Part shown: piece by piece, positions 1 to 64,000 of the stretch | Layout of the letters: every line of letters begins with the position of its first letter | Position numbering within the stretch: position 1 is the first letter of the stretch | DNA from: Octopus sinensis | Taxonomy: Eukaryota | NCBI RefSeq assembly: GCF_006345805.1 | Contig: NC_042997.1 | Location: forward strand, 39,804,001-39,868,000 | Length of the DNA stretch: 64,000 nucleotides | Reading direction: 5' to 3' | The notes under the pieces: generated by a model | The model's input: the letters and a program-made list of their open reading frames with translations, nothing else | Database searches by the model: none | What the model was told of the DNA's origin: nothing | Position numbers and translations under genes: made by a program

Positions 1-248
1 CATCATCATCATCGTTTAATGTCTGTTTTCCACGCTAGCATGGGTTGGACGGTTTGACTGGGGTCTGGGAAGCCAGAAGGCTGCATCAGGCTCCAGTCTG
101 ATCTGGCAGTGTTTCTACAGCTGGATGCCCTTCCTAACGCCAACCACTCCATGAGTGTAGTGGGTGCTTTTTACATTCCACCGGCACAGGGGCCAGAGGA
201 GGCTGGCAAACGGCCACGATCAGTTGGTGCTTTTTACATGTCACTGAC
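1..248 (-). mobile_element. 5'-truncated RTE LINE 3' UTR fragment
   Basis: (CAT)n followed by the reverse complement of the 3' UTR that follows the RTE ORF at 50250-50840 (ggcgttaggaagggcatccagctgtagaaac...catggaaagcggacgttaaac(gat)n). Confidence 0.85.
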
Positions 249-1170
249 ACACACACACACACACACACACATACATCCATATATATATGAAAGCATGCAT
301 ATAATTTATGTATGATACACACACAAACACATTTTTTTAGAATTATTTTAGAAATATACACACCTTTTAACAGATGTCAGTTGAATCACTTTGGATTTTT
401 GTTAAATAAATGCAATACTGAGTTCCTGTAATCCTTTTTATTATACTTTTCATAGTTTTATACAACTGCAGCTTATTCTCAGATATTCTACTCAATTGTA
501 TCTGTTACAATTCTGTTACTCATGAAGAGGATAACTTTCATCAGCGTTTTTTCTTTTATATTTTTCACATCTTCATCTTTTTGGTTTCTGAATCCAATGT
601 ATATACAGATCAAGGAGAAAGAAAGTGTGAATGATGTCATGTTAGTATTACAAGAGATTGGTAACTTATTAACATGGATATAACAAGATGGAAGAGAGAT
701 TTACATGCTCACTTGTTCTTATGCATTTGGTTTCCCGTCTGTACCCACATTGCTACTTTATCAGGATGGTTCTTGTTATAAACAGAATCCCCAATTATAA
801 AAAAAAAAGAAGAAATTTTCTGCATAGAACATCTATGTTTTGATGACTGATTGAATACATTGGCTTAAAGGATAAAAGTACTCCAGTACTTTGGTAATGT
901 CAATGTTTTGTGGTTATGCAAATAATATTTCCCAGGATTTTCAACATCTGATTCAGGAATAAATCTAAAAAAAAAAAAGAAAGAAAAGACAAGAAACACA
1001 CAGAGGCATTGATTCATGTGAAAAAGACAGAAAGCATATGGATTTTGAAAATGTAATATTCAAATTTCTTCTTCACATTTCTTAAGCTGTTACTTTCTAA
1101 TGTGTGTACATCATTCCTGTATAATAATAATATCTAGTCTTTTTAAACTGACGTTTCAAATATGCATTAC

Positions 1171-1445
1171 ATCATCATCATCATCATCATCATCGTTTAA
1201 CGTCCGCTTTCCATGCTAGCATGGGTTGGACGGTTCGACCGGGGTCTGGGAAGCCAGGAGGCTGCACCAGGCTCCAGTCTGATCTGGCAGTGTTTCTACA
1301 GCTGGATGCCCTTCCTAACGCCAACCACTCCGCGAGTGTAGTGGGTGCTTTTTACGTGCCACCTGCACAGGTGCCAGGGGAGTCCGGCATCGGCCATGAT
1401 CGGCTGGTGCTTTTAACGTGCCACCGGCACGGAAGCCGGTCAAGG
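1171..1445 (-). mobile_element. 5'-truncated RTE LINE 3' UTR fragment
   Basis: Same (CAT)n-tailed sequence, including the gtgctttttacgtgccacc modules. Confidence 0.85.
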
Positions 1446-1642
1446 CTGAAAAATTTATTGTTTTATGTATATTTTCCATTGCAGAAAGAAAATATAAACC
1501 CTTCTACAAAAGACCAAAGTACAATATTTTGTTTTCTTCCTTAATGCCTTTGATATTGCTCTTTTGTGTAAAAGTCAAAATAATTAACCTTGAATTACTG
1601 AAAAAAAAAGGAACAAAAAACAAATTTCAGATACAAGATATA

Positions 1643-2052
1643 GGCGCAGGAGTGGCTGTGTGGTAAGTAGCTTGCTAATCAACCACATGGTTCCGGGTTC
1701 AGTCCCACTGCGTGGCATCTTGGGCAAGTGTCTTCTGCTATAACCTCGGGCCAACCAAAGCCTTGTGAGTGGATTTTGTAGACGGAAACTGAAAGAAGCC
1801 TGTTGTATATATGTATATATATATGTGTGTGTATGTGTTTGTGTGTCTGTGTTTGTCCCCCTAGCGTTGCTTGACAACCGATGCTGGTGTGTTTACGTCC
1901 CCGTCACTTAGCGGTTCGGTAAAAGAGACCGATAGAATAAGTACTGGGCTTACAAAGAATAAGTCCTGGGGGTCGATTTGCTCGACTAAAGGCGGTGCTC
2001 CAGCATGGCCACAGTCAAATGACTGAAACAAGTAAAAGAGTAAAAGAGAGAG
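1643..2052 (+). mobile_element. tRNA-derived SINE, family B (full length)
   Basis: A box TGGCTGTGTGG, B box GGTTCAGTCCC, internal (TA)n(TG)n and a (GTAAAAGA)n tail. More than 12 copies in the window. Confidence 0.9.
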
Positions 2053-2392
2053 TAAGTTTAGTCCTTTAGTGTTCAGATTAATCAGTCAAATATAATGCTT
2101 ATTTATTCACATTATTTTGAATCAATCACACATGATCTTGTAGCTTTGCGATTTCAATTATGTGATTGTTTATTTTCAGACTAACTTTCATTGTCGGGTA
2201 GATGTGAGAGGCTGGATCTATGTTTGAACACAGAACAAGTAGAATATTTTGGTTGGATATGGTCAGTTTAAAAGCTACATGATTAAATAAAAAAATACAA
2301 TTCAAATATATGTTATGTTTTTTTGTTATTCATCAGAGCATGACACTTTGCATGTTCCTTGAGACTCGAACTGGTTATATCATTCTTTTTTG

Positions 2393-2605
2393 GCAAGGTG
2401 GATGAACTGTTAGCACATTGGGCTTGAAGCTTAGCAGCATTTTGTCTGTCTCTATGTTCTGAGTTCAAATTCCACCAAGGTTGACTTTGCCTTTCATTCT
2501 TTCAGGATCAATAAAATAAATACCAGTTGAGAACTGGGGTCAGTGTAATTGACTCACCCCTCTCCCCAAAACTGCTGGTCTTGTGCCAAAATTCGAAACC
2601 AATAT
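2393..2605 (+). mobile_element. tRNA-derived SINE, family C (diverged)
   Basis: B box GAGTTCAAATTC followed by gactttgcctttcat...gataaa...taccag (MetaSINE-like central domain). Confidence 0.75.
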
Positions 2606-2738
2606 ATTTTAACCCTATAGATACCAACCTGCCCGAGACTACACTGATTCTCTGATACAGACTTCTAGTTCTTAAGTGGTTTAAATTAATACCTTCCATC
2701 AAAATTTTATGCTAATTTATATTTCAAACATAAGCTTA

Positions 2739-3147
2739 GATGCAGGAGTGGCTGTGTGGTAAGTAGCTTGCTAACCAGCCACATGGTTCCGGGTTCAGTT
2801 CCACTGCGTGGCACCTTGAGCAAGTGTCTTCTACTATAGCCTCGGGCCGACCAAAGCCTTGTGAGTAGATTTGGTAGACAGAAACTGAAAGAAGCCCGTC
2901 GTATATATGTATATATATATATGTGTGTGTGTGTTTGTGTGTCTGTGTTTGTCCCCCTAGCATTGCTTGACAACCGATGCTGGTGTGTTTATGTCCCTGT
3001 TACTTAGCAGTTCGGCAAACAAGACCGATAGAATAAGTACTGGGCTTACAAAAAAGAATAAGTCCCGGGGTCGATTTGCTCAATTAAAGGCAGTGCTCCA
3101 GCATGGCCACAGTCAAATGACTGAAACAAGTAAAAGAGTAAAGAGAG
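2739..3147 (+). mobile_element. SINE family B
   Basis: Near-identical to 1643-2052. Inserted in a TTAA-MITE remnant. Confidence 0.9.
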
Positions 3148-4046
3148 TTAGTAATGACAAAGATATTTTACTAAATTTTTCATTGCTTCATTATCAATTG
3201 AAACAGAGGCAGAATATTTCAACAGAACTATGGTAACAGAAGGCTTAATGAAATTATTGTTGACAACTAATACAGGTTTTGTATTAGTAAATGCCTTACT
3301 ATCCTATTAAAAGTTGTTCTTTCACAGCTGTTAGCTTATACATCAATGTTCCTCAGGAAGAATTCAACAACGTATTGGTAGCACAGTTAACAGCACTCAA
3401 TACCTTCTGTGCCATCATTGGTCTTGAGGAGTGGGTGTTGTCTGTGGGTACAGCATGGATGATTTTAGACAAAAGTCCTCTACTCTTCCTAATAAGTATA
3501 CAACTATGTCTGATAAAAGACTGGTATTAAGGATTCCATTTAGCTATTTGATGCTGTAGGTAGTTTTCGAGTTTGTTGCTGAAAATACCACAATAACTAT
3601 GGCATATTGTGTACATCCAGCAGCTCAGAATCACAGTTCTGTACTATGCACACACATGCACACAAACACACACACACACAAACACACACACACATGCACT
3701 CACACACATACATGCACTCATACATTTATGTCAACACAGAAATAGTTACATACACACACACACATGCCAATGCAGATCAACTCCAGTCCCCTTGGATTCT
3801 GTTATATACCTATATACATGCATGTGTGTGGGTGTGTGCACCTGTATGCATAGATTATGCAACACACAAACATATATATATATATGACATTTTTAATTGT
3901 CACTTCAAGATAGTTGTTTTATATGACCCCAACAGGATTATCTATTTTTAGGTTCTTTTTCTTGATATTATGTTTATATAAAAGCAAAACACAGATGGTT
4001 AAAGCAGTAGGTAGAACTCTAGACTGGTTCCTGTATTTATATATAC

Positions 4047-5480
4047 AGGAGTTGCACAAAATAATGCAGACACTTTCTTAAATAGAAGTTTTATTATTAA
4101 ATACGAAGTTAAGGCGGCAAGCTGGCAGAATCGTTAGTATGAAACACTTAGTTGTATTTCACCTGTTGCTTCCGTTCTGAGTTCAAATTTTGCTGAAGTC
4201 AACTTTGTCTTTTCATCCTTTCGGGGCTGATGAATTAAGTACCAGTGAAATACTGGGGTCAATGTAATCGACTAGATCCCTCCCCTCAATTCTGTACTAT
4301 GCACACACAAGCACACATGCACTCACACACATACATGCACTCATACACATATGCCAACACTGAAATAGTCACACTCACGCACACACACACACACACACAA
4401 ATACATGCCAATGTTGATCAACTCCAGTCCCCTTGTGCCTATAGTAGAAAGGATTATTAAATACAAAGTTGGTCCACCTTTGGCATCAGTTACAACCTTA
4501 ATATGTCATGGCATTGATTCATACAGGTTTTGAACATTTGTTAGAAGAACTTTGAGCCACTCTTCAAGTAAAACCTGCTATAAGCTCTTTCAGTAATGAT
4601 GATGGAGGGAAGTAACACCTCACTTGTTGCCGGAAAATGTACCAAAAATCTTTGGTTTTATTGAAATTTAGTGATTCTAGGAGTGAAGGGAAATGGTCTA
4701 CTTCACTTTTGTACATTTTGTATCAGTTTTTAATAACATTAACCATGTGAATCATAGTATTATTGCCCAGGAAGATTGTACAAACAGCAAGGGACAATGT
4801 TTGTACTATAGGATGGCTAGGATCAGCCAAGACATTCAGATAGCATTTGATGTTAACTCTGCCATAAGGAACAACTAAAAGGCCAAGAGAATTATAAGAT
4901 ATGGCAGTCCAAATAATCACAGTTCTGTCTCCATACTTCACAACAGAAGCCAAACAGTCAGAAATGAAGGCATTTTGGGGGCTCTCTAGATATAACCTGA
5001 TCCCAAAGCAGGAAAGAAGTTGAACGATGATTTATAACAGACAATGACAATGTTCCTTTGAACAATTGTTCACTTCTGATAATCTGGACACCATTTTTTC
5101 CACTTATCAATTTTGATAGGGGATTGGAAAGGTTTAGAAATTGCAGTCTCTAATGACATCCAGTTTTATGTAGCTTATGGTGAACAGTTTTGGTTGACAC
5201 AGTGTTGGCAAAGTGGTTGTTCTACTCTGTTGTCATTTTGAAGCTGAGTCAGATAGTTTCTAGATACATTCTGTGGTCCCTCTCTGTGAACTTTGCCTTC
5301 TGTCCAGAATTATGCCTGCCAGAACTGGTTTTTACTTTAGTCTTAGAATGCCAACATGATTTTAGTGATTGTACTTCTTGAAACATTAAACAATTCTACA
5401 GTTTTAGTGACTGAAGCTCCAACCATTTGTGCTCCAATAATTTGTCCTCTATGGTAATCTGGTAGGTCATGCATTTTAAC
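4047..5480 (-). mobile_element. Decayed Tc1-family transposon
   Basis: ORF 4723-4953 (VKYGDRTVIIWTAISYNSLGLLVVPYGRVNIKCYLNVL...IFLGNN...H) follows the Tc1 DDE pattern VKHGGGSVMVWG...Y..IL...FQQDNAP.H. TA-CAGGAGTTGCACAAAATAATG is a TIR-like end at ~4045. Confidence 0.75.
4111..4452 (+). mobile_element. SINE family C carrying a captured local segment
   Basis: Head ggcggcaagctggcagaa, B box, 18-bp TSD attattaaatac(g/a)aagtt at 4093-4110 and 4453-4470. Segment 4290-4435 is a copy of 3637-3794. Confidence 0.85.
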
Positions 5481-5488
5481 TTACTTAA

Positions 5489-5708
5489 CCCTTTCATTAC
5501 CAGCCCTACTGAAACTAGCTCTGGATCTGAATACAAAGGTCTTGTTTTCAGAAGTTTTGAATTAAAATCTTCCACCAAACCTTAGTCACAATTTATGTTC
5601 CTAACACTAGCTGAATGATAACTAAGTTGTTTTACTAAATTCTTTGTTATATTTAAATTAATTGGAAGAAACACAGAACATCTCAAAATAAATACGGTAA
5701 TGAAAGGG
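5489..5708. mobile_element. TTAA-flanked MITE (piggyBac-like)
   Basis: TTAA|CCCTTTCATTAC...GTAATGAAAGGG|TTAA. Related copies at ~17045-17245, 18294-18499, ~60460-60660 and ~2610-2735. Confidence 0.8.
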
Positions 5709-5749
5709 TTAAATATAAATGCCTGCAAAAAAGAATGAAGAAAAACTGA

Positions 5750-6155
5750 GGGCTGTATCATGAAGTACAAGGCATACATAATACACATGAACCCATATAC
5801 ATAGACTCCAAATTTGCCATCAAGATGTAGGACAAGATACTGTGATAGCCTGGGCTTCCGAGGCCCACAGCTCTTCAATATCCTCCCGAAGAACCTAAGA
5901 GACCTGCATGGGGTGGATGCAGATGTCTTTAAAATAAAACAGGATCTCTTCTTGTCAGGTGTCCCAGATGAACCAACTTCACGGCAGGAGGTGCAGATGA
6001 GGGCAGCTGCATCGAACTCTCTCATGCACCAGATGGCATTTGCTAAAAAGCATTCGCTAAGTAAAATCATGTAGCAACACCAAATGGCAGTGCCCCAGCA
6101 TGGCCACAGCTTGTGAGCTGAAACTAGATAAAAAAAAAAAATAAAATAAAAATAG
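5750..6155 (+). mobile_element. CR1/L2-group LINE 3' end
   Basis: ORF 5814-6074 (SLGFRGPQLFNILPKNLRD...VFK..D.FL..VPDEP) resembles the ORF2 C-terminus of CR1-like LINEs. A short UTR and A-rich (TAAAA)n tail follow. Confidence 0.7.
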
Positions 6156-6649
6156 AGTTGAACAGTTTTGAACAGTTAAATAAAAAAAATGCTGTTTCCA
6201 GTCCAACCACTGTACACACACACACACACACAGAATATACTCACACTCACCCACCGCTCTATTACTCCATTCTCTTCCACCCTTATTATACCCCCTCCAC
6301 CACCATCTCATTTGTTATGCCCATCTTGGTGTTCTACCAAGCACCACACTTTCTCCTGGATTACCCCTGTTGCCACCCAACACCCCATCTTTCCTTTATC
6401 TCACTACTTGCCTTTACACCCCTAGAGTACCCACAACTTTTCTTTCTTCCACTGTGATTGCTGCACTACCCAGCGTTTCTTCTACCCCCTCTCTATCTTA
6501 CTGACACCTCTGCCCTTCCCCACCTTCTATGGTTCAGGGTGTGGCATTCACACTCTGTTCTTCTCCTTCCCTCTACCTCTGTTGTACCTTCCAGGCCTCT
6601 TTTCCCTTCATCACTCTCTCACTGCACTCATTCACTGCTGTTTATTCTT

Positions 6650-7052
6650 TCATTCTTTTATTCTTGTTTCAGTCATATGACTGCGGCCATGCTGGAGCAC
6701 CACCTTGAAAGGTTTCAGTCGAACAAATCAACCCCAGGTCTTATGTTTATTTTTAAGCCTAATACTCATTCAATTAGTCTCTTTTTGCTGAACCACTAAG
6801 TTGTGGGAATGTAAAACATGCCAACACCTGTTGTCAAGTGGTGATGGATGGGGGTGGGGGACAAACACAAACACAAAGACACACACACACATGCACACAC
6901 ACAGCGAGCTTCTTTCAGTTTCCGTCTAACAAGTCCATTCACAAGGATTTTGATTGGGCCCAGGCTGTAGTAGAAAACACTTGCTCAAAGTGCCACATAG
7001 TGGGACTGAAAATGGGGGCCATGTGGTTGAGAAGCGCCACACAACCTCTGCT
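6650..7052 (-). mobile_element. SINE family B (diverged)
   Basis: Reverse complement of family B, from the cttgtttcagtca tail to the head remnant. Confidence 0.75.
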
Positions 7053-7261
7053 TCATTTTCTCTCACTGTCCATTCCCCACAGCTTCTCTGTCTCCTCAAC
7101 ACCTTTTCTTATCAATCCCTTTCCTCCTCTCTGGCTTACCTTCATAAATCACTTACCTTGCTTTCCTTCAATGACTCACAAAGAGTTTCTTTCAATCACA
7201 GTTTATTGTATCCTTCCTTCCCCTTTTCCCACGCATCTTTCATCTATACTCATCATCATAA

Positions 7262-7490
7262 GGCGGCGAGCTGGCAGAAACGTTAGCATGCCGGGCGAAA
7301 TGCTTAGCGGTATTTCGTCTGTCATTACATTCTGAGTTCAAATTCCGCCGAGGTTGACTTTGCCTTTCATCCTTTCAGGGTCGATAAATAAAGTACCAGT
7401 TTCGCGCTGCGGTCGATGTAATCAACTTAATTCCTTTGTCTGTCCTTGTTTGTCCCCTCTATGTTTAGCCCCTTGTGAGCAGTAAAGAAA
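7262..7490 (+). mobile_element. SINE family C (full length)
   Basis: A/B boxes and Meta-like domain. TSD tatactcatcatcataa on both sides. Confidence 0.9.
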
Positions 7491-7661
7491 TATATACTCA
7501 TCATCATAATGTACGTTAGTTCTAGAACCCTCTGCTCAACACACATCATCAATTTTCTACTAATACCTTTACCTGACACTAATACCTTTACTTCTCCTAT
7601 CCCCACCATACTCCCTCCTCCAATTAGCATCTAATTTCATTACTGTCTCTAATACCACCCA

Positions 7662-8050
7662 TCTATAATAATAAACGCAAAATTCTGTCTGTCTGTCCGT
7701 CCAGGACCCCTATATCTTAGTCTACATTTGCTCTACCCTTTTGGAATCAGGATGATCCCAAGATTGAAAATCTGTCCTTCATTTGGTTCTTGAACATCCA
7801 GCATTGGGATCAGGTTTGGATGAGTATTTGTTATATGCTAACAGTTGAGAATTCAAATTTTCAAAAGAACTCCCAAAACTTGTGAACTTGCAAGGTTTTC
7901 ATTTAAACAGAATTTAAAGTAATAGCATATTAGTAGGGTACCAATAAATGCTTTATTATTGTTGCTTTCTTTAATTTTGGGCCATAGGCTCAATTAGCCC
8001 TTTGCAGGAGCTAGCTTATAAGTCTGCGCAGAGTGCAGCATTTAAGCTAG
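7662..8050 (+). mobile_element. Non-autonomous Helitron-like element
   Basis: A|TC start, (TCTG)n near the 5' end, subterminal hairpin CTGCGC-AGA-GTGCAG and CTAG|T end. Confidence 0.6.
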
Positions 8051-8394
8051 TCACAACTATTAATCTGTTCCTCTCATCTTACTCTCCATCATCACCTCAC
8101 ATAGAATCATCATATCCTCCCTCTCTCTCCTCTGTTCCTCCTCAGTTATAGAAATCACCTTAGATAGTAAGTCTTGCAAGTGACATGGTGATCACAACAA
8201 GTGCTGGTGCTATGAAACGTCATGGAGTAAAGTAGCTGGTGTTAGGAAGGGCATCCAATGATAGAAGCCAGACCAAAGCACACGTTAGGGCATGATGCAA
8301 ATCCTTCTACTTGTCAGACCCTGTTAAACAATCCAACCCATGACAACATTAAGGTGAACGTTAAATGATGATAAATTGTATGTATGTACTACAT

Positions 8395-8655
8395 TCATAC
8401 ATACATACATACATACATACATACATACATGCATACATACATACATACATACATACATGCATACATACATACATACATACATACATGCATACATACATAC
8501 ATATATACATACACACACACATACATACATACATATATACATACATGCATGCATGCATACATGCATACATGCATACATACATACATACATACATACATAC
8601 ATACATACATACATGCATGCATACATACATACATACATACATACATACATACATA
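8395..8655. repeat. (TACA)n/(TGCA) microsatellite
   Basis: Long tetranucleotide array between two RTE-tail remnants. (CA)n and (CAGACA)n tracts follow to ~9225. Confidence 0.95.
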
Positions 8656-8742
8656 GTCCAACTCATGCCAGCATGGAAAGCGGACGTTAAAGGATGACAA
8701 CGATAATGATGATGATAATATACATGTATGTACACACACATA

Positions 8743-8787
<45 letters not shown>

Positions 8788-9254
8788 TTTGCTCTTTTGA
8801 TTAACGTTTAACATCTGTTTTTCCATGTCAGTGCGGAAATGTAAATATATCACCATTTCATCCAAGCAGAGCTGCTTGATGTCAACAAGCACACACATTT
8901 GAACACACACACACACATACACAGATAGAAACATAAATACACGCCTACATACATGCATACATGCATAGCATCAGTAACAGATCTGTAGCCAGTGATTGAG
9001 CCTCTTTATCTTGATGGTTATATGTATACACACATACACACAGACACACAGACACAGAGACACACACACAAACACAGAGACACACACACAAACACAGACA
9101 CACACACACATACACACAGACATGCACACATACACAGAGACACACAGACACAGAGAAATACACACATGCACACACATACACACAGACACACACACATACA
9201 CACAGACGCACACACATACACATATAGCGGACGTTAAATGATGATGATGATGAA

Positions 9255-10180
9255 GATATATTGTTGGCTCCAGCTCGTATCCAAGCATTGGGTTCGTCAG
9301 TTTCCATCCAGTCTCCTCAGCTGATGTTTGTACCAAAAGTCACTTTGGAGTCCAAGACAGAGGTGAAAGAATTGTGGGCAGAGCGTGCACGGGATGATCG
9401 GTGCAGGTTGAGGATGTTTAAGGCACTCCTTTCTTCTTCTGCATTTTGCCTCCTCATTCTGTTGTCGGTTGTGCTTGAAGGAGCTGGCTCCATTGCAGGT
9501 AGCAGTCCTCCAGGCTGTCCTATCCTTTTCTAGGAGCTTCCGCTTGAGGGGTGGACTGCAGTAATCCTAAAGAGGCCAACCCAGTCACGAGTCTAGCTGC
9601 CCAACTCCAATGTTATGGCTATTCATTGGAGAGCGACCATCTGAGATTCGCTGCCAATGTGTGGTCATGGACTTCCAGCTTTCCAGACATGCCTCTGGAG
9701 CCCACAATACCATCGACATTGGGCTTTTTAAGACAGATTAGAAAGATGATGCCATTTGCTGAGTAAATTGTTTGAGGTGATTGTGGCTGTGCAATGGCCA
9801 TGTGCATGCACTTGACCAGGAACTTCTCCACTGCAGCTCAAGAATTGAGATGTGCAGTCTTGATGAGGCTGGTTGCAGTGAGCTGCCAGAGTCTATCTGC
9901 CTTTGTCACACCTGCCTGCCTGGTGTTGCCCTCTTCCACTGGAGTCATTCCTTGGGGGCTTGAGACAGCCCTCCTTTGCTTGCTCTGCCATTGGGGTCTT
10001 GATGCTGGTGTTGATTGTGTTTAGTCTGGGACCTCATCCTTGACCTTGCCACCATGGATGGCCCTACCAGGAGTCTAAAATTCCAGACAGTATCGTTCAC
10101 GGAATCATTGGAACCACAAGCTCTTCCACCACGGCTAGTGACGACCATTGGAAGAGGATACTTCCAAGGTATATCAGAAA
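9255..10180 (-). mobile_element. Decayed RTE-clade LINE fragment (second family)
   Basis: GC-richer, coding-like stretch with frameshifted ORF2 C-terminal remnants, ending against a (CAT)n-type tail. Confidence 0.5.
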
Positions 10181-10926
10181 GACTCTGTCCAGTTTCTGTT
10201 TATCAAATTCCCTAACAAAGCATTGTTTGGGATGAGGCTATTATAGTTGAAGATAATTTGTCAAGTTTCCATGCTGTGGGGAGAACTTGGATCCAATTAG
10301 TTGTGAAACAAACTTCTTAACCATACAGACATGCCTAAATCTCTCTATATATTAATATCAGGGATGTGCCACCTAGGTGAAGTAGCATCAGAGAAGCAGG
10401 CAGTGCCTTCCTTGAATAAAATAGATTGATAGCAACATTTTCCTTTTATGGCAAAATATGCACCTAATTCAATAAAATTATGAAGGTTACTCTGTTACTA
10501 TGCATAAATTGCAAAATACTTTATTTTTCTGTAGATTAGGTAGGCATAATTTGCCCCTGCTTTTCAATCCCAGTATTTAAGCTATGCATAGTACTACTGT
10601 AGTACACATGCTGCGTACACTCCTACAACACCATTTTCTTTACGTGCGATAAAGGCAGAAGTAAATCTGCCTTCAACTCAGTCATTCTCCTGTGTTTTGC
10701 TTATTTTGTGTGTTTTACTATATAAAGGTCACCAACTACCTATCCTGAGTAATTACTGATGGCACATACCTGATTAATATATACATATACACATATGCTA
10801 ATGTAGACCAATACCTGTAACCTTGGATTCTGTATTTACCTGCCTGCCTGCCTGCCTGCCAGCTTACTTACTTAGTTACCTACATACTTAATTTATGTTC
10901 TTTTTCTTATAATTGATTCAGTCATT

Positions 10927-11155
10927 AAGGTGGTGAGCTGGCAGAAACATTGGCATGCCAGGTGAAATGCCAGGTGAAATGCTTAGCGCTATTTTGTCAG
11001 TCTCTACGTTCTGAGTTCAAATTCCGCTGAGGTCGACTTTGATTTTCATCCTTTCAGGGTTGATAAATTAAGTACCAGTTGCGTACTGGGGTCGATCTAA
11101 TTGACTGACTCTCTCCTCCAAAATTTCAGGCCTTGTGCCTAGAGTGGAAAAGAAT
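10927..11155 (+). mobile_element. SINE family C
   Basis: Head with a duplicated atgccaggtgaa, B box and Meta-like domain. Immediately followed by a diverged family-B SINE on the minus strand (11155-11520). Confidence 0.85.
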
Positions 11156-11549
11156 TGTTTCAGTCATTAGACTACAACCATGCTAAGGCACCACCTTGGA
11201 GAATTTTTAGCCGAATGTATCAATACCAATACTTATGTTTTTAAGCTTAGTACTTATTCTATCAGTCTCTTATGTTAAACTGCTAAGTTACAGGGACGTT
11301 AACACACCAGCACTAGTTGGAGACAAATACAAAGGCATGCACACACACACACACACAATGGGCTTCTTTCAGTTTTCCATCTACCGAATCCACTCACAAG
11401 GCTTTAGTTGGCCTGAGGCTATAGTAGAAGGCACTTGCCTAAGGTGCCATGCTGTGGGACTGAACCTAGAACCATGTGGTTGGGAAGCAAGCTTCTTATC
11501 ATACAGCCAATGTCTATGTTTGCATATATATATATATATATATATATAT

Positions 11550-11805
11550 TCTGCCTTTAACCCTCCAACGCAGAGTATAGGCCGCTTATGGTTGAATTCC
11601 ATGTCGCATAATTTTTCGCTTCTGTACTTATACTCTGCCATGAATGTCCCCCTTTCTCTAGTTCCTTTTGTGTTGACCTCTGCCACGAGTTCTTAGGTCT
11701 ACCTTTCTTTCTATATCCATCAGGTTTCCTCTGTAAAGCACTTTTCGCTATATTTGGTGTGTCTTTTCTAATTGTGCTACCAATCCACTTCCACTTTTTC
11801 TTAAA
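11550..11805 (-). mobile_element. RTE LINE 3' fragment
   Basis: Minus-strand translation KKKWKWIGSTIRKDTPNIAKSALQRKPDGYRKKGRPK matches the RTE motif RW.WIGH.LR...I...AL.W.P.G.R..GRP. Confidence 0.75.
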
Positions 11806-13215
11806 TGAAGAAATTTTTCCAAACCGACCTCTTCGATCTTCTGTGAAGTGATCTTTGCAGTGTGGGGCCGCGCATTGTCCTGATGAAACATCACTCGTTT
11901 TTGACTCACTAAAGCGGCTCTTTTTCCCTTCAAAGCTTGGTTCAAACGCTCTAATTGCTGACAGTAGACTTGAGCATTGATTGTTGCATTAGGTGGTAAC
12001 AATTCAAAGTGAATTACTCCTTTGCAATCACACCAGATAGAAAGAAGAACCTTTTTCCCATGAAGTTCCCTTCTCGGTTGTGGTTGAACATTTTCCCTTT
12101 TACCAAGCCACTGTTTACGACGTTTAACATTTCGATAGAAAATCCATTTTTCGTCACAAGTCTATCGAAAAAGGGTGAAATGAGTTTGCGAGAATGGAGA
12201 AAAGAGCAGATGTCAACTCAGGATTTGCAGTTGCTTTCGGACAATACATGAGGCACCTATTTTCCAAGTTTAGGAATCTTTTCACGTTGTTGAAGATGAC
12301 GATGAACTGTTGTATGGTTTGAAGTAAGCTTTATTGCCAATTCTTCAACTGATAATGACGGATTTTCTTCAAGTAATGCCTCAAGGAGCTTATCATCAAG
12401 CTCAACAGGACATCCTATTCGATCTTCAACTTCAATTTTGCAAACGATCTCCTGCAAGTTCTTTCATTCAAGCACTTTCCCATAAACTGAGTGTATGTTT
12501 CGAGTCACTTCGGCTGCAGAGTTACCTTTATTGTACTCTTAAAGAATTATATGTACCTTAAATGCTCCTTGGAGACTTCCATGTTGAAAGGGTTTTAATC
12601 AAAGCAATTTTAGGGTGTCCACGAAGTCTGGGTACATGGAATAAAATCATAACGTAAACAAATAAATATAAGAAATAATAATTTTCCTTTTTTACTTTTG
12701 GTTAAATCAAATAAAAAAAATACGTTACTTTTCTAAATTTATTTGTTATTTTTCCTACAGATGATCGAATGATGGATCTGTCTAAAGAAGAAAGAATCGA
12801 GTTAGTATTATTAAGTGGACGAGAGGTATGGTCTTATCGCAAAATTCCTGAAGAATTTAATCTTTGACACCCTTATAGGTAACCTATTTTTTTTACTGCC
12901 GTCGGGAAATTGATCAAGAAATTTAAAGAAACAGGCAGTTATGCATTGAAAAATGATGGAAATCACTTTGAAAATATTATTTAACATTATAATTAAATAA
13001 AATTGGTTTGTTTTAAAAGTATGTGTTAACGCCCATGTACGCAGACTTTGTGGACACCCTCTATTATTTTGTAAAACAATATTGAATTAGTTTAAACGTA
13101 CATAAATGCATAAAAATAATTTTCAATAGAATTAGACATTTGAAAATACTGTTAAATTTCATTCAAATCTAAAAAAAAAGGTAAAATTGGACAAAACTGA
13201 TTGGATGACTCGATA
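11806..13215 (-). mobile_element. Decayed mariner transposon
   Basis: LLPPNATINAQVYCQQLERL...VMFHQDNARPH (mariner catalytic domain) plus an HTH segment (LLEENPSLSVEELAIKL...TVHRHL). Frameshifted and interrupted by 12612-13061. Confidence 0.85.
12612..13061 (+). mobile_element. Internally deleted Tc1/mariner element nested in the mariner
   Basis: TIRs agggtgtccacgaagtctgggtacatgg / ccatgtacgcagactttgtggacaccct. N-terminal HTH (MDLSKEERIELVL...KLIKKFKETGS) is joined directly to the C-terminal CIENDGNHFENII. Confidence 0.8.
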
Positions 13216-14429
13216 TATATAATCTATGATATTCTAGTAGGTTTCAAGTTTATAACAGCTTGATATCTCATGTTATCTCATTTTATATGCCTAAGACGTT
13301 TATTTTCTATTCTGGTTTTTATATAATTCTATACATTATATTTGTATCTATAATTTATTTTAAGCTGAAACATAATACGATCCTTGTACAAATGAAAGAA
13401 CAAGAATTTCCTCTAGAACTTTTATCTTCCACCGGTGTTTGTAATCGATGGTGACATGTGCGATGATTTTGCGACTTTCTTATATTTTACAGAGAAATTG
13501 GAAGCCCCGAATGTAAGCCACCACTTTATGCATAATACAATATTTATAGTTCTCTATTTCTAATTCAAATTCTGTGTTCAATAATTATAGATCTCTATTT
13601 CTAAATGTAATTCTTTTTCTTCTCGTTCAGTTTATAACTATAACACGCATTCTTGTCTGTCTCTTGACAAAGCTTTTTTTCTCCAGCGTTCACCGCTTCA
13701 CCTCATTAGGGATAAACAGCCCTTACCGAATGTTTTCACTGTCCTGTTTTTGTTAGCAGCTTTGACGTTCCACGTATCTCAAATTTTATTTAATTTGCTT
13801 TACAATTATTTAACAAATGCACCACAACAACACTTCCCTGATGAGGAACCAACAAATGTGATTACAATAGTCAAACAGTAATAATAATAACAAACCTTTT
13901 AAATTTATCCCCATTTATGTGAAACCACTTATTCAAGTTCAAGTCATTGATGCAATTTTATATGAATTGCTAATACACACACACACACACACATAATAAG
14001 GGTGAAAAATTGAATATTAATTTGATTAACATGAATTAAAAACCAGTGGTGTAGCATATAAGACCATAGCGGATCTTCTTCTAGCAAAATGGATGACCAC
14101 TATTAATGGTTTATCCCTGTTATATAATACTTTCACTTTAATAGTTTCAGTATTAAAGTGAATGTCTGCATTACAATAGAGAGATGTTTTTGTTTCACTT
14201 TTAACATGTAATACTGAAATAGTGGAGAAGATATGATATTGCTGTGGGGTTGCCCTAGGGAAAAAGTTAAAATTTGTTTTGCTGATGACACTCCCCGGAC
14301 CTTAAGTAAGGCATGTGTAAAATTTGAATGAAATTGGTTGTGTAGTTCTCAAGTTTTAGGGAAACACACAGACAGACAGACACACACACATTCTTAGTTT
14401 TATATATAGAGAGATATATATAGATATAG

Positions 14430-14670
14430 CAATCACCCATGCATACTAGCCTCCTCTCTTCATGCCAATGATTTTATCCAAAGGAAAGGCAAAGGCTGAT
14501 ACAGTTTGGCACCAGTGACATCAGAACCCATTTTTACACTTGAATGAACAGGAGCAATGTGAAATAAAGTGTTTTGCTCAAAAATACAACACACAGCTTG
14601 GTCTAAGAATTGAACTCACTATCTCATGATTGTGAGCCTGATACTCTAATCACTGAGCTATGTGCCTTTG
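14430..14670 (-). mobile_element. tRNA-derived SINE, fourth family (diverged)
   Basis: Homologous to 47065-47410, with a tRNA-like head on the minus strand. Confidence 0.65.
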
Positions 14671-14697
14671 TGTAAATAAAATGGGTAACTATGTTAA

Positions 14698-14887
14698 CCC
14701 TTTATCGGACCCAAATATTTGACCTGCTTTATGTTCAAACTGGCCAGATCTGGCCTTTCACACCTACCCTACAATGTCATTCTCAAATCATTGGCATCTC
14801 AAAGCTATGATATACTGCATAATAAATTTGAAATAAATTGAATAAATAAGCATTACATTTGACAAGAGTAATCTGAATGCCAAGGGG
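14698..14887. mobile_element. TTAA-flanked MITE
   Basis: Inverted homolog of 21082-21302. Confidence 0.7.
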
Positions 14888-14984
14888 TTAGATTACTCGT
14901 TATTTTTTCATTAAAGAATTCATCTAATGACTAGAATAGCTATCCAAACATTTTATATTATTTTTCATCAATATATGAATTTCT

Positions 14985-15445
14985 GTATGTGAGTGTGTAT
15001 GTGTGTGTATGTGTGTGTGTGTGTGTATGTGTGTATGTATGTATGTATGTATGTGTCTATGTATGTGTGTATGTATGTATGTATGTATGTATGTACGTAC
15101 GTATGTATGAATGTATGTATGTATGTATGCATGCATGTATGCATGCTTGTATGTATGTATCCATACATGCATGTATGCATGCCTGTGTGTATGTATGTAT
15201 GTATGTATGCATGCCTGTATGCATGTATGTATGCATGCCTGTATGCATGTATGTATGTATGTGTGTATGTATGTATGCATGCATGTATGCATGCATGTAT
15301 GTATGTATGCATGCATGCCTATATGTATGTATGTATGTATGTATGTCTGTCTGCATGCATGCCTATATGTCTGTCTGCATGCATGTATGTATGTATGTCT
15401 GTCTGCATGCATGCCTGTATGTCTGTCTGCATGCATGCCTGCCTG
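14985..15445. repeat. Compound (TG)n/(TATG)n/(CATG)/(TCTG) microsatellite
   Basis: Direct observation. It produces the spurious low-complexity ORFs in the track. Confidence 0.95.
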
Positions 15446-16419
15446 TTTGATCATGGCTACCGAATAATTGTCACATATTATATTTACAGATATATATATA
15501 TTAGGAAGTTAATTGTTATGACCGGTCATAGAGTGACCATTAGTTTTGCACCTATAAAGTGCTTAGGTGATATGCATACATATATTGTGTGTGTGCGTGT
15601 GTATCTATATACGTATACATATGTATGTATCTATCTGTCTATCTATATATATATCATACATATATATCAACATATTTTTACACACATACACCATAGTAAA
15701 ATGAAAAGATATACCACTACAACCTGTATGGTCATCATGAATATTTCATTAAATGAATCAACTCACTAAAACTGGATGGGCAGACATATTTTCAGAGAAT
15801 GTCTTAACCTACTATAATGATACCATTTTACATTTATAGGATTGGTGACATATAAAATTTTGTCATTTACACCCTTCCTAATGGCTTAAGTGACAAAATG
15901 TGAGTAGTTATAATTGGAAATTAAAACTGGATAATAGTGTTGGTGAATCTGTTAATCTATTATTCTAATTAGAGCAATAATGGTTTCTGTTACTAAGCGC
16001 AAGGACATCTTTGTAAGACAGGATTAATTATAAGAGTGTGACCCTTCAGTTGTAAGTTTTACCTACTTTTTTTTTATCAAACCTGAAGTAACGAACCACA
16101 AAATTAATTATGTTAAAGTTTGATTACTCCTCTAGTGATTATGCATCATTATGTACCTAACTACTTTTGGGTAAGGGTATAAGAATTGCACCCTGCTATC
16201 AAGCTATGTCGAGACAGTGTGGCAGAGTAGGCTCATCAAACCAGTATGATCTCAAGTTCAAATTCATGGGCCCCAACATCAGACTGTAGTTGGTGGAGAG
16301 AACATGCTGAGGCCCTCGTCCTGCAGTAGACTGAACATAGACGATCCACCCCAATTCAATCCAGGTACTACAAAGCATCTAAAATATCATTGTGCTTTCT
16401 GCCCTTTCCTTCCAACAAT

Positions 16420-16620
16420 AAATATTAGTTTCAGATTTTGACGCAAGGTTAGCAATTTCAAGGGAAGGCCTAAGTTGATTTCTTTGACCCCAGTGTTCAA
16501 CTAGTATTTAGTTTATTGACCTTGAAATGATGCTAGGCAAAGTCGACCTCGGCAAAATTTGAACTCAGAAAATGCTGCTAAGTATTTTCCCCGGTGTGCT
16601 AATGATTCTGTCCGCTTGCT
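16420..16620 (-). mobile_element. SINE family C (diverged)
   Basis: ggcaaagtcgacctcggc...tttgaactcagaa is the reverse complement of the B-box region. Confidence 0.7.
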
Positions 16621-16639
16621 GCCTTCTTTTCAGCATTTT

Positions 16640-17046
16640 AGCTCTTTTGTTACTCTTTTACTTGTTTCAGTCATTTGACTGCGACCATGCTGAAGCACCG
16701 CCTTTAATCGAGCAACTCGACCCCGGGACTTATTCTTTTGTAAGCCCAGTACTTATTCTATCGGTCTCTTTTGCCGAACCGCTAAGTGACGGGGACGTAA
16801 ACACACCAGCATCGGTTGTCAAGCAATGCTAGGGGGACAAACACGGACACACAAACAAACACACATACATATATATATACATATATACGACACGCTTCTT
16901 TCAGTTTCCGTCTACCAAATCCACCCACAAGGCATTGGTCGGCGCAGGGCTATAGCAGAAGACACTTGCCCAAGATGCCACGCAGTGGGACTGAACCCAG
17001 AACCATGTGGTTGGTAAACAAGCTACATACCACACAGCCACTCCTT
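16640..17046 (-). mobile_element. SINE family B
   Basis: Reverse complement of family B. Confidence 0.9.
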
Positions 17047-17549
17047 GAGATTCTGTGTTTCTTTCAATTAATTTTAAATATAACATAGAATAGAGGAAAT
17101 AAACTTAGTTATCATTAAATTAATGTTAGGAACATAAATTGCAACTAAGTTTTGGTGGGAGATTTTAATTCAGAACTTTTGAAAACAAGGCATTTGTACT
17201 ACAGAGCCAGGGGCGGTTTCATGTGAGTTGGTATCAAAAGGGTTAATGTTGAAATATCCATAGGCTGAAGAGTTTCACTACTTTAGATAACAAAGGATTT
17301 GTTGATATCTAAATATATTAGCTCCAATTCTAAGTATTTAATTTACTGAAAATTTGAGAAATAGAAACATTTATAAGGAGTTTGATAGCAATTTTTTCAT
17401 GTGATATTATAATTTTATCCAAGCAAAAGCACTTGTGAATTCTTTAGTGAACAGTTTCAGAAAAGGTGAAAAGGAAAAACAAAACTAAATAAGTATGTGT
17501 AATGGGTAAAAATAAGATATTTCAAAGAAACAAAAATATTAAAACAAAA

Positions 17550-17795
17550 CATCATCATCATCATCATCATCACCACTGACACCACCACCACCACCACCAA
17601 CACCACTACCACCACTGACACCATCACTACCGGCACCACCACCACTGACACCACCACCACTGCCACCACTGCCATCACCACACCACCACCACCAACACCA
17701 CTACCACCACTGACACCATCACTACCGGCACCACCACCACTGACACCACCACCACTGCCACCACTGCCATCACCACCACCACCACCACCACCATT
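17550..17795. repeat. (CAT)n/(CAC)n trinucleotide expansion with an internal ~100-bp duplication
   Basis: Sits at the tail of an old RTE 3' end on the minus strand. Confidence 0.85.
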
Positions 17796-17833
17796 CTAAC
17801 ATCCACTTTTCCATGCTTGCATAGGTTTGATGG

Positions 17834-18217
17834 GTGGAGGCGCAATGGCCCAGTGGTTAGGGCAGCGGACTCGCGGTTGGAGCATCGTGGTTTCGATTCC
17901 CAGAACGGGCGTTGTGAGTGTTTATTGAGCGAAAACACCTAAAAGTTCCACGAGGCTCCGGCAGGGGATGGTGGTGAACCCTGCTGTACTCTTTCACCAC
18001 AACTTTCTCTCACTCTTTCTTCCTGTTTCTCTTGTACCTGTATTTCAAAGGGCCGGCCTTGTCACTCTCTGTGTCATGCTGAATCTCCTCGAGAACTACG
18101 TTAAGGGTACATGTGTCTGTGGAGTGCTCAGCCACTTGCACGTTAATATCACGAGCAAGCTGTTCCGTTGATCGTATCAGCTGGGACCCTCATCTTCGCA
18201 ACCGACGGAGTGCTCCT
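17834..18217 (+). mobile_element. tRNA-derived SINE, family D, tail type 1
   Basis: Head gtggaggcgcaatggcccagtggttagggcagcggactcg...ggtttcgattccc. 13-bp TSD ataggtttgatgg at 17821-17833 and 18218-18230. Confidence 0.9.
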
Positions 18218-18293
18218 ATAGGTTTGATGGAATTTACTGAGGCAGTATCATCTGAAGAATCAATATTCTGTTGCTGCATTGAGTGTTTGTTAA

Positions 18294-18499
18294 ACCTTTT
18301 GTTACTGTTGAAATACTTTGCATTTCTTTCGATTAATTTTGAAAATATTTTAAAAATTAGTAAAATAATTTTGTCCTTATTAATCCGATGTTTGGAACAT
18401 AAATTAAGATGGGTGAGGGGGTAATTTAGATCACTTAATGACATGAAATTTGCATTCATGGAACTAGAGTCAGTCTCAGACAGGTAGGTATCAAAAGGG
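18294..18499. mobile_element. TTAA-flanked MITE
   Basis: TTAA|ACCTTTTGTTAC...GTATCAAAAGGG|TTAA. Inverted homolog of 5489-5708. Confidence 0.75.
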
Positions 18500-19117
18500 T
18501 TAATGTCACTTAATGCTGAATGTTCTAGTCAACTTCACAGTAAATAAGTATCACATAATGATATAATAATATAATTAGTTGGTCTCAGAAGGGTGTGAAC
18601 AATTAAACTGCTGTTTTATTTGCATATATAGTTTGACTTCTTTTTTTTGGTGTGGACTGAAGACTGATACAGCTTGCTGGGGACTTGTAAAGATACACTG
18701 TATGATGATAAAATCTTCACTAATGCCCTAATAGTACAATGTGCTGTGAAACTTTCTGAGATTTAAACAGACAAACTAATATATAAAACATCAAAATGAA
18801 AAGAAAAGTACATTATTTATATCCAAACTACAGTGGAGAAGGTTAGCCACTGGATTTGGTTAAAAAGAGACAATGAGCAATGGTTAGAAGAATATTGAGC
18901 TTTATTTGATAACCAGCTGATCTAGCAAGCGGGGCCTCATATCAGTGAGGGGTGGAGCCGGTGTGCAGTGATGCCGCCCAGAGGTAGGCCCCAAAACAGC
19001 TCACATTCTCTCCTGATGACGGAATTTTTGACTGGTAGCACTTGCATGTGCAAGTTGTTTGCAAGACATCAGTCACCTGCATGTTTTTTATTCATTTGTG
19101 TTTTCTATATAAAACAT

Positions 19118-19420
19118 GTGGAGGCGCAATGGCCCAGTGGTTAGGGCAGCGGACTCGCGGTCGTAGGATCGCGGTTTCAATTCCCAGACCGGGCGTTGTG
19201 AGTGTTTATTGAGCAAAAACACCTAAAAGCTCCACAATGCTTCGGCAGGGGGTGGTGATCCCTGCTGTACTCTTTCACCACCCTTTCTCCCACTCTTTCT
19301 TCTGTTGGCCTGCTCACTTAGCCAGCGGGGTGGCGTCATTCAAAGGCTAAAACAATGCGAACGCATTGTGACCAGCGATGTGTAACAACATCTGATGGTC
19401 TGGTCGGTCACGTGATGGTG
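19118..19420 (+). mobile_element. tRNA-derived SINE, family D, tail type 2
   Basis: Same ~180-bp head as 17834 but a different 3' half. TSD atataaaacat at 19107-19117 and 19421-19431. Confidence 0.9.
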
Positions 19421-20339
19421 ATATAAAACATAAACAGACAGAGTGTTTATATATACCCTTTTCACAAGGAGTTATTGAACAATAAGTTTCTTTTCTGGTG
19501 GGTTTTATGTGTCGTGTATCAATATTTGGGTCCAAGTGTCTATGAAATTATTCATGCTCATAGATTTTATACACAAGTCATTGGATGGTGACAGCATGTC
19601 CTTTAAAAATTTTAAAGACAGACATTTATGCCTTTGATACTTTGAAATAAATGATTTGCTAGAAATAAGTTAGAAATTTAATGGTTTTCTTCTGAGAATT
19701 CAACAACATTATGCACCTATTCAAGAAGAAAGAATGAAACAACATGTGGAGACTGCCATCTCTGCCATTGAAAAACATGGTTATTCTTTGCTAGCAGCAT
19801 TCTTTGCAAGGATATCCTAAACCATGTTATCTAAAAATCCTGTTTATTCTATTTATATAAATTGCTTTTAGGAAGGGGAATTAGCAATTAAATCAGTCCT
19901 CTTCTTTACCTAAAAAAAAAAAAAAATGTTTCCCAGAAACATAACTTGAATTTCTATCTGGTGTTTGATTACTGGATTAGAACAACTGGTTTAGTAAACA
20001 GAAGAATTTGTTCTATAAAAGTTTGAGTTTCCAGCTGCAATAATAAATTTTTTTTCTGTTGTCTAATACCAAGCACTATATTTTAAAAGTCTAAATGAGG
20101 AGAAATGTGAAAATTGTTTCATGGACACCTTGCATCCTGTAATTGATATCATATGTTCTTTTCAAGGAGAATAATATAATACATTATTTTAGAATAATAC
20201 AACATAATATATCATATTATAATAATATAAGATAATATGACTTGTCCATGGCCAAAACACTTGTCTATCAATAATTAAAGCAAGGTACTACGAGGCTATT
20301 GTTGTGTTTGAGTTTTCTTATATCACTCATAATGGCTCC

Positions 20340-20560
20340 TTGCTCTTGAGGACTTTGGTGAAAGTAATGCAATTACATATGATTGTGTCTGGCATGAGAA
20401 CTTCCAAGATAAGTTAAGCACCTATTGTCAATATCTTTTTCTCATTTCCTGAATCAAAAGCTTTTTGATGCACTTCACCATTACAGTAGCCTTCACCATT
20501 TATTCTGGTGTATCCCAAGGCTCGGTAATGTTTCATACACTCTTCCTTCTATATATTGTT
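20340..20560 (+). mobile_element. Ancient LINE RT remnant
   Basis: Frameshifted motifs resembling (F)DCVWHE and SGVSQGSVMFHTLFLLYI. Confidence 0.55.
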
Positions 20561-20571
20561 TCTTTTCACAA

Positions 20572-20897
20572 CATCATCATCATCATCATCATCATCGTTT
20601 AACGTCCATTCTCCATGCTAGCATGGGTTGGATGGTTCGACTGGGGATCTGGGAAGCCAGAAGGCTGCACCAGGCTCCGGTCTTATCTGGCAGAGTTTCT
20701 ACAGCTGGATGCCCTTCCTAACGCCAACCACTCCATGAGTGTAGTGGGTGCTTCTAAAGTGCCACTGACACGAAGGCCAGTCTGGCGGTAGTGGCAATGG
20801 CCACACTCGAAAATGGTGTTTTTTATGTGCCACCTGCACAGGAGTCAGTCCAGCAGCATTGGCAACAACCTCGCTCGAATGTTTTGTTCACGTGCCT
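20572..20897 (-). mobile_element. RTE LINE 3' UTR fragment
   Basis: (CAT)n plus the family sequence. Confidence 0.85.
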
Positions 20898-21081
20898 TTT
20901 ACTTATCCATAATGATAACTGTGAGTGAAGTGTGCTATTGCATGGTAGTAAAACAGGTACCAAATGCAGGTGATGTGTGAAAGCTGGAAAGAAATTGAAT
21001 CGGTATATCGTATTGGATGTATATTGTCAGCATGTGTAAATGATGAAGCAGGGGTGTGCTAAATGGAAAAGTGAGCATTAA

Positions 21082-21302
21082 CCCTTTAGTGTTCAGATTA
21101 CTCTGTTAAATGTAAAACTTTTTCACTCAAATTGTTTTGAATTAATCATACATTATCTCATAGCTTTGAGGTTTCAATGCTGTGATTGTCTATTTTTAGA
21201 ATGTCAATGTAGGTTAGGTGTAAGAGGCTGGATATGGTCAGTTTGAATATAAAACATGTAGAATATATTGGGCCAGATATGGCCGGTTTAAACGCTAAAG
21301 GG
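21082..21302. mobile_element. TTAA-flanked MITE (piggyBac-like)
   Basis: TTAA|CCCTTTAG...CTAAAGGG|TTAA. Homologs at 14698-14887 and ~2060-2285. Confidence 0.85.
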
Positions 21303-22209
21303 TTAAAGAAATAGAGAGAAGAATGCACTAGTACAAGCTTATGATGTATATGAAGGATGACTGTTAGATGAGGAAGGTTCAAGTGGATTGAGCAGAAGGA
21401 ACCTGCTTGTGTGAAAATCTGAAGAAAATGTGGGAAGAAGTGTTGAAGATTGACCGCATGATATGGTACCTTATGAAAGAGATGACAAGCCATGAGATGC
21501 TGTACTGAAGTAGACTTGTCCATCCATGCCAGCATGAGAAAAATGGATGTAAAATTATGGGTTAGTGATGATGATGATGATGGTGATGATGGAGGTGGTA
21601 AAAGTGGTGGTGTTGGTGGCTACGGTGACAAATATAATGAACTGTTCTTAATTTTTTCTTTTTATATTGTCAGTGCACTTTTCAGAAATTTTTGTAGCCT
21701 GTTCGTTAACAAAAAATTTTAATGATTAAGATGTATTTCTCTCTAGGAGTGAATATACCATTTTTTGATTTCTTTCTTTTTTCTCTCTCTCTCTCTCTTG
21801 CCTTTCTTTTATGAAGTCAAAATTCCTTTTCATGATGGAGTTTAAATTACTATCCCAAACTGATATTAAACACAACAAAAGTTGTTGTTGAGAAGAATGC
21901 TTACTTTGGAATTGGGTTAACTCAGAACAAAGATAGTATTTATAGTTTTTAACTCTCACATCATCTGTTTTGAAGATTTGCATAAGCTTCAAATGCATCA
22001 CAATTTGGTTGAAAATAGCAAATAATCAAAAAAATGCTACGTAGTTACTTGATCTGATTGTCCTAGCAACAAAACCTTCCTCAACAAATTTCTTACCATT
22101 TTAAATTTTAAAATAGTACAGTGTGTTTTAAGTTCTAAATTTTACAATTTATCCTGTTATCATTTAGAAATTAGTTTCCATGAGAGAAGAAACAATATTC
22201 TATCAATAC

Positions 22210-22420
22210 TGATTTCATATTTTGGCACAATGCCAGCAATTTCAGGGCAGTGGGTAAGTTGATTACACCGGATCCAGTGATCACCTGGTACTTATTTTAT
22301 CAACCCCGAAGGATGAAAGGTAAAGTTGACCTAGGTGGAATTTAAATTGAGAATGTAAACATCGTTGAAATGCCTCTAAGCATTTTGCTGGCACGATAAT
22401 GGTTCTGACAGCTCGCCGCA
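22210..22420 (-). mobile_element. SINE family C (diverged)
   Basis: ctggtacttattttatcaaccccgaaggatgaaagg is the reversed Meta-like domain. Confidence 0.75.
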
Positions 22421-22946
22421 TTAATACTCAATCAATACTGATAGTATGAAAGCAGTTCAATATCAATGGAATGCAATGTTCCAGTTAATATCATGCTGGT
22501 ATGCTGCTTCTAAGAGATATTTCTTGTGAATATTAAAAGAAAAATTTTGACTTTAATTTCTTCAAATCTTATTTTGTAGATTTACATATTGCGTTGTAGC
22601 TTGATTTGTACCAGATTTATTGGGATGAGTTGTTGGTTAGTTTGTGGAAGCTGTGGGTAATGATTTAACAACACCAAGCATACAGTTAACATGATTTATG
22701 GTTGCTGTATTAGTCATATGAAGTTATTCATGAATTGCAAAGAGTCAACAAGATGAAAGAAATATGAGGTGCTGAAAACTTCCTGGTTTTGGGTAAGAGA
22801 AAATGACAGGTGGATCAGTTGATTATGATTTTATACAACATATTCCCCTTCTCAGATTCACACACTTATTGCAGCAGTCCTTCAGTTTTTCTAAGCCCTA
22901 TAAAAGAACTTGGAAGATTGGGCCTCCAAACAGGCCTTTTGCAATA

Positions 22947-23525
22947 CCATGAATCTTCGAGTATAGTCCACCCTTGAGTATAATACGCAGGGGATTTTGA
23001 GGGAGCTGTACCTCTAAAAAACCTAAACCTTGTGTATAATACGCAGCCCTTCTCTAACTTGAGTTGTGCGTAATTAAGCCAGCAGCACCTAGTCGAACAA
23101 ACACTTCTGCGCATGCGTAATACAATAATGGTGATGTTCTTAACTGTTATATGGGAATGTAAATATGTTTGCAAATTGTTTTTGTTACATGTTATTCTGT
23201 GTTCTGAATACTTTTATTTTAATAAATGTTGCTAACTGCAAGTTATAGATGATTCTTCATTGCTTTCAGGCTTAGCTTAAGATATTTTTGTGCCCGACAT
23301 CACAAAATGCATCTGAATAAACATTGCCAGACAGCAAATAGAGACTCAGACATTGCTTAGAAAATAATTTTCATTTTTAACCTCGTGTGCCCCAGCATGG
23401 CCACAGCTTGTGAGCTGAAACTAGATAAAATAAAATAAAATAAAAATAACAAATATTGTATGCACAAGGGATTTTGACCTTTAAATTTTGGGAAAAAAAT
23501 GTGGATTATACTTGAAGATTTATGA
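22947..23525. mobile_element. pogo/Tigger-like MITE
   Basis: TA|CCATGAATCTTCGAGTATAGTCCAC ... GTGGATTATACTTGAAGATTTATGA|TA inverted termini. Confidence 0.7.
23387..23447 (+). mobile_element. Extremely 5'-truncated CR1-like LINE tail
   Basis: Identical to 6090-6130 (gtgccccagcatggccacagcttgtgagctgaaactag) plus (TAAAA)n. Confidence 0.85.
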
Positions 23526-24185
23526 TACCCTTAAAGCCCAGGAACTTTCCATCCCCTCCATCATATAATGCAAGATACAAAGTTGCTGGATCTCAAAATT
23601 TACTACTGGGGCTGGATTAAACACAAAGAATACATATACATGTACCACTTTATGTCTTCTAACACAATCACATATCAATTAAGCATGATAGAACAATTAA
23701 GAAAGAGTGTGTATTTCATACTGCAACCAACAACACACTTAAGTTTGACACTGAAAAGTATTCTATAGGCCTTGTAGGAAAATATTCTAGGACCTTCCAG
23801 AATCCTCTTTCACTGGATGTCTAGCTTCTGGCTGGACAATAATTCAGTTGTGCACATGACTAAGCTGTTGCTATGTCATGGCTTGACATTCACTATGTGG
23901 CAACATGAGTTCATATCCTGCTATGCCCTAAAGTAATTCCTTTTCTACTTTAAATACAAGTTTTATTAAATACAGGACATCAACAATATGAAATCCTTAA
24001 CTAATATTTATGAAATAAAGTTAGAGTTAAAGTTAAAGTTAGACTAATGAAATATTAAAATAAGAAATATAGTTCCCTGTAGTAGAATTCAACAAAGTGC
24101 TTCCCTGATGATCCATTGCAGTCAGACATCCAAATGTTCTTGGAGCATCCAATACTGAATTCCAAATAACTGCAATGGTGTTATA

Positions 24186-24589
24186 TACTCTTTTACTTGT
24201 TTCAGTCATTTGACTGTGGCCATGCTGGAGCACCGCCTTTTAGTCGAGCAAATCGACCCCGGGACTTATTCTTTGTAAGCCCAGTACTTATTCTATCGGT
24301 CTCTTTTGCCGAACCGCTAAGTGACGGGGACGTAAACACACCAGCATCAGTTGTCAAGCAATGCTAGGGGGACAAACACAGACACACAAACACATACACA
24401 CACACACATATATATATACATATATACGACAGGCTTCTTTCAGTTTCCGTCTACCAAATCCACTCACAAGGCATTGGTTGGCCCGAGGCTATAGCAGAAG
24501 ACACTTGCCCAAGATGCCATGCAGTGGGACTGAACCCGGAACCATGTGGTTGGTTAGCAAGCTACTTACCACACAGCCACTCCTGCGCC
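24186..24589 (-). mobile_element. SINE family B
   Basis: Full-length reverse complement. Confidence 0.9.
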
Positions 24590-24755
24590 TATATGTAGGA
24601 ACTAATATAATCTATACTTGGGTTTATCTTAATTTTCCACTACATATGTTCTACATATCTTAACTAGTAACACCGCTAAGTACAGTGCTAGACTAAACAC
24701 TATACTGGAAGCATAATCTACGTGAAGCTTCAACTCATACAGTAATAGTTGTACA

Positions 24756-25184
24756 GAACTGTTAGCACGCTGGGCGAAATGCGTAATTAATATCATATGT
24801 CCTTTTCAAGGAGAATGATATAATATATTATTTTATAATAATACAATATAATATATCATATTATAATAATATAAGATAATATGACTTGTCCATGGCCAAA
24901 ACACTTGTCTATCAATAATTAACACTATAAGCAAGGTACTACAAGGCTATTGTTGTGTTTGAGTTTTCCTGAGGACTTAGTCCTTGACAGAAGTGGCAGA
25001 AACATTAACACGCCGGGTGAAATGCATAGCTGTATTTCGTCTGCCATTACGTTCTGAGTTCAAATTCCGCCGAGGTCGACTTTGCCTTTCATCCTTTCGG
25101 GGTCAATAAATTAAGTACTTAATCCCTTTGTCTGTCCTTGTTTGTCCCCTCTATGTTTAGCCCCTTGTGGGTAGTAAAGAAACA
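24756..25184 (+). mobile_element. Composite SINE C insertion containing a captured local segment
   Basis: TSD aatagttgtaca (24744-24755, 25185-25196) encloses a SINE head fragment, a copy of 20139-20357 and a near-complete SINE C. Confidence 0.85.
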
Positions 25185-25249
25185 AATAGTTGTACATCTA
25201 ACTATAGACACAAGAGATAAGAAATATATTTCAAACTAAACCTGTTCTG

Positions 25250-25710
25250 TTTATTAAAAATATATTTATTTATCATTGATATGCGACAATGTTTTTTAGG
25301 CAGAATAAATGGGATGTAATGTAGTGTTGTGTCTTTGCTGACATTATGATGCGTTAAGGTGAGGAACTGACAGGATAAAATAATAATGAAATTATTGTAT
25401 ACATTGCTCAGCTGCACCACAACTTGTCAAAAGTGCGTATAAAGCATATGCATTAATGTACAAATGTCTGGGAAGTGAACAGTGTATGAGTCAGATACAT
25501 GCTTACGTGTGTATGGAGGGGAGAAAATCAAGTGTAGTGTTGGCGAATCTCAGGAAGCATGGAAGTTTTGAAGGATGCAGTGCTCCGACAACTAACAACT
25601 GATGCCAGCAGTTTGTTCCATGCTTCAGCAACTCTTAGCGTGAAAAAATGTTTCCGAAAGTCATGGGAGCTGTGCTGTAAACATATCCACGGGTGTTAGA
25701 CGGGTGGAGT
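25250..25710 (-). mobile_element. CR1 LINE 3' fragment
   Basis: Minus-strand HDFRKHFFTLRVAEAWNKLLASVVSCRSTASFK matches the CR1 ORF2 end motif R..FF..RV...WN.LP..VV...S...FK. Confidence 0.85.
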
Positions 25711-25714
25711 TTGA

Positions 25715-25900
25715 ATAGTTAGCATGTCGGGTAAAATGCTTAGTGTGTCTTTATGTCCTGAGTTCAAATTCTACCAAGGTTGATTTTACCTTTCATCCTT
25801 TTGGGTCGATGAAATAAATAACAATAGAGTACTGTGGTGGATGTAATCAACTTACTCCTTCCCTGTAATTGCTGACCTTGAGCCAAAATTTGAAAGCAAT
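25715..25900 (+). mobile_element. SINE family C (diverged)
   Basis: B box and Meta-like domain. Confidence 0.7.
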
Positions 25901-26909
25901 ATTGTCATGCCTTTGCTAAGAGCATTAACAGCCTAACTGATCCGATATCACGTCTACGTAAAATCAAAAATAACTCATTGAACTGTGTTGACCAGGAGCT
26001 TTCAATTCAATATTTAAATATTTTTCTATGGTATTTAGGATGGCTACATACTTTAAAGCAGGAGTAAAAGCCAGTATTTTTTTTTTTTTTTGGTAAAATG
26101 TCACTTATATGCAGCCATTTAGTATGTTTTGAAGTAATTATTTCTGATATTTAGAGATACATTCTTTCAGAAAAGTCATATTTTGCATCAGAAACAAGTG
26201 TTAATGTTGGATACATTTTATTATTATCTCTGGTTGAGTAGATTTATGACTGAGAAATACTTGATTCATGGTTAAGTTTATCATGTTATATATAGAGGTT
26301 TATTTATTAGCTATTTGTCCATTTTTTCCTGATGTGTATTGATTCTGAGCTAATAAACCACAATTTATGTCAATAAAATTCCTGTTATATATATTGGTAT
26401 TTATATATATTGTTCTTTATCTATGTCTATTTGGTATAATAACCTATTTTTATTAATTTTTTTGTTTTTCATGTTATTACTTCTTTTATTCATTTGCCAC
26501 CTTGCCATTATTGTTCCTAATTATACTGGCATCTATATTGCTTCTGCCTGCCATTGTTTTTGACATTAGGCTTCCCCTGAGGACTATCAATATTAAAATA
26601 ACTGGGTTGATAGCTAAAGTTTTTATTTTTTATTTGAACTGTTTTCGTCTACAGATTATTTCTATGTTATTTATGATCGACGTAAATTATAAAAGTTCTA
26701 CTAACCTAATGTTAGACATAGCGCTTTGTGTTGTACTGTGCTTGTCCAAATACAGTCTCATACAACCCATTACATTAAAAAAGTTTTTTCAACTAAATGA
26801 CTAAGAAAAATGTAGAACTGTTATAGTACAAATGCTATGGACTGATATCTATATCATGGACAAAATGGAAGGGGGGAAGCATGTAGCAAGATGTATGTTT
26901 ATTAATTAA

Positions 26910-27410
26910 CTAGCAGTATCGCCCGGCGTTGCTCGGGTTTGTAAGGGAAATAACTATATAAGCATTTTTAGAGAGTTATAGCCAAAAAATAGCAAAAAAA
27001 ATGCATTAAGAATGGAAAAAAAAATTATGGTAAATTTTTTTTTAAATCGTTGACTCATCGTAGACATTTTTAGAGAGTTACTTCCCTTATATAATAGCGA
27101 AAAAATGCATTAAAATGGAAAAAAATTATGGTAAATTTTTTTTTAAATCGTTGACTCATCGTAGACATTTTAGAGAGTTACTTCCCTTATATAATAGCGA
27201 AAAAAATGCATTAAAATGGAAAAAAATGATGGTAAATTATTTTTAAAATCGTAGACTCATTGTAGACGCACGCTAATACCCAGAAGGGCTTGATATGAAT
27301 CACGACTATAAGATACCCACTTTTGGTTAAACTGCACCGCAAAATGTGGGAGTAGTTAGGAATCTAAATCGTAGGAGACAGACACACAACTTGACTTTTA
27401 TATATAAAGA
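26910..27410 (-). mobile_element. Non-autonomous Helitron-like element with an internal ~110-bp tandem triplication
   Basis: On the minus strand: A|TCTTTATATATAAAAG start, hairpin CCCGAGCAACGCCGGG and CTAG|T end. Homologous to 28196 and 57439. Confidence 0.8.
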
Positions 27411-28195
27411 TGTTATGTTATACTGATTACATATTTCACAAAATTACCCTGTTGTGGAGCATCTACGAGTAGCTGAAGTATTAGAACACGAGCTTTTTGG
27501 GAGAAGGATTAAAGTTTATTTAAAGCCTTTAGGACTCCTTCAACTCATTAAATAGATACCTTCAATGTCCAAATCATCATCATCATCATCATCATCCTTG
27601 TCATCATTGTCCTCATCGTCGTCGTCGTCATATTCATCATCATCATCATTGTCATCATTGTTTAACATCCACTATTCCATGCATGCATGGGTCAAACAGA
27701 ATTTGTTGAGGCAGACTTTCCATGGCTGGATGGCCTTCCTGTCACTAACTCTCACCTGTTTTCAAGAAGACGTAATATTTCTGCCAGTTTTGGAAGAATG
27801 GAAATGAAGGACACTGCTTGCATGACAGTGGCACTTGCTTATAACTGTCATACAATGCCAGAGCAAGGAGACACACACAAGCGCACATGCACAGAGAGAG
27901 AGAGAGAGTGTCTACTTTCAGTTTCCATCTACCAAATCCACTCACAAGTCTTTCACTGGCCTAGGGCTATAGTATAAGACACTTGCCCAAAGTGCCACAC
28001 AGTGGGATTGAACCTGGAACTACTTAGCTATAAATGGTAAAAAGTGCAATTCACTGTTTTAAGAAATGAGGACAATACAGTAATCCCTTGCCATATCGCA
28101 GTTCACCTATTGTAGTTCACCTGGTTATCCTATCGTGGTTCACCTGTCGTGGTTTATTATTTAAGCTTACGTCAATTCCTCTGTGGTGTTTTCAA

Positions 28196-28582
28196 TCTTT
28201 ATATATAAAAGTGAAGTTGTGTGTCTGTCTCCTATGATTTAGATTCCTAACTACTCCCACATTTTGCAGTGCAGTGTAACCAAAAGCAGGTATCTTATAG
28301 TCGTGATTTATATCGAGCCCTTCTGGGTATTAGCGCGCATCTACAATGATTTAAAAAAAAATTTACCCTCATTTTTCCCCATTTTTAATGCATTTTTTGC
28401 TATTATATAAGGGAAGTAACTCTCTAAAAATGTATTATTAAATCTCAGAACGTAAAAAGCTACAGTAACAACCGCCCTTTGTGGTTAGCCATATCGAGAT
28501 GGCTATTATACTTTACATCTCTAAAAATGCTTATATAGTTATTTCCCTTACAAACCCGAGCAACACTGGGCGATACTGATAG
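28196..28582 (+). mobile_element. Non-autonomous Helitron-like element
   Basis: Same family, with the 3' end mutated to ATAG. Inserted in a Tigger-like MITE remnant (~28076-28975). Confidence 0.8.
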
Positions 28583-28613
28583 TTTATAATAAAATAAATA
28601 CATACAACACTCG

Positions 28614-28777
28614 CCGGTAATATTTCCATTTTTTTCTTATTTTTATTTTCCTAAAATTTTCGTTGTGTCTTGCAACCTTTTCAATAGTTTTGACTATTGA
28701 AAACTATTGAAAAGATTGCAAGACACAACGAAAATTTTAGGAAAATAAAAATAAGAAAAAAATGGAAATTTTACCGG
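28614..28777. repeat. Near-perfect fold-back palindrome (probable Penelope-type inverted pLTR remnant)
   Basis: Arms of ~77 bp (ccggtaa...tcaatagtttt / aaaactattga...ttaccgg) containing a hammerhead-like TTGAAAA...CAAC-GAAA motif. Confidence 0.8.
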
Positions 28778-28974
28778 TGACTGTGTTTGTTATATTATAA
28801 GGCACAAAAAAAAAATGACTCTCCCCAGACACAACAGAACATGCTTCAACACACAAACTCATGTAAAGAATCTTGCAAACCAAATCCAAAAACGAAATAA
28901 AATATATATAAATTATAAAAATAATACAAAAAATATACAGTAGAGTCCTGTTTCTACTTTGCGGATTTTCACCT

Positions 28975-29755
28975 ATGCCAGCTTCGTCTGGTCCCCGTGC
29001 CGGTAGCACGTAAAAAGCACCATCCGATCGTGGCCGTCTGCCAGCCTCATCTGGCACCTGTGCTGGTGGCACGTAAAAAGCACCCACTACACTCACGGAG
29101 TAGTTGGCGTTAGGAAGGGCATCCAGTTGTAGAAACACTGCCAGATTAGACTGGGCCTGGTGCAGCCTTCTGGCTTCCCAGACCCCAGTTGAACCGTCCA
29201 ACCCATGCCAGCATGGAAAACGGATGTGGCGAGAATGGATGAAGATAGTTGTGTGAAAAAGTGCCACACCCTAGTGGCTGAGGGAACCTGTGGAAGAGGT
29301 AGGCCCAGAAAAACCTGGGACAAGGTGGTGAAGCACGACCTTCAAACTTTAGGAGGAAATGGCTAGAGACCGAGACCTTTGGAAGTATGCTGTGCATGAG
29401 AAGACCCGGCAGGACAAGTGAGACCATAACCCGTGGCCTCTACCTGGGATGTAGCCAGTCCACTTATGCATACCTTTCCTTCTTGGGACACAAAACTCTA
29501 CTTGTGAAGACCTGTTGAGGCAAGTGAAAATCAAAATCAAAATTGATCAACATCAATGAAAATTGTAGCTGTGATACCAGTGCCGGTGGCATGTAAGAGA
29601 ACCATCCGAACGTGGCCGTTGCCAGCCTTGCCTGGCCTCCGTGCTGGTGGCACGTATAAAGCACCCACTACACTCACGGATTGGTTGGCATTAGGAAGGG
29701 CATCCAGCCGTAGAAACACTGCCAGATCAGACTGGGCCTGGTGCAGCCTTCATGG
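28975..29755 (+). mobile_element. Two fused RTE LINE 3' fragments
   Basis: A UTR fragment (to ~29226) is joined to the ORF2 C-terminus VARMDEDSCVKKCHTLVAEGTCGRGRPRKTWD plus UTR, homologous to 50055-50760. Confidence 0.85.
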
Positions 29756-30120
29756 TTCCGGGTTCAGTCCCACTGCGTGGCACCTTGGGCAAGTGTCTTC
29801 TGCTATAGCCTCGGGTCGACCAATGCCTTGTGAGTGGATTTGGTAGACGGAAACTGAAAGAAGCCTTTCGTATATATGTATATATATATAAGTGTGTGTG
29901 TATATGTTTGTATGTCTGTGTTTGTCCCCCTAGCATTGCTTGACAACCGATGCTGGTGGGTTTATGTCCCCGTTACTTAGCGGTTTGGCAAAAGAGACCG
30001 ATAGAATAAGTACTGGGCTTACAAAGAATAAGTCCTGGGGTCGATTTGCTCGATTAAAGGCGGTACTCCAGCATGGCCGCAGTCAAGTGACTGAAACAAG
30101 TAAAAGAGTAAAAGAGAAAA
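29751..30120 (+). mobile_element. SINE family B (lacks A box, fused to RTE UTR)
   Basis: Starts at catggttccggg. Confidence 0.85.
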
Positions 30121-30148
30121 GAGAGAGAGCATAGAGAGTGTTTTTTGT

Positions 30149-33100
30149 ATGTGACACCATCACCTGTACTTTTTATGTGACACCATTACCTGTACTTTTT
30201 ATGTGACACCATTACCTGTACTTTTTATGTGACACCATTACCAGTGCTTTTTATGTGACACCATTACCAGTGCTTTTTATGTGACACCATTACCAGTGCT
30301 TTTTATGTGACACCATTACCAGTACTTTTTATGTGACACCATTACCTGTACTTTTTATGTGACACCATTACCTGTACTTTTTATGTGACACCATTACCTG
30401 TACTTTTTATGTGACACCATTACCTGTACTTTTTATTGTGGACACCATTACCTGTACTTTTTATGTGACACCATTACCAGTGCTTTTTATGTGACACCAT
30501 TACCTGTACTTTTATGTGACACCATTACCAGTGCTTTTTATGTGACACCATTACCTGTACTTTTTATGTGACACCATTACCAGTACTTTTTATGTGACAC
30601 CATTACCTGTACCTTTTTATGTGACACCATTACCAGTGCTTTTTATGTGACAACCATTACCAGTGCTTTTTATGTGACACCATTACCTGTACTTTTTATG
30701 TGACACCATTACCTGTACTTTTTATGTGACACCATACCTGTACTTTTATGTGACACCATTACCTGTGCTTTTTATGTGACACCATTACCAGTGCTTTTTA
30801 TGTGACACCATTACCAGTGCTTTTTATGTGACACCATTACCAGTGCTTTTTATGTGACACCATTACCAGTGCTTTTTATGTGACACCATTACCAGTGCTT
30901 TTTATGTGACACCATTACCAGTACTTTTTATGTGACACCATTACCTGTACTTTTTATGTGACACCATTACCTGTACTTTTTATGTGACACCATTACCTGT
31001 ACTTTTTATGTGACACCATTACCAGTGCTTTTTATGTGACACCATTACCAGTGCTTTTTATGTGACACCATTACCTGTACTTTTTATGTGACACCATTAC
31101 CAGTACTTTTTATGTGACACCATTACCTGTACTTTTTATGTGACACCATTACCAGTGCTTTTTATGTGACACCATTACCAGTGCTTTTTATGTGACACCA
31201 TTACCTGTACTTTTTATGTGACACCATTACCTGTACTTTTTATGTGACACCATTACCAGTGCTTTTTATGTGACACCATTACCAGTGCTTTTTATGTGAC
31301 ACCATTACCTGTACTTTTTATGTGACACCATTACCTGTACTTTTTATGTGACACCATTACCAGTGCTTTTTATGTGACACCATTACCAGTGCTTTTTATG
31401 TGACACCATTACCAGTGCTTTTTATGTGACACCATTACCAGTGCTTTTTATGTGACACCATTACCAGTACTTTTTATGTGACACCATTACCAGTGCTTTT
31501 TATGTGACACCATTACCAGTGCTTTTTATGTGACACCATTACCAGTGCTTTTTATGTGACACCATTACCAGTGCTTTTTATGTGACACCATTACCTGTAC
31601 TTTTTATGTGACACCATTACCTGTACTTTTTATGTGACACCATTACCTGTACTTTTTATGTGACACCATTACCTGTACTTTTTATGTGACACCATTACCA
31701 GTGCTTTTTATGTGACACCATTACCTGTACTTTTTATGTGACACCATTACCAGTGCTTTTTATGTGACACCATTACCTGTACTTTTTATGTGACACCATT
31801 ACCTGTACTTTTATGTGACACCATTACCTGTACTTTTTATGTGACACCATTACCTGTACTTTTTATGTGACACCATTACCAGTGCTTTTATGTGACACCA
31901 TTACCTGTACTTTTTATGTGACACCATTACCTGTACTTTTTATGTGACACCATTACTGTACTTTTTATGTGACACCATTACCAGTGCTTTTTATGTGACA
32001 CCATTACCTGTACTTTTTATGTGACACCATTACCTGTACTTTTTATGTGACACCATTACCTGTACTTTTTATGGACACCATTACCTGTACTTTTTATGTG
32101 ACACCATTACCTGTACTTTTTATGTGACACCATTACCAGTGCTTTTAATGTGACACCATTACCTGTACTTTTTATGTGACACCATTACCTGTACTTTTTA
32201 TGTGACACCATTACCAGTGCTTTTTATGTGACCCATTACCTGTACTTTTTATGTGACACCATTACCTGTACTTTTTATTGACACACATTACCTGTACTTT
32301 TTATGTGACACCATTACCAGTGCTTTTTATGACACCATTACCTGTACTTTTTATGTGACACCATTACTGTACTTTTTATGTGACACCATTACCTGTACTT
32401 TTTATGTGACACCATTACCTGTACTTTTTATGTGACACCATTACCAGTGCTTTTTATGTGACACCATTACCTGTACTTTTTATGTGACACCATTACCAGT
32501 GCTTTTTATGTGACACCATTACCTGTACTTTTTATGTGACACCATTACCAGTGCTTTTTATGTGACACCATTACCTGTACTTTTTATGTGACACCATTAC
32601 CTGTACTTTTTATGTGACACCATTACCTGTACTTTTTATGTGACACCATTACCTGTACTTTTTATGTGACACCATTACCTGTACTTTTTATGTGACACCA
32701 TTACCTGTACTTTTTATGTGACACCATTACCTGTACTTTTTATGTGACACCATTACCAGTGCTTTTTATGTGACACCATTACCTGTACTTTTTATGTGAC
32801 ACCATTACCTGTACTTTTTATGTGACACCATTACCAGTGCTTTTTATGTGACACCATTACCTGTACTTTTTATGTGACACCATTACCTGTACTTTTTATG
32901 TGACACCATTACCTGTACTTTTTATGTGACACCATTACCAGTGCTTTTTATGTGACACCATTACCTGTACTTTTTATGTGACACCATTACCTGTACTTTT
33001 TATGTGACACCATTACCTGTACTTTTTATGTGACACCATTACCTGTACTTTTTATGTGACACCATTACCAGTGCTTTTTATGTGACACCATTACCTGTAC

Positions 33101-35910
33101 TTTTTATGTGACACCATTACCAGTGCTTTTTATGTGACACCATTACCTGTACTTTTTATGTGACACCATTACCAGTGCTTTTTATGTGACACCATTACCT
33201 GTACTTTTTATGTGACACCATTACCTGTACTTTTTATGTGACACCATTACCTGTACTTTTTATGTGACACCATTACCAGTGCTTTTTATGTGACACCATT
33301 ACCTGTACTTTTTATGTGACACCATTACCAGTGCTTTTTATGTGACACCATTACCTGTACTTTTTATGTGACACCATTACCAGTGCTTTTTATGTGACAC
33401 CATTACCTGTACTTTTTATGTGACACCATTACCAGTGCTTTTTATGTGACACCATTACCTGTACTTTTTATGTGACACCATTACCTGTACTTTTTATGTG
33501 ACCCATTACCTGTACTTTTTATGTGAACACCATTACCAGTGCTTTTTATGTGACACCATTACCTGTACTTTTATGTGACACCATTACCAGTGCTTTTTAT
33601 GTGACACCATTACCTGTACTTTTTATGTGACACCATTACCAGTGCTTTTTATGACACCCATTACCTGTACTTTTTATGTGACACCATTACCTGTACTTTT
33701 TATGTGACACCATTACCTGTACTTTTTATTGACACCATTACCAGTGCTTTTTATGTGACACCATTACCTGTACTTTTTATGTGACACCATTACCAGTGCT
33801 TTTTATGTGACACCATTACCTGTACTTTTTATGTGACACCATTACCAGTGCTTTTATGTGACACCATTACCTGTACTTTTTATGTGACACCATTACCAGT
33901 GCTTTTTATGTGACACCATTACCTGTACTTTTTATGTGACACCATTACCTGTACTTTTTATGTGACACCATTATTACCTGTACTTTTATGTGACACCATT
34001 ACCAGTGCTTTTTATGTGACACCATTACCTGTACTTTTTATGTGACACCATTACCAGTGCTTTTATGTGACACCATTACCTGTACTTTTTATGTGACACC
34101 ATTACCTGTACTTTTTATGTGACACCATTACCTGTACTTTTTATGTGACACCATTACCTGTACTTTTTATGTGACACCATTACCAGTGCTTTTTATGTGA
34201 CACCATTACCTGTACTTTTTATGTGACACCATTACCAGTGCTTTTTATGTGACACCATTACCAGTGCTTTTTATGTGACACCATTACCTGTACTTTTTAT
34301 GTGACACCATTACCTGTACTTTTTATGTGACACCATACCTGTACTTTTTATGTGACACCATTACCTGTATTTTTATGTGACACCATTACCTGTACTTTTT
34401 ATGTGACACCATTACCTGTACTTTTTATGTGACACCATTACCTTACCTACTTTTTATGTGACACCATTACCTGTACTTTTTATGTGACACCATTACCAGT
34501 GCTTTTATGTGACACCATTACCTGTACTTTTTATGTGACACCATTACCTGTACTTTTTATGTGACACCATTACCTGTACTTTTTATGTGACACCATTACC
34601 TGTACTTTTTATGTGACACCATTACCTGTACTTTTTATGTGACACCATTACCTGTACTTTTTATGTGACACCATTACCTGTACTTTTTATGTGACACCAT
34701 TACCTGTACTTTTTATGTGACACCATTACCAGTGCTTTTTATGTGACACCATTACCTGTACTTTTTATGTGACACCATTACCTGTACTTTTTATGTGACA
34801 CCCATTACCTGTACTTTTTATGTGACACCATTACCAGTGCTTTTTATGTGACACCATTACCTGTACTTTTATGTGACACCATTACCTGTACTTTTATGTG
34901 ACACCATTACCTGTACTTTTTATGTGACAGCATTACCTGTACTTTTTATGTGACACCACCATTACCTGTACTTTTTATGTGACACCATTACCTGTACTTT
35001 TTATGTGACACCATTACCTGTACTTTTTATGTGACACCATTACCAGTGCTTTTATGTGACACCATTACCTGTACTTTTTATGTGACACCATTACCTGTAC
35101 TTTTTATGTGACACCATTACCTGTACTTTTTATGTGACACCATTACCTGTACTTTTTATGTGACACCATTACCTGTACTTTTATATGTGACACCATTACC
35201 TGTACTTTTTATGTGACACCATTACCTGTACTTTTTTGTGACACCATTACCTGTACTTTTTATGTGACCCATTACCTGTACTTTTTATGTGACACCATTA
35301 CCTGTACTTTTTATGTGACACCATTACCAGTGCTTTTTATGTGACACCATTACCAGTGCTTTTTATGTGACACCATTACCAGTGCTTTTTATGTGACACC
35401 ATTACCAGTGCTTTTTATGTGGAACCATTACCAGTACTTTTTATGTGACACCATTACCTGTACTTTTTATGTGACAGCATTACCTGTACTTTTTATGTGA
35501 CACCATTACCTGTACTTTTTATGTGACACCATTACCTGTACTTTTTATGTGACACCATTACCTGTACTTTTTATGTGACACCATTACCAGTGCTTTTTAT
35601 GTGACACCATTACCTGTACTTTTTATGTGACACCATTACCTGTACTTTTTATGTGACACCATTACCTGTACTTTTTATGTGACACCATTACCTGTACTTT
35701 TTATGTGACACCATTACCTGTACTTTTTATGTGACACCATTACCTGTACTTTTTATGTGACACCATTACCTGTACTTTTTATGTGACACCATTACCTGTA
35801 CTTTTTATGTGACACCATTACCTGTACTTTTTATGTGACACCATTACCTGTACTTTTTATGTGACACCATTACCTGTACTTTTTATGTGACACCATTACC
35901 AGTGCTTTTT
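30149..35910. repeat. 26-bp satellite, ~220 units, two main variants
   Basis: Units ATGTGACACCATTACCTGTACTTTTT and ATGTGACACCATTACCAGTGCTTTTT, contiguous with no spacers. Confidence 0.97.
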
Positions 35911-36227
35911 GGGTTTTAGGGGATGAAATGAGAGTAAGGAGAAAAAGTTGTTGGGGCAGAGCCCTTCAAGCTTCTTTCACTTTATATTTACCAAATCCAC
36001 TGATAAGGGTTTGGGTCAACGTGGGCTATAATAGAAGTCACTTGTCCAAAATACCATGCAGTGGAACCCCAAATCATGTGGCTGAGATGTGAACTTTCTT
36101 AACCATACAACCATGCCTACATCTCAACAATGATTTGCCAATAAATTTTACTTTAATATATTTGTTATTTTAATTATAACATATTTTTACATACAGTAAT
36201 GCTTTAAGAAAATAAATGTATAAATTA

Positions 36228-36645
36228 GGCGCAGGAGTGGCTGTGTGGTAAGTAGCTTGCTAACCAACCACATGGTTCCGGGTTCAGTCCCACTGCGTGG
36301 CACCTTGGGCAAGTGTCTCCTGCTATAGCCCCGGGCCAACCAATGCCTTGTGAGTGGATTTGGTAGACGGAAACTGAAAGAAGCCTGTCGTATATATGTA
36401 TATATATATGTATGTGTGTTTGTTTGTGTGTCTGTGTTTGTCCCCCTAGCATTGCTTGACAACCGATGCTGGTGTGTTTATGTCCCCGTTACTTAGCGGT
36501 TCGGCAAAAGAGACCGATAGAATAAGTACTAGGCTTACAAAAAGAATAAGTCCTGGGGTCGATTTGCTCGATTAAAGGCGATGCTCCAGCATGGCCGCAG
36601 TCAAATGACTGAAACAAGTAAAAGAGTAAAAGAGTAAAGAGTAAA
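36228..36645 (+). mobile_element. SINE family B
   Basis: Full length. Confidence 0.9.
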
Positions 36646-37127
36646 TTGTTTTGATGACCTGAGCAGCAAAACTAGTAACTATTTTACTGTTGTGATAATC
36701 AAATATTTGCATTCCCAGTTATAATCTTCATAAAAAAAAAAGTGCTGAACGAAAAGGAGGGAAATATCAAATATCTTCTGGAAAGATATAAGGTACATAA
36801 AGCTGAAGAATTTCCGAATAAAAAACAAATAAAACAAAATACAAAACTGAAGTAGAATAAATAGCACACCTATATTTAGTGTTGCTGTTCTGTTCTAATC
36901 TTAGTAAGAAGGACTGATTTAGTTTATATTTAGTGTGGTTGCTATCTTTACTAAGTACTTCTTAAGCTCTGCAACTATTTTCAGGTTTCTGTTGTTTAAA
37001 GAAAAGCTAAGATATTAATATGTTTCTGTCTTAAAATATGCAGTAACTGAATAATGCATTAGTTCACCGAATAAAGATGGTTTAGTCTGTATTTATAATT
37101 TTTATTAGTCCACTGACTTCATTTAAA

Positions 37128-37495
37128 TACTCTTTTACTTGTTTCAGTCATTTGACTGCGGCCATGCTGGAGCACCGCCTTTAGTCGAGCAAATCGACCC
37201 CGGGACTTATTCTTTTGTAAGCCCAGTACTTATTCTATCGGTCTCTTTTGCTGAACCGCTAAGTAACGGGGACATAAACACACCAGCATCGGTTGTCAAG
37301 CAATGCTAGGGGGACAAACACAGACACACGAACACACACACACACATATATATACGACGGGCTTCTTTCAGTTTCTGTCTACCAAATCCACTCACAAGGC
37401 TTTGGTCGGCCCGAGGCTATAGTAGAAGACACTTGCCCAAGGTCCCACGCAGTGGGACTGAACCCGCTACTTACCACACAGCCACTCCTGCACCT
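37128..37495 (-). mobile_element. SINE family B
   Basis: Reverse complement with a small deletion in the head. Confidence 0.9.
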
Positions 37496-37724
37496 AAATG
37501 ATAAAAATTCCTATGAAACACTTTTACTTGATGAACAAAGACAGGTTTCAGGTATTGCTGTGTTGTTTAGAAGTCCACATTTCAACTATTTGGCTTTGAG
37601 TTTGATCCCACCATGCAGTACCTTCTTATATCATGGAATCCGGTTGACTAAAGCTTTGGGACTGAAATTTGACTAACAGAAACTGTGAGGTACACACACA
37701 CACATACATAAGGTGTTAACCTTA

Positions 37725-37922
37725 TGGTAAAACCATTAGCTCAAAAAATGCTTAGTGGCATTTCATCTGTCTTTATGTTCTGAGTTCAAATTCCACCAAG
37801 ACTGACTTTACCTTTCATCCTTTTGGGGTTGATAAAATAAGTACCAGTTGAGCACTGGGGTCAATCTAATCGAATTACACCCTCCTCTTAAAATTGCTGG
37901 CCATGTGCCAAAGTTTGAAGCT
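37725..37922 (+). mobile_element. SINE family C (diverged)
   Basis: B box and Meta-like domain. Confidence 0.75.
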
Positions 37923-37974
37923 AATATACATACATACATGTATGTATGCACATATGTATGTATGCGTGTCAGAT

Positions 37975-38519
37975 CACTTTTGAGTGCTACTGGTAACATG
38001 TAACCCAGTACAACCTTTTGCATGGTCGGGTCGTCGGCGACTAAACCGGCAACCCCACCAAGCTTGCTTGGTGAGGAGGGTGTTTATTGGACACCCTGCG
38101 GGATGAAAAACAAAACCCGTCAAAGGACGGAGGAACTCTTGAGAGTCAACGGCCATCCAATAAATGTCTTAAGGCTGGATCATGCGCGGGGACATAGAAA
38201 TAATCAGACTGAATACCCGATCACGCGGTTAAACCATTGGGAGTGAAGGACCCCTAGCCCTTGTTAGGGCATCCTTCTAGGAGAAGGTAACTCAGGTAAC
38301 TGGGATAACTCCGATATAAAACCTGCGGCTCAGCGGTTACCGATGATGTTGACTTGTTCTTCTTTTCGGATTATGGCTGTTGTTGCTTAGTGAGTGGGAT
38401 TGACTCAGTGCACAGCCTTTCCCCACTTAAAAAAAATCTTCTTGCACAGGCATTGCACGATAACAACATTGATTAAGTTTCGTGCAATGGCCATACTCGA
38501 TAACGAGGGGGCAGCCACC
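37975..38519 (+). mobile_element. Non-coding, CpG-rich, structured retroelement (probable bipartite non-autonomous RTE derivative)
   Basis: Flanked by atgtatgc direct repeats. Contains gggcatccttctaggagaaggtaactc, which resembles an RTE 5' UTR motif, and many hairpins. Confidence 0.55.
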
Positions 38520-39032
38520 ATGTATGCATGTATATATGTACACTTGCATGATTTTTGCTGACTTGACAGGGCTGTCTGTGGAGTTGATAGTCATCCAACA
38601 GTTGGGAGTGGGAGGCCCCTAGACTTTGTTTAGATATCTCTCTAGAAGGAAAGCTCTGATGTAACACCTGTAATTTCATTTGCATCCAGTGATGTAGATT
38701 AATTTGGGGCGGGGGGAGGCAAAAGCATACATTGTTCAGAGAGCAGGATTGGCTCTGTGTAAGGCATTCCCCCACTTTGGAAAGCTTCAGACAGGCATTG
38801 CTTGATTTTTACCTGCATACTATGGCTGTCCATAGTCAAAAAGGGCCAAACACTTAATGAAAAATTCCATGATGGAATGAAGGCATGTGTCAGCATGGGT
38901 GGTAAATCTCTGAACACCTACGGCAAGAGGCAGCACTGTTACTACAAAATCACATCTGTACTGCTTTAAAAGAACAATCAAGTGATGCCATTGCTTGGAA
39001 TTGAGTGGCAGCAATCATGGATGTATTCATGA

Positions 39033-39325
39033 TCATCATCATCATCATCGTTTAACGTCTGCTTTCCATGCTAGCATGGGTTGGACGATTTGACTGAGGG
39101 CTGGCGAACCAGATGGCTGCACCAGGCTCCAATCTCGATCTGGCAGAGTTTCTACAGCTGGATGCCCTTCCTAATGCCAACCACTCCGAGAGTGTAGTGG
39201 GTGCTTTTACATGCCACCGGCACAGGGGCCAGTCAGGTGGTACTGGCAATGACCTCGCTCGAATGTTTTTACACGTGCCAGTAAGGCGACGCTGGTAACG
39301 ATCACACTTGAATGGGCCCTTTTAC
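39033..39325 (-). mobile_element. RTE LINE 3' UTR fragment
   Basis: (CAT)n plus the family sequence. Confidence 0.85.
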
Positions 39326-39742
39326 CGCTCGGATGGTATTAAAAACATGAATATTTTCAGGTTTGATCTTTTTAATGAAGGATCTTCATATTTCCTTAAA
39401 AGACCTTTATGTTTAGTTTCGAATAGTAACATACTTAGATCAATTAGTCCATTAACGTTTCGAGACGTTCAGTTCCATCTTCGGAATAAGGTAAAGGTTC
39501 AAACAGTATGTGACACACTCCACTTACACCTGTTTCATTCCCATGTAATCTACACAATGCTTTAAGTGGTATATATTTTGGCATATCAAGAATGACTTTT
39601 TTTAGTGAGAGATAGTTGGATAAAGATCTATGGTCATTCTCTAGTGTTGTGAATAAATCATTTTTGCTAAACACTACTGTCTTGAATATGATGACCACAT
39701 TTTTAAAGTTTGCCAAAGAGTATGTGTGTGTGTGTGTGTGTG

Positions 39743-39883
<141 letters not shown>

Positions 39884-40764
39884 ATAATTAATCAGTTAGT
39901 CTGGGAAGCTGGAGATAAGAGCTATATGAAGAAGACGGAAAATATATGGACTGGCTAGACACATCAAATTAAAATAAAAAATATTGGAGTTTGGAGGCCA
40001 GCTTTTGTTCTTTTGAAAATATATGGATTCTAGAATTCTTATATACACGAGGCATTTATGTGGGGTTCAATTAATTATCAATGAATTTGATTTGTTTCCA
40101 ATTTGATTTTGCTGCAGTTGACTTTGAGACTAAATACATTTTCTTACAAATGTTCACTACCATACAAAAACTATACCAGCTATGCAAATGGCCTTCTTTA
40201 AATTCATTATTGCCATTCTCTTTCAGCTTACAAGACAAATTTGGCTGGAGCAAAATGAATAAGCCAAGATAAGGTAAATTTGCCACTTAAGTTCTCCAGA
40301 AAACAGGCTCATATACATTAATATCCATTGCTTGATATCAGATGGATCAGAAATGCAAAAAACATTTATAGCTAGGCCAAATGGCACATGATATGAAATT
40401 AGTGAAACTTGACTAATTAAAAAAAAGAAATCAACATAAAATATTCTCTTGGGCTTCTTCTTGATCTTCTGGAGCATCCCCTTCATGATCTATTTACACA
40501 CCATGCAGTTAAGGAGAAATTGTTGAAATTAGATGTTACTCGTTTTACCCCGTTTTAGACATGTTTTGAAACTTTGAATCTAACAAAGGAAAGAATATTG
40601 ATTGCTAAACACCAGGAATTATCCTGATATTTTATTAGCAACCTCAATTACAATTGGGTTAAAATTGAGGAAAAATTTCTTGAAGAAAAAATACCTGTCA
40701 CTTCAGCAGCAACAACCAAGCTGACAATTTTTATTACTAAATATAATGAAGTGCCACTCCCAAA

Positions 40765-41565
40765 CTGTTGAAGGAATCCGGGATTGATGTAGACCTAGGA
40801 AGACATGGGATGAGGTGGTCAAGCATGACTTTCTTAGGTTGGGCCTCACAAAGGCTATGACAAAAAGACCAAGACCTCTGGAGATATGCTGTGACTTCGA
40901 AGACCTGACAAATGAAATGAGTTCATGGCTTGCAGGACGGCCTGCTGTGCTTGAGGAGGCCTATTGTGTCAAGTACATCAACATCAAAATAAAAATTGAA
41001 TGGATATTGTAGTTGTGATATCAGTGCCAGTGACACATAAGGCCTCACAGAGGAAATGATGAAGACCAAGACCTCTAAGATATGCTGTGGCTGTGAAGAC
41101 CTGATGAATGAAGTGAGTTCATGGCTTGCAGGACGACCTGCTGTGCTAACCTTGGATCATAGAGTGACCTGCTGTTCTTGAGGAGACCTATTGAGTCAAG
41201 TACATCAACACCAACATCAAAATATAAATCAAATGGAAATTGTAGCTAAGATACCGATGACAAGTTAAAAGCACCGTCCGAACGTGGAAGATGCCAGTGC
41301 CACCTGACTTGCGTCCGTGTCGGTGACACATAAAAGCACCAACCGATCGTGGCCGTTTGCCGGCCCCCTCTGGCACCTGTGCCAGTGGCACGTAAAAAAG
41401 CACTCACTACACTCACGGAGTGGTTGGCGTTAGGAAGGGCATCCAGCTGTAGAAACACTGCCAGATCAGACTGGAGCATGGTGCAGCCTCCATGGCTTCC
41501 CAGACCCCGGTCGAACCGTCCAACCCATGCTAGCATGGAAAACGGATGTTAAACGATGATGATGG
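40765..41565 (+). mobile_element. RTE LINE 3' end with an internal duplication
   Basis: ORF end (RPRKTWDEVVKHD...LGLT), a duplicated ggcctcaca...cctgctgtgct block, then UTR and (GAT)n tail. Confidence 0.85.
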
Positions 41566-41792
41566 TTATAATTATCAAATTAAATGTTTCATTTTATAAA
41601 ATAAATATGATTTTGAGAATAAAAATTTAATCAATTAAACAAGCACAATGTTTCGTATGTAAAGAAATAACGATATCTTGAGTAAAATATAACGTTAGCC
41701 TATGTTCTTCAGGATAATTAATTTGTTAGTAAGCATGCTTTGTAGCTTTTTTTTTTTTTTTCTCAGGAGGTCAATTTCAAATATTAATCCTT

Positions 41793-42360
41793 AAGCGAGA
41801 TCGTTAGCATGCCGGACGAAATGTTTAGCGGTATTTCGGCTATCGTTACGTTCTGAGTTTAAATTCCGCCGAGGTCGATTTTGCCTTTCATCCTTTCGGG
41901 GTCGATAAATTAAGCACCAGTTACACATTGTGGTCGATGTTATCAACTTAATACCTATGTCTGTCCTTGTTTGTCCCCTCTATGTTTAGCCCCTTGTGGG
42001 TAATAAAGAAATAGGTATTTCATCTGCTGTTACGTTCTGAGTTCAAATTCCGCCGAGGTTGACTTTGCCTTTCATCCTTTTGGGGTTGATAATTTAAGTA
42101 CCAGTTACGCACTGGGGTCAACGTAATCGACTTAATCCGTTTGTCTGTCCCTGTTCGTTCCCTCTGTGTTTAGCCCCTTGTGGATAGTAAAGAAATAGGT
42201 ATTTCGTCTGTTTTCATGTTCTGAGTTCACATACCGCCGAGGTCGACTTTGCCTTTCATCCTTGAAAGGTCGATAAAATAAGTACCAGTTGAGCACTGAT
42301 ATGATGTAATCGATTTATCCCTTCCCTAATCTTGCTGGCCTTGTACCAAAAATTGAAACA
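41793..42360 (+). mobile_element. SINE family C trimer
   Basis: One head followed by three tandem bodies, each restarting at ggtatttc. Confidence 0.85.
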
Positions 42361-42739
42361 ATTACTATTATTATTATTTTCATTATTCACGGTGTACACG
42401 AATGTTTGACATTCGGAATCAATGTCCTTGATACAGGGTCACGACCATTTTCCTTAGATATTGAGGATCTTTCTTACAATCCTTGTGGTTCCTAACAGAG
42501 CAAATTTCTCAGTTAATGCAACTCTAGTAGTAGCGATCTCAATAAGGGAACCGTCAGGTTCGTTGGCAACCGTTCCTAAGGTACCCATACCAACTGGGAT
42601 TACTTTTCTAGGAACCTTCCACAGACACACCCACCTCTTTGACCTGATGCTAATAATTTGCTAATCCAAAATGAAAGGGAGCTAACTGTTAGAAAACATT
42701 TTGTTAGTTATCTATCTTTAAACACGAGAGAGCGCTCAT

Positions 42740-43200
42740 AATAACAAACTCGACGGAAAGCGGCACATGTCAATTTTTTTTTCTCTCTCTGTCGGCATGC
42801 AGATGTATAAACTTTCACTGCATGTAAGTACATTTCTTCTGTAAATCCGCTCTTCTTCGTAATTATATAACGATATTCGAAAGTAGATACCTCTTTAAGA
42901 AAGCAAAACATATGTGGAAGGCAAAAATGATCATTTAGATGTCACCTTGCAGTCGACTTTGTTTACGTTGTCAGTAATTGTTCTATAATTTCGCGCACCT
43001 GCCAATCGGCCGCATTTAAACCATTTTTGTATTTAACGAATTATAATATTCAGCTTTAATTTTTGAATAATCTTCCGATTTATACGAAAATAAAGAAGCA
43101 AGGAAACGAACGGGGGAATATATGTCTTGACCTTATCCAGTTCTCCTTCCGACTTAATTTATAAATTAATTTGTTTTAGCGCTTCGGGTTGGTTCGTTAA
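42740..43200 (+). promoter_or_regulatory. Probable COQ8 promoter / 5' UTR region
   Basis: Unique, locally CpG-enriched sequence directly upstream of the CDS. CCAAT at ~43002, candidate donor GTAAGT at 42824 and acceptor TTGTTTTAG ending at 43179. Confidence 0.45.
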
Positions 43201-43210
43201 ATCTCTCATT

Positions 43211-45163
43211 ATGTCTCGCCGTACTAACGAACTTATCGGTTTATTCAAAGGAATCGAAAGTATTAGTAAAGCCTTAATTGAAATAAATTCAGCAGAATTA
43301 AATACGTTCTGGCAAAATTCTAGTCTGAAATCTGCTTCCGAAAATGTTGCAAGTTGTGCTTCTCAAAGAGTTCAGAACTCTGATTTCAGTGGGTCTGATG
43401 CTCGCCAAAGAATATCTGATAGCTTTCAAATATTGTCACAACAGACATTTGGCATTTTTAATGCACTCTTTAACCAGAACGCCTTGAAAAAAGATATTGA
43501 AGTTGAAGAATCCGGGGAAGATGTTCTCTCAGATTTCCCAAATATTTATGATAGTGAAGCAGGAATCGATGACATAGTTATCCAGTCGGAGTTGTTTGCT
43601 CCGAAATCTACTGAAGAGAAGGAACGAATCCCCTCAGACGTAAAGGAAGAGAGAAACGCCAAAGAAGTACCAGCGGTAGAGATGGAAGTTCCTAAGAATT
43701 TATCTGATGAGCAACCTTCACCTGAATATGAGACTGTAACGGCTAAACAGGACCCTGAATTACTTTCACCAAAGTATAATCTGGAAACTAAACAAGAGCT
43801 GTCTAGTATATCAAAGGAAAGACGTGTACCTTCGTCCAGGATTGCAAGGTTAGTTAGTTACAGTGGTCTAGCTGCTGGCCTGGGTATTGGGGCCTTGGCA
43901 GAAGTCACACGACGAACACTAGGAAAGAAAACTCCGGATCAAGTTAGTAAAACAATACTAGGGCCTAGTCCTTTCATGACAGAAGCCAACATTGAACGAG
44001 TAGTAACCACTTTGTGTCGTGTGAGAGGAGCAGCTCTGAAGCTCGGGCAAATGATGAGCATACAAGACAATACTTTAATTAGTCCTGAACTCCAAAAAAT
44101 ATTTGAACGAGTTCGTATGAGTGCAGATTTCATGCCAAAATGGCAGATGATGAAGATATTAAATTCTGAACTTGGTTCAGATTGGCAAAACAAAGTGTTG
44201 TCTTTTGATGAGAAACCTTTTGCAGCAGCATCAATTGGCCAAGTTCATCAAGTTACACTTCTTGATGGAAAGATGGCAGCAATGAAAATTCAGTATCCTG
44301 GCGTTGCAGAGAGTATCGACAGTGATATAAATAACTTGATGGGAGTATTAAAAATATGGAACTTCATTCCCAAAGGTGCTTATCTTGATAACATGATAGT
44401 CGTTGCTAAAAAGGAGTTAACATGGGAAGTGGATTATGCCAGAGAAGCTGAATGTGGACAAAGGTTTTATGAACTTCTGAAAGACGATCCTGTTTTTGTA
44501 ATTCCAGAAGTATACAAAGAATTAAGTACATCACGAGTTTTAACCACAGGCTATATTGAAGGTGTTGCAATTGATAAATGCATTGAGATTGATCAAGAAA
44601 CAAGGAACTGGATTGGTAAACATTTACTCAGGCTAACTCTTAACGAATTATTTAATTTTAGATTTATGCAAACTGATCCTAATTGGGCAAACTTCTTTTT
44701 TATTCCTGAAACAAAACGAATTGGTTTGTTGGATTTTGGTGCTAGTCGCGAATTTAGTAAATCTTTTGTTGATAGATACATGAAAGTTATAAAATCTGCT
44801 GCTGACCAGAACCGTGATGGTATTCTCAGTGGTTCTCTTGAACTTGGATTTTTAACTGGATACGAAACCAAAGTAATGGAAGAAGCTCATATTGATGCTG
44901 TAATGATTTTGGGGGAAGCTTTCTCGTTTGACGGAGAATTTAATTTTGGTACCCAGAAAACTGCAAAACGCATTCAAAACCTTGTTCCTGTCATGATAGA
45001 ACACAGATTAACGCCACCTCCAGAGGAATCTTATTCTCTTCACAGAAAAATGTCCGGTGCTTTTCTTTTGTGCACAAAATTAAAAAGTAAAGTAAACTGC
45101 AAGGAACTTTTTGAGGATGTATGGAACAATTTCCAACTTGAAAACACAAACGTGAACCAATGA
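43211..45163 (+). CDS. COQ8: Atypical kinase COQ8A/B (ADCK3/ADCK4, UbiB/ABC1 family), mitochondrial; intronless CDS, 650 aa
   Basis: Uninterrupted ORF with ERRVPSSRIARL, KxGQ motif (GAALKLGQMMS), A-rich loop (FAAASIGQVH), MKIQYPGVAESIDSD, MQTDPNWANFF, LLDFGA and LTPPPEESYSLHRKMSG. First ATG (MSRRTNEL) at 43211. Confidence 0.95.
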   Translation: MSRRTNELIGLFKGIESISKALIEINSAELNTFWQNSSLKSASENVASCASQRVQNSDFSGSDARQRISDSFQILSQQTFGIFNALFNQNALKKDIEVEESGEDVLSDFPNIYDSEAGIDDIVIQSELFAPKSTEEKERIPSDVKEERNAKEVPAVEMEVPKNLSDEQPSPEYETVTAKQDPELLSPKYNLETKQELSSISKERRVPSSRIARLVSYSGLAAGLGIGALAEVTRRTLGKKTPDQVSKTILGPSPFMTEANIERVVTTLCRVRGAALKLGQMMSIQDNTLISPELQKIFERVRMSADFMPKWQMMKILNSELGSDWQNKVLSFDEKPFAAASIGQVHQVTLLDGKMAAMKIQYPGVAESIDSDINNLMGVLKIWNFIPKGAYLDNMIVVAKKELTWEVDYAREAECGQRFYELLKDDPVFVIPEVYKELSTSRVLTTGYIEGVAIDKCIEIDQETRNWIGKHLLRLTLNELFNFRFMQTDPNWANFFFIPETKRIGLLDFGASREFSKSFVDRYMKVIKSAADQNRDGILSGSLELGFLTGYETKVMEEAHIDAVMILGEAFSFDGEFNFGTQKTAKRIQNLVPVMIEHRLTPPPEESYSLHRKMSGAFLLCTKLKSKVNCKELFEDVWNNFQLENTNVNQ

Positions 45164-46432
45164 TATTTTAAACAAAGAAGTAATTTATCATTTATATAGA
45201 GATGTTATTGTTTTTCTTTTCTCATTTTTGTAGATAAATTGTTTGAAAGGTCTGTAAAGTGAGTGTTATTGAATTTAAATTCATATACAGAAAAAAAAAA
45301 GATTAACATGTCCCCATGCATCTTGCTGGAGTTGACCTTACCTTTCATTCTTCAGGGAAAAAATAAAAATCAATACCGGTTATATATTGTGGTTGACTCA
45401 TTCTGCTATATTTCATTTGTACAAATGTATGTTCTTGTGTCAGCATTTTATTAAACATAAGTTCTTGAAATCAACTGTACATTCTTCCACATATTCTCTG
45501 TATTGCATATGAGGATAAGAATTATATTTCTACATATTTTTTATTTTTTGTTTCTTTTCCCAAACACTGATTGCCATTTGACAATTGGTTAACTGTGCAA
45601 CTTTCCATTAAGTTGATTTTACCAAGAGCTGCAACTGTCAGAATTCCCTCACCTCTGCTCACATTTTCGTGCTAACATTGATACACAAGTGATCCAACTG
45701 AACTTCAACTGCAAAGATCTCATCAGTCTTGGAGGGCTGCAAAAGACAAGGACACTACATCCCCTCTTCTAAAACCAAAAGCAACCAAAGAAAAACATAC
45801 GTATAAAAAATTAAGTTTTCTTCAAAACTCAAGTCTTTATTTTAAGAAATTATAAGAATTCGAAAATAGATTCTCTAATTGCCTTCTGTAGTACAATTAT
45901 ATTATACTTTGTTTGTGGAGTTACAGATGATGAAAGACCTTTTAATACGGGTAGATTAATTTGTAAATGTATGCGGCTTCAGCAAGAATACCACAAGTAA
46001 TAACAGAAGGGACATAACTATGCTGTGTTAATAAAACTTCGTGGTTGACAATCATTCAAGATATTGTTTTTCTTTTTGTTATATTGTGCAATGTGTCCTA
46101 CTATATGTAATGTTTTTAGAAATATTTTATTCTTGGTTTGCTCTCTTACCATTTTAATTGGATGTGATTGTTTTGAGATTTTCTCTTTTATGTGTAATTA
46201 GCCAGTGATTTTCCAAGGGAGATAATATTCCATTTTTCAGCTACTTATCTACCAATTTCTCTTCAATCATCATCATCATCATCATCATTTAACTATATTT
46301 AGAACCAAATGATTGTTTTCATGAGAATACTGTATATATCATGAGACTCAAAGAAGTACCATTATTTTGCTGTAAGGTGTTTTAATAAACACCTTTAAGA
46401 AAAGATATTCCAGCCATGGCCATTCTGTTTAA

Positions 46433-46795
46433 TCTCTCTATATAAAGCTGAAGTTGTCTGTGTATGGCAGGTTTGGTAGCCTTCAACTAACATTATCTCC
46501 TCCGAGACCCTGCGGCGCAAGTTGACCAAAATTGAGAGTATGATAGAAGAAGGCTTGCTCTTCCTTCCGTAGAAGAAAAAATTCAAATCGGATCAAAAAG
46601 GTGCTTTTTTTCTATAAAAATCCCTATTTTCTACGATTTTTTGACTGCTGTGTCGCCATTTTTCGGTGTACTTCAACCAGAAAAATGTTCACTTAAATAG
46701 AATAATAAGCTACATAATGCAAAATTTTTACTTTTCAAAAATTCCAATTCTAAAGGGTCGAAATGAAGCCGAGCAACGCTGGGCGATACTGCTAG
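46433..46795 (+). mobile_element. Non-autonomous Helitron-like element (different body, shared 3' end)
   Basis: A|TCTCTCTATATAAAG start and ccgagcaacgctgggcgatactgCTAG|T end, as in the 57439 family. Confidence 0.75.
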
Positions 46796-47064
46796 TTTAG
46801 ATATAAGTAGGAGTAGGATACTTGTTATGTCCTTTTTTGTTATGTCCGTAGTGTTGATTGTGGGGTATTTGACTGCTATTTCAAGTTATACTTGTACACA
46901 TTATATTCTTTTATGAAAGTGCATTTAAGTACATTCATAACTTTTATAGATAATCCATCAATCATATTTACTTTAATAGATTATAAGCTGAGATGTTTTG
47001 TTATCAATTATTTTTTTCCTAGATTGTTTACAACTTCATTGCATATTTTATATACCATATAAAG

Positions 47065-47410
47065 AGAGGTAAAGACCCTTTTTGGTCATGAATAACCTTG
47101 GGATTGCACCTAGGAAGTTTCCCTCTGAGGCACAAGTCCAGGCAAGGTTGTTTATGGAAGACCAGCAGTTGCCCATACATAGCAGCCTCCCCTCTCTATG
47201 CCATCAACTTTATCCAAGGGAAAGGCAATAGCTGATACAGCTTGGCACCAGTGATGTTGCAACTCATTTCTATTGCTGAGTGAAGCAGAGCAACATGCAA
47301 TAAAGTGTCTTGTGCTCAAGAACAGAACACACAGCCCGGTCTGGGAATCAAACTCACTATCTCATGATTATGAGCCCGACATTCTAACCACTGAGCAATG
47401 TGCCTTCACA
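47065..47410 (-). mobile_element. tRNA-derived SINE, fourth family
   Basis: Minus strand reads gctcagtggttagaatgtcgggctcataatc...gagtttgattcccagacc (A/B boxes). Homolog at 14430-14670. Confidence 0.75.
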
Positions 47411-47816
47411 TACTCTTACTCTTTTACTTGTTTCAGTCATTTGACTGCGGCCATGCTGGAGCACCGCCTTTAGTCGAGCAAATCGACCCCAGGACTTATT
47501 CTTTGTAAGCCCAGCACTTATTCTATCGGTCTCTTTTGCCGAACCACTAAGTTACGGGGACGTAAACACACCAGTATCGGTTGTCAAGCAATGCTAGGGG
47601 GACAAACACAGACACACAAACATACACACACACTTATATATAGATATATACATATATACGACAGGCTTCTTTCAGTTTCCGTCTACCAAATCCACTCACA
47701 AGGCATTGGTCGGCCTGGGGCTATAGCAGAAGACACTTGCCCAAGATGCCACACAGTGGGACTGAACCCGGAATCACGTGGTTGGTTAGCAAGCTACTTA
47801 CCACACAGCCACTCCT
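47411..47816 (-). mobile_element. SINE family B
   Basis: Reverse complement. Confidence 0.9.
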
Positions 47817-47864
<48 letters not shown>

Positions 47865-48620
47865 CCATATATAACACAACTTTATATAAAAAATGAATTA
47901 TGTTCTGTTGTATTTTAATACATCAGTAATTTTAGCATCATGTGTTAATAAAACAATTTTTATCATATTATCATTGTAATATATTTTTTTTAACATAATG
48001 GTGCAAATGGAGCAGGTGTTTTGAAATTTATTCCATTAAAAGAGATCTCCACAGGGAATTAGATTGCAAAGAGCTTATTTTTTCATTTACAAAGTGTTCT
48101 TTCTCTCTCAGAATCTTTATGCAAGTTGTTGCCGAAAATGTGTACTGGTTATGTCTGTCAGCAAGCCATCTTATATAGTTTGAAATGGAATTAAAATATT
48201 AGAATGTACTTTATTCACTTGGAAGTTCATATTTTGCTTTTATTTTCAAGGGTTAGAATATTAATTATTTATAATTAACATACTCAGTGTTGTCTTTGCC
48301 AGGTTGACTTTTAAGCATTTCATTTCTAGGACCTGCTTCTGTTTGAACATTTCCTCGGATTCTTTGACCATTTTCTTCTGATTCTCTTCTATTCATTCTG
48401 CTAGCCATGTTGTCTTGAATGAACAGAGGAATGTAGAGTAGAGAGAACTCTTGAGTTTTGCCAGGGATAAGGCAACCTCACATATTAAGTTTTAGAGTCA
48501 TGATAAATTTTACCCAGGACACTCTATAAGGTGATTGGTGAACAAAAGGGAAATGACATAAGGTAGGGATCACTCCATAATCTTGCCAGGGACAAAACTA
48601 TCTTAGTTTTGCTAGTGTCA

Positions 48621-50840
48621 TACGAATTGACAGTACCTTGGTAGATAAAGCAATTAAGAGTATGAAGACCGGGAAAGCCACTGGCCCATCAGGAATCACT
48701 GCAGAGATGCTCAAAATATCTGGCAGTGTCAGCTATAGTCTAGTCAACTTTATAGGTAACCAGGTGATACACGAAGGAATTATATCCAATGACTGGTGTA
48801 GCAGCTCCATAGTCAATTGCTACAAATGTAAAAGTGACGCTTTAGATACAAATAATTACAGAGGTATCAAGTTGTTGGATCAGGTAATGAAGCTCATGGA
48901 GAGGGTCATAGCCCAACTAATTTGGGAGAGAGTCAGTTTAGATGAGATGCAGTTTGGGTTTGTGCCAGGGAAAAGCACCACTGATGCTATATTTCTGGTA
49001 AGACAGCTACAGGAGAAATATCTAGCCAAAGATAAACCTCCGTACTTGGCTTTCGTTGACATGGAGAAAGCCTTTGACAGGGTCCCCCGATCCCTTATCT
49101 GGTGGTCAATGAGGAAACAAGGGATAGATGAATGGTTAGTGAGAGCTGTGCAAGCCATGTACAGAGATGCTGTCAGTAAGGTGAAAGTTGGCAACGAGTA
49201 CAGTGAAGAATTCCGGGTAGGGGTCCACCAAGGTTCAGTCCTCAGCCCCCTCCTATTTATCATAGTCCTCCAGGCAATAACAGAGGAATTCAAGACAGGA
49301 TGCCCCTGGGAGCTCCTCTGTGCTGACGACCTTGCTCTAATTGCTGAGTCACTATCAGAACTAGAGGAGAAGTTTCAGGTGTGGAAGCAAGGATTAGAAT
49401 CGAAGTCAACCTAGCTATATTCAAAGTTCTAATAAGTAAGAAGGCAGGCAAACCACAAATCCCTTCAGGTAGATAGCCCTGCTTGATCTGTAGAAAAGGT
49501 GTCAGTAGAAACTCCATAAGATGTACCCAGTGTAAGCTATGGACACATATGAGGTGCAGCAATATCAAAGGGAGGCTAACTGGGAAGATAGTTTTTGTAT
49601 GTGGCAAATGCTCAGATGCTATAAACACAGAAAATATGCAGAGAACAGCTTGTCACTTTCCAGGGGGAAAAAACTAGAAGTAGTCGATAGCTTCCATTAT
49701 CTAGGTGACCAAGTCAGTAGCGGGGGTAGCTGCTCTGAAAGTGTAGCTGCTAGAATAAGAATAGCCTGGGCAAAGTTCAGAGAGCTCTTACCTCTGCTGG
49801 TGACAAAGGGCCTCTTGCTCAGAGTAAAAGGTAGACTGTATGATGCATGTGTACAAATAGCCATGCTACATGGCAGTGAAACATGGGTTGTGACTGCTGA
49901 GGACATGTGTAAGCTCGCAAGGAATGACGCCAGTATACTTCGCTGGGTGTGTAATGTCAGTGTGCATACTCGACAGTGTAAGTACCTTGAGAGAAAAGTT
50001 TGACCTAAGAAGCATCAGATGTGGTGTGCAAGAGAGATGACTGCACTGGTATGGTCATGTAGCAAGAATGGATGAGGATAGCTGTGTGAAAAATATCACA
50101 CCCTAGTGGTTGAGGGAACCTGTGGAAGAGGCAGACCTAGGATGAGGTAGTGAATTACGACCTTCGAACATTAGGCCTCACTGAGGTAATGACTAGTGAC
50201 CGAGACCTTTGGAAATATGGTGTGTGTGAGAAGACCCGGCAAGCCAAGTGAGACCATAACCCGTGGCCTATGCCAGGGGTGTAACCAGTCCACTTATGTG
50301 TACCTTTCCTTCATTGGACACTAAACTCTGCTTGCGAAGACCTGTTGAGGTAAGTGAAATCGAAATCTAATTTGTTGACTGGTACCATGCTAGTGGAGCA
50401 CTAAGAGCACCATCCGAGTGTGATTGTTGCCCGAACAGCTGACTGGTTTCCGTGCCGGTGGCACGTAAAAAGCACCATTCGAGTGTGATCATTACCAGTG
50501 TCACCTTACTGGCGCTTGTGCTGGTGTCACATGAAAAAAACATTCGAGCGAGGTCGTTGCCAGTGCTGCTGGATTGGCTCCTGTGTAGGTGGAACGTTAA
50601 AAACACCATTTGAGCATTGCCGTTGCTAGTACTACCTGGCTGGCCCTCATGCCAGTGGCATGTAAAAGCACCCACTACACTCACGGAGTGGTTGGCGTTA
50701 GGAAGGGCATCCAGCTGTAGAAACTCTGCTAGATCAGATTGGAGCCTGGTGCAGCCATTTGGTTTACCAGTCCTCAGTCAAATCGTTCAACCCCTGCTAG
50801 CATGGAAAGCAGACGTTTAACAAATGATGATGATGATGAT
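48621..50840 (+). mobile_element. 5'-truncated, frameshifted RTE LINE (RT, PHD-like finger, 3' UTR, (GAT)n tail)
   Basis: RT motifs KATGPSGI, NYRGIKLL, QFGFVPGKSTTDAIF, FVDMEKAFDRV, GVHQGSVLSPLLF, LCADDL, FHYLGD and MLHGSETW. Stop at ~50251, followed by a modular UTR to (GAT)n. Confidence 0.92.
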
Positions 50841-51049
50841 CAACACTGTGTAAAGTAGTTGACATTAGAAAGACATCCAGACATAGAAACCATGCTGATA
50901 ATGGAATGTGTAAGTGAGATGTTCCTGAGGAACCTAGGAAGGCAGTAATTTTTAATGAGAACAAATTCAGACCATGACAAACCACTCAAACCATGCTAGC
51001 ATGAAAAGTGGATATAAAACAAAGATAATGATGATGATGATGGTCCTTG

Positions 51050-51510
51050 GAAAACAAGAATTCTTACAAGCAACTGGTCTTGAATTCTTTTGTTAAACCC
51101 ATTGAACTATATTAAAAAAGAAGAGTCGAGAACCAAAGATTGATGAACACCTACCTTTTTATTAAGTTCCTTACTAAACTCCTTAGTAATTTTCACTTTG
51201 CTGTGTACAAGCCATTTACCTACACCCATTTCTTTTTTCTTTTTTTGTTATTTGCATGATAACCAAACTTCAGATTATGGTATCTTGCCAAAGGTCTTCA
51301 CCAGGTCATTGAATGTTGTTATAGTGGTTTGCTCTTGGTTAAAAGCTTTTGTTGTTATCCCACCAAAAAGTGGGTATTGAATTTCTCTGTCCTGATATAA
51401 ACCCAAATGATATCTCATCTAGGCCAAACCTCACCTTGAAAGCTGCACTATAACTCTCTTAACACTTTCATGACTTAATCCATCAATCCGATGCCTCTGT
51501 AATTACTCCT
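51050..51510 (-). mobile_element. Older RTE RT remnant
   Basis: Minus-strand GVGKWLV...FSKEL..KVGVHQSLVLDS. Confidence 0.55.
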
Positions 51511-51629
51511 TTCTAAAACATCTTATCTTAGAAGCAGTTAATGCTGTTGCTGTATTAGTTATCGGGAACAACTTCTTTCTACTACCTGAATGATGTATGT
51601 CCTACATCAATTGTTATTGTTAACATATA

Positions 51630-51794
51630 GGCGCAGGAGTGGCTGTGTGGTAAGTAGCTTGCTAACCAACCACATGGTTCCTGGTTCAGTCCCACTGCGT
51701 GGCATCTTGGGCAAGTGTCTTCTGCTATAGCCCCGGGCTGACCAATGCCTTGTGAGTGGATTTGGTAGACGGAAACTGAAAGAAGCCTGTCGTA

Positions 51795-51853
<59 letters not shown>

Positions 51854-51981
51854 CTGTGTTTGTCCCCCTAGCATTGCTTGACAACCAATGCTGGTGTGTT
51901 TACGTCCCAGGGTCAATTTGCTCGACTAAAGGCGGTGCTCCAGCATGGCCACAGTCAAATGACTGAAACTAGTAGAAGAGT
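51630..51981 (+). mobile_element. SINE family B with an internal deletion
   Basis: Head and tail are intact; the deletion joins gtccc to gggtc. Confidence 0.9.
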
Positions 51982-52189
51982 ATATTAGTAGCTATCTCTT
52001 GTTATCCAGCTGTTTTCTCAATTTGTATATCTTCAATCACTTTTTCAATAGCATAGTTGTCAATCTCCATAGCTGGTTCCTCTGAGCTAGTTTTTATTTT
52101 ACTCTCTTCATTTATCAACCACCCATAGTAGCATTTTCATGTCCCTCTCTTCTTATGTTTGAGAAAGTGAATGCATCACTGCCATTATA

Positions 52190-52815
52190 CAGGATGTTCA
52201 AAAAGTTTCTCATCAGTAAGTATTTTAATGCAAAATAAATATTCATAAGATGGTATAAGACTACAAAAAAATATATTAGACTTTACAAGACTTTAAAAAA
52301 CTTTAAAAGAGGTGTTGAAAGTGTCATCCTTCATTTTCAATACATAAAATTTAATTTCTTTTTTACTGCCGTGTGAGCATTTCCTAGGCTGATTTCCGTT
52401 TCCTGTGACAATTTGCATAAGGACTTTGATGAGCTTGCCAACAGTTTATTAGAAATATTGGAGAATATTTCGTCTGAAAGAACAGTAGGCCTATCGCTTC
52501 TTGCTGCATCTTCCACTGAGTTTGTGTTTCTAAATTTTCTTATCAAATACTGCACAGTGTCACGATGTGGAACAACAGTATTTGGAAAAGTTTCACTGAA
52601 TTTCTGTTTCACAGTATCTGTGTATTTGTTTCCAGCCTGCAACACCCATTCAACTAAAAACGTATGTTCTTCAATGCTTAGCATGTTGACATGCTGAAGG
52701 GTACACAATGACTGAGGAACAATGGCTGACACCTGTCCACCCACGTAGTGATAGCCAAGTTGTGCATGTGCAAGATGAAAAAGATTCACTATGGAGAGAC
52801 ATTTTGAACATCCCC
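52190..52815 (-). mobile_element. Internally deleted Tc1/mariner element
   Basis: TIR-like caggatgttcaaaaagtttctc / gagacattttgaacatcc. N-terminal HTH (MLSIEEH..LVE...KFSETFP...LIRKFRNTNSVED..RSDRP) is joined to the C-terminal EG.HFQHL. Confidence 0.8.
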
Positions 52816-53244
52816 TATATGCACTTTTCCCTGGCTGTATCCTGATTCACACAGACATCATCAACATCTAATGTCCATTTTCCATGCTGGCATGGGTTGG
52901 ATGACTTGACAGGATCTGGTAAGGGCTACATTATGTTTAGTGTTTAGATACGTATATTTCTATATTTATTTGTTAATCTATTATATGTTTAAATACTTAA
53001 ATTTATTTTATCATAATTTTAGACCTGAAGAGTGGCTATATTTTTAAATCGAATTAATTTTAGATCGATTTGATTTTAATAGTATTGATTTTATTATTAT
53101 CGATTTAAAGATATAATCATGAAAGGCACATGGTGAATTTAATGTTTATTTAATTTAGTGTTTTTTTAAATAATATTTATTATAGTATATTTAAATTTTT
53201 TCTATATGATGACTTGCTAATTAGAGGTTATTTCTCTTAATTAT

Positions 53245-53300
<56 letters not shown>

Positions 53301-53304
<4 letters not shown>

Positions 53305-55105
53305 TCATCGTTTAACGTCCGTTCTCCATGCTAGCATGGATTGGACGGTTCGACCGGGGATCTGGGAAGCCAGAAGGCTGCACCAGGCTCCAGTCTTATC
53401 TGGCAATGTTTCTACAGCTGGATGCCCTTCCTAACGCCAACCACTCCGTGAGTGTAGTGGGTGCTTTTTACGTGCCACCTGCACAGGTGCCAGGCGAGGC
53501 TGGCAATGGCCACGGTAGGATTGGTGTATTTAGTTTTGTAAGACAAAATTTTATCGAATAGGTAGGAATTTTTATTTGTTATGTAATATTGCATTTAAGT
53601 AAATACTTTTAATAATAATTGAAACTTTGGTTAATTCTATAAATGAGTATAATATTAAATCTATATATAAATTGAATTAATTATATAATCAGTTTAACTA
53701 ATTTGTGTGTATATATTAGAACCATTTTTCTATTTTCAATTCTTGTAGTTATAACTTTTAGTAGTATTATGTATATAAGTTAGCATGAAGTTTTTTAGTA
53801 TATATTACTTAATTAGAATAAGATTTAACTTAGGTGTTTATTAAGTAAATAAATAATTTAATGTATATAGATTAAATTATATATATACACACACATGCAT
53901 TATTTACTATTTATTATTTAATTGAACACCATGCATCCATTTCCAAGTATCTATCTATATATATATATAAATCATACATATATATAGTATATATATAATA
54001 TAATATATATATATATATATCTTATTATAAAAGGCAGATTTTATCTGCCTCCCTTTGGGAGTTATACAAATCTACAATATAGGATTTCTTCAATTACAAT
54101 TTACCTAGCATTTTTAAGAGTACAATGCATCGCGTCATGCCAGCTCCAGTTTTTAAAATTTAAACTCCAATTAAGCAAAATTTACAGAAAACTCACATTC
54201 TGGTGTGTGTGTCAAATGCTTTTCTTAGTCTGGTTTACACCACACGCAAACGCACACACACAGTGGGCAATGAATAAAATGAAAGTAATTCGCTTACTGT
54301 AGTGAGTGATTCTTTCACTCTGCCTCCCACTTCCTCTTTCCACACATAGACATGCAAATATATAAATAAAATTGTAAGCTAACGTGCGTGTGTGTGAGTG
54401 TGTGTGTGTGTGCGCGTGTGTGTGTGTGTGAGGGTGCGTGTGTGTGTGTGTGTGTGCGTGTGCGTGAGTGTGTGACAGGAAAGTTTTTACGACGAATATA
54501 ACACCTATATCCAAGTAGCAGAAAGATAAGACAGTAAGGTGTGATTTGAGGGAGATTTGGCTGCTATTTCTACCATGTCTAGCTGCCATGTAGGGGTCTC
54601 CCTCATAGGCTCATACATACATATATACATAGATAAGACAGTAAGGTGTGATTTGGGGGAAATTTCGCTGCTATTTCTACCAGGTCTAGCTACCATGTAG
54701 AGGTCCCCCTCATTGGCTCATATATATATACATAAGACAGTAAGGTGTGATTTGAGGGAGATTTGGCTGCTGTTTCTACCAGGTCTGTTAGGCCTTCTCA
54801 TGTAAACTCAAGCTTTCTCATGCCTTGAACATAAGACCAAAGCAGAGAATGTATTCTTTTATTCTTCTGCTTTTTCCAGCCATTGGTCTGTGGCCATGCT
54901 GGGGCAATGCCTTGAAGAATTGTAGTTTAATGAATCAACTCCAGTTTTATTTTTGTAAGCATTGTACTTATTCTATCTGTTTCCTTTGTCAAACCACTAG
55001 GTGACAGGGATGTAAACAACCAACATTCGTTGTCAAGCAGTGGTGGAGGACAATCACAAGCACAGACACGCACACACACACACATACATGCATACACATA
55101 TACAC

Positions 55106-55140
<35 letters not shown>

Positions 55141-55836
55141 TATATATTATATATATATATATCATCATCGTTTAACGTCCGTTCTCCATGCTAGCATGGA
55201 TTGGACGGTTCGACCGGGGATCTGGGAAGCCAGAAGGCTGCACCAGGCTCCAGTCTTATCTGGCAATGTTTCTACAGCTGGATGCCCTTCCTAACGCCAA
55301 CCACTCCGTGAGTGTAGTGGGTGCTTTTTACGTGCCACCTGCACAGGTGCCAGGCGAGGCTGGCAATGGCCACGGTAGGATTGGTGTATTTAGTTTTGTA
55401 AGACAAAATTTTATCGAATAGGTAGGAATTTTTATTTGTTATGTAATATTGCATTTAAGTAAATACTTTTAATAATAATTGAAACTTTGGTTAATTCTAT
55501 AAATGAGTATAATATTAAATCTATATATAAATTGAATTAATTATATAATCAGTTTAACTAATTTGTGTGTATATATTAGAACCATTTTTCTATTTTCAAT
55601 TCTTGTAGTTATAACTTTTAGTAGTATTATGTATATAAGTTAGCATGAAGTTTTTTAGTATATATTACTAAATTTAACTTAGGTGTTTATTAAGTAAATA
55701 AATAATTTAATGTATATAGATTAAATTATATATATACACACACATGCATTATTTACTATTTATTATTTAATTGAACACCATGCATCCATTTCCAAGTATC
55801 TATCTATATATATATATAAATCATACATATATATAG

Positions 55837-55874
<38 letters not shown>

Positions 55875-56959
55875 CTTATTATAAAAGGCAGATTTTATCT
55901 GCCTCCCTTTGGGAGTTATACAAATCTACAATATAGGATTTCTTCAATTACAATTTACCTAGCATTTTTAAGAGTACAATGCATCGCGTCATGCCAGCTC
56001 CAGTTTTTAAAATTTAAACTCCAATTAAGCAAAATTTACAGAAAACTCACATTCTGGTGTGTGTGTCAAATGCTTTTCTTAGTCTGGTTTACACCACACG
56101 CAAACGCACACACACAGTGGGCAATGAATAAAATGAAAGTAATTCGCTTACTGTAGTGAGTGATTCTTTCACTCTGCCTCCCACTTCCTCTTTCCACACA
56201 TAGACATGCAAATATATAAATAAAATTGTAAGCTAACGTGCGTGTGTGTGTGAGTGTGTGTGTGTGTGTGCGTGTGTGTGTGTGTGAGGGTGCGTGTGTG
56301 TGTGTGTGTGTGCGTGTGCGTGAGTGTGTGACAGGAAAGTTTTTACGACGAATATAACACCTATATCCAAGTAGCAGAAAGATAAGACAGTAAGGTGTGA
56401 TTTGAGGGAGATTTGGCTGCTATTTCTACCATGTCTAGCTGCCATGTAGGGGTCTCCCTCATAGGCTCATACATACATATATACATAGATAAGACAGTAA
56501 GGTGTGATTTGGGGGAAATTCGCTGCTATTTCTACCAGGTCTAGCTACCATGTAGAGGTCCCCCTCATTGGCTCATATATATACATAAGACAGTAAGGTG
56601 TGATTTGAGGGAGATTTGGCTGCTGTTTCTACCAGGTCTGTTAGGCCTTCTCATGTAAACTCAAGCTTTCTCATGCCTTGAACATAAGACCAAAGCAGAG
56701 AATGTATTCTTTTATTCTTCTGCTTTTTCCAGCCATTGGTCTGTGGCCATGCTGGGGCAATGCCTTGAAGAATTGTAGTTTAATGAATCAACTCCAGTTT
56801 TATTTTTGTAAGCATTGTACTTATTCTATCTGTTTCCTTTGTCAAACCACTAGGTGACAGGGATGTAAACAAACCAACATTCGTTGTCAAGCAGTGGTGG
56901 AGGACAATCACAAGCACAGACACGCACACACACACACATACATGCATACACATATACAC

Positions 56960-57005
<46 letters not shown>

Positions 57006-57010
57006 GTGTA
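53301..57010. repeat. Tandem duplication of a ~1.86 kb unit (53301-55160; 55161-~57010)
   Basis: Near-identical copies of an RTE tail, AT-rich DNA, a Helitron-like 5' end, three ~107-bp repeats and a SINE remnant. Junctions lie in (TACA)n(TA)n. Confidence 0.95.
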
Positions 57011-57018
57011 TATATATA

Positions 57019-57276
57019 TTGCAGCGTGGAAGGTGTTTGTAAGCCATTTAAGAAACACACAAAAACCGTTACATTCACTTCAACATTTAAATTTAATTTG
57101 CCAAAATATTTTCCTCGCTTTGAGACCGCGACCTGTTCACTGACAAAAATATCGTGCTAAAAGGTCGCGGTCTCAAAGCAACGAAAATATTTTGACAAAT
57201 TAGATTTAAATGTTGAAGTGAATCTAACGGTTTTCTGTGTTTCTTAAATGGCTTATAAACACCTTCAACGCTGCAA
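57019..57276. repeat. ~115-bp-arm fold-back (probable Penelope-type inverted pLTR remnant)
   Basis: ttgcagcg...gaccgcgacct / aggtcgcggtc...cgctgcaa. Confidence 0.85.
57097..57147 (-). ncRNA. Minimal type I hammerhead ribozyme-like motif (G3-C8 variant, degenerate)
   Basis: UUUGUCA-GUGAACA-G-GUCGC(ggucucaaa)GCGA[G/C]-GAAA-AUAU-UU-UG[G/A]CAAA gives stems I and II, the core and a palindromic loop 3. Confidence 0.6.
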
Positions 57277-57438
57277 CTGTTTTCGTTCCAGCACACGATC
57301 TCAGATCAAGTCACTTGCTATGCAAGTACATCTCTGTAACTATATATATATTTATATATATATATATATGTATATTGGTAAAAACAGTAAGATAACAAAA
57401 GAAAGAAAGAGACCTCAATATTATGTAAATAGAGGAAA

Positions 57439-57833
57439 TCTTTATATATAAAAGTGAGGTTGTGTGTCTGTCTCCTACGATTTAGATTCCTAACTACTCC
57501 CACATTTTGCGGTGCAGTTTAACCAAAACCGGGTATCTTATAGTCGTGATTCATATCGAGACCGTCTGGGTATTAGCGCGCGTCTACGATGAGTCTACGA
57601 TTTAAAAAAAAATTTACCATCAATTTTTCCCATTTTTAATCCATTTTTGACATATATAAGGGAAGTAACTCTCTAAAATTTATTATTAAATCTCAGAACG
57701 TAAAAAGCTACAGTAACACCCTTCCCCCTTTGTGGTTAGCCATATTGAGATGGCTATTATACTTTACATCTCTAAAAATGCTTATATAATTATTTCCCTT
57801 ACAAACCCGAGCAACGCCGGGCGATACTGCTAG
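57439..57833 (+). mobile_element. Non-autonomous Helitron-like element (best-preserved copy)
   Basis: A|TC ... CCCGAGCAACGCCGGG hairpin ... CTAG|T, with no TSD. Confidence 0.85.
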
Positions 57834-57868
57834 TATAGTATATATATAATATATATATAGTATCTCTA

Positions 57869-58209
57869 TCTCTATATATAAACGGCAAAATGTCTGTGTG
57901 TGTGTGCCTGTCCTTTATACAAATCCACAATTTTTCAGTTAGAGGGCTCGCACTTTCTATGGTCATTCAAAACCTTCCAAGGGTGGTCATGCACATCTTT
58001 ACATTTCCCCAGTTACCCCGCAAAGCCATTAAAAAAATCAATAAAGGTGACTTTTTTTGTGAATTTTCTATCCAAAACCCAATCAAAATGCCTGAAACTT
58101 GATATGCCAATTGAATGCCAGCTAGCTGTATGTGATTGGTCAGAGATTTGGTCAGTACTTGCGTGTATGTGCACACGCACACAGCTGTATATGCATGCAC
58201 TAGCACTAG
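57869..58209 (+). mobile_element. Possible second Helitron-like element stacked downstream
   Basis: TCTCTATATATAAAC start followed by (TG)n. CTAG|T at 58206-58210; hairpin not clear. Confidence 0.4.
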
Positions 58210-58289
58210 TAATAGTAATAAATAGTAATAGTACTAAATAAATAAATAAATATATATATATATGTGTGTGTGTGTGTATGAGTAAATAA

Positions 58290-60330
58290 CACTTAGAAGG
58301 AGGTGCTTTTTCCACTCACTGAAGTGAATGGAGCCTTGGCCAAGATGAACTGATGTAATCAGATGGTATCCAACATTCATTAGGTGTTTCGAACCTGAAT
58401 TGTAACACCCTCCTGTTGGTGGCCAAATCACTGCTCATAATCTCCTGGTTTCCAATTTAACTCTTCTCTCTTGCTCCAAAGCCAACAAGAGGCTCTTTCA
58501 GCTGCTTCTCCCATCCTGTGCACAACCACCCTTCATTCTTTCTTCTCATTTCAACGACAGTAAGCGTCCTCCATGTTGACTGAGCAGGGAACTCCCTACA
58601 GCCGGCTTTGACTTGGAAAAGCCATACCGTTCACCCCTTCTCCCTGCAGTCCTGCAGAAGACTCTCATATTTGGCATGGTTCCATTCATAGACCCTCTTC
58701 CCACTGGACTGTGAGCTCAATTAAGATTATTTCCTCAGTCTTTTCAAACTACAGAACCATATCTGGTCTCAGGGTTGTATGAATGTCCTGGGGGAGACTG
58801 GAGTCTCTCTCTTAGGTCCACCTTCATGTCTTATGATTGGGATTCTTGTAACAAGCTGTGTCATTTTTGCTGACTTTACTGGCTTCACTCCCTCTTTTAT
58901 GAACTTAATTGCTGCTGTTGATGATGTTGATGATGATGTTTCTTGAGCCTTTACTGCTCTAGGGTGTGAGCAAGTGTTACAAGCACCTTGTCATGGCACC
59001 ACTTGTTTCTTCCTTGTGAAATTGCTCTTCTGCAATCTGAAAAGATGTGTGCCAGTGTGCCTCTTTCTCCACAAACTCTACACAACTAGTTTTCCCTCAA
59101 ATCCCATTTGTGCAGGTCTGTTGGCATCAGGAGTGTGACATACACTGCCTGCAGCAGGAAGGAGATGTGGAAAGGTTCCAGTATCCACAGGTCAGTCCAT
59201 GTGACCTTCCTCTTAGGGAGGTCCCATTTAGTCTAGACACCCTGAGATACCAGCTCCACAACTCTTGATCTTCTTTCTTCACCTTGGTACTGTACTTCTG
59301 CCTGGATCATGGCTCTTCTCTCCCTGATGTCTGCCTTCTTCCATTGTTGGAAATAGAACCGAGACCCTGGCAACCTCTGCATGTAACTCCAATGATGTTG
59401 TGTAGCTCCAGCACACTTTCAGCCTGAGTGACTGCTGTGCTAGCTACTCACTTTTGCTCAGACCTTGTTGTAATACCTACATGTCTGACAAGCTTTTCCT
59501 TTCAGTCTCTGTACACCATTACAACATTACATTTTATTACTTTAAATTCCTCCACTATGGATGACAGGGTGAGTTGTAGCTGTCCAGAACTTATTTTCTC
59601 GTTTATCGTTTACTTGTTTTAGTCATTTGACTGCGGCCATGCTGGAGCACCGCCTTTAATCGAGCAACTCGACCCCGAGACTTATTCTTTGTAAGCCCAG
59701 TACTTATTCTATCGATCTCTTTTTGCCGAACTGCTAAGTGACGGGGACATAAACACACCAGCATCGGTTGTCAAGCAATGCTAGGAGGACAAACGCAGAC
59801 ACACATACATATATATATATACATATATATGACAGGCTTCTTTCAGTTTCCGTCTACCAAATCCACTCACAAGGCATTGGTCGGCCCGAGGCTATAGCAG
59901 AAGACACTTGCCCAAGATGCCACGCAATGGGACTGAACCTGGAACCATGTGGTTGGTAAACAAGCTACTTACCACACAGCCACTCCTGCGCCTATGTATA
60001 GATCTATTGAAGTGAAGCTTGGGGGAACACCTAACCATCTTCAGTGGTATTTATTTACCTTCCTCTCTACCATTTCCACGCTTGTCATTGGAATCTCATA
60101 TACTGTAAATAACCATATGAATCTTAGTAGCAATCCATGTTGGTAGAGCCATGCCCTGTATTTTCCTGGACGCCTTGATCTTTCAGTCCTCCTTAGCCAC
60201 GCCTCTGTTTGCTTCACAGTATTGGTGACATTGCTTCTGTCTGAGAGCAACTTGTCAAACATCTTTCCAAGGCATTTAATTGGATTTTCCTCCATTAATG
60301 GAATGGCCTCTCCTTGCACTTGCAGCTTGA
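58290..60330 (-). mobile_element. Decayed RLE-type non-LTR retrotransposon (HERO-like)
   Basis: Minus strand: NPIKCLGK...PGKYRAWLYQHGLLLR.IW...VYEIP (post-RT), CCHC knuckle CRVC...AHIFSDC, WCHDKVL, and RLE motifs TTLRPDMV...LIELTVQWEE...KYE. Interrupted by a SINE. Confidence 0.75.
59608..59992 (-). mobile_element. SINE family B inside the HERO-like element
   Basis: Full-length reverse complement. Confidence 0.9.
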
Positions 60331-61099
60331 TTTTATTTGCATATATTATATATAAATATATATATATATATTATATATGCATACCAGCAAAGTATACTAG
60401 AAGGGTTTATTTATATATGGAATAAATTATGCAAACAAATTTTTGAATAAAATTATTTGACTATTTTGATATCAACTTGCCTTAAGAATTTCTCTGGTTC
60501 TATGGTGCAAACTTCATGTTTAAAAGCTCTCCATCATAATTTCACATTCTAAATATTAACTTAATAACGACAAAGTTATTTTATTAAGTTTTTCATTATT
60601 TTCAAAATTAATTGAAACAAAAGGCAGTGTATTTTTACAGGAATATGGTAACAAAAGGGTTAACGTAATAATTATTTGACTGTAAACATACTTGATTCCA
60701 CAAATTTTCTATGACTTTCATAATCTTTCAAATTTCAAGTTAGCCTGATTCCTTGTTCAACTCACCTACAAATACAAAATTTTTAATTAAAAAAATTAAT
60801 TTTCCATTCTGTAAATTCAACATTTCCACTATAGTATTTTTTAACTTTTGATTGAGAAAATCAATTGTATTCTTGCAAAAAATAAATTTTTTATTGTAAA
60901 CTTTTTTAATTTATCAGTTAAAAGAAAAGAAACTTGCTAGTGTTTCTGTGAGATACAGACAGTACTATAGAAGCTATTTGCTTTTGATGTGCATATTAAT
61001 AGAATGATTGTTTATTAATATAGTCACATCATTATGTTCATGTATCAATCTTAATCTTTTAGTCTATTCCTCACTCTTCTCTCTACTCTAATATTCAGA

Positions 61100-61320
61100 C
61101 CAGATGCCAGACCCCACTGGCACCTGTGCAGGTGGCACGTAAAAAGCACCCACTACACTCGCGGAGTGGTTGGCGTTAGGAAGGGCATCCAGCCGTAGAA
61201 ACACTGCCAAATCAGACTGGAGCCTGGTGCAGCCCCTGGCTTCCCAGACCCCGGTTGAACCATCCAACCCGTGCTAGCGCGGAAAACGGACGTTAAACGA
61301 TGATGATGATGATGATGATG
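61100..61320 (+). mobile_element. RTE LINE 3' UTR fragment
   Basis: Family sequence ending in (GAT)n. Confidence 0.85.
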
Positions 61321-61723
61321 AATCTACCTTGCACTTTTTCAATTTCTTCTTTCTCTCCCCTTTTCCACAATACTGGCCAATCCATTTAGTAGTGTTTGCT
61401 TTCTCCTGCAGCTACTCCTCTTCTTTCCCCATTTGTATGGCAGGATAGGAAGACATAGGCCATCCAGTCATCAGTCTGTCCAACCGTCCATCCAGCCGTT
61501 TTCACCTTTTGCTATTCCTCGGAGGGCCATGGTAGTAGAGTCCTTAGGCACCTCCTCCATAGAGTTTTATGAGAAGCAAGTGCTATTACACTTTCCTGCT
61601 GGTTTCCTAAGCATTGAGAGGCTACAGTGACAGTACTACATACATGTGGTTAGACTGTCACAGGGAAGGATAGCATACACACACACACACACACACACAT
61701 GACAGGAGGGTCTCTCAGTTTCT

Positions 61724-62138
61724 TATTTCTTTATTGCCCACAAGGGGCTAAACATAGAGGGGATAAACAAGGACAGACAAAGGGATTAAGTCGATTACAT
61801 CGACCCCAGTGCATAACTGGTACTTAATTTATTGACCCCGAAAGGATGAAAGGCAAAGTTGACCTCAGTGGAATTTGAACTCAGAACGTAACGGCAGACG
61901 GAATACCTATTTCTTTACTACCCACAGGGGGCTAAACACAGAAGGGACAAACAAGGACAGACAAACAGATTAAGTCGATTACATCAACCCCGATGTGTGA
62001 CTGGTACTTAATTTATCAACCCCGAAAGGATGAAAGGCAAAGTCGACCTTGGCCGAATTTGAACTCAGAATGTAATGGCAGACGAAATATGGCTACGCAT
62101 TTCGCCCGGTGTGCTATCGTTTCTGCCAGCTTGCCAAG
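61724..62138 (-). mobile_element. SINE family C dimer inserted in an old family-B SINE
   Basis: Two tandem bodies. TSD gtctctcagtttct at 61710-61723 and 62139-62152. Confidence 0.85.
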
Positions 62139-63054
62139 TGTCTCTCAGTTTCTGACTACCAATTTCACTCATAAGGTATTGGTCAGCTTGTGGTTATAGT
62201 ATAAAATGCCAGCTGACAACATTCACACAGTGGGACTAAACCTCTGACCACATGGTTTTTAAGGCTAACTTCTTTATGACACAGACACGCCTATATTTAG
62301 ATGTCGTATGTTATCATTTGGCCTTGTGTTTGGGCAATAATACTCCTCAATCAGAACTGAGCAACACATGCTATTTTGGTGCAGTCAGACGTCAATATTC
62401 CATTTTGTGTTTTAGTTAGAAATATATGATGCAATATGTGTATACTAGGATTATGGATGCATATGATTTTTCATAGTAGTAGTAGTAGAAGTAGTAGTAG
62501 TTGTTGTTGTTATAGCGGTGGTGGTGGTGGTAGTGTTATCTAAACAATCTCATGATTGCCTGATATGAAGTCAGGAACAGTGTCTTTAGCCTCTTGCTGC
62601 CTTCGTTGCTAACGAAAGGATTATTGCTCTCTCTCTCTCTCTCTCCTACGAGAGGACGGAGACTGTTTGATTAATATGTCAGTAGCGCAGTGTTGTGTGT
62701 AACAGTGAAAATAAATTCTTTAACAGCTGGTGAAGAACAAATACTATTCATTAAATGTGTAATTTAAATTTGAGAGGGAATGCAACTGGTAATTTTGATT
62801 GATTTGATGCTTGTAAGAATGAATGACAACATCGTCTCTATGGATGTATTGGATGAAACAGTAATGTTAGATCATAGAAAATTACGTGGCTGAAATAATT
62901 ATTTCTTATAATGGAATGAAACTTAAGAGCTTTAGGAGAAGGAATATGGGAAGTTGTGATAAACTGCTAATAAATTTCTTTGGAACCAGTTCCAATATTT
63001 GTCTGTCCTAAGACTATATTGAACAATAGATCATAAATATAGTTTATGTATACA

Positions 63055-63210
63055 GATGCAGGAACAGCTGTGTGGTTAAGATGTTTGACTTCCTGCCACT
63101 AGGTTTTGAGTTCAGTTCCATTGTGTGGAAGCTTGGACAAATGTCTTCTACTGTAGCCCCAGGCTGACCAAAGCATTGGGAGTGAATTTGGTAGATGGAA
63201 ACTGAACAAC
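63055..63210 (+). mobile_element. SINE family B 5' fragment (diverged)
   Basis: A/B boxes and central domain. Confidence 0.7.
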
Positions 63211-63367
63211 CTCACTTTCCATCTGGAGCATGAGAAAATATACAATGATATACTGAGGTTGATTTCATTGACTATGTTCACAAAAATCTCAATCATGAGT
63301 AAGCACATAAATGTGAAACAAGGTGGGAAAAAGAGTGCTCAAATACCAGAGGTGGAGTAATATAGAG

Positions 63368-63422
63368 TAACAAAACTGTCCGACGAATGGGAACATGCAA
63401 CTCTGAGTAACAGCTTTTGTTA
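63368..63422 (+). ncRNA. Degenerate hammerhead ribozyme-like motif
   Basis: UAACAAAACUGU-CCGACGA-AUG(GGAA)CAU-GCAA-CUC(U)GAG-UA-ACAGcUUUUGUUA. Confidence 0.45.
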
Positions 63423-64000
63423 TATTTCTGCTGCTTTTAAATAAAGCATATATATACTTGGAAATGGATGCGTGGCATTCAATTAAATAATAATATAAAT
63501 AATATATATAAATGTAAATCTAATTTTTGTACCCCTATTAATTCATACTTAGCTTATATAAGACAATACCGATATCTTCACAACTCAAAATAATTCAATT
63601 TAATTAAATTAGTATATAGTTAACATGTTCTTTAGCCTCAGTGCTCCTTTATTAAATACTAGTAAAATCCAATTGACCAATCTCCATAGATACCATCTAA
63701 TAAGTTAATATTTAGATAAATGATAAGTATAAATATTAAACTATTTCTATGTAATTTTCTTTTCCTCCCTCTATTGTAATAAAATTTGGTATATACTCAA
63801 AAGTATTCAAAGAAGTTTTCTCCTTTTGTTATAATATCATTCTTAATAATCTTCTTGATTACCCTAAATCTTAACTTTATACAATATAGCAATTGTTTGA
63901 AATGATCTTTAGAAATTACTTGATTTATCCCTTTCTTAAAGTGCTCTAGCCTCTTGATCTTAGTATTTATAAGGGCCTTTATATAAGTAGCCCTTCTAAT

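What the first reader, a model, noticed from the sequence alone, without database searches (positions are those of the whole stretch)
24744..25196. SINE insertion that captured ~190 bp from 4.6 kb upstream in the same locus
Seen: one 12-bp TSD (aatagttgtaca) encloses a SINE-C head fragment, then 24783-~24979, then a near-complete SINE C. The middle segment is a same-orientation copy of AT-rich sequence at 20139-~20357, with one internal deletion. Inference: the RT jumped from SINE RNA to a local template (nascent host RNA or nearby DNA) and back to SINE RNA during one insertion. This is cis-templated capture rather than ordinary 3' transduction.
Basis: partly seen in the sequence, partly recalled or inferred. 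Interest (0 to 1): 0.72.

Follow-up and report, generated by a model that had tools for sequence, protein, structure and literature searches.

The report
SINE insertion carrying nearby unique DNA
A short mobile element (SINE) sits in this animal genome fused to a 213-base copy of unique DNA from 4.6 kb upstream, likely because the copying enzyme hopped between templates while inserting it; such fusions are a known kind of accident, but a source this close by is unusual.

Summary
A perfect 12-bp target-site duplication (24744-24755, 25185-25196) encloses three parts. First is a 5'-truncated SINE head piece (consensus positions 16/18-47). Second is a same-strand copy of unique sequence. Third is a SINE that lacks only its first 12-14 bases.

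The middle piece has two full-length copies in the 2.72-Gb genome: itself and 20139-20317. Contigs of a related organism (E) show the target site empty, and contigs of another (D) show it filled.

E's donor locus also carries the 27 bases 24969-24995. So the captured piece is one contiguous 213 bases, not a copy with an internal deletion. The window's donor later lost those bases and about 0.75 kb more.

Best reading (0.45): one retrotransposition event with two reverse-transcriptase template switches, as in the published tripartite chimeric retroelements. Main rival (0.30): a second hit inside a pre-existing SINE, because the head piece ends 2 bases from this family's self-targeted nick site.

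Whether the local template was RNA or DNA is unresolved, and so is the direction of host transcription. This is a new variant of a known kind and of moderate interest. The scan had not noted it before on other DNA.

The parts
20139..20317 (+). Present-day remnant of the donor sequence (first 186 bases of the captured piece, minus 7 bp lost here)
   Evidence: 96.1% identity over 179 aligned bases to 24783-24968; the only other full-length copy in the genome.
20318..20353 (+). Sequence just right of the donor's later deletion: 28 unique bases, whose last 4 overlap the second copy of the 11-of-12 repeat tc[c/t]tgaggactt (20342-20353)
   Evidence: the 28-mer is unique in the genome; in organism E, about 750 contig bases separate the homologues of 24995 and 20316. 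Repeat match by eye.
24744..24755 (+). 5' copy of the 12-bp target-site duplication
   Evidence: the organism E contig aligns to 24595-24755 and then continues with the right flank.
24754..24785 (+). SINE head piece, consensus positions 16/18 to 47. Its first 2 bases (ca) are shared with the duplication and its last 3 (gta) with the donor
   Evidence: profile 16-48, E 5.4e-6; consensus; an organism D contig spans 24633-24816 without gaps.
24783..24995 (+). Captured copy of local unique sequence (213 bases, 76% A+T over the first 186 bases, no CpG). The last 27 bases are preserved only here in this genome
   Evidence: organism E donor contigs (2902 and 2678 bases) align to the whole of it.
24994..25184 (+). 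Main SINE, consensus positions 13/15 to 211, ending in the family tail next to the 3' duplication
   Evidence: related SINE families and a few copies of this one start at position ~13.
25185..25196 (+). 3' copy of the 12-bp target-site duplication
   Evidence: an organism A contig covers 25161-25403 with 1 other letter.

Best explanation
The whole 429-base insert between the two 12-bp repeats was likely made in a single SINE retrotransposition, in which the reverse transcriptase is inferred to have switched templates twice.

Inferred order of steps:
1. Reverse transcription was primed at the nicked target and copied a SINE RNA from its tail to its 5' end at consensus position ~13.
2. It moved to a plus-sense template from about 4.6 kb upstream on the same strand and copied 213 bases. 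The joint has 0-3 shared bases (tg).
3. It moved to a second SINE RNA at position 47 (3 shared bases, gta) and copied it to within 3-5 bases of its 5' end.
4. The product was joined to the upstream target end (2 shared bases, ca), leaving the 12-bp duplication.

Shown directly: the parts, their order and orientation, the duplication, the empty site in organism E, the filled site in organism D, and that the middle piece has only two copies.

Inferred: that a reverse transcriptase made the joints, that it was one event, and what the local template was. That template would be either nascent RNA held at the locus or the upstream top strand laid bare by resection of the broken target. The second option has the right polarity for extending the cDNA, and it predicts a donor that is upstream and in the same orientation, which is what is seen.
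For: - One perfect 12-bp duplication encloses everything. Its length lies inside the family's range of 8-18 bp, seen in 18 of 43 full-length copies.
- Empty site in organism E, in two runs. A 643-base contig aligns to 24595-24755 (11 other letters, no gaps). Its next 30 letters match window 25197-25226 at 24 of 30 in both runs (counted by eye).
- An organism D contig spans flank, duplication, head piece and 34 bases of the captured piece, 24633-24816, with no gaps.
- All three parts lie in the same orientation, as template switching predicts (PMC11702581 section 13; 10.1101/2025.02.02.635956, passages).
- Each joint has 2-3 shared bases.
- Both SINE parts stop at or near position 13. Related SINE families, and a few copies of this one, begin there.
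- The head piece and the main SINE differ at 7 of 32 bases, which fits two different SINE molecules.
- The main SINE carries both letters of one head type (a45 and t50) across position 49/50.
- The donor has no SINE beside it today (no hit between window 16624 and 22268).
- Precedent: a tripartite chimera with a 14-bp duplication and two in mouse with 15- and 16-bp duplications (PMC2104539; abstract and section 8 read).
Against: - The head piece ends at position 47, 2 bases from the site (49|50) where this family nicks its own copies. In 17-18 of 43 full-length copies the tail runs straight into a unit that starts at position 50/51, and in 6 of 13 in the contiguous 264 kb. Under a single event this is a coincidence.
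- No allele or species with an intermediate state was looked at closely enough to exclude two steps. For organisms A and C the 5' joints were not seen.
- Known chimeras use abundant RNAs as templates. A template from 4.6 kb away is more typical of DNA-based template switching.
- Only one such case was found: 1 of 73 SINE-type hits in 264 kb has a unique local duplicate abutting its 5' end.
Confidence: 0.45

Rival explanations
1. Second hit on an older SINE. A SINE (positions 16-211) was already at this site with its 12-bp duplication. The family's endonuclease later nicked it at its own hot spot (49|50). The nicked SINE DNA primed on the matching inner part of a SINE RNA, or primed normally and two tandem bodies later collapsed into one. 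The cDNA ran to the RNA's 5' end, went on for 213 bases on the upstream template, and was sealed to the old head at position 47.
For: - The hot spot is real and heavily used (17-18 of 43; 6 of 13), in line with earlier notes of this scan.
- The head piece ends 2 bases from it.
- Only one unusual template jump is needed, because the joint to the head is then the ordinary sealing to the upstream DNA end.
- The head piece (gcgta type) differs in type from the main SINE's head (gcata type).
Against: - It needs an earlier insertion plus either priming inside the RNA or a later collapse.
- The main SINE has both letters of one head type on either side of 49|50, so t50 would have to be an independent CpG change.
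- No species with a plain SINE at the site was seen; organism E lacks everything.
- The subfamily test for a chimeric main SINE was inconclusive, because the variants are reticulate.
Confidence: 0.3
2. DNA-level repair with no reverse transcriptase in the second step. A plain SINE insertion later suffered a break near position 47. The break was repaired by microhomology-mediated template switching, which copied 213 bases from 4.6 kb upstream and then restarted at the SINE's beginning, duplicating positions ~16-47.
For: - Templates a few kb away and 2-3-base microhomologies are typical of such repair (PMC8421209, search-listing abstract only).
- Five of the 7 differences between the two head copies are CpG-type changes (read by eye), so a common origin is not excluded.
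Against: - The duplicated stretch would have to start, by chance, exactly at the SINE's 5' boundary.
- The main SINE has a consensus g at position 15 (24996), where the old copy's flank has a.
- The two head copies share no derived letter.
Confidence: 0.1
3. Read-through from the donor locus (5' transduction). A 5'-truncated SINE once lay directly after the 213 bases at the donor. A transcript that started upstream carried both and was retrotransposed. The donor-side SINE was then lost in the ~0.75-kb deletion.
For: - The window's donor has lost the sequence right of the captured piece, so what lay there at the time cannot be read in this genome.
- A SINE that lacks its first 12-14 bases may need an outside promoter.
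Against: - In one search, where the laid stretch continued into the SINE, the organism E donor contig stopped aligning at 24995.
- It needs three extra events and still needs a template switch for the head piece.
Confidence: 0.05
4. Assembly artefact: the joints do not exist in the animal.
For: The joint 24995/24996 is supported here only by the assembly itself. No listed contig was shown to cross it.
Against: An independent contig from another organism and study (D) crosses flank, duplication, head piece and captured piece. An organism A contig crosses the 3' end.
Confidence: 0.02

Closest known systems
Tripartite chimeric retroelements made by double template switching during LINE reverse transcription (Gogvadze et al. 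2007, PMC2104539; abstract and section 8 read)
   Same: Three retro-copied parts fused head to tail in one orientation. The 3' part carries the retroelement tail. The whole is flanked by one short target-site duplication (14 bp in the fungus, 15-16 bp in mouse).
   Different: There the parts are abundant RNAs (LINE, SINE, U6, WEIRD). Here the middle part is a unique sequence from 4.6 kb upstream of the insertion, both outer parts come from one SINE family, and no LINE part is present.
U6/L1 and other RNA/L1 chimeric insertions (bioRxiv 10.1101/2025.02.02.635956; passages read)
   Same: Same-orientation fusion at the 5' end of a retro-copy, at an endonuclease site and with a target-site duplication. 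Template switching or RNA ligation is proposed.
   Different: The partners are recurrent small RNAs or mRNAs from anywhere in the genome. No local donor is described in the passages I read.
Complex L1 insertions with local changes at the target in cultured human cells (PMC11702581; abstract passage and section 13 read)
   Same: [quoted passage not shown] These are ascribed to a template-switching reverse transcriptase and to processing of the broken ends.
   Different: Those are experimental, somatic L1 events. Here it is a fixed germline SINE event shared by at least two organisms. A donor 4.6 kb upstream is not described in what I read.
5' or 3' transduction by retroelements
   Same: Unique flanking DNA travels with a retroelement.
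   Different: Transduced DNA is contiguous with the source element. Today's donor has no SINE beside it, and the captured piece lies between two SINE parts.
Self-targeted SINE stacks of this genome (earlier notes e1-9583264 and e1-9556421; they cite Kojima 2015, PMC4494074, which I did not read)
   Same: Same SINE head region. The head piece ends 2 bases from the nick site that I found for this family.
   Different: Stacks have a tail followed by a unit from position 50/51. Here the tail is followed by the outer target-site duplication, and a foreign piece is present.

Membership tests
Chimeric retro-copy made by reverse-transcriptase template switching | Parts of different origin fused directly, all in one orientation | tested here: met
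   head piece, captured piece and SINE all lie on the + strand, with 0-3 shared bases at each joint.
Chimeric retro-copy made by reverse-transcriptase template switching | The whole chimera is flanked by one target-site duplication, with the retroelement tail at the 3' end | tested here: met
   12 of 12 bases identical at 24744-24755 and 25185-25196, with the tail ending at 25184; the family's duplications are 8-18 bp.
Chimeric retro-copy made by reverse-transcriptase template switching | The pre-insertion site lacks all parts | tested here: met
   organism E contigs from two runs go from 24755 straight into the right flank.
Chimeric retro-copy made by reverse-transcriptase template switching | All parts were inserted in a single event | tested here: inconclusive
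   Only empty (E) and full (D, own genome) states were seen. The hot-spot coincidence keeps a two-step origin open.
Chimeric retro-copy made by reverse-transcriptase template switching | Each part is a copy of an RNA | not testable with these tools
The captured piece has no splice junction or tail that would mark it as RNA.
Retroelement transduction (5' or 3') | The carried sequence is contiguous with a source element at the donor locus | tested here: not met
   no SINE hit between window 16624 and 22268; the organism E donor contig stops aligning at 24995, where the SINE begins. What lay there in this lineage before the deletion cannot be read.
Composite SINE subfamily (middle piece is part of a consensus) or nested transposon | The middle piece recurs in many copies | tested here: not met
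   2 full-length copies, with 41 other matches confined to the AT-rich bases 30-100; absent from 23 aligned SINE copies.
Self-targeted SINE stack | The tail of one unit is followed directly by a unit starting at consensus position 50/51 | tested here: not met
   the tail is followed by the 12-bp duplication. One search shows the pattern in 17-18 of 43 other copies.

The most novel reading that the evidence does not exclude
The captured piece was copied from DNA, not RNA. After the target broke, resection bared the upstream top strand for several kb. The growing SINE cDNA annealed there by a few bases, was extended for 213 bases, let go, and was sealed at the break. If so, SINE insertions leave a readable record of long-range resection at retrotransposition intermediates. 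Their captured pieces should then always come from the upstream side, on the same strand, within resection range.
Probability: 0.25. Interest if true: 0.6.

Novelty: new variant of a known kind. Interest (0 to 1): 0.45.

Why it matters
Chimeric retro-copies are the main natural evidence that LINE-type reverse transcriptases switch templates in vivo. The known cases use abundant RNAs, so they say little about what the enzyme can reach at the target.

Here the donor lies 4.6 kb upstream on the same strand. A random source would fall within 5 kb with a chance of about 4 in a million in a 2.7-Gb genome (my arithmetic). That points to a template held at the locus itself, either nascent RNA or resected flanking DNA. 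It also gives a simple prediction about donor side, strand and distance that a genome-wide survey of this very abundant SINE could test.

The copy is also a small fossil. It preserves 27 bases that the donor locus has since lost.

It is a single case, so on its own it adds an example rather than a rule.

Tried and rejected
- RNA evidence: no RNA holder was listed for 19900-25600.
- Host gene direction: Pfam on 28 of the 286 window ORFs that passed my length and complexity filter (the longest ones) found no exon near the donor. It found an ABC1 kinase ORF, a reverse-transcriptase piece, a helix-turn-helix domain (DUF4817), a mariner-type transposase piece and a sub-threshold CD20-like match.
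- tRNA and RNA-family scans: ARAGORN found 0 genes in the window. Rfam found 0 matches at E up to 1 in 19000-27000.
- Is the lost ~0.75 kb a high-copy transposon? Its two surviving edges, 28 and 27 bases, are each unique in the genome at up to 3 mismatches.
- Is the main SINE a chimera at position 49/50? No other copy among those aligned (48, 29; partly the same loci) combined its head type with its short body. But the head letters are CpG changes and the variants are reticulate, so the test is inconclusive.
- Partner LINE: one tail-only hit (profile 164-210) had no reverse-transcriptase ORF upstream. Not pursued.
- Other cases: orphan head pieces in about 400 kb were 6 hits at E up to 10, and only this one is followed by foreign sequence and then a SINE. 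Among 73 SINE-type hits in 264 kb, only this one has a unique local duplicate abutting its 5' end. The three other local hits are either part of a ~490-bp tandem duplication or lie 148 bases or more from the SINE.
- One search was swamped by repeats: 6050 joints and 9977 loose ends were not shown.
- The organism D contig of 293 bases that aligns to 24784-24995 has 62 unaligned bases before it. I could not tell whether it is D's donor, D's insert copy or a collapse of both.
- Idea considered and left as speculation: the captured piece begins with gt and has an ag at 24989-24990, so it could be a whole excised intron. No exon, RNA or splice evidence was obtained.
- Earlier-findings look-ups near this place, by sequence and by words, gave nothing.

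Full report
**What is in the sequence**

Window 24744-25196 holds a perfect 12-bp direct repeat (24744-24755 and 25185-25196). The bases just outside it differ on both sides. Between the repeats lie 429 bases in three parts, all on the + strand.

To place the parts I aligned 23 genomic copies of the SINE. I built a 211-position profile from them and ran it over 264 kb around the window.
- The profile finds a head piece at 24754-24786 (positions 16-48, E 5.4e-6).
- It finds a long copy at 24990-25183 (positions 9-210).
- By eye against the consensus, the head piece covers positions 16/18 to 47. Its first two bases can equally belong to the repeat. Its last three (gta) can equally belong to the next part.

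**The middle part**

24783-24968 matches 20139-20317 in the same orientation. There are 7 mismatches in 179 aligned bases (96.1%) and one 7-bp indel.

In the own genome (2.72 Gb, 13,516 contigs) a search with 24783-24979 gave 43 matches. Only the piece itself and the donor cover more than query bases 30-100. The other 41 lie in that AT-rich stretch. The tool warns that its counts are lower bounds. The middle piece is absent from the 23 aligned SINE copies. It is therefore neither a multicopy repeat nor part of a SINE consensus.

**Related organisms**

Sequencing runs of five coded organisms hold parts of the region. The first laying, over 19900-25600, was swamped by repeats. It still showed that a 2902-base contig of organism E carries the donor locus in this order:
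- window 19937-20126;
- a stretch that aligns to 24783-24995, that is, to the insert copy;
- about 750 further bases;
- window 20316-20559.

A second laying on 24595-24995 alone was clean. It gave four results.
1. In organism E, in two runs from different samples and studies, a 643-base contig aligns to 24595-24755 (11 other letters, no gaps). It then continues with letters that match the window's right flank 25197-25226 at 24 of 30 (counted by eye). A 643-base contig of the same run, taken to be the same one, had covered 23921-24183. So E lacks both the composite and the neighbouring element at 24184-24594. This is the empty site.
2. In organism D, a 186-base contig spans 24633-24816 without gaps. 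It crosses flank, repeat, head piece and the start of the captured piece.
3. E's donor contigs (2902 and 2678 bases) align to all of 24783-24995 with 12 other letters and 8 gap letters, 5 of them at 24815.
4. A 930-base contig of organism C aligns to 24783-24968 without gaps and runs on upstream unaligned. I read it as C's donor. It therefore carries the 7 bp that the window's donor lacks. In one search, C's donor continued as in the window (20288-20559).

An organism A contig covers 25161-25403, the 3' end.

**Corrected anatomy**

The captured piece is 213 contiguous bases (24783-24995), not a copy with an internal deletion.
- Its last 27 bases occur once in this genome, in the copy.
- The donor later lost them together with about 0.75 kb, measured in E.
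- The 28 bases right of that deletion are also unique.

The main SINE starts at consensus position 13-15. That is where related SINE families, and a few copies of this one, begin. Both SINE parts therefore end at or near what looks like an RNA 5' end.

**How it most likely arose**

Same-orientation parts, 2-3 shared bases at each joint, a retroelement tail at the 3' repeat and one target-site duplication are the marks of a chimeric retro-copy made by template switching.
- Tripartite cases with 14-16-bp duplications are published (PMC2104539; abstract and section 8 read).
- Same-orientation concatenation is ascribed to a template-switching reverse transcriptase in human L1 work (PMC11702581 section 13; 10.1101/2025.02.02.635956, passages).
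- The template-jump model for 5' joining is also favoured for a fish LINE (PMC2666801, passages).

I therefore favour one event with two switches: SINE RNA, then the local template, then a second SINE RNA (0.45).

**The main rival**

Earlier notes of this scan say that SINEs of this genome land in their own heads. I tested this for the present family.
- In 17-18 of 43 full-length copies the tail runs straight into a unit starting at position 50/51. In the unbiased 264 kb this holds for 6 of 13.
- Where duplications are visible (18 of 43; L005 and L013 are one locus fetched twice) they begin with [G/T][G/A]TAT. The SINE's own head matches this at position 50.

The head piece of the composite ends at position 47, 2 bases from that nick site. 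A second hit on an older SINE at this site would explain that, and it would need only one unusual jump (0.30). Against it:
- the main SINE carries both letters of one head type on either side of the nick site;
- no intermediate state was seen.

My subfamily test for a chimeric main SINE was inconclusive.

**Other rivals**
- DNA-only repair that duplicated the head: 0.10.
- Read-through from a donor-side SINE that has since been deleted: 0.05.
- Assembly artefact: 0.02. The joint at 24995/24996 rests on the assembly alone.

**What the local template was**

This is open. No RNA run could be laid. No exon was found near the donor among the 28 ORFs scanned.

The geometry fits a DNA template. Resection of the broken target would bare the upstream top strand. 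That strand has the right polarity for extending the cDNA, and copying it would give an upstream, same-orientation donor. This is my inference from one case.

**Novelty and score**

The kind is known. The twist is a unique donor 4.6 kb away, caught between two parts of one SINE family, in an animal genome that earlier notes call an octopus (unchecked).

My searches and the parts of papers I read did not show such a case. Supplements were not opened, and subscription papers on L1 integration are not in the library.

I found no second case in 264 kb or among orphan head pieces in about 400 kb. Interest is 0.45.

Noticed in passing
window 41800-42296, 61724-62136; 264-kb region around the window (loci L046-L065): Full-length copies of this SINE are often followed head to tail by one to five units that start at consensus position 50/51 (period about 182-184 bp). 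The family's target-site duplications start with [G/T][G/A]TAT, which the SINE's own head matches at position 50.
   Followed up: partly
window 43094-45160 (+): An open 689-residue frame without introns carries a full ABC1 atypical-kinase domain (Pfam PF03109, E 1.8e-66). It could be a single-exon gene or a retro-copy.
   Followed up: no
window 24184-24594: A ~410-bp repeat element just left of the finding is absent from organism E's orthologous contig. It has very many copies in all four laid runs. A related copy lies near 16563-17100.
   Followed up: partly
window 19937-20126: This stretch just upstream of the donor is much better conserved between the window and organism E (3 other letters and 1 gap in 190) than its surroundings (about 89-95%). 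It has no open frame and could be a conserved non-coding element or an untranslated exon.
   Followed up: no
window 24608-24755: The left flank of the insertion belongs to a low-copy repeat: 6-7 further contigs listed per run at 80-88% identity. Other copies carry about 14 extra bases after 24712. Five contigs per organism E run cross the target point uninterrupted.
   Followed up: no
window 48581-49411 (+), 11751-12161 (-): A reverse-transcriptase fragment (RVT_1, E 6e-24) and a mariner-type transposase fragment (Transposase_1, E 2.3e-26). I did not test either as the SINE's partner.
   Followed up: no
L056-L058 (264-kb coordinates 23086-25001): A local tandem duplication of about 490 bp that includes a SINE-like unit starting at consensus position 11.
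   Followed up: no

What the first reader, a model, noticed from the sequence alone, without database searches (positions are those of the whole stretch)
57019..57276. Fold-back element encoding a hammerhead ribozyme with a swapped G3-C8 core pair
Seen: a 258-bp inverted repeat. Combining both arms gives UUUGUCA|GUGAACA|G|GUCGC-loop-GCGAC|GAAA|AUAU|UU|UGACAAA. That is a 7-bp stem I, a 5-bp stem II and a palindromic AAUAUU stem/loop III, with core GUGAACA in place of CUGANGA. Known: hammerhead positions 3 and 8 form a Watson-Crick tertiary pair, and Penelope-like elements carry minimal type I hammerheads with palindromic loop 3 that cleave as dimers. Inference: this is a PLE pLTR family whose ribozyme uses G3-C8 and a UU cleavage site, which CUGANGA pattern searches would miss. 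Each arm here has a damaging mutation, so only the consensus should be active.
Basis: partly seen in the sequence, partly recalled or inferred. Interest (0 to 1): 0.78.

Follow-up and report, generated by a model that had tools for sequence, protein, structure and literature searches.

The report
Octopus retroelement hammerhead, swapped core pair
The fold-back is a damaged leftover of an octopus jumping gene (a Penelope-like element) whose thousands of copies carry the layout of a small self-cutting RNA with two paired core letters swapped (G3-C8 for C3-G8), a natural variant that standard searches miss and that likely still cuts, though cutting is untested.

Summary
The 258-bp fold-back is real and is two head-to-head end repeats (pLTRs) of a Penelope-like element, carried inside a ~2-kb Helitron-like unit. 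The hammerhead layout lies once, on the minus strand (57147-57097); the right arm lacks half the core. The motif belongs to a family with 5,840 exact core matches, 3,549 with core and stem II intact; in longer copies it lies 1 kb behind an RT + GIY-YIG frame. G3-C8 is the family state (31/31 G3, 30/31 C8) and is kept in an older relative (26/41), while the sister family has C3-G8 and other relatives C3-G8 or U3-A8 in the same layout: a natural compensatory swap. Engineered C3G/G8C is published as partly active; I found no published natural G3-C8, but could not read three key papers. This scan noted G3-C8 before in protist elements and phages. Cleavage is not shown: 1 of 97 copies starts at the cut site, 54 start just upstream of the ribozyme at a likely transcription start. 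The window copy itself has lost C11.1 and would be locked in a long hairpin. The UU site and extra G are ordinary. New variant of a known kind.

The parts
57019..57158 (-). pLTR copy 1 (left arm plus spacer): starts about 7 nt after the likely transcription start, holds the whole hammerhead, ends at the first family 3' end (no tail), then (TA)n
57097..57147 (-). Minimal type I hammerhead layout: 7-bp stem I (one U.G), core, extra G, 5-bp stem II (closing pair broken here by C11.1 to G at 57114), GAAA, palindromic AAUAUU helix III, U17; predicted cut between 57104 and 57103
57134..57140 (-). Core GUGAACA; G3 at 57140, C8 at 57135
57159..57340 (+). pLTR copy 2 (right arm plus tail): 5'-truncated inside the core (starts at A6), holds the likely start codon of the element's frame at 57248 and ends at the second family 3' end, then (TA)n
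57277..57340 (+). Optional ~60-nt tail present on one arm only; 58 of 97 family copies have it
   Evidence: described for PLEs in PMC8557442 and PMC11167929
55874..57833 (+). Non-autonomous Helitron-like carrier unit (5' TC, 3' hairpin and CTAG, between A and T) that has copied the fold-back to many sites
   Evidence: the Helitron end signature is recalled knowledge, no Rep/helicase partner was sought

Best explanation
The fold-back is two head-to-head copies of the end repeat of an octopus Penelope-like element whose minimal hammerhead carries G3-C8 where its sister family carries C3-G8, and the family motif likely still self-cleaves slowly, as a dimer or with help from the element's protein, while this particular copy is predicted to be dead. 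Shown: family link to an RT + GIY-YIG frame, G3-C8 as family state, C3-G8 and U3-A8 in relatives, two fixed 3' ends, frequent inversion, piling-up of 5' ends just upstream of the ribozyme. Inferred: a TATA box at -30 starts a capped transcript; the hammerhead (+16 to +65) lies in the leader before the start codon (+115); reverse transcription starts internally at one of the two 3' end sites and copies uncleaved RNA back to the cap, giving 150-210-nt copies; a template switch gives the inverted second copy; cleavage after +58 would remove the cap and take an RNA out of use, an off-switch and not a step of insertion. One such inverted pair landed in a TA run of a Helitron-like unit, which then spread it.
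For: Motif 1.0 kb behind a 793-aa open frame with RT motifs and C-terminal GIY-YIG (L094; also L096, L097, L101; PF01541 above cut-off on the family's C-terminal piece). G3 in 31/31 and C8 in 30/31 copies picked by an upstream pattern. Older relative picked by a pattern blind at 3 and 8: 26/41 G3-C8, 35/41 G3, with other N7, loop II, helix III (AAUU, also palindromic) and distal stem I. Sister family (55% protein identity, sister at SH-aLRT 97 in a quick tree) has the same layout with C3-G8. Metagenome relatives: C3-G8 in L251, L252, U3-A8 in L253, L254. In 17 hand-picked motifs positions 3 and 8 always pair: CG 6, GC 5, UA 3, UG 3. Engineered C3G/G8C partly restores cleavage, also in a PLE hammerhead (PMC11167929; PMC9901934; PMC8495972). 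5' ends: 54/97 within -6..+8 of the inferred +1, TATATAT at exactly -30, non-templated G before 9 of 13 copies that start at +1. Inverted partner in 57/97, tail in 58/97, as described for PLEs.
Against: No cleavage assay and no raw RNA reads. Only 1 of 97 copies begins at the predicted cut, and that one sits at an ambiguous inversion junction. 37 of the first 100 copies with a changed position 8 have G8, mostly G3.G8 mismatches (counted by eye); they share no diagnostic changes, so they look recurrent, but the excess over A8 (16) is unexplained. In an engineered PLE, hammerhead mutants insert normally and the swap is only a partial rescue. The 17 motifs were chosen by me through patterns, the five G3-C8 rows are two related families, several rows are single decayed copies, and row L254 is out of register in stem II. 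No full-length element (5' pLTR plus start of frame) was found, so the leader arrangement is inferred. The +1 site also reads as a 3' splice site.
Confidence: 0.72

Rival explanations
1. The motif descends from a PLE hammerhead but no longer cuts; G3-C8 arose by two changes under relaxed selection, and the layout is kept for another role (promoter, protein binding, RNA folding near the reverse-transcription start).
For: 1/97 5' ends at the cut site; G3.G8 copies occur; hammerhead mutants insert normally in vitro (PMC11167929); whole PLE clades thrive without canonical hammerheads (PMC8557442); going from C-G to G-C passes through a mismatch.
Against: Both changes are transversions that together restore the pair; all other core letters, G10.1-C11.1 and a palindromic helix III are kept in two families whose loops and downstream DNA have diverged (median identity 0.79 in the motif, which the search pattern partly fixes, and 0.65 downstream against 0.58 for random DNA); relatives use three other pairing states and no mismatch.
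Confidence: 0.2
2. The short units are an independent non-autonomous family (retrozyme- or SINE-like) that makes its own RNA and only borrows the PLE enzyme.
For: Most copies are short and begin right before the ribozyme; retrozymes are proposed to derive from pLTRs (bioRxiv 10.64898/2026.07.22.740005).
Against: Copies that start at +1 lack the upstream TATA box; they are dispersed or inverted, not in long tandem arrays; the same sequence is continuous with the 3' region of the PLE frame.
Confidence: 0.05
3. It is a fold-back DNA transposon (MITE) with long terminal inverted repeats, and the hammerhead likeness is chance.
For: Long inverted repeat in a TA run; high copy number; no Rfam hammerhead match.
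Against: 40 of 97 copies have no inverted partner, junction points vary from copy to copy, one arm carries a tail; the unit is the 3' end of an RT + GIY-YIG element; relatives hold canonical hammerheads in the same place.
Confidence: 0.02

Closest known systems
Minimal type I hammerheads of metazoan Penelope-like elements (PMC4209133)
   Same: Place in the pLTR, type I topology, extra nucleotide between 9 and 10.1, G10.1-C11.1, short palindromic helix III, U17 frequent, opposite-strand pairs and solo copies.
   Different: G3-C8; none of the 56 listed representatives has it (C3-G8, a few U3-A8 or U3-G8). Position 9b is G, outside their H consensus (one listed example has G).
Natural U3-A8 hammerheads (PMC3088659; Schistosoma Cercyon family in PMC4209133)
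   Same: Natural covariation of the 3-8 core pair.
   Different: U3-A8 keeps pyrimidine at 3 and purine at 8 (two transitions); G3-C8 inverts them (two transversions).
Engineered C3G/G8C double mutants (PMC11167929, PMC9901934, PMC8495972)
   Same: Same core; partly active, also in the Anolis PLE hammerhead with its protein.
   Different: Those are laboratory mutants; this is the fixed state of a family with thousands of copies.
Nematis-type EN+ Penelope-like elements (PMC8557442, Fig. S2 text)
   Same: C-terminal GIY-YIG, short Cys linker with few residues between CxxC and the next Cys, CCHH-type residues, inverted 5'-truncated copies, optional tail.
   Different: Placed by eye only; no tree with named clade references was run.

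Membership tests
Hammerhead ribozyme, minimal type I | Core U4-G5-A6, A9, G12-A13-A14, A15.1-U16.1, H17 | tested here: met
   Present in the window copy and in 30-31 of 31 family copies at each position
Hammerhead ribozyme, minimal type I | C3 and G8 identity (CUGANGA) | tested here: not met
   G3 and C8 instead; no Rfam hammerhead match at E up to 10 around the finding
Hammerhead ribozyme, minimal type I | Watson-Crick pair between positions 3 and 8 | tested here: met
   G-C here; 17 of 17 chosen motifs pair, four pair types
Hammerhead ribozyme, minimal type I | Stems I and II with G10.1-C11.1, supported by covariation | tested here: met
   Family: 7 bp and 5 bp; four of five stem II pairs change on both sides across families. 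The window copy fails at C11.1
Hammerhead ribozyme, minimal type I | Palindromic short helix III allowing a dimer | tested here: met
   AAUAUU in the family, AAUU in the older relative; the two-strand fold did not pick the helix III dimer as lowest energy
Hammerhead ribozyme, minimal type I | Self-cleavage after position 17 | not testable with these tools
   No assay, no raw RNA reads; genomic 5' ends show no pile-up at the cut (1/97)
EN+ Penelope-like element | One frame with RT and C-terminal GIY-YIG | tested here: met
   793-aa and 722-aa open frames; PF01541 on the C-terminal piece; whole P0002 has no Pfam hit, the sister P0003 a weak RVT_1 hit; homologues named RT-domain proteins
EN+ Penelope-like element | pLTR with hammerhead, inverted 5'-truncated copies, optional tail | tested here: met
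EN+ Penelope-like element | Full-length tandem with 5' pLTR in front of the frame | tested here: inconclusive
   No held copy continues from the tail into shared coding sequence; no dedicated search
Nematis clade | Placement by RT phylogeny with named references | not tested
   Only a by-eye match of the short linker
Helitron (carrier unit) | 5' TC, 3' hairpin and CTAG, insertion between A and T | tested here: met
   Exact 5' end in 22 of 30 and 3' end in 25 of 30 loci; signature recalled
Helitron (carrier unit) | Autonomous Rep/helicase partner | not tested
   not sought

The most novel reading that the evidence does not exclude
G3-C8 is a working third state of the hammerhead core pair, fixed in an animal retroelement lineage with thousands of copies; the lineage crossed a non-cleaving intermediate and was selected back to a paired core. 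CUGANGA-based surveys therefore miss whole families, including some elements called hammerhead-free. The pile-up of capped, uncleaved 5' ends says the ribozyme is an off-switch in the leader rather than a processing step of transposition.
Probability: 0.5. Interest if true: 0.66.

Novelty: new variant of a known kind. Interest (0 to 1): 0.52.

Why it matters
The 3-8 pair was inferred from structure and engineered swaps; natural covariation was published only as U3-A8 in the papers I could read. Here sister retroelement families in one genome differ by a C-G to G-C inversion, a natural experiment that argues for selection on catalysis in PLE hammerheads, whose role is still open. It gives a ready test pair (G3-C8 family, C3-G8 sister) and a reason to relax search patterns. 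The locus in the window is itself an ordinary dead copy.

Tried and rejected
Rfam around the finding: only microRNA-type hairpin matches below cut-off, no hammerhead; a second scan of five loci listed 150 of 190 matches, none a hammerhead, 40 unseen. L069/L105 first looked like the parent element, but its RT frame is cut off and joined to the family 3' region at a point where other copies continue with a different frame: rejected as parent. Conservation among the 30 best copies (98%) reflects the Helitron-like carrier and says nothing about the ribozyme. A canonical C3-G8 subfamily within the family: 0 among 3 pattern hits and 1 among the first 100 position-8 variants (L232): rejected as stray change. 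G3.G8 copies as one clade: no shared changes. Of 11 metagenome loci 4 showed a hammerhead; the others end too early or showed none. One search had stem II off by one column (my slip), corrected. The careful tree did not finish; the quick one is cited. Solved-structure search: one weak RT match. Papers not held: PMC5785218, PMC1986816, PMC4447102.

Full report
Observation. The inverted repeat is real: arms 57019-57137 and 57159-57276, about 92% complementary, with a 21-nt spacer. The hammerhead layout reads once, on the minus strand, from the spacer into the left arm (57147-57097): 7-bp stem I, GUGAACA, an extra G, 5-bp stem II, GAAA, AUAU, UU, stem I 3'. The right arm begins at A6 and lacks the 5' half. 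The left arm has lost C11.1, and a transcript through the locus is predicted to fold as one long hairpin (-176 and -189 kcal/mol for the two strands) that buries the motif. This copy is therefore unlikely to act.

Setting. The genome is 2.72 Gb; a protein labelled Octopus vulgaris matches it at up to 98%, so I call it an octopus. The 30 best matches to the fold-back share about 2 kb of flanks, ending in TC at 55874 and a hairpin plus CTAG at 57833 (exact ends in 22 and 25 of 30 loci). These are Helitron ends (recalled). Only 3 of the first 30 exact-core hits have this junction, so most family copies are independent insertions. No PLE frame lies in the window.

The family. An 18-letter core pattern has 5,840 matches, a pattern demanding core, stem II and helix III 3,549, a 3' pattern that excludes the carrier 4,988; reversed controls 0. 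[quoted passage not shown] Of 97 copies picked by the 3' pattern, 57 have an inverted partner and 58 carry a ~60-nt tail. Those 97 come from the first 100 listed places on one contig; three places already held as L072-L074 were not scored and run far upstream; both arms of some fold-backs and two near-duplicate pairs are counted. Inverted 5'-truncated copies and an optional tail are the described PLE pattern (PMC8557442 passages; PMC3846280 passages), and the tail is explained by two internal starts of reverse transcription (PMC11167929, passages and second part of the main section). The short linker resembles Nematis by eye (supplement text); not tested by tree.

Is G3-C8 a real swap? Within the family G3 is in 31 of 31 and C8 in 30 of 31 copies picked without the core. 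Flanks are as conserved, as expected for neutral copies, so the test must be across families. (a) An older, decayed relative: a pattern blind at 3 and 8 gave 41 hits, 26 G3-C8, 35 with G3 (counted by eye); it differs in N7, loop II, helix III (AAUU) and distal stem I. (b) The sister family (55% identity; sister at SH-aLRT 97 in a quick tree of 24 rows) has the same layout about 480 nt behind its frame, with C3-G8, C9, extra G and U17. (c) Of 11 metagenome relatives, two have C3-G8 and two U3-A8. In 17 motifs that I chose, positions 3 and 8 always pair (CG 6, GC 5, UA 3, UG 3) and four of five stem II pairs change on both sides. These rows were picked by pattern and by eye, are related, and include single decayed copies, so the shuffle figures are not probabilities. 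With C3-G8 in the sister and outgroups, G3-C8 is the derived state.

How it likely works. 54 of 97 copies begin within -6 to +8 of one A, 22 nt before G3; 6 run further upstream, 28 start between there and the cut, 8 behind it and 1 at the cut. TATATAT begins exactly 30 nt before that A, as with the TATA and initiator noted in rotifer pLTRs. Nine of 13 copies starting at that A have a non-templated G in front (p 7e-5 against 0.18; some are inversion junctions where the G may come from the other arm). I infer a capped transcription start, a hammerhead in the leader (+16 to +65), a start codon at +115, and copying of uncleaved RNA from the two 3' end sites (+145, +206). The same site also reads as branch point plus 3' splice site, as the intron end in Drosophila Penelope abuts helix I; contigs did not decide this. 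Cleavage would decap the RNA; this fits an off-switch and the report that unprocessed RNA is the insertion substrate. It does not show that the motif cuts.

Against. No cleavage data; no RNA holder listed. 37 of the first 100 copies altered at position 8 have G8 against 16 with A8 (by eye); they form no clade, and the excess is unexplained. No full-length element was found.

What is known. PLE minimal hammerheads with an extra nucleotide, palindromic helix III and weak dimer activity are described in PMC4209133 (main text parts 1-2 of 4, supplement parts 1-2 of 3); none of its 56 representatives has G3-C8 and U17 is common. Natural U3-A8 is in that paper and PMC3088659 (section 8 and passages). 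Engineered C3G/G8C partly restores activity (PMC11167929; PMC9901934 passages; PMC8495972 passage; PMC3884650 passage). Searches for a natural G3-C8 or an octopus case found none. Figures cannot be read, and PMC5785218, PMC1986816 and PMC4447102 were not held, so a prior report is not excluded. PMC6765202, PMC6155905 and PMC6962438 (passages) and one preprint (part 1 of 5) added nothing on this point. Earlier notes of this scan report G3-C8 motifs in protist PLEs and phages (unchecked, not tested here); none matched this sequence.

Verdict. A natural G3-C8 minimal hammerhead in a large animal PLE family: homology and swap about 0.9, cleavage about 0.6. New variant of a known kind, interest 0.52. 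The window locus is a dead passenger copy.

Noticed in passing
family copies L292-L379; L094 6565-6600: 5' ends pile up at one A with TATATAT exactly 30 nt upstream and often a non-templated G in front: likely transcription start and copied cap; the site also looks like a 3' splice site.
   Followed up: partly
window 55874-57833: Helitron-like composite unit with captured pieces (a 100-nt tandem repeat at 56380-56690, a SINE-like piece near 56700-56900, the PLE fold-back); further TC-type 5' ends near 57439 and 57869.
   Followed up: partly
window 53246-55161 and 55105-57016: Near-perfect tandem duplication (98.5% over 1.9 kb); the first copy stops just before the fold-back. Could be real or an assembly artefact.
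   Followed up: no
window 43094-45160 (+): Uninterrupted 689-aa frame with an ABC1 atypical kinase domain: intronless gene or retrocopy.
   Followed up: no
window 48581-49411 (+): Fragment of a LINE-type reverse transcriptase (RVT_1).
   Followed up: no
L030:3159 (+), L078, L130: Another octopus repeat with a hammerhead layout and U3-A8 core, 6-bp stem I and 4-bp stem II.
   Followed up: no
L251:4965-5017 (+): Hammerhead layout behind a related PLE frame with U15.1-A16.1 in place of A-U and a palindromic helix III.
   Followed up: no
sister family L106-L165: Its hammerhead has C9 instead of A9 and mostly an A-C mismatch in stem I, yet the family is young and abundant.
   Followed up: partly
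family copies listed: C8 changes to G more than twice as often as to A; unexplained.
   Followed up: partly
window 53021-53130 (+): CUGAAGA and a distant GAAA flanking an AT-rich stretch: possible long-stem hammerhead of another PLE family.
   Followed up: no
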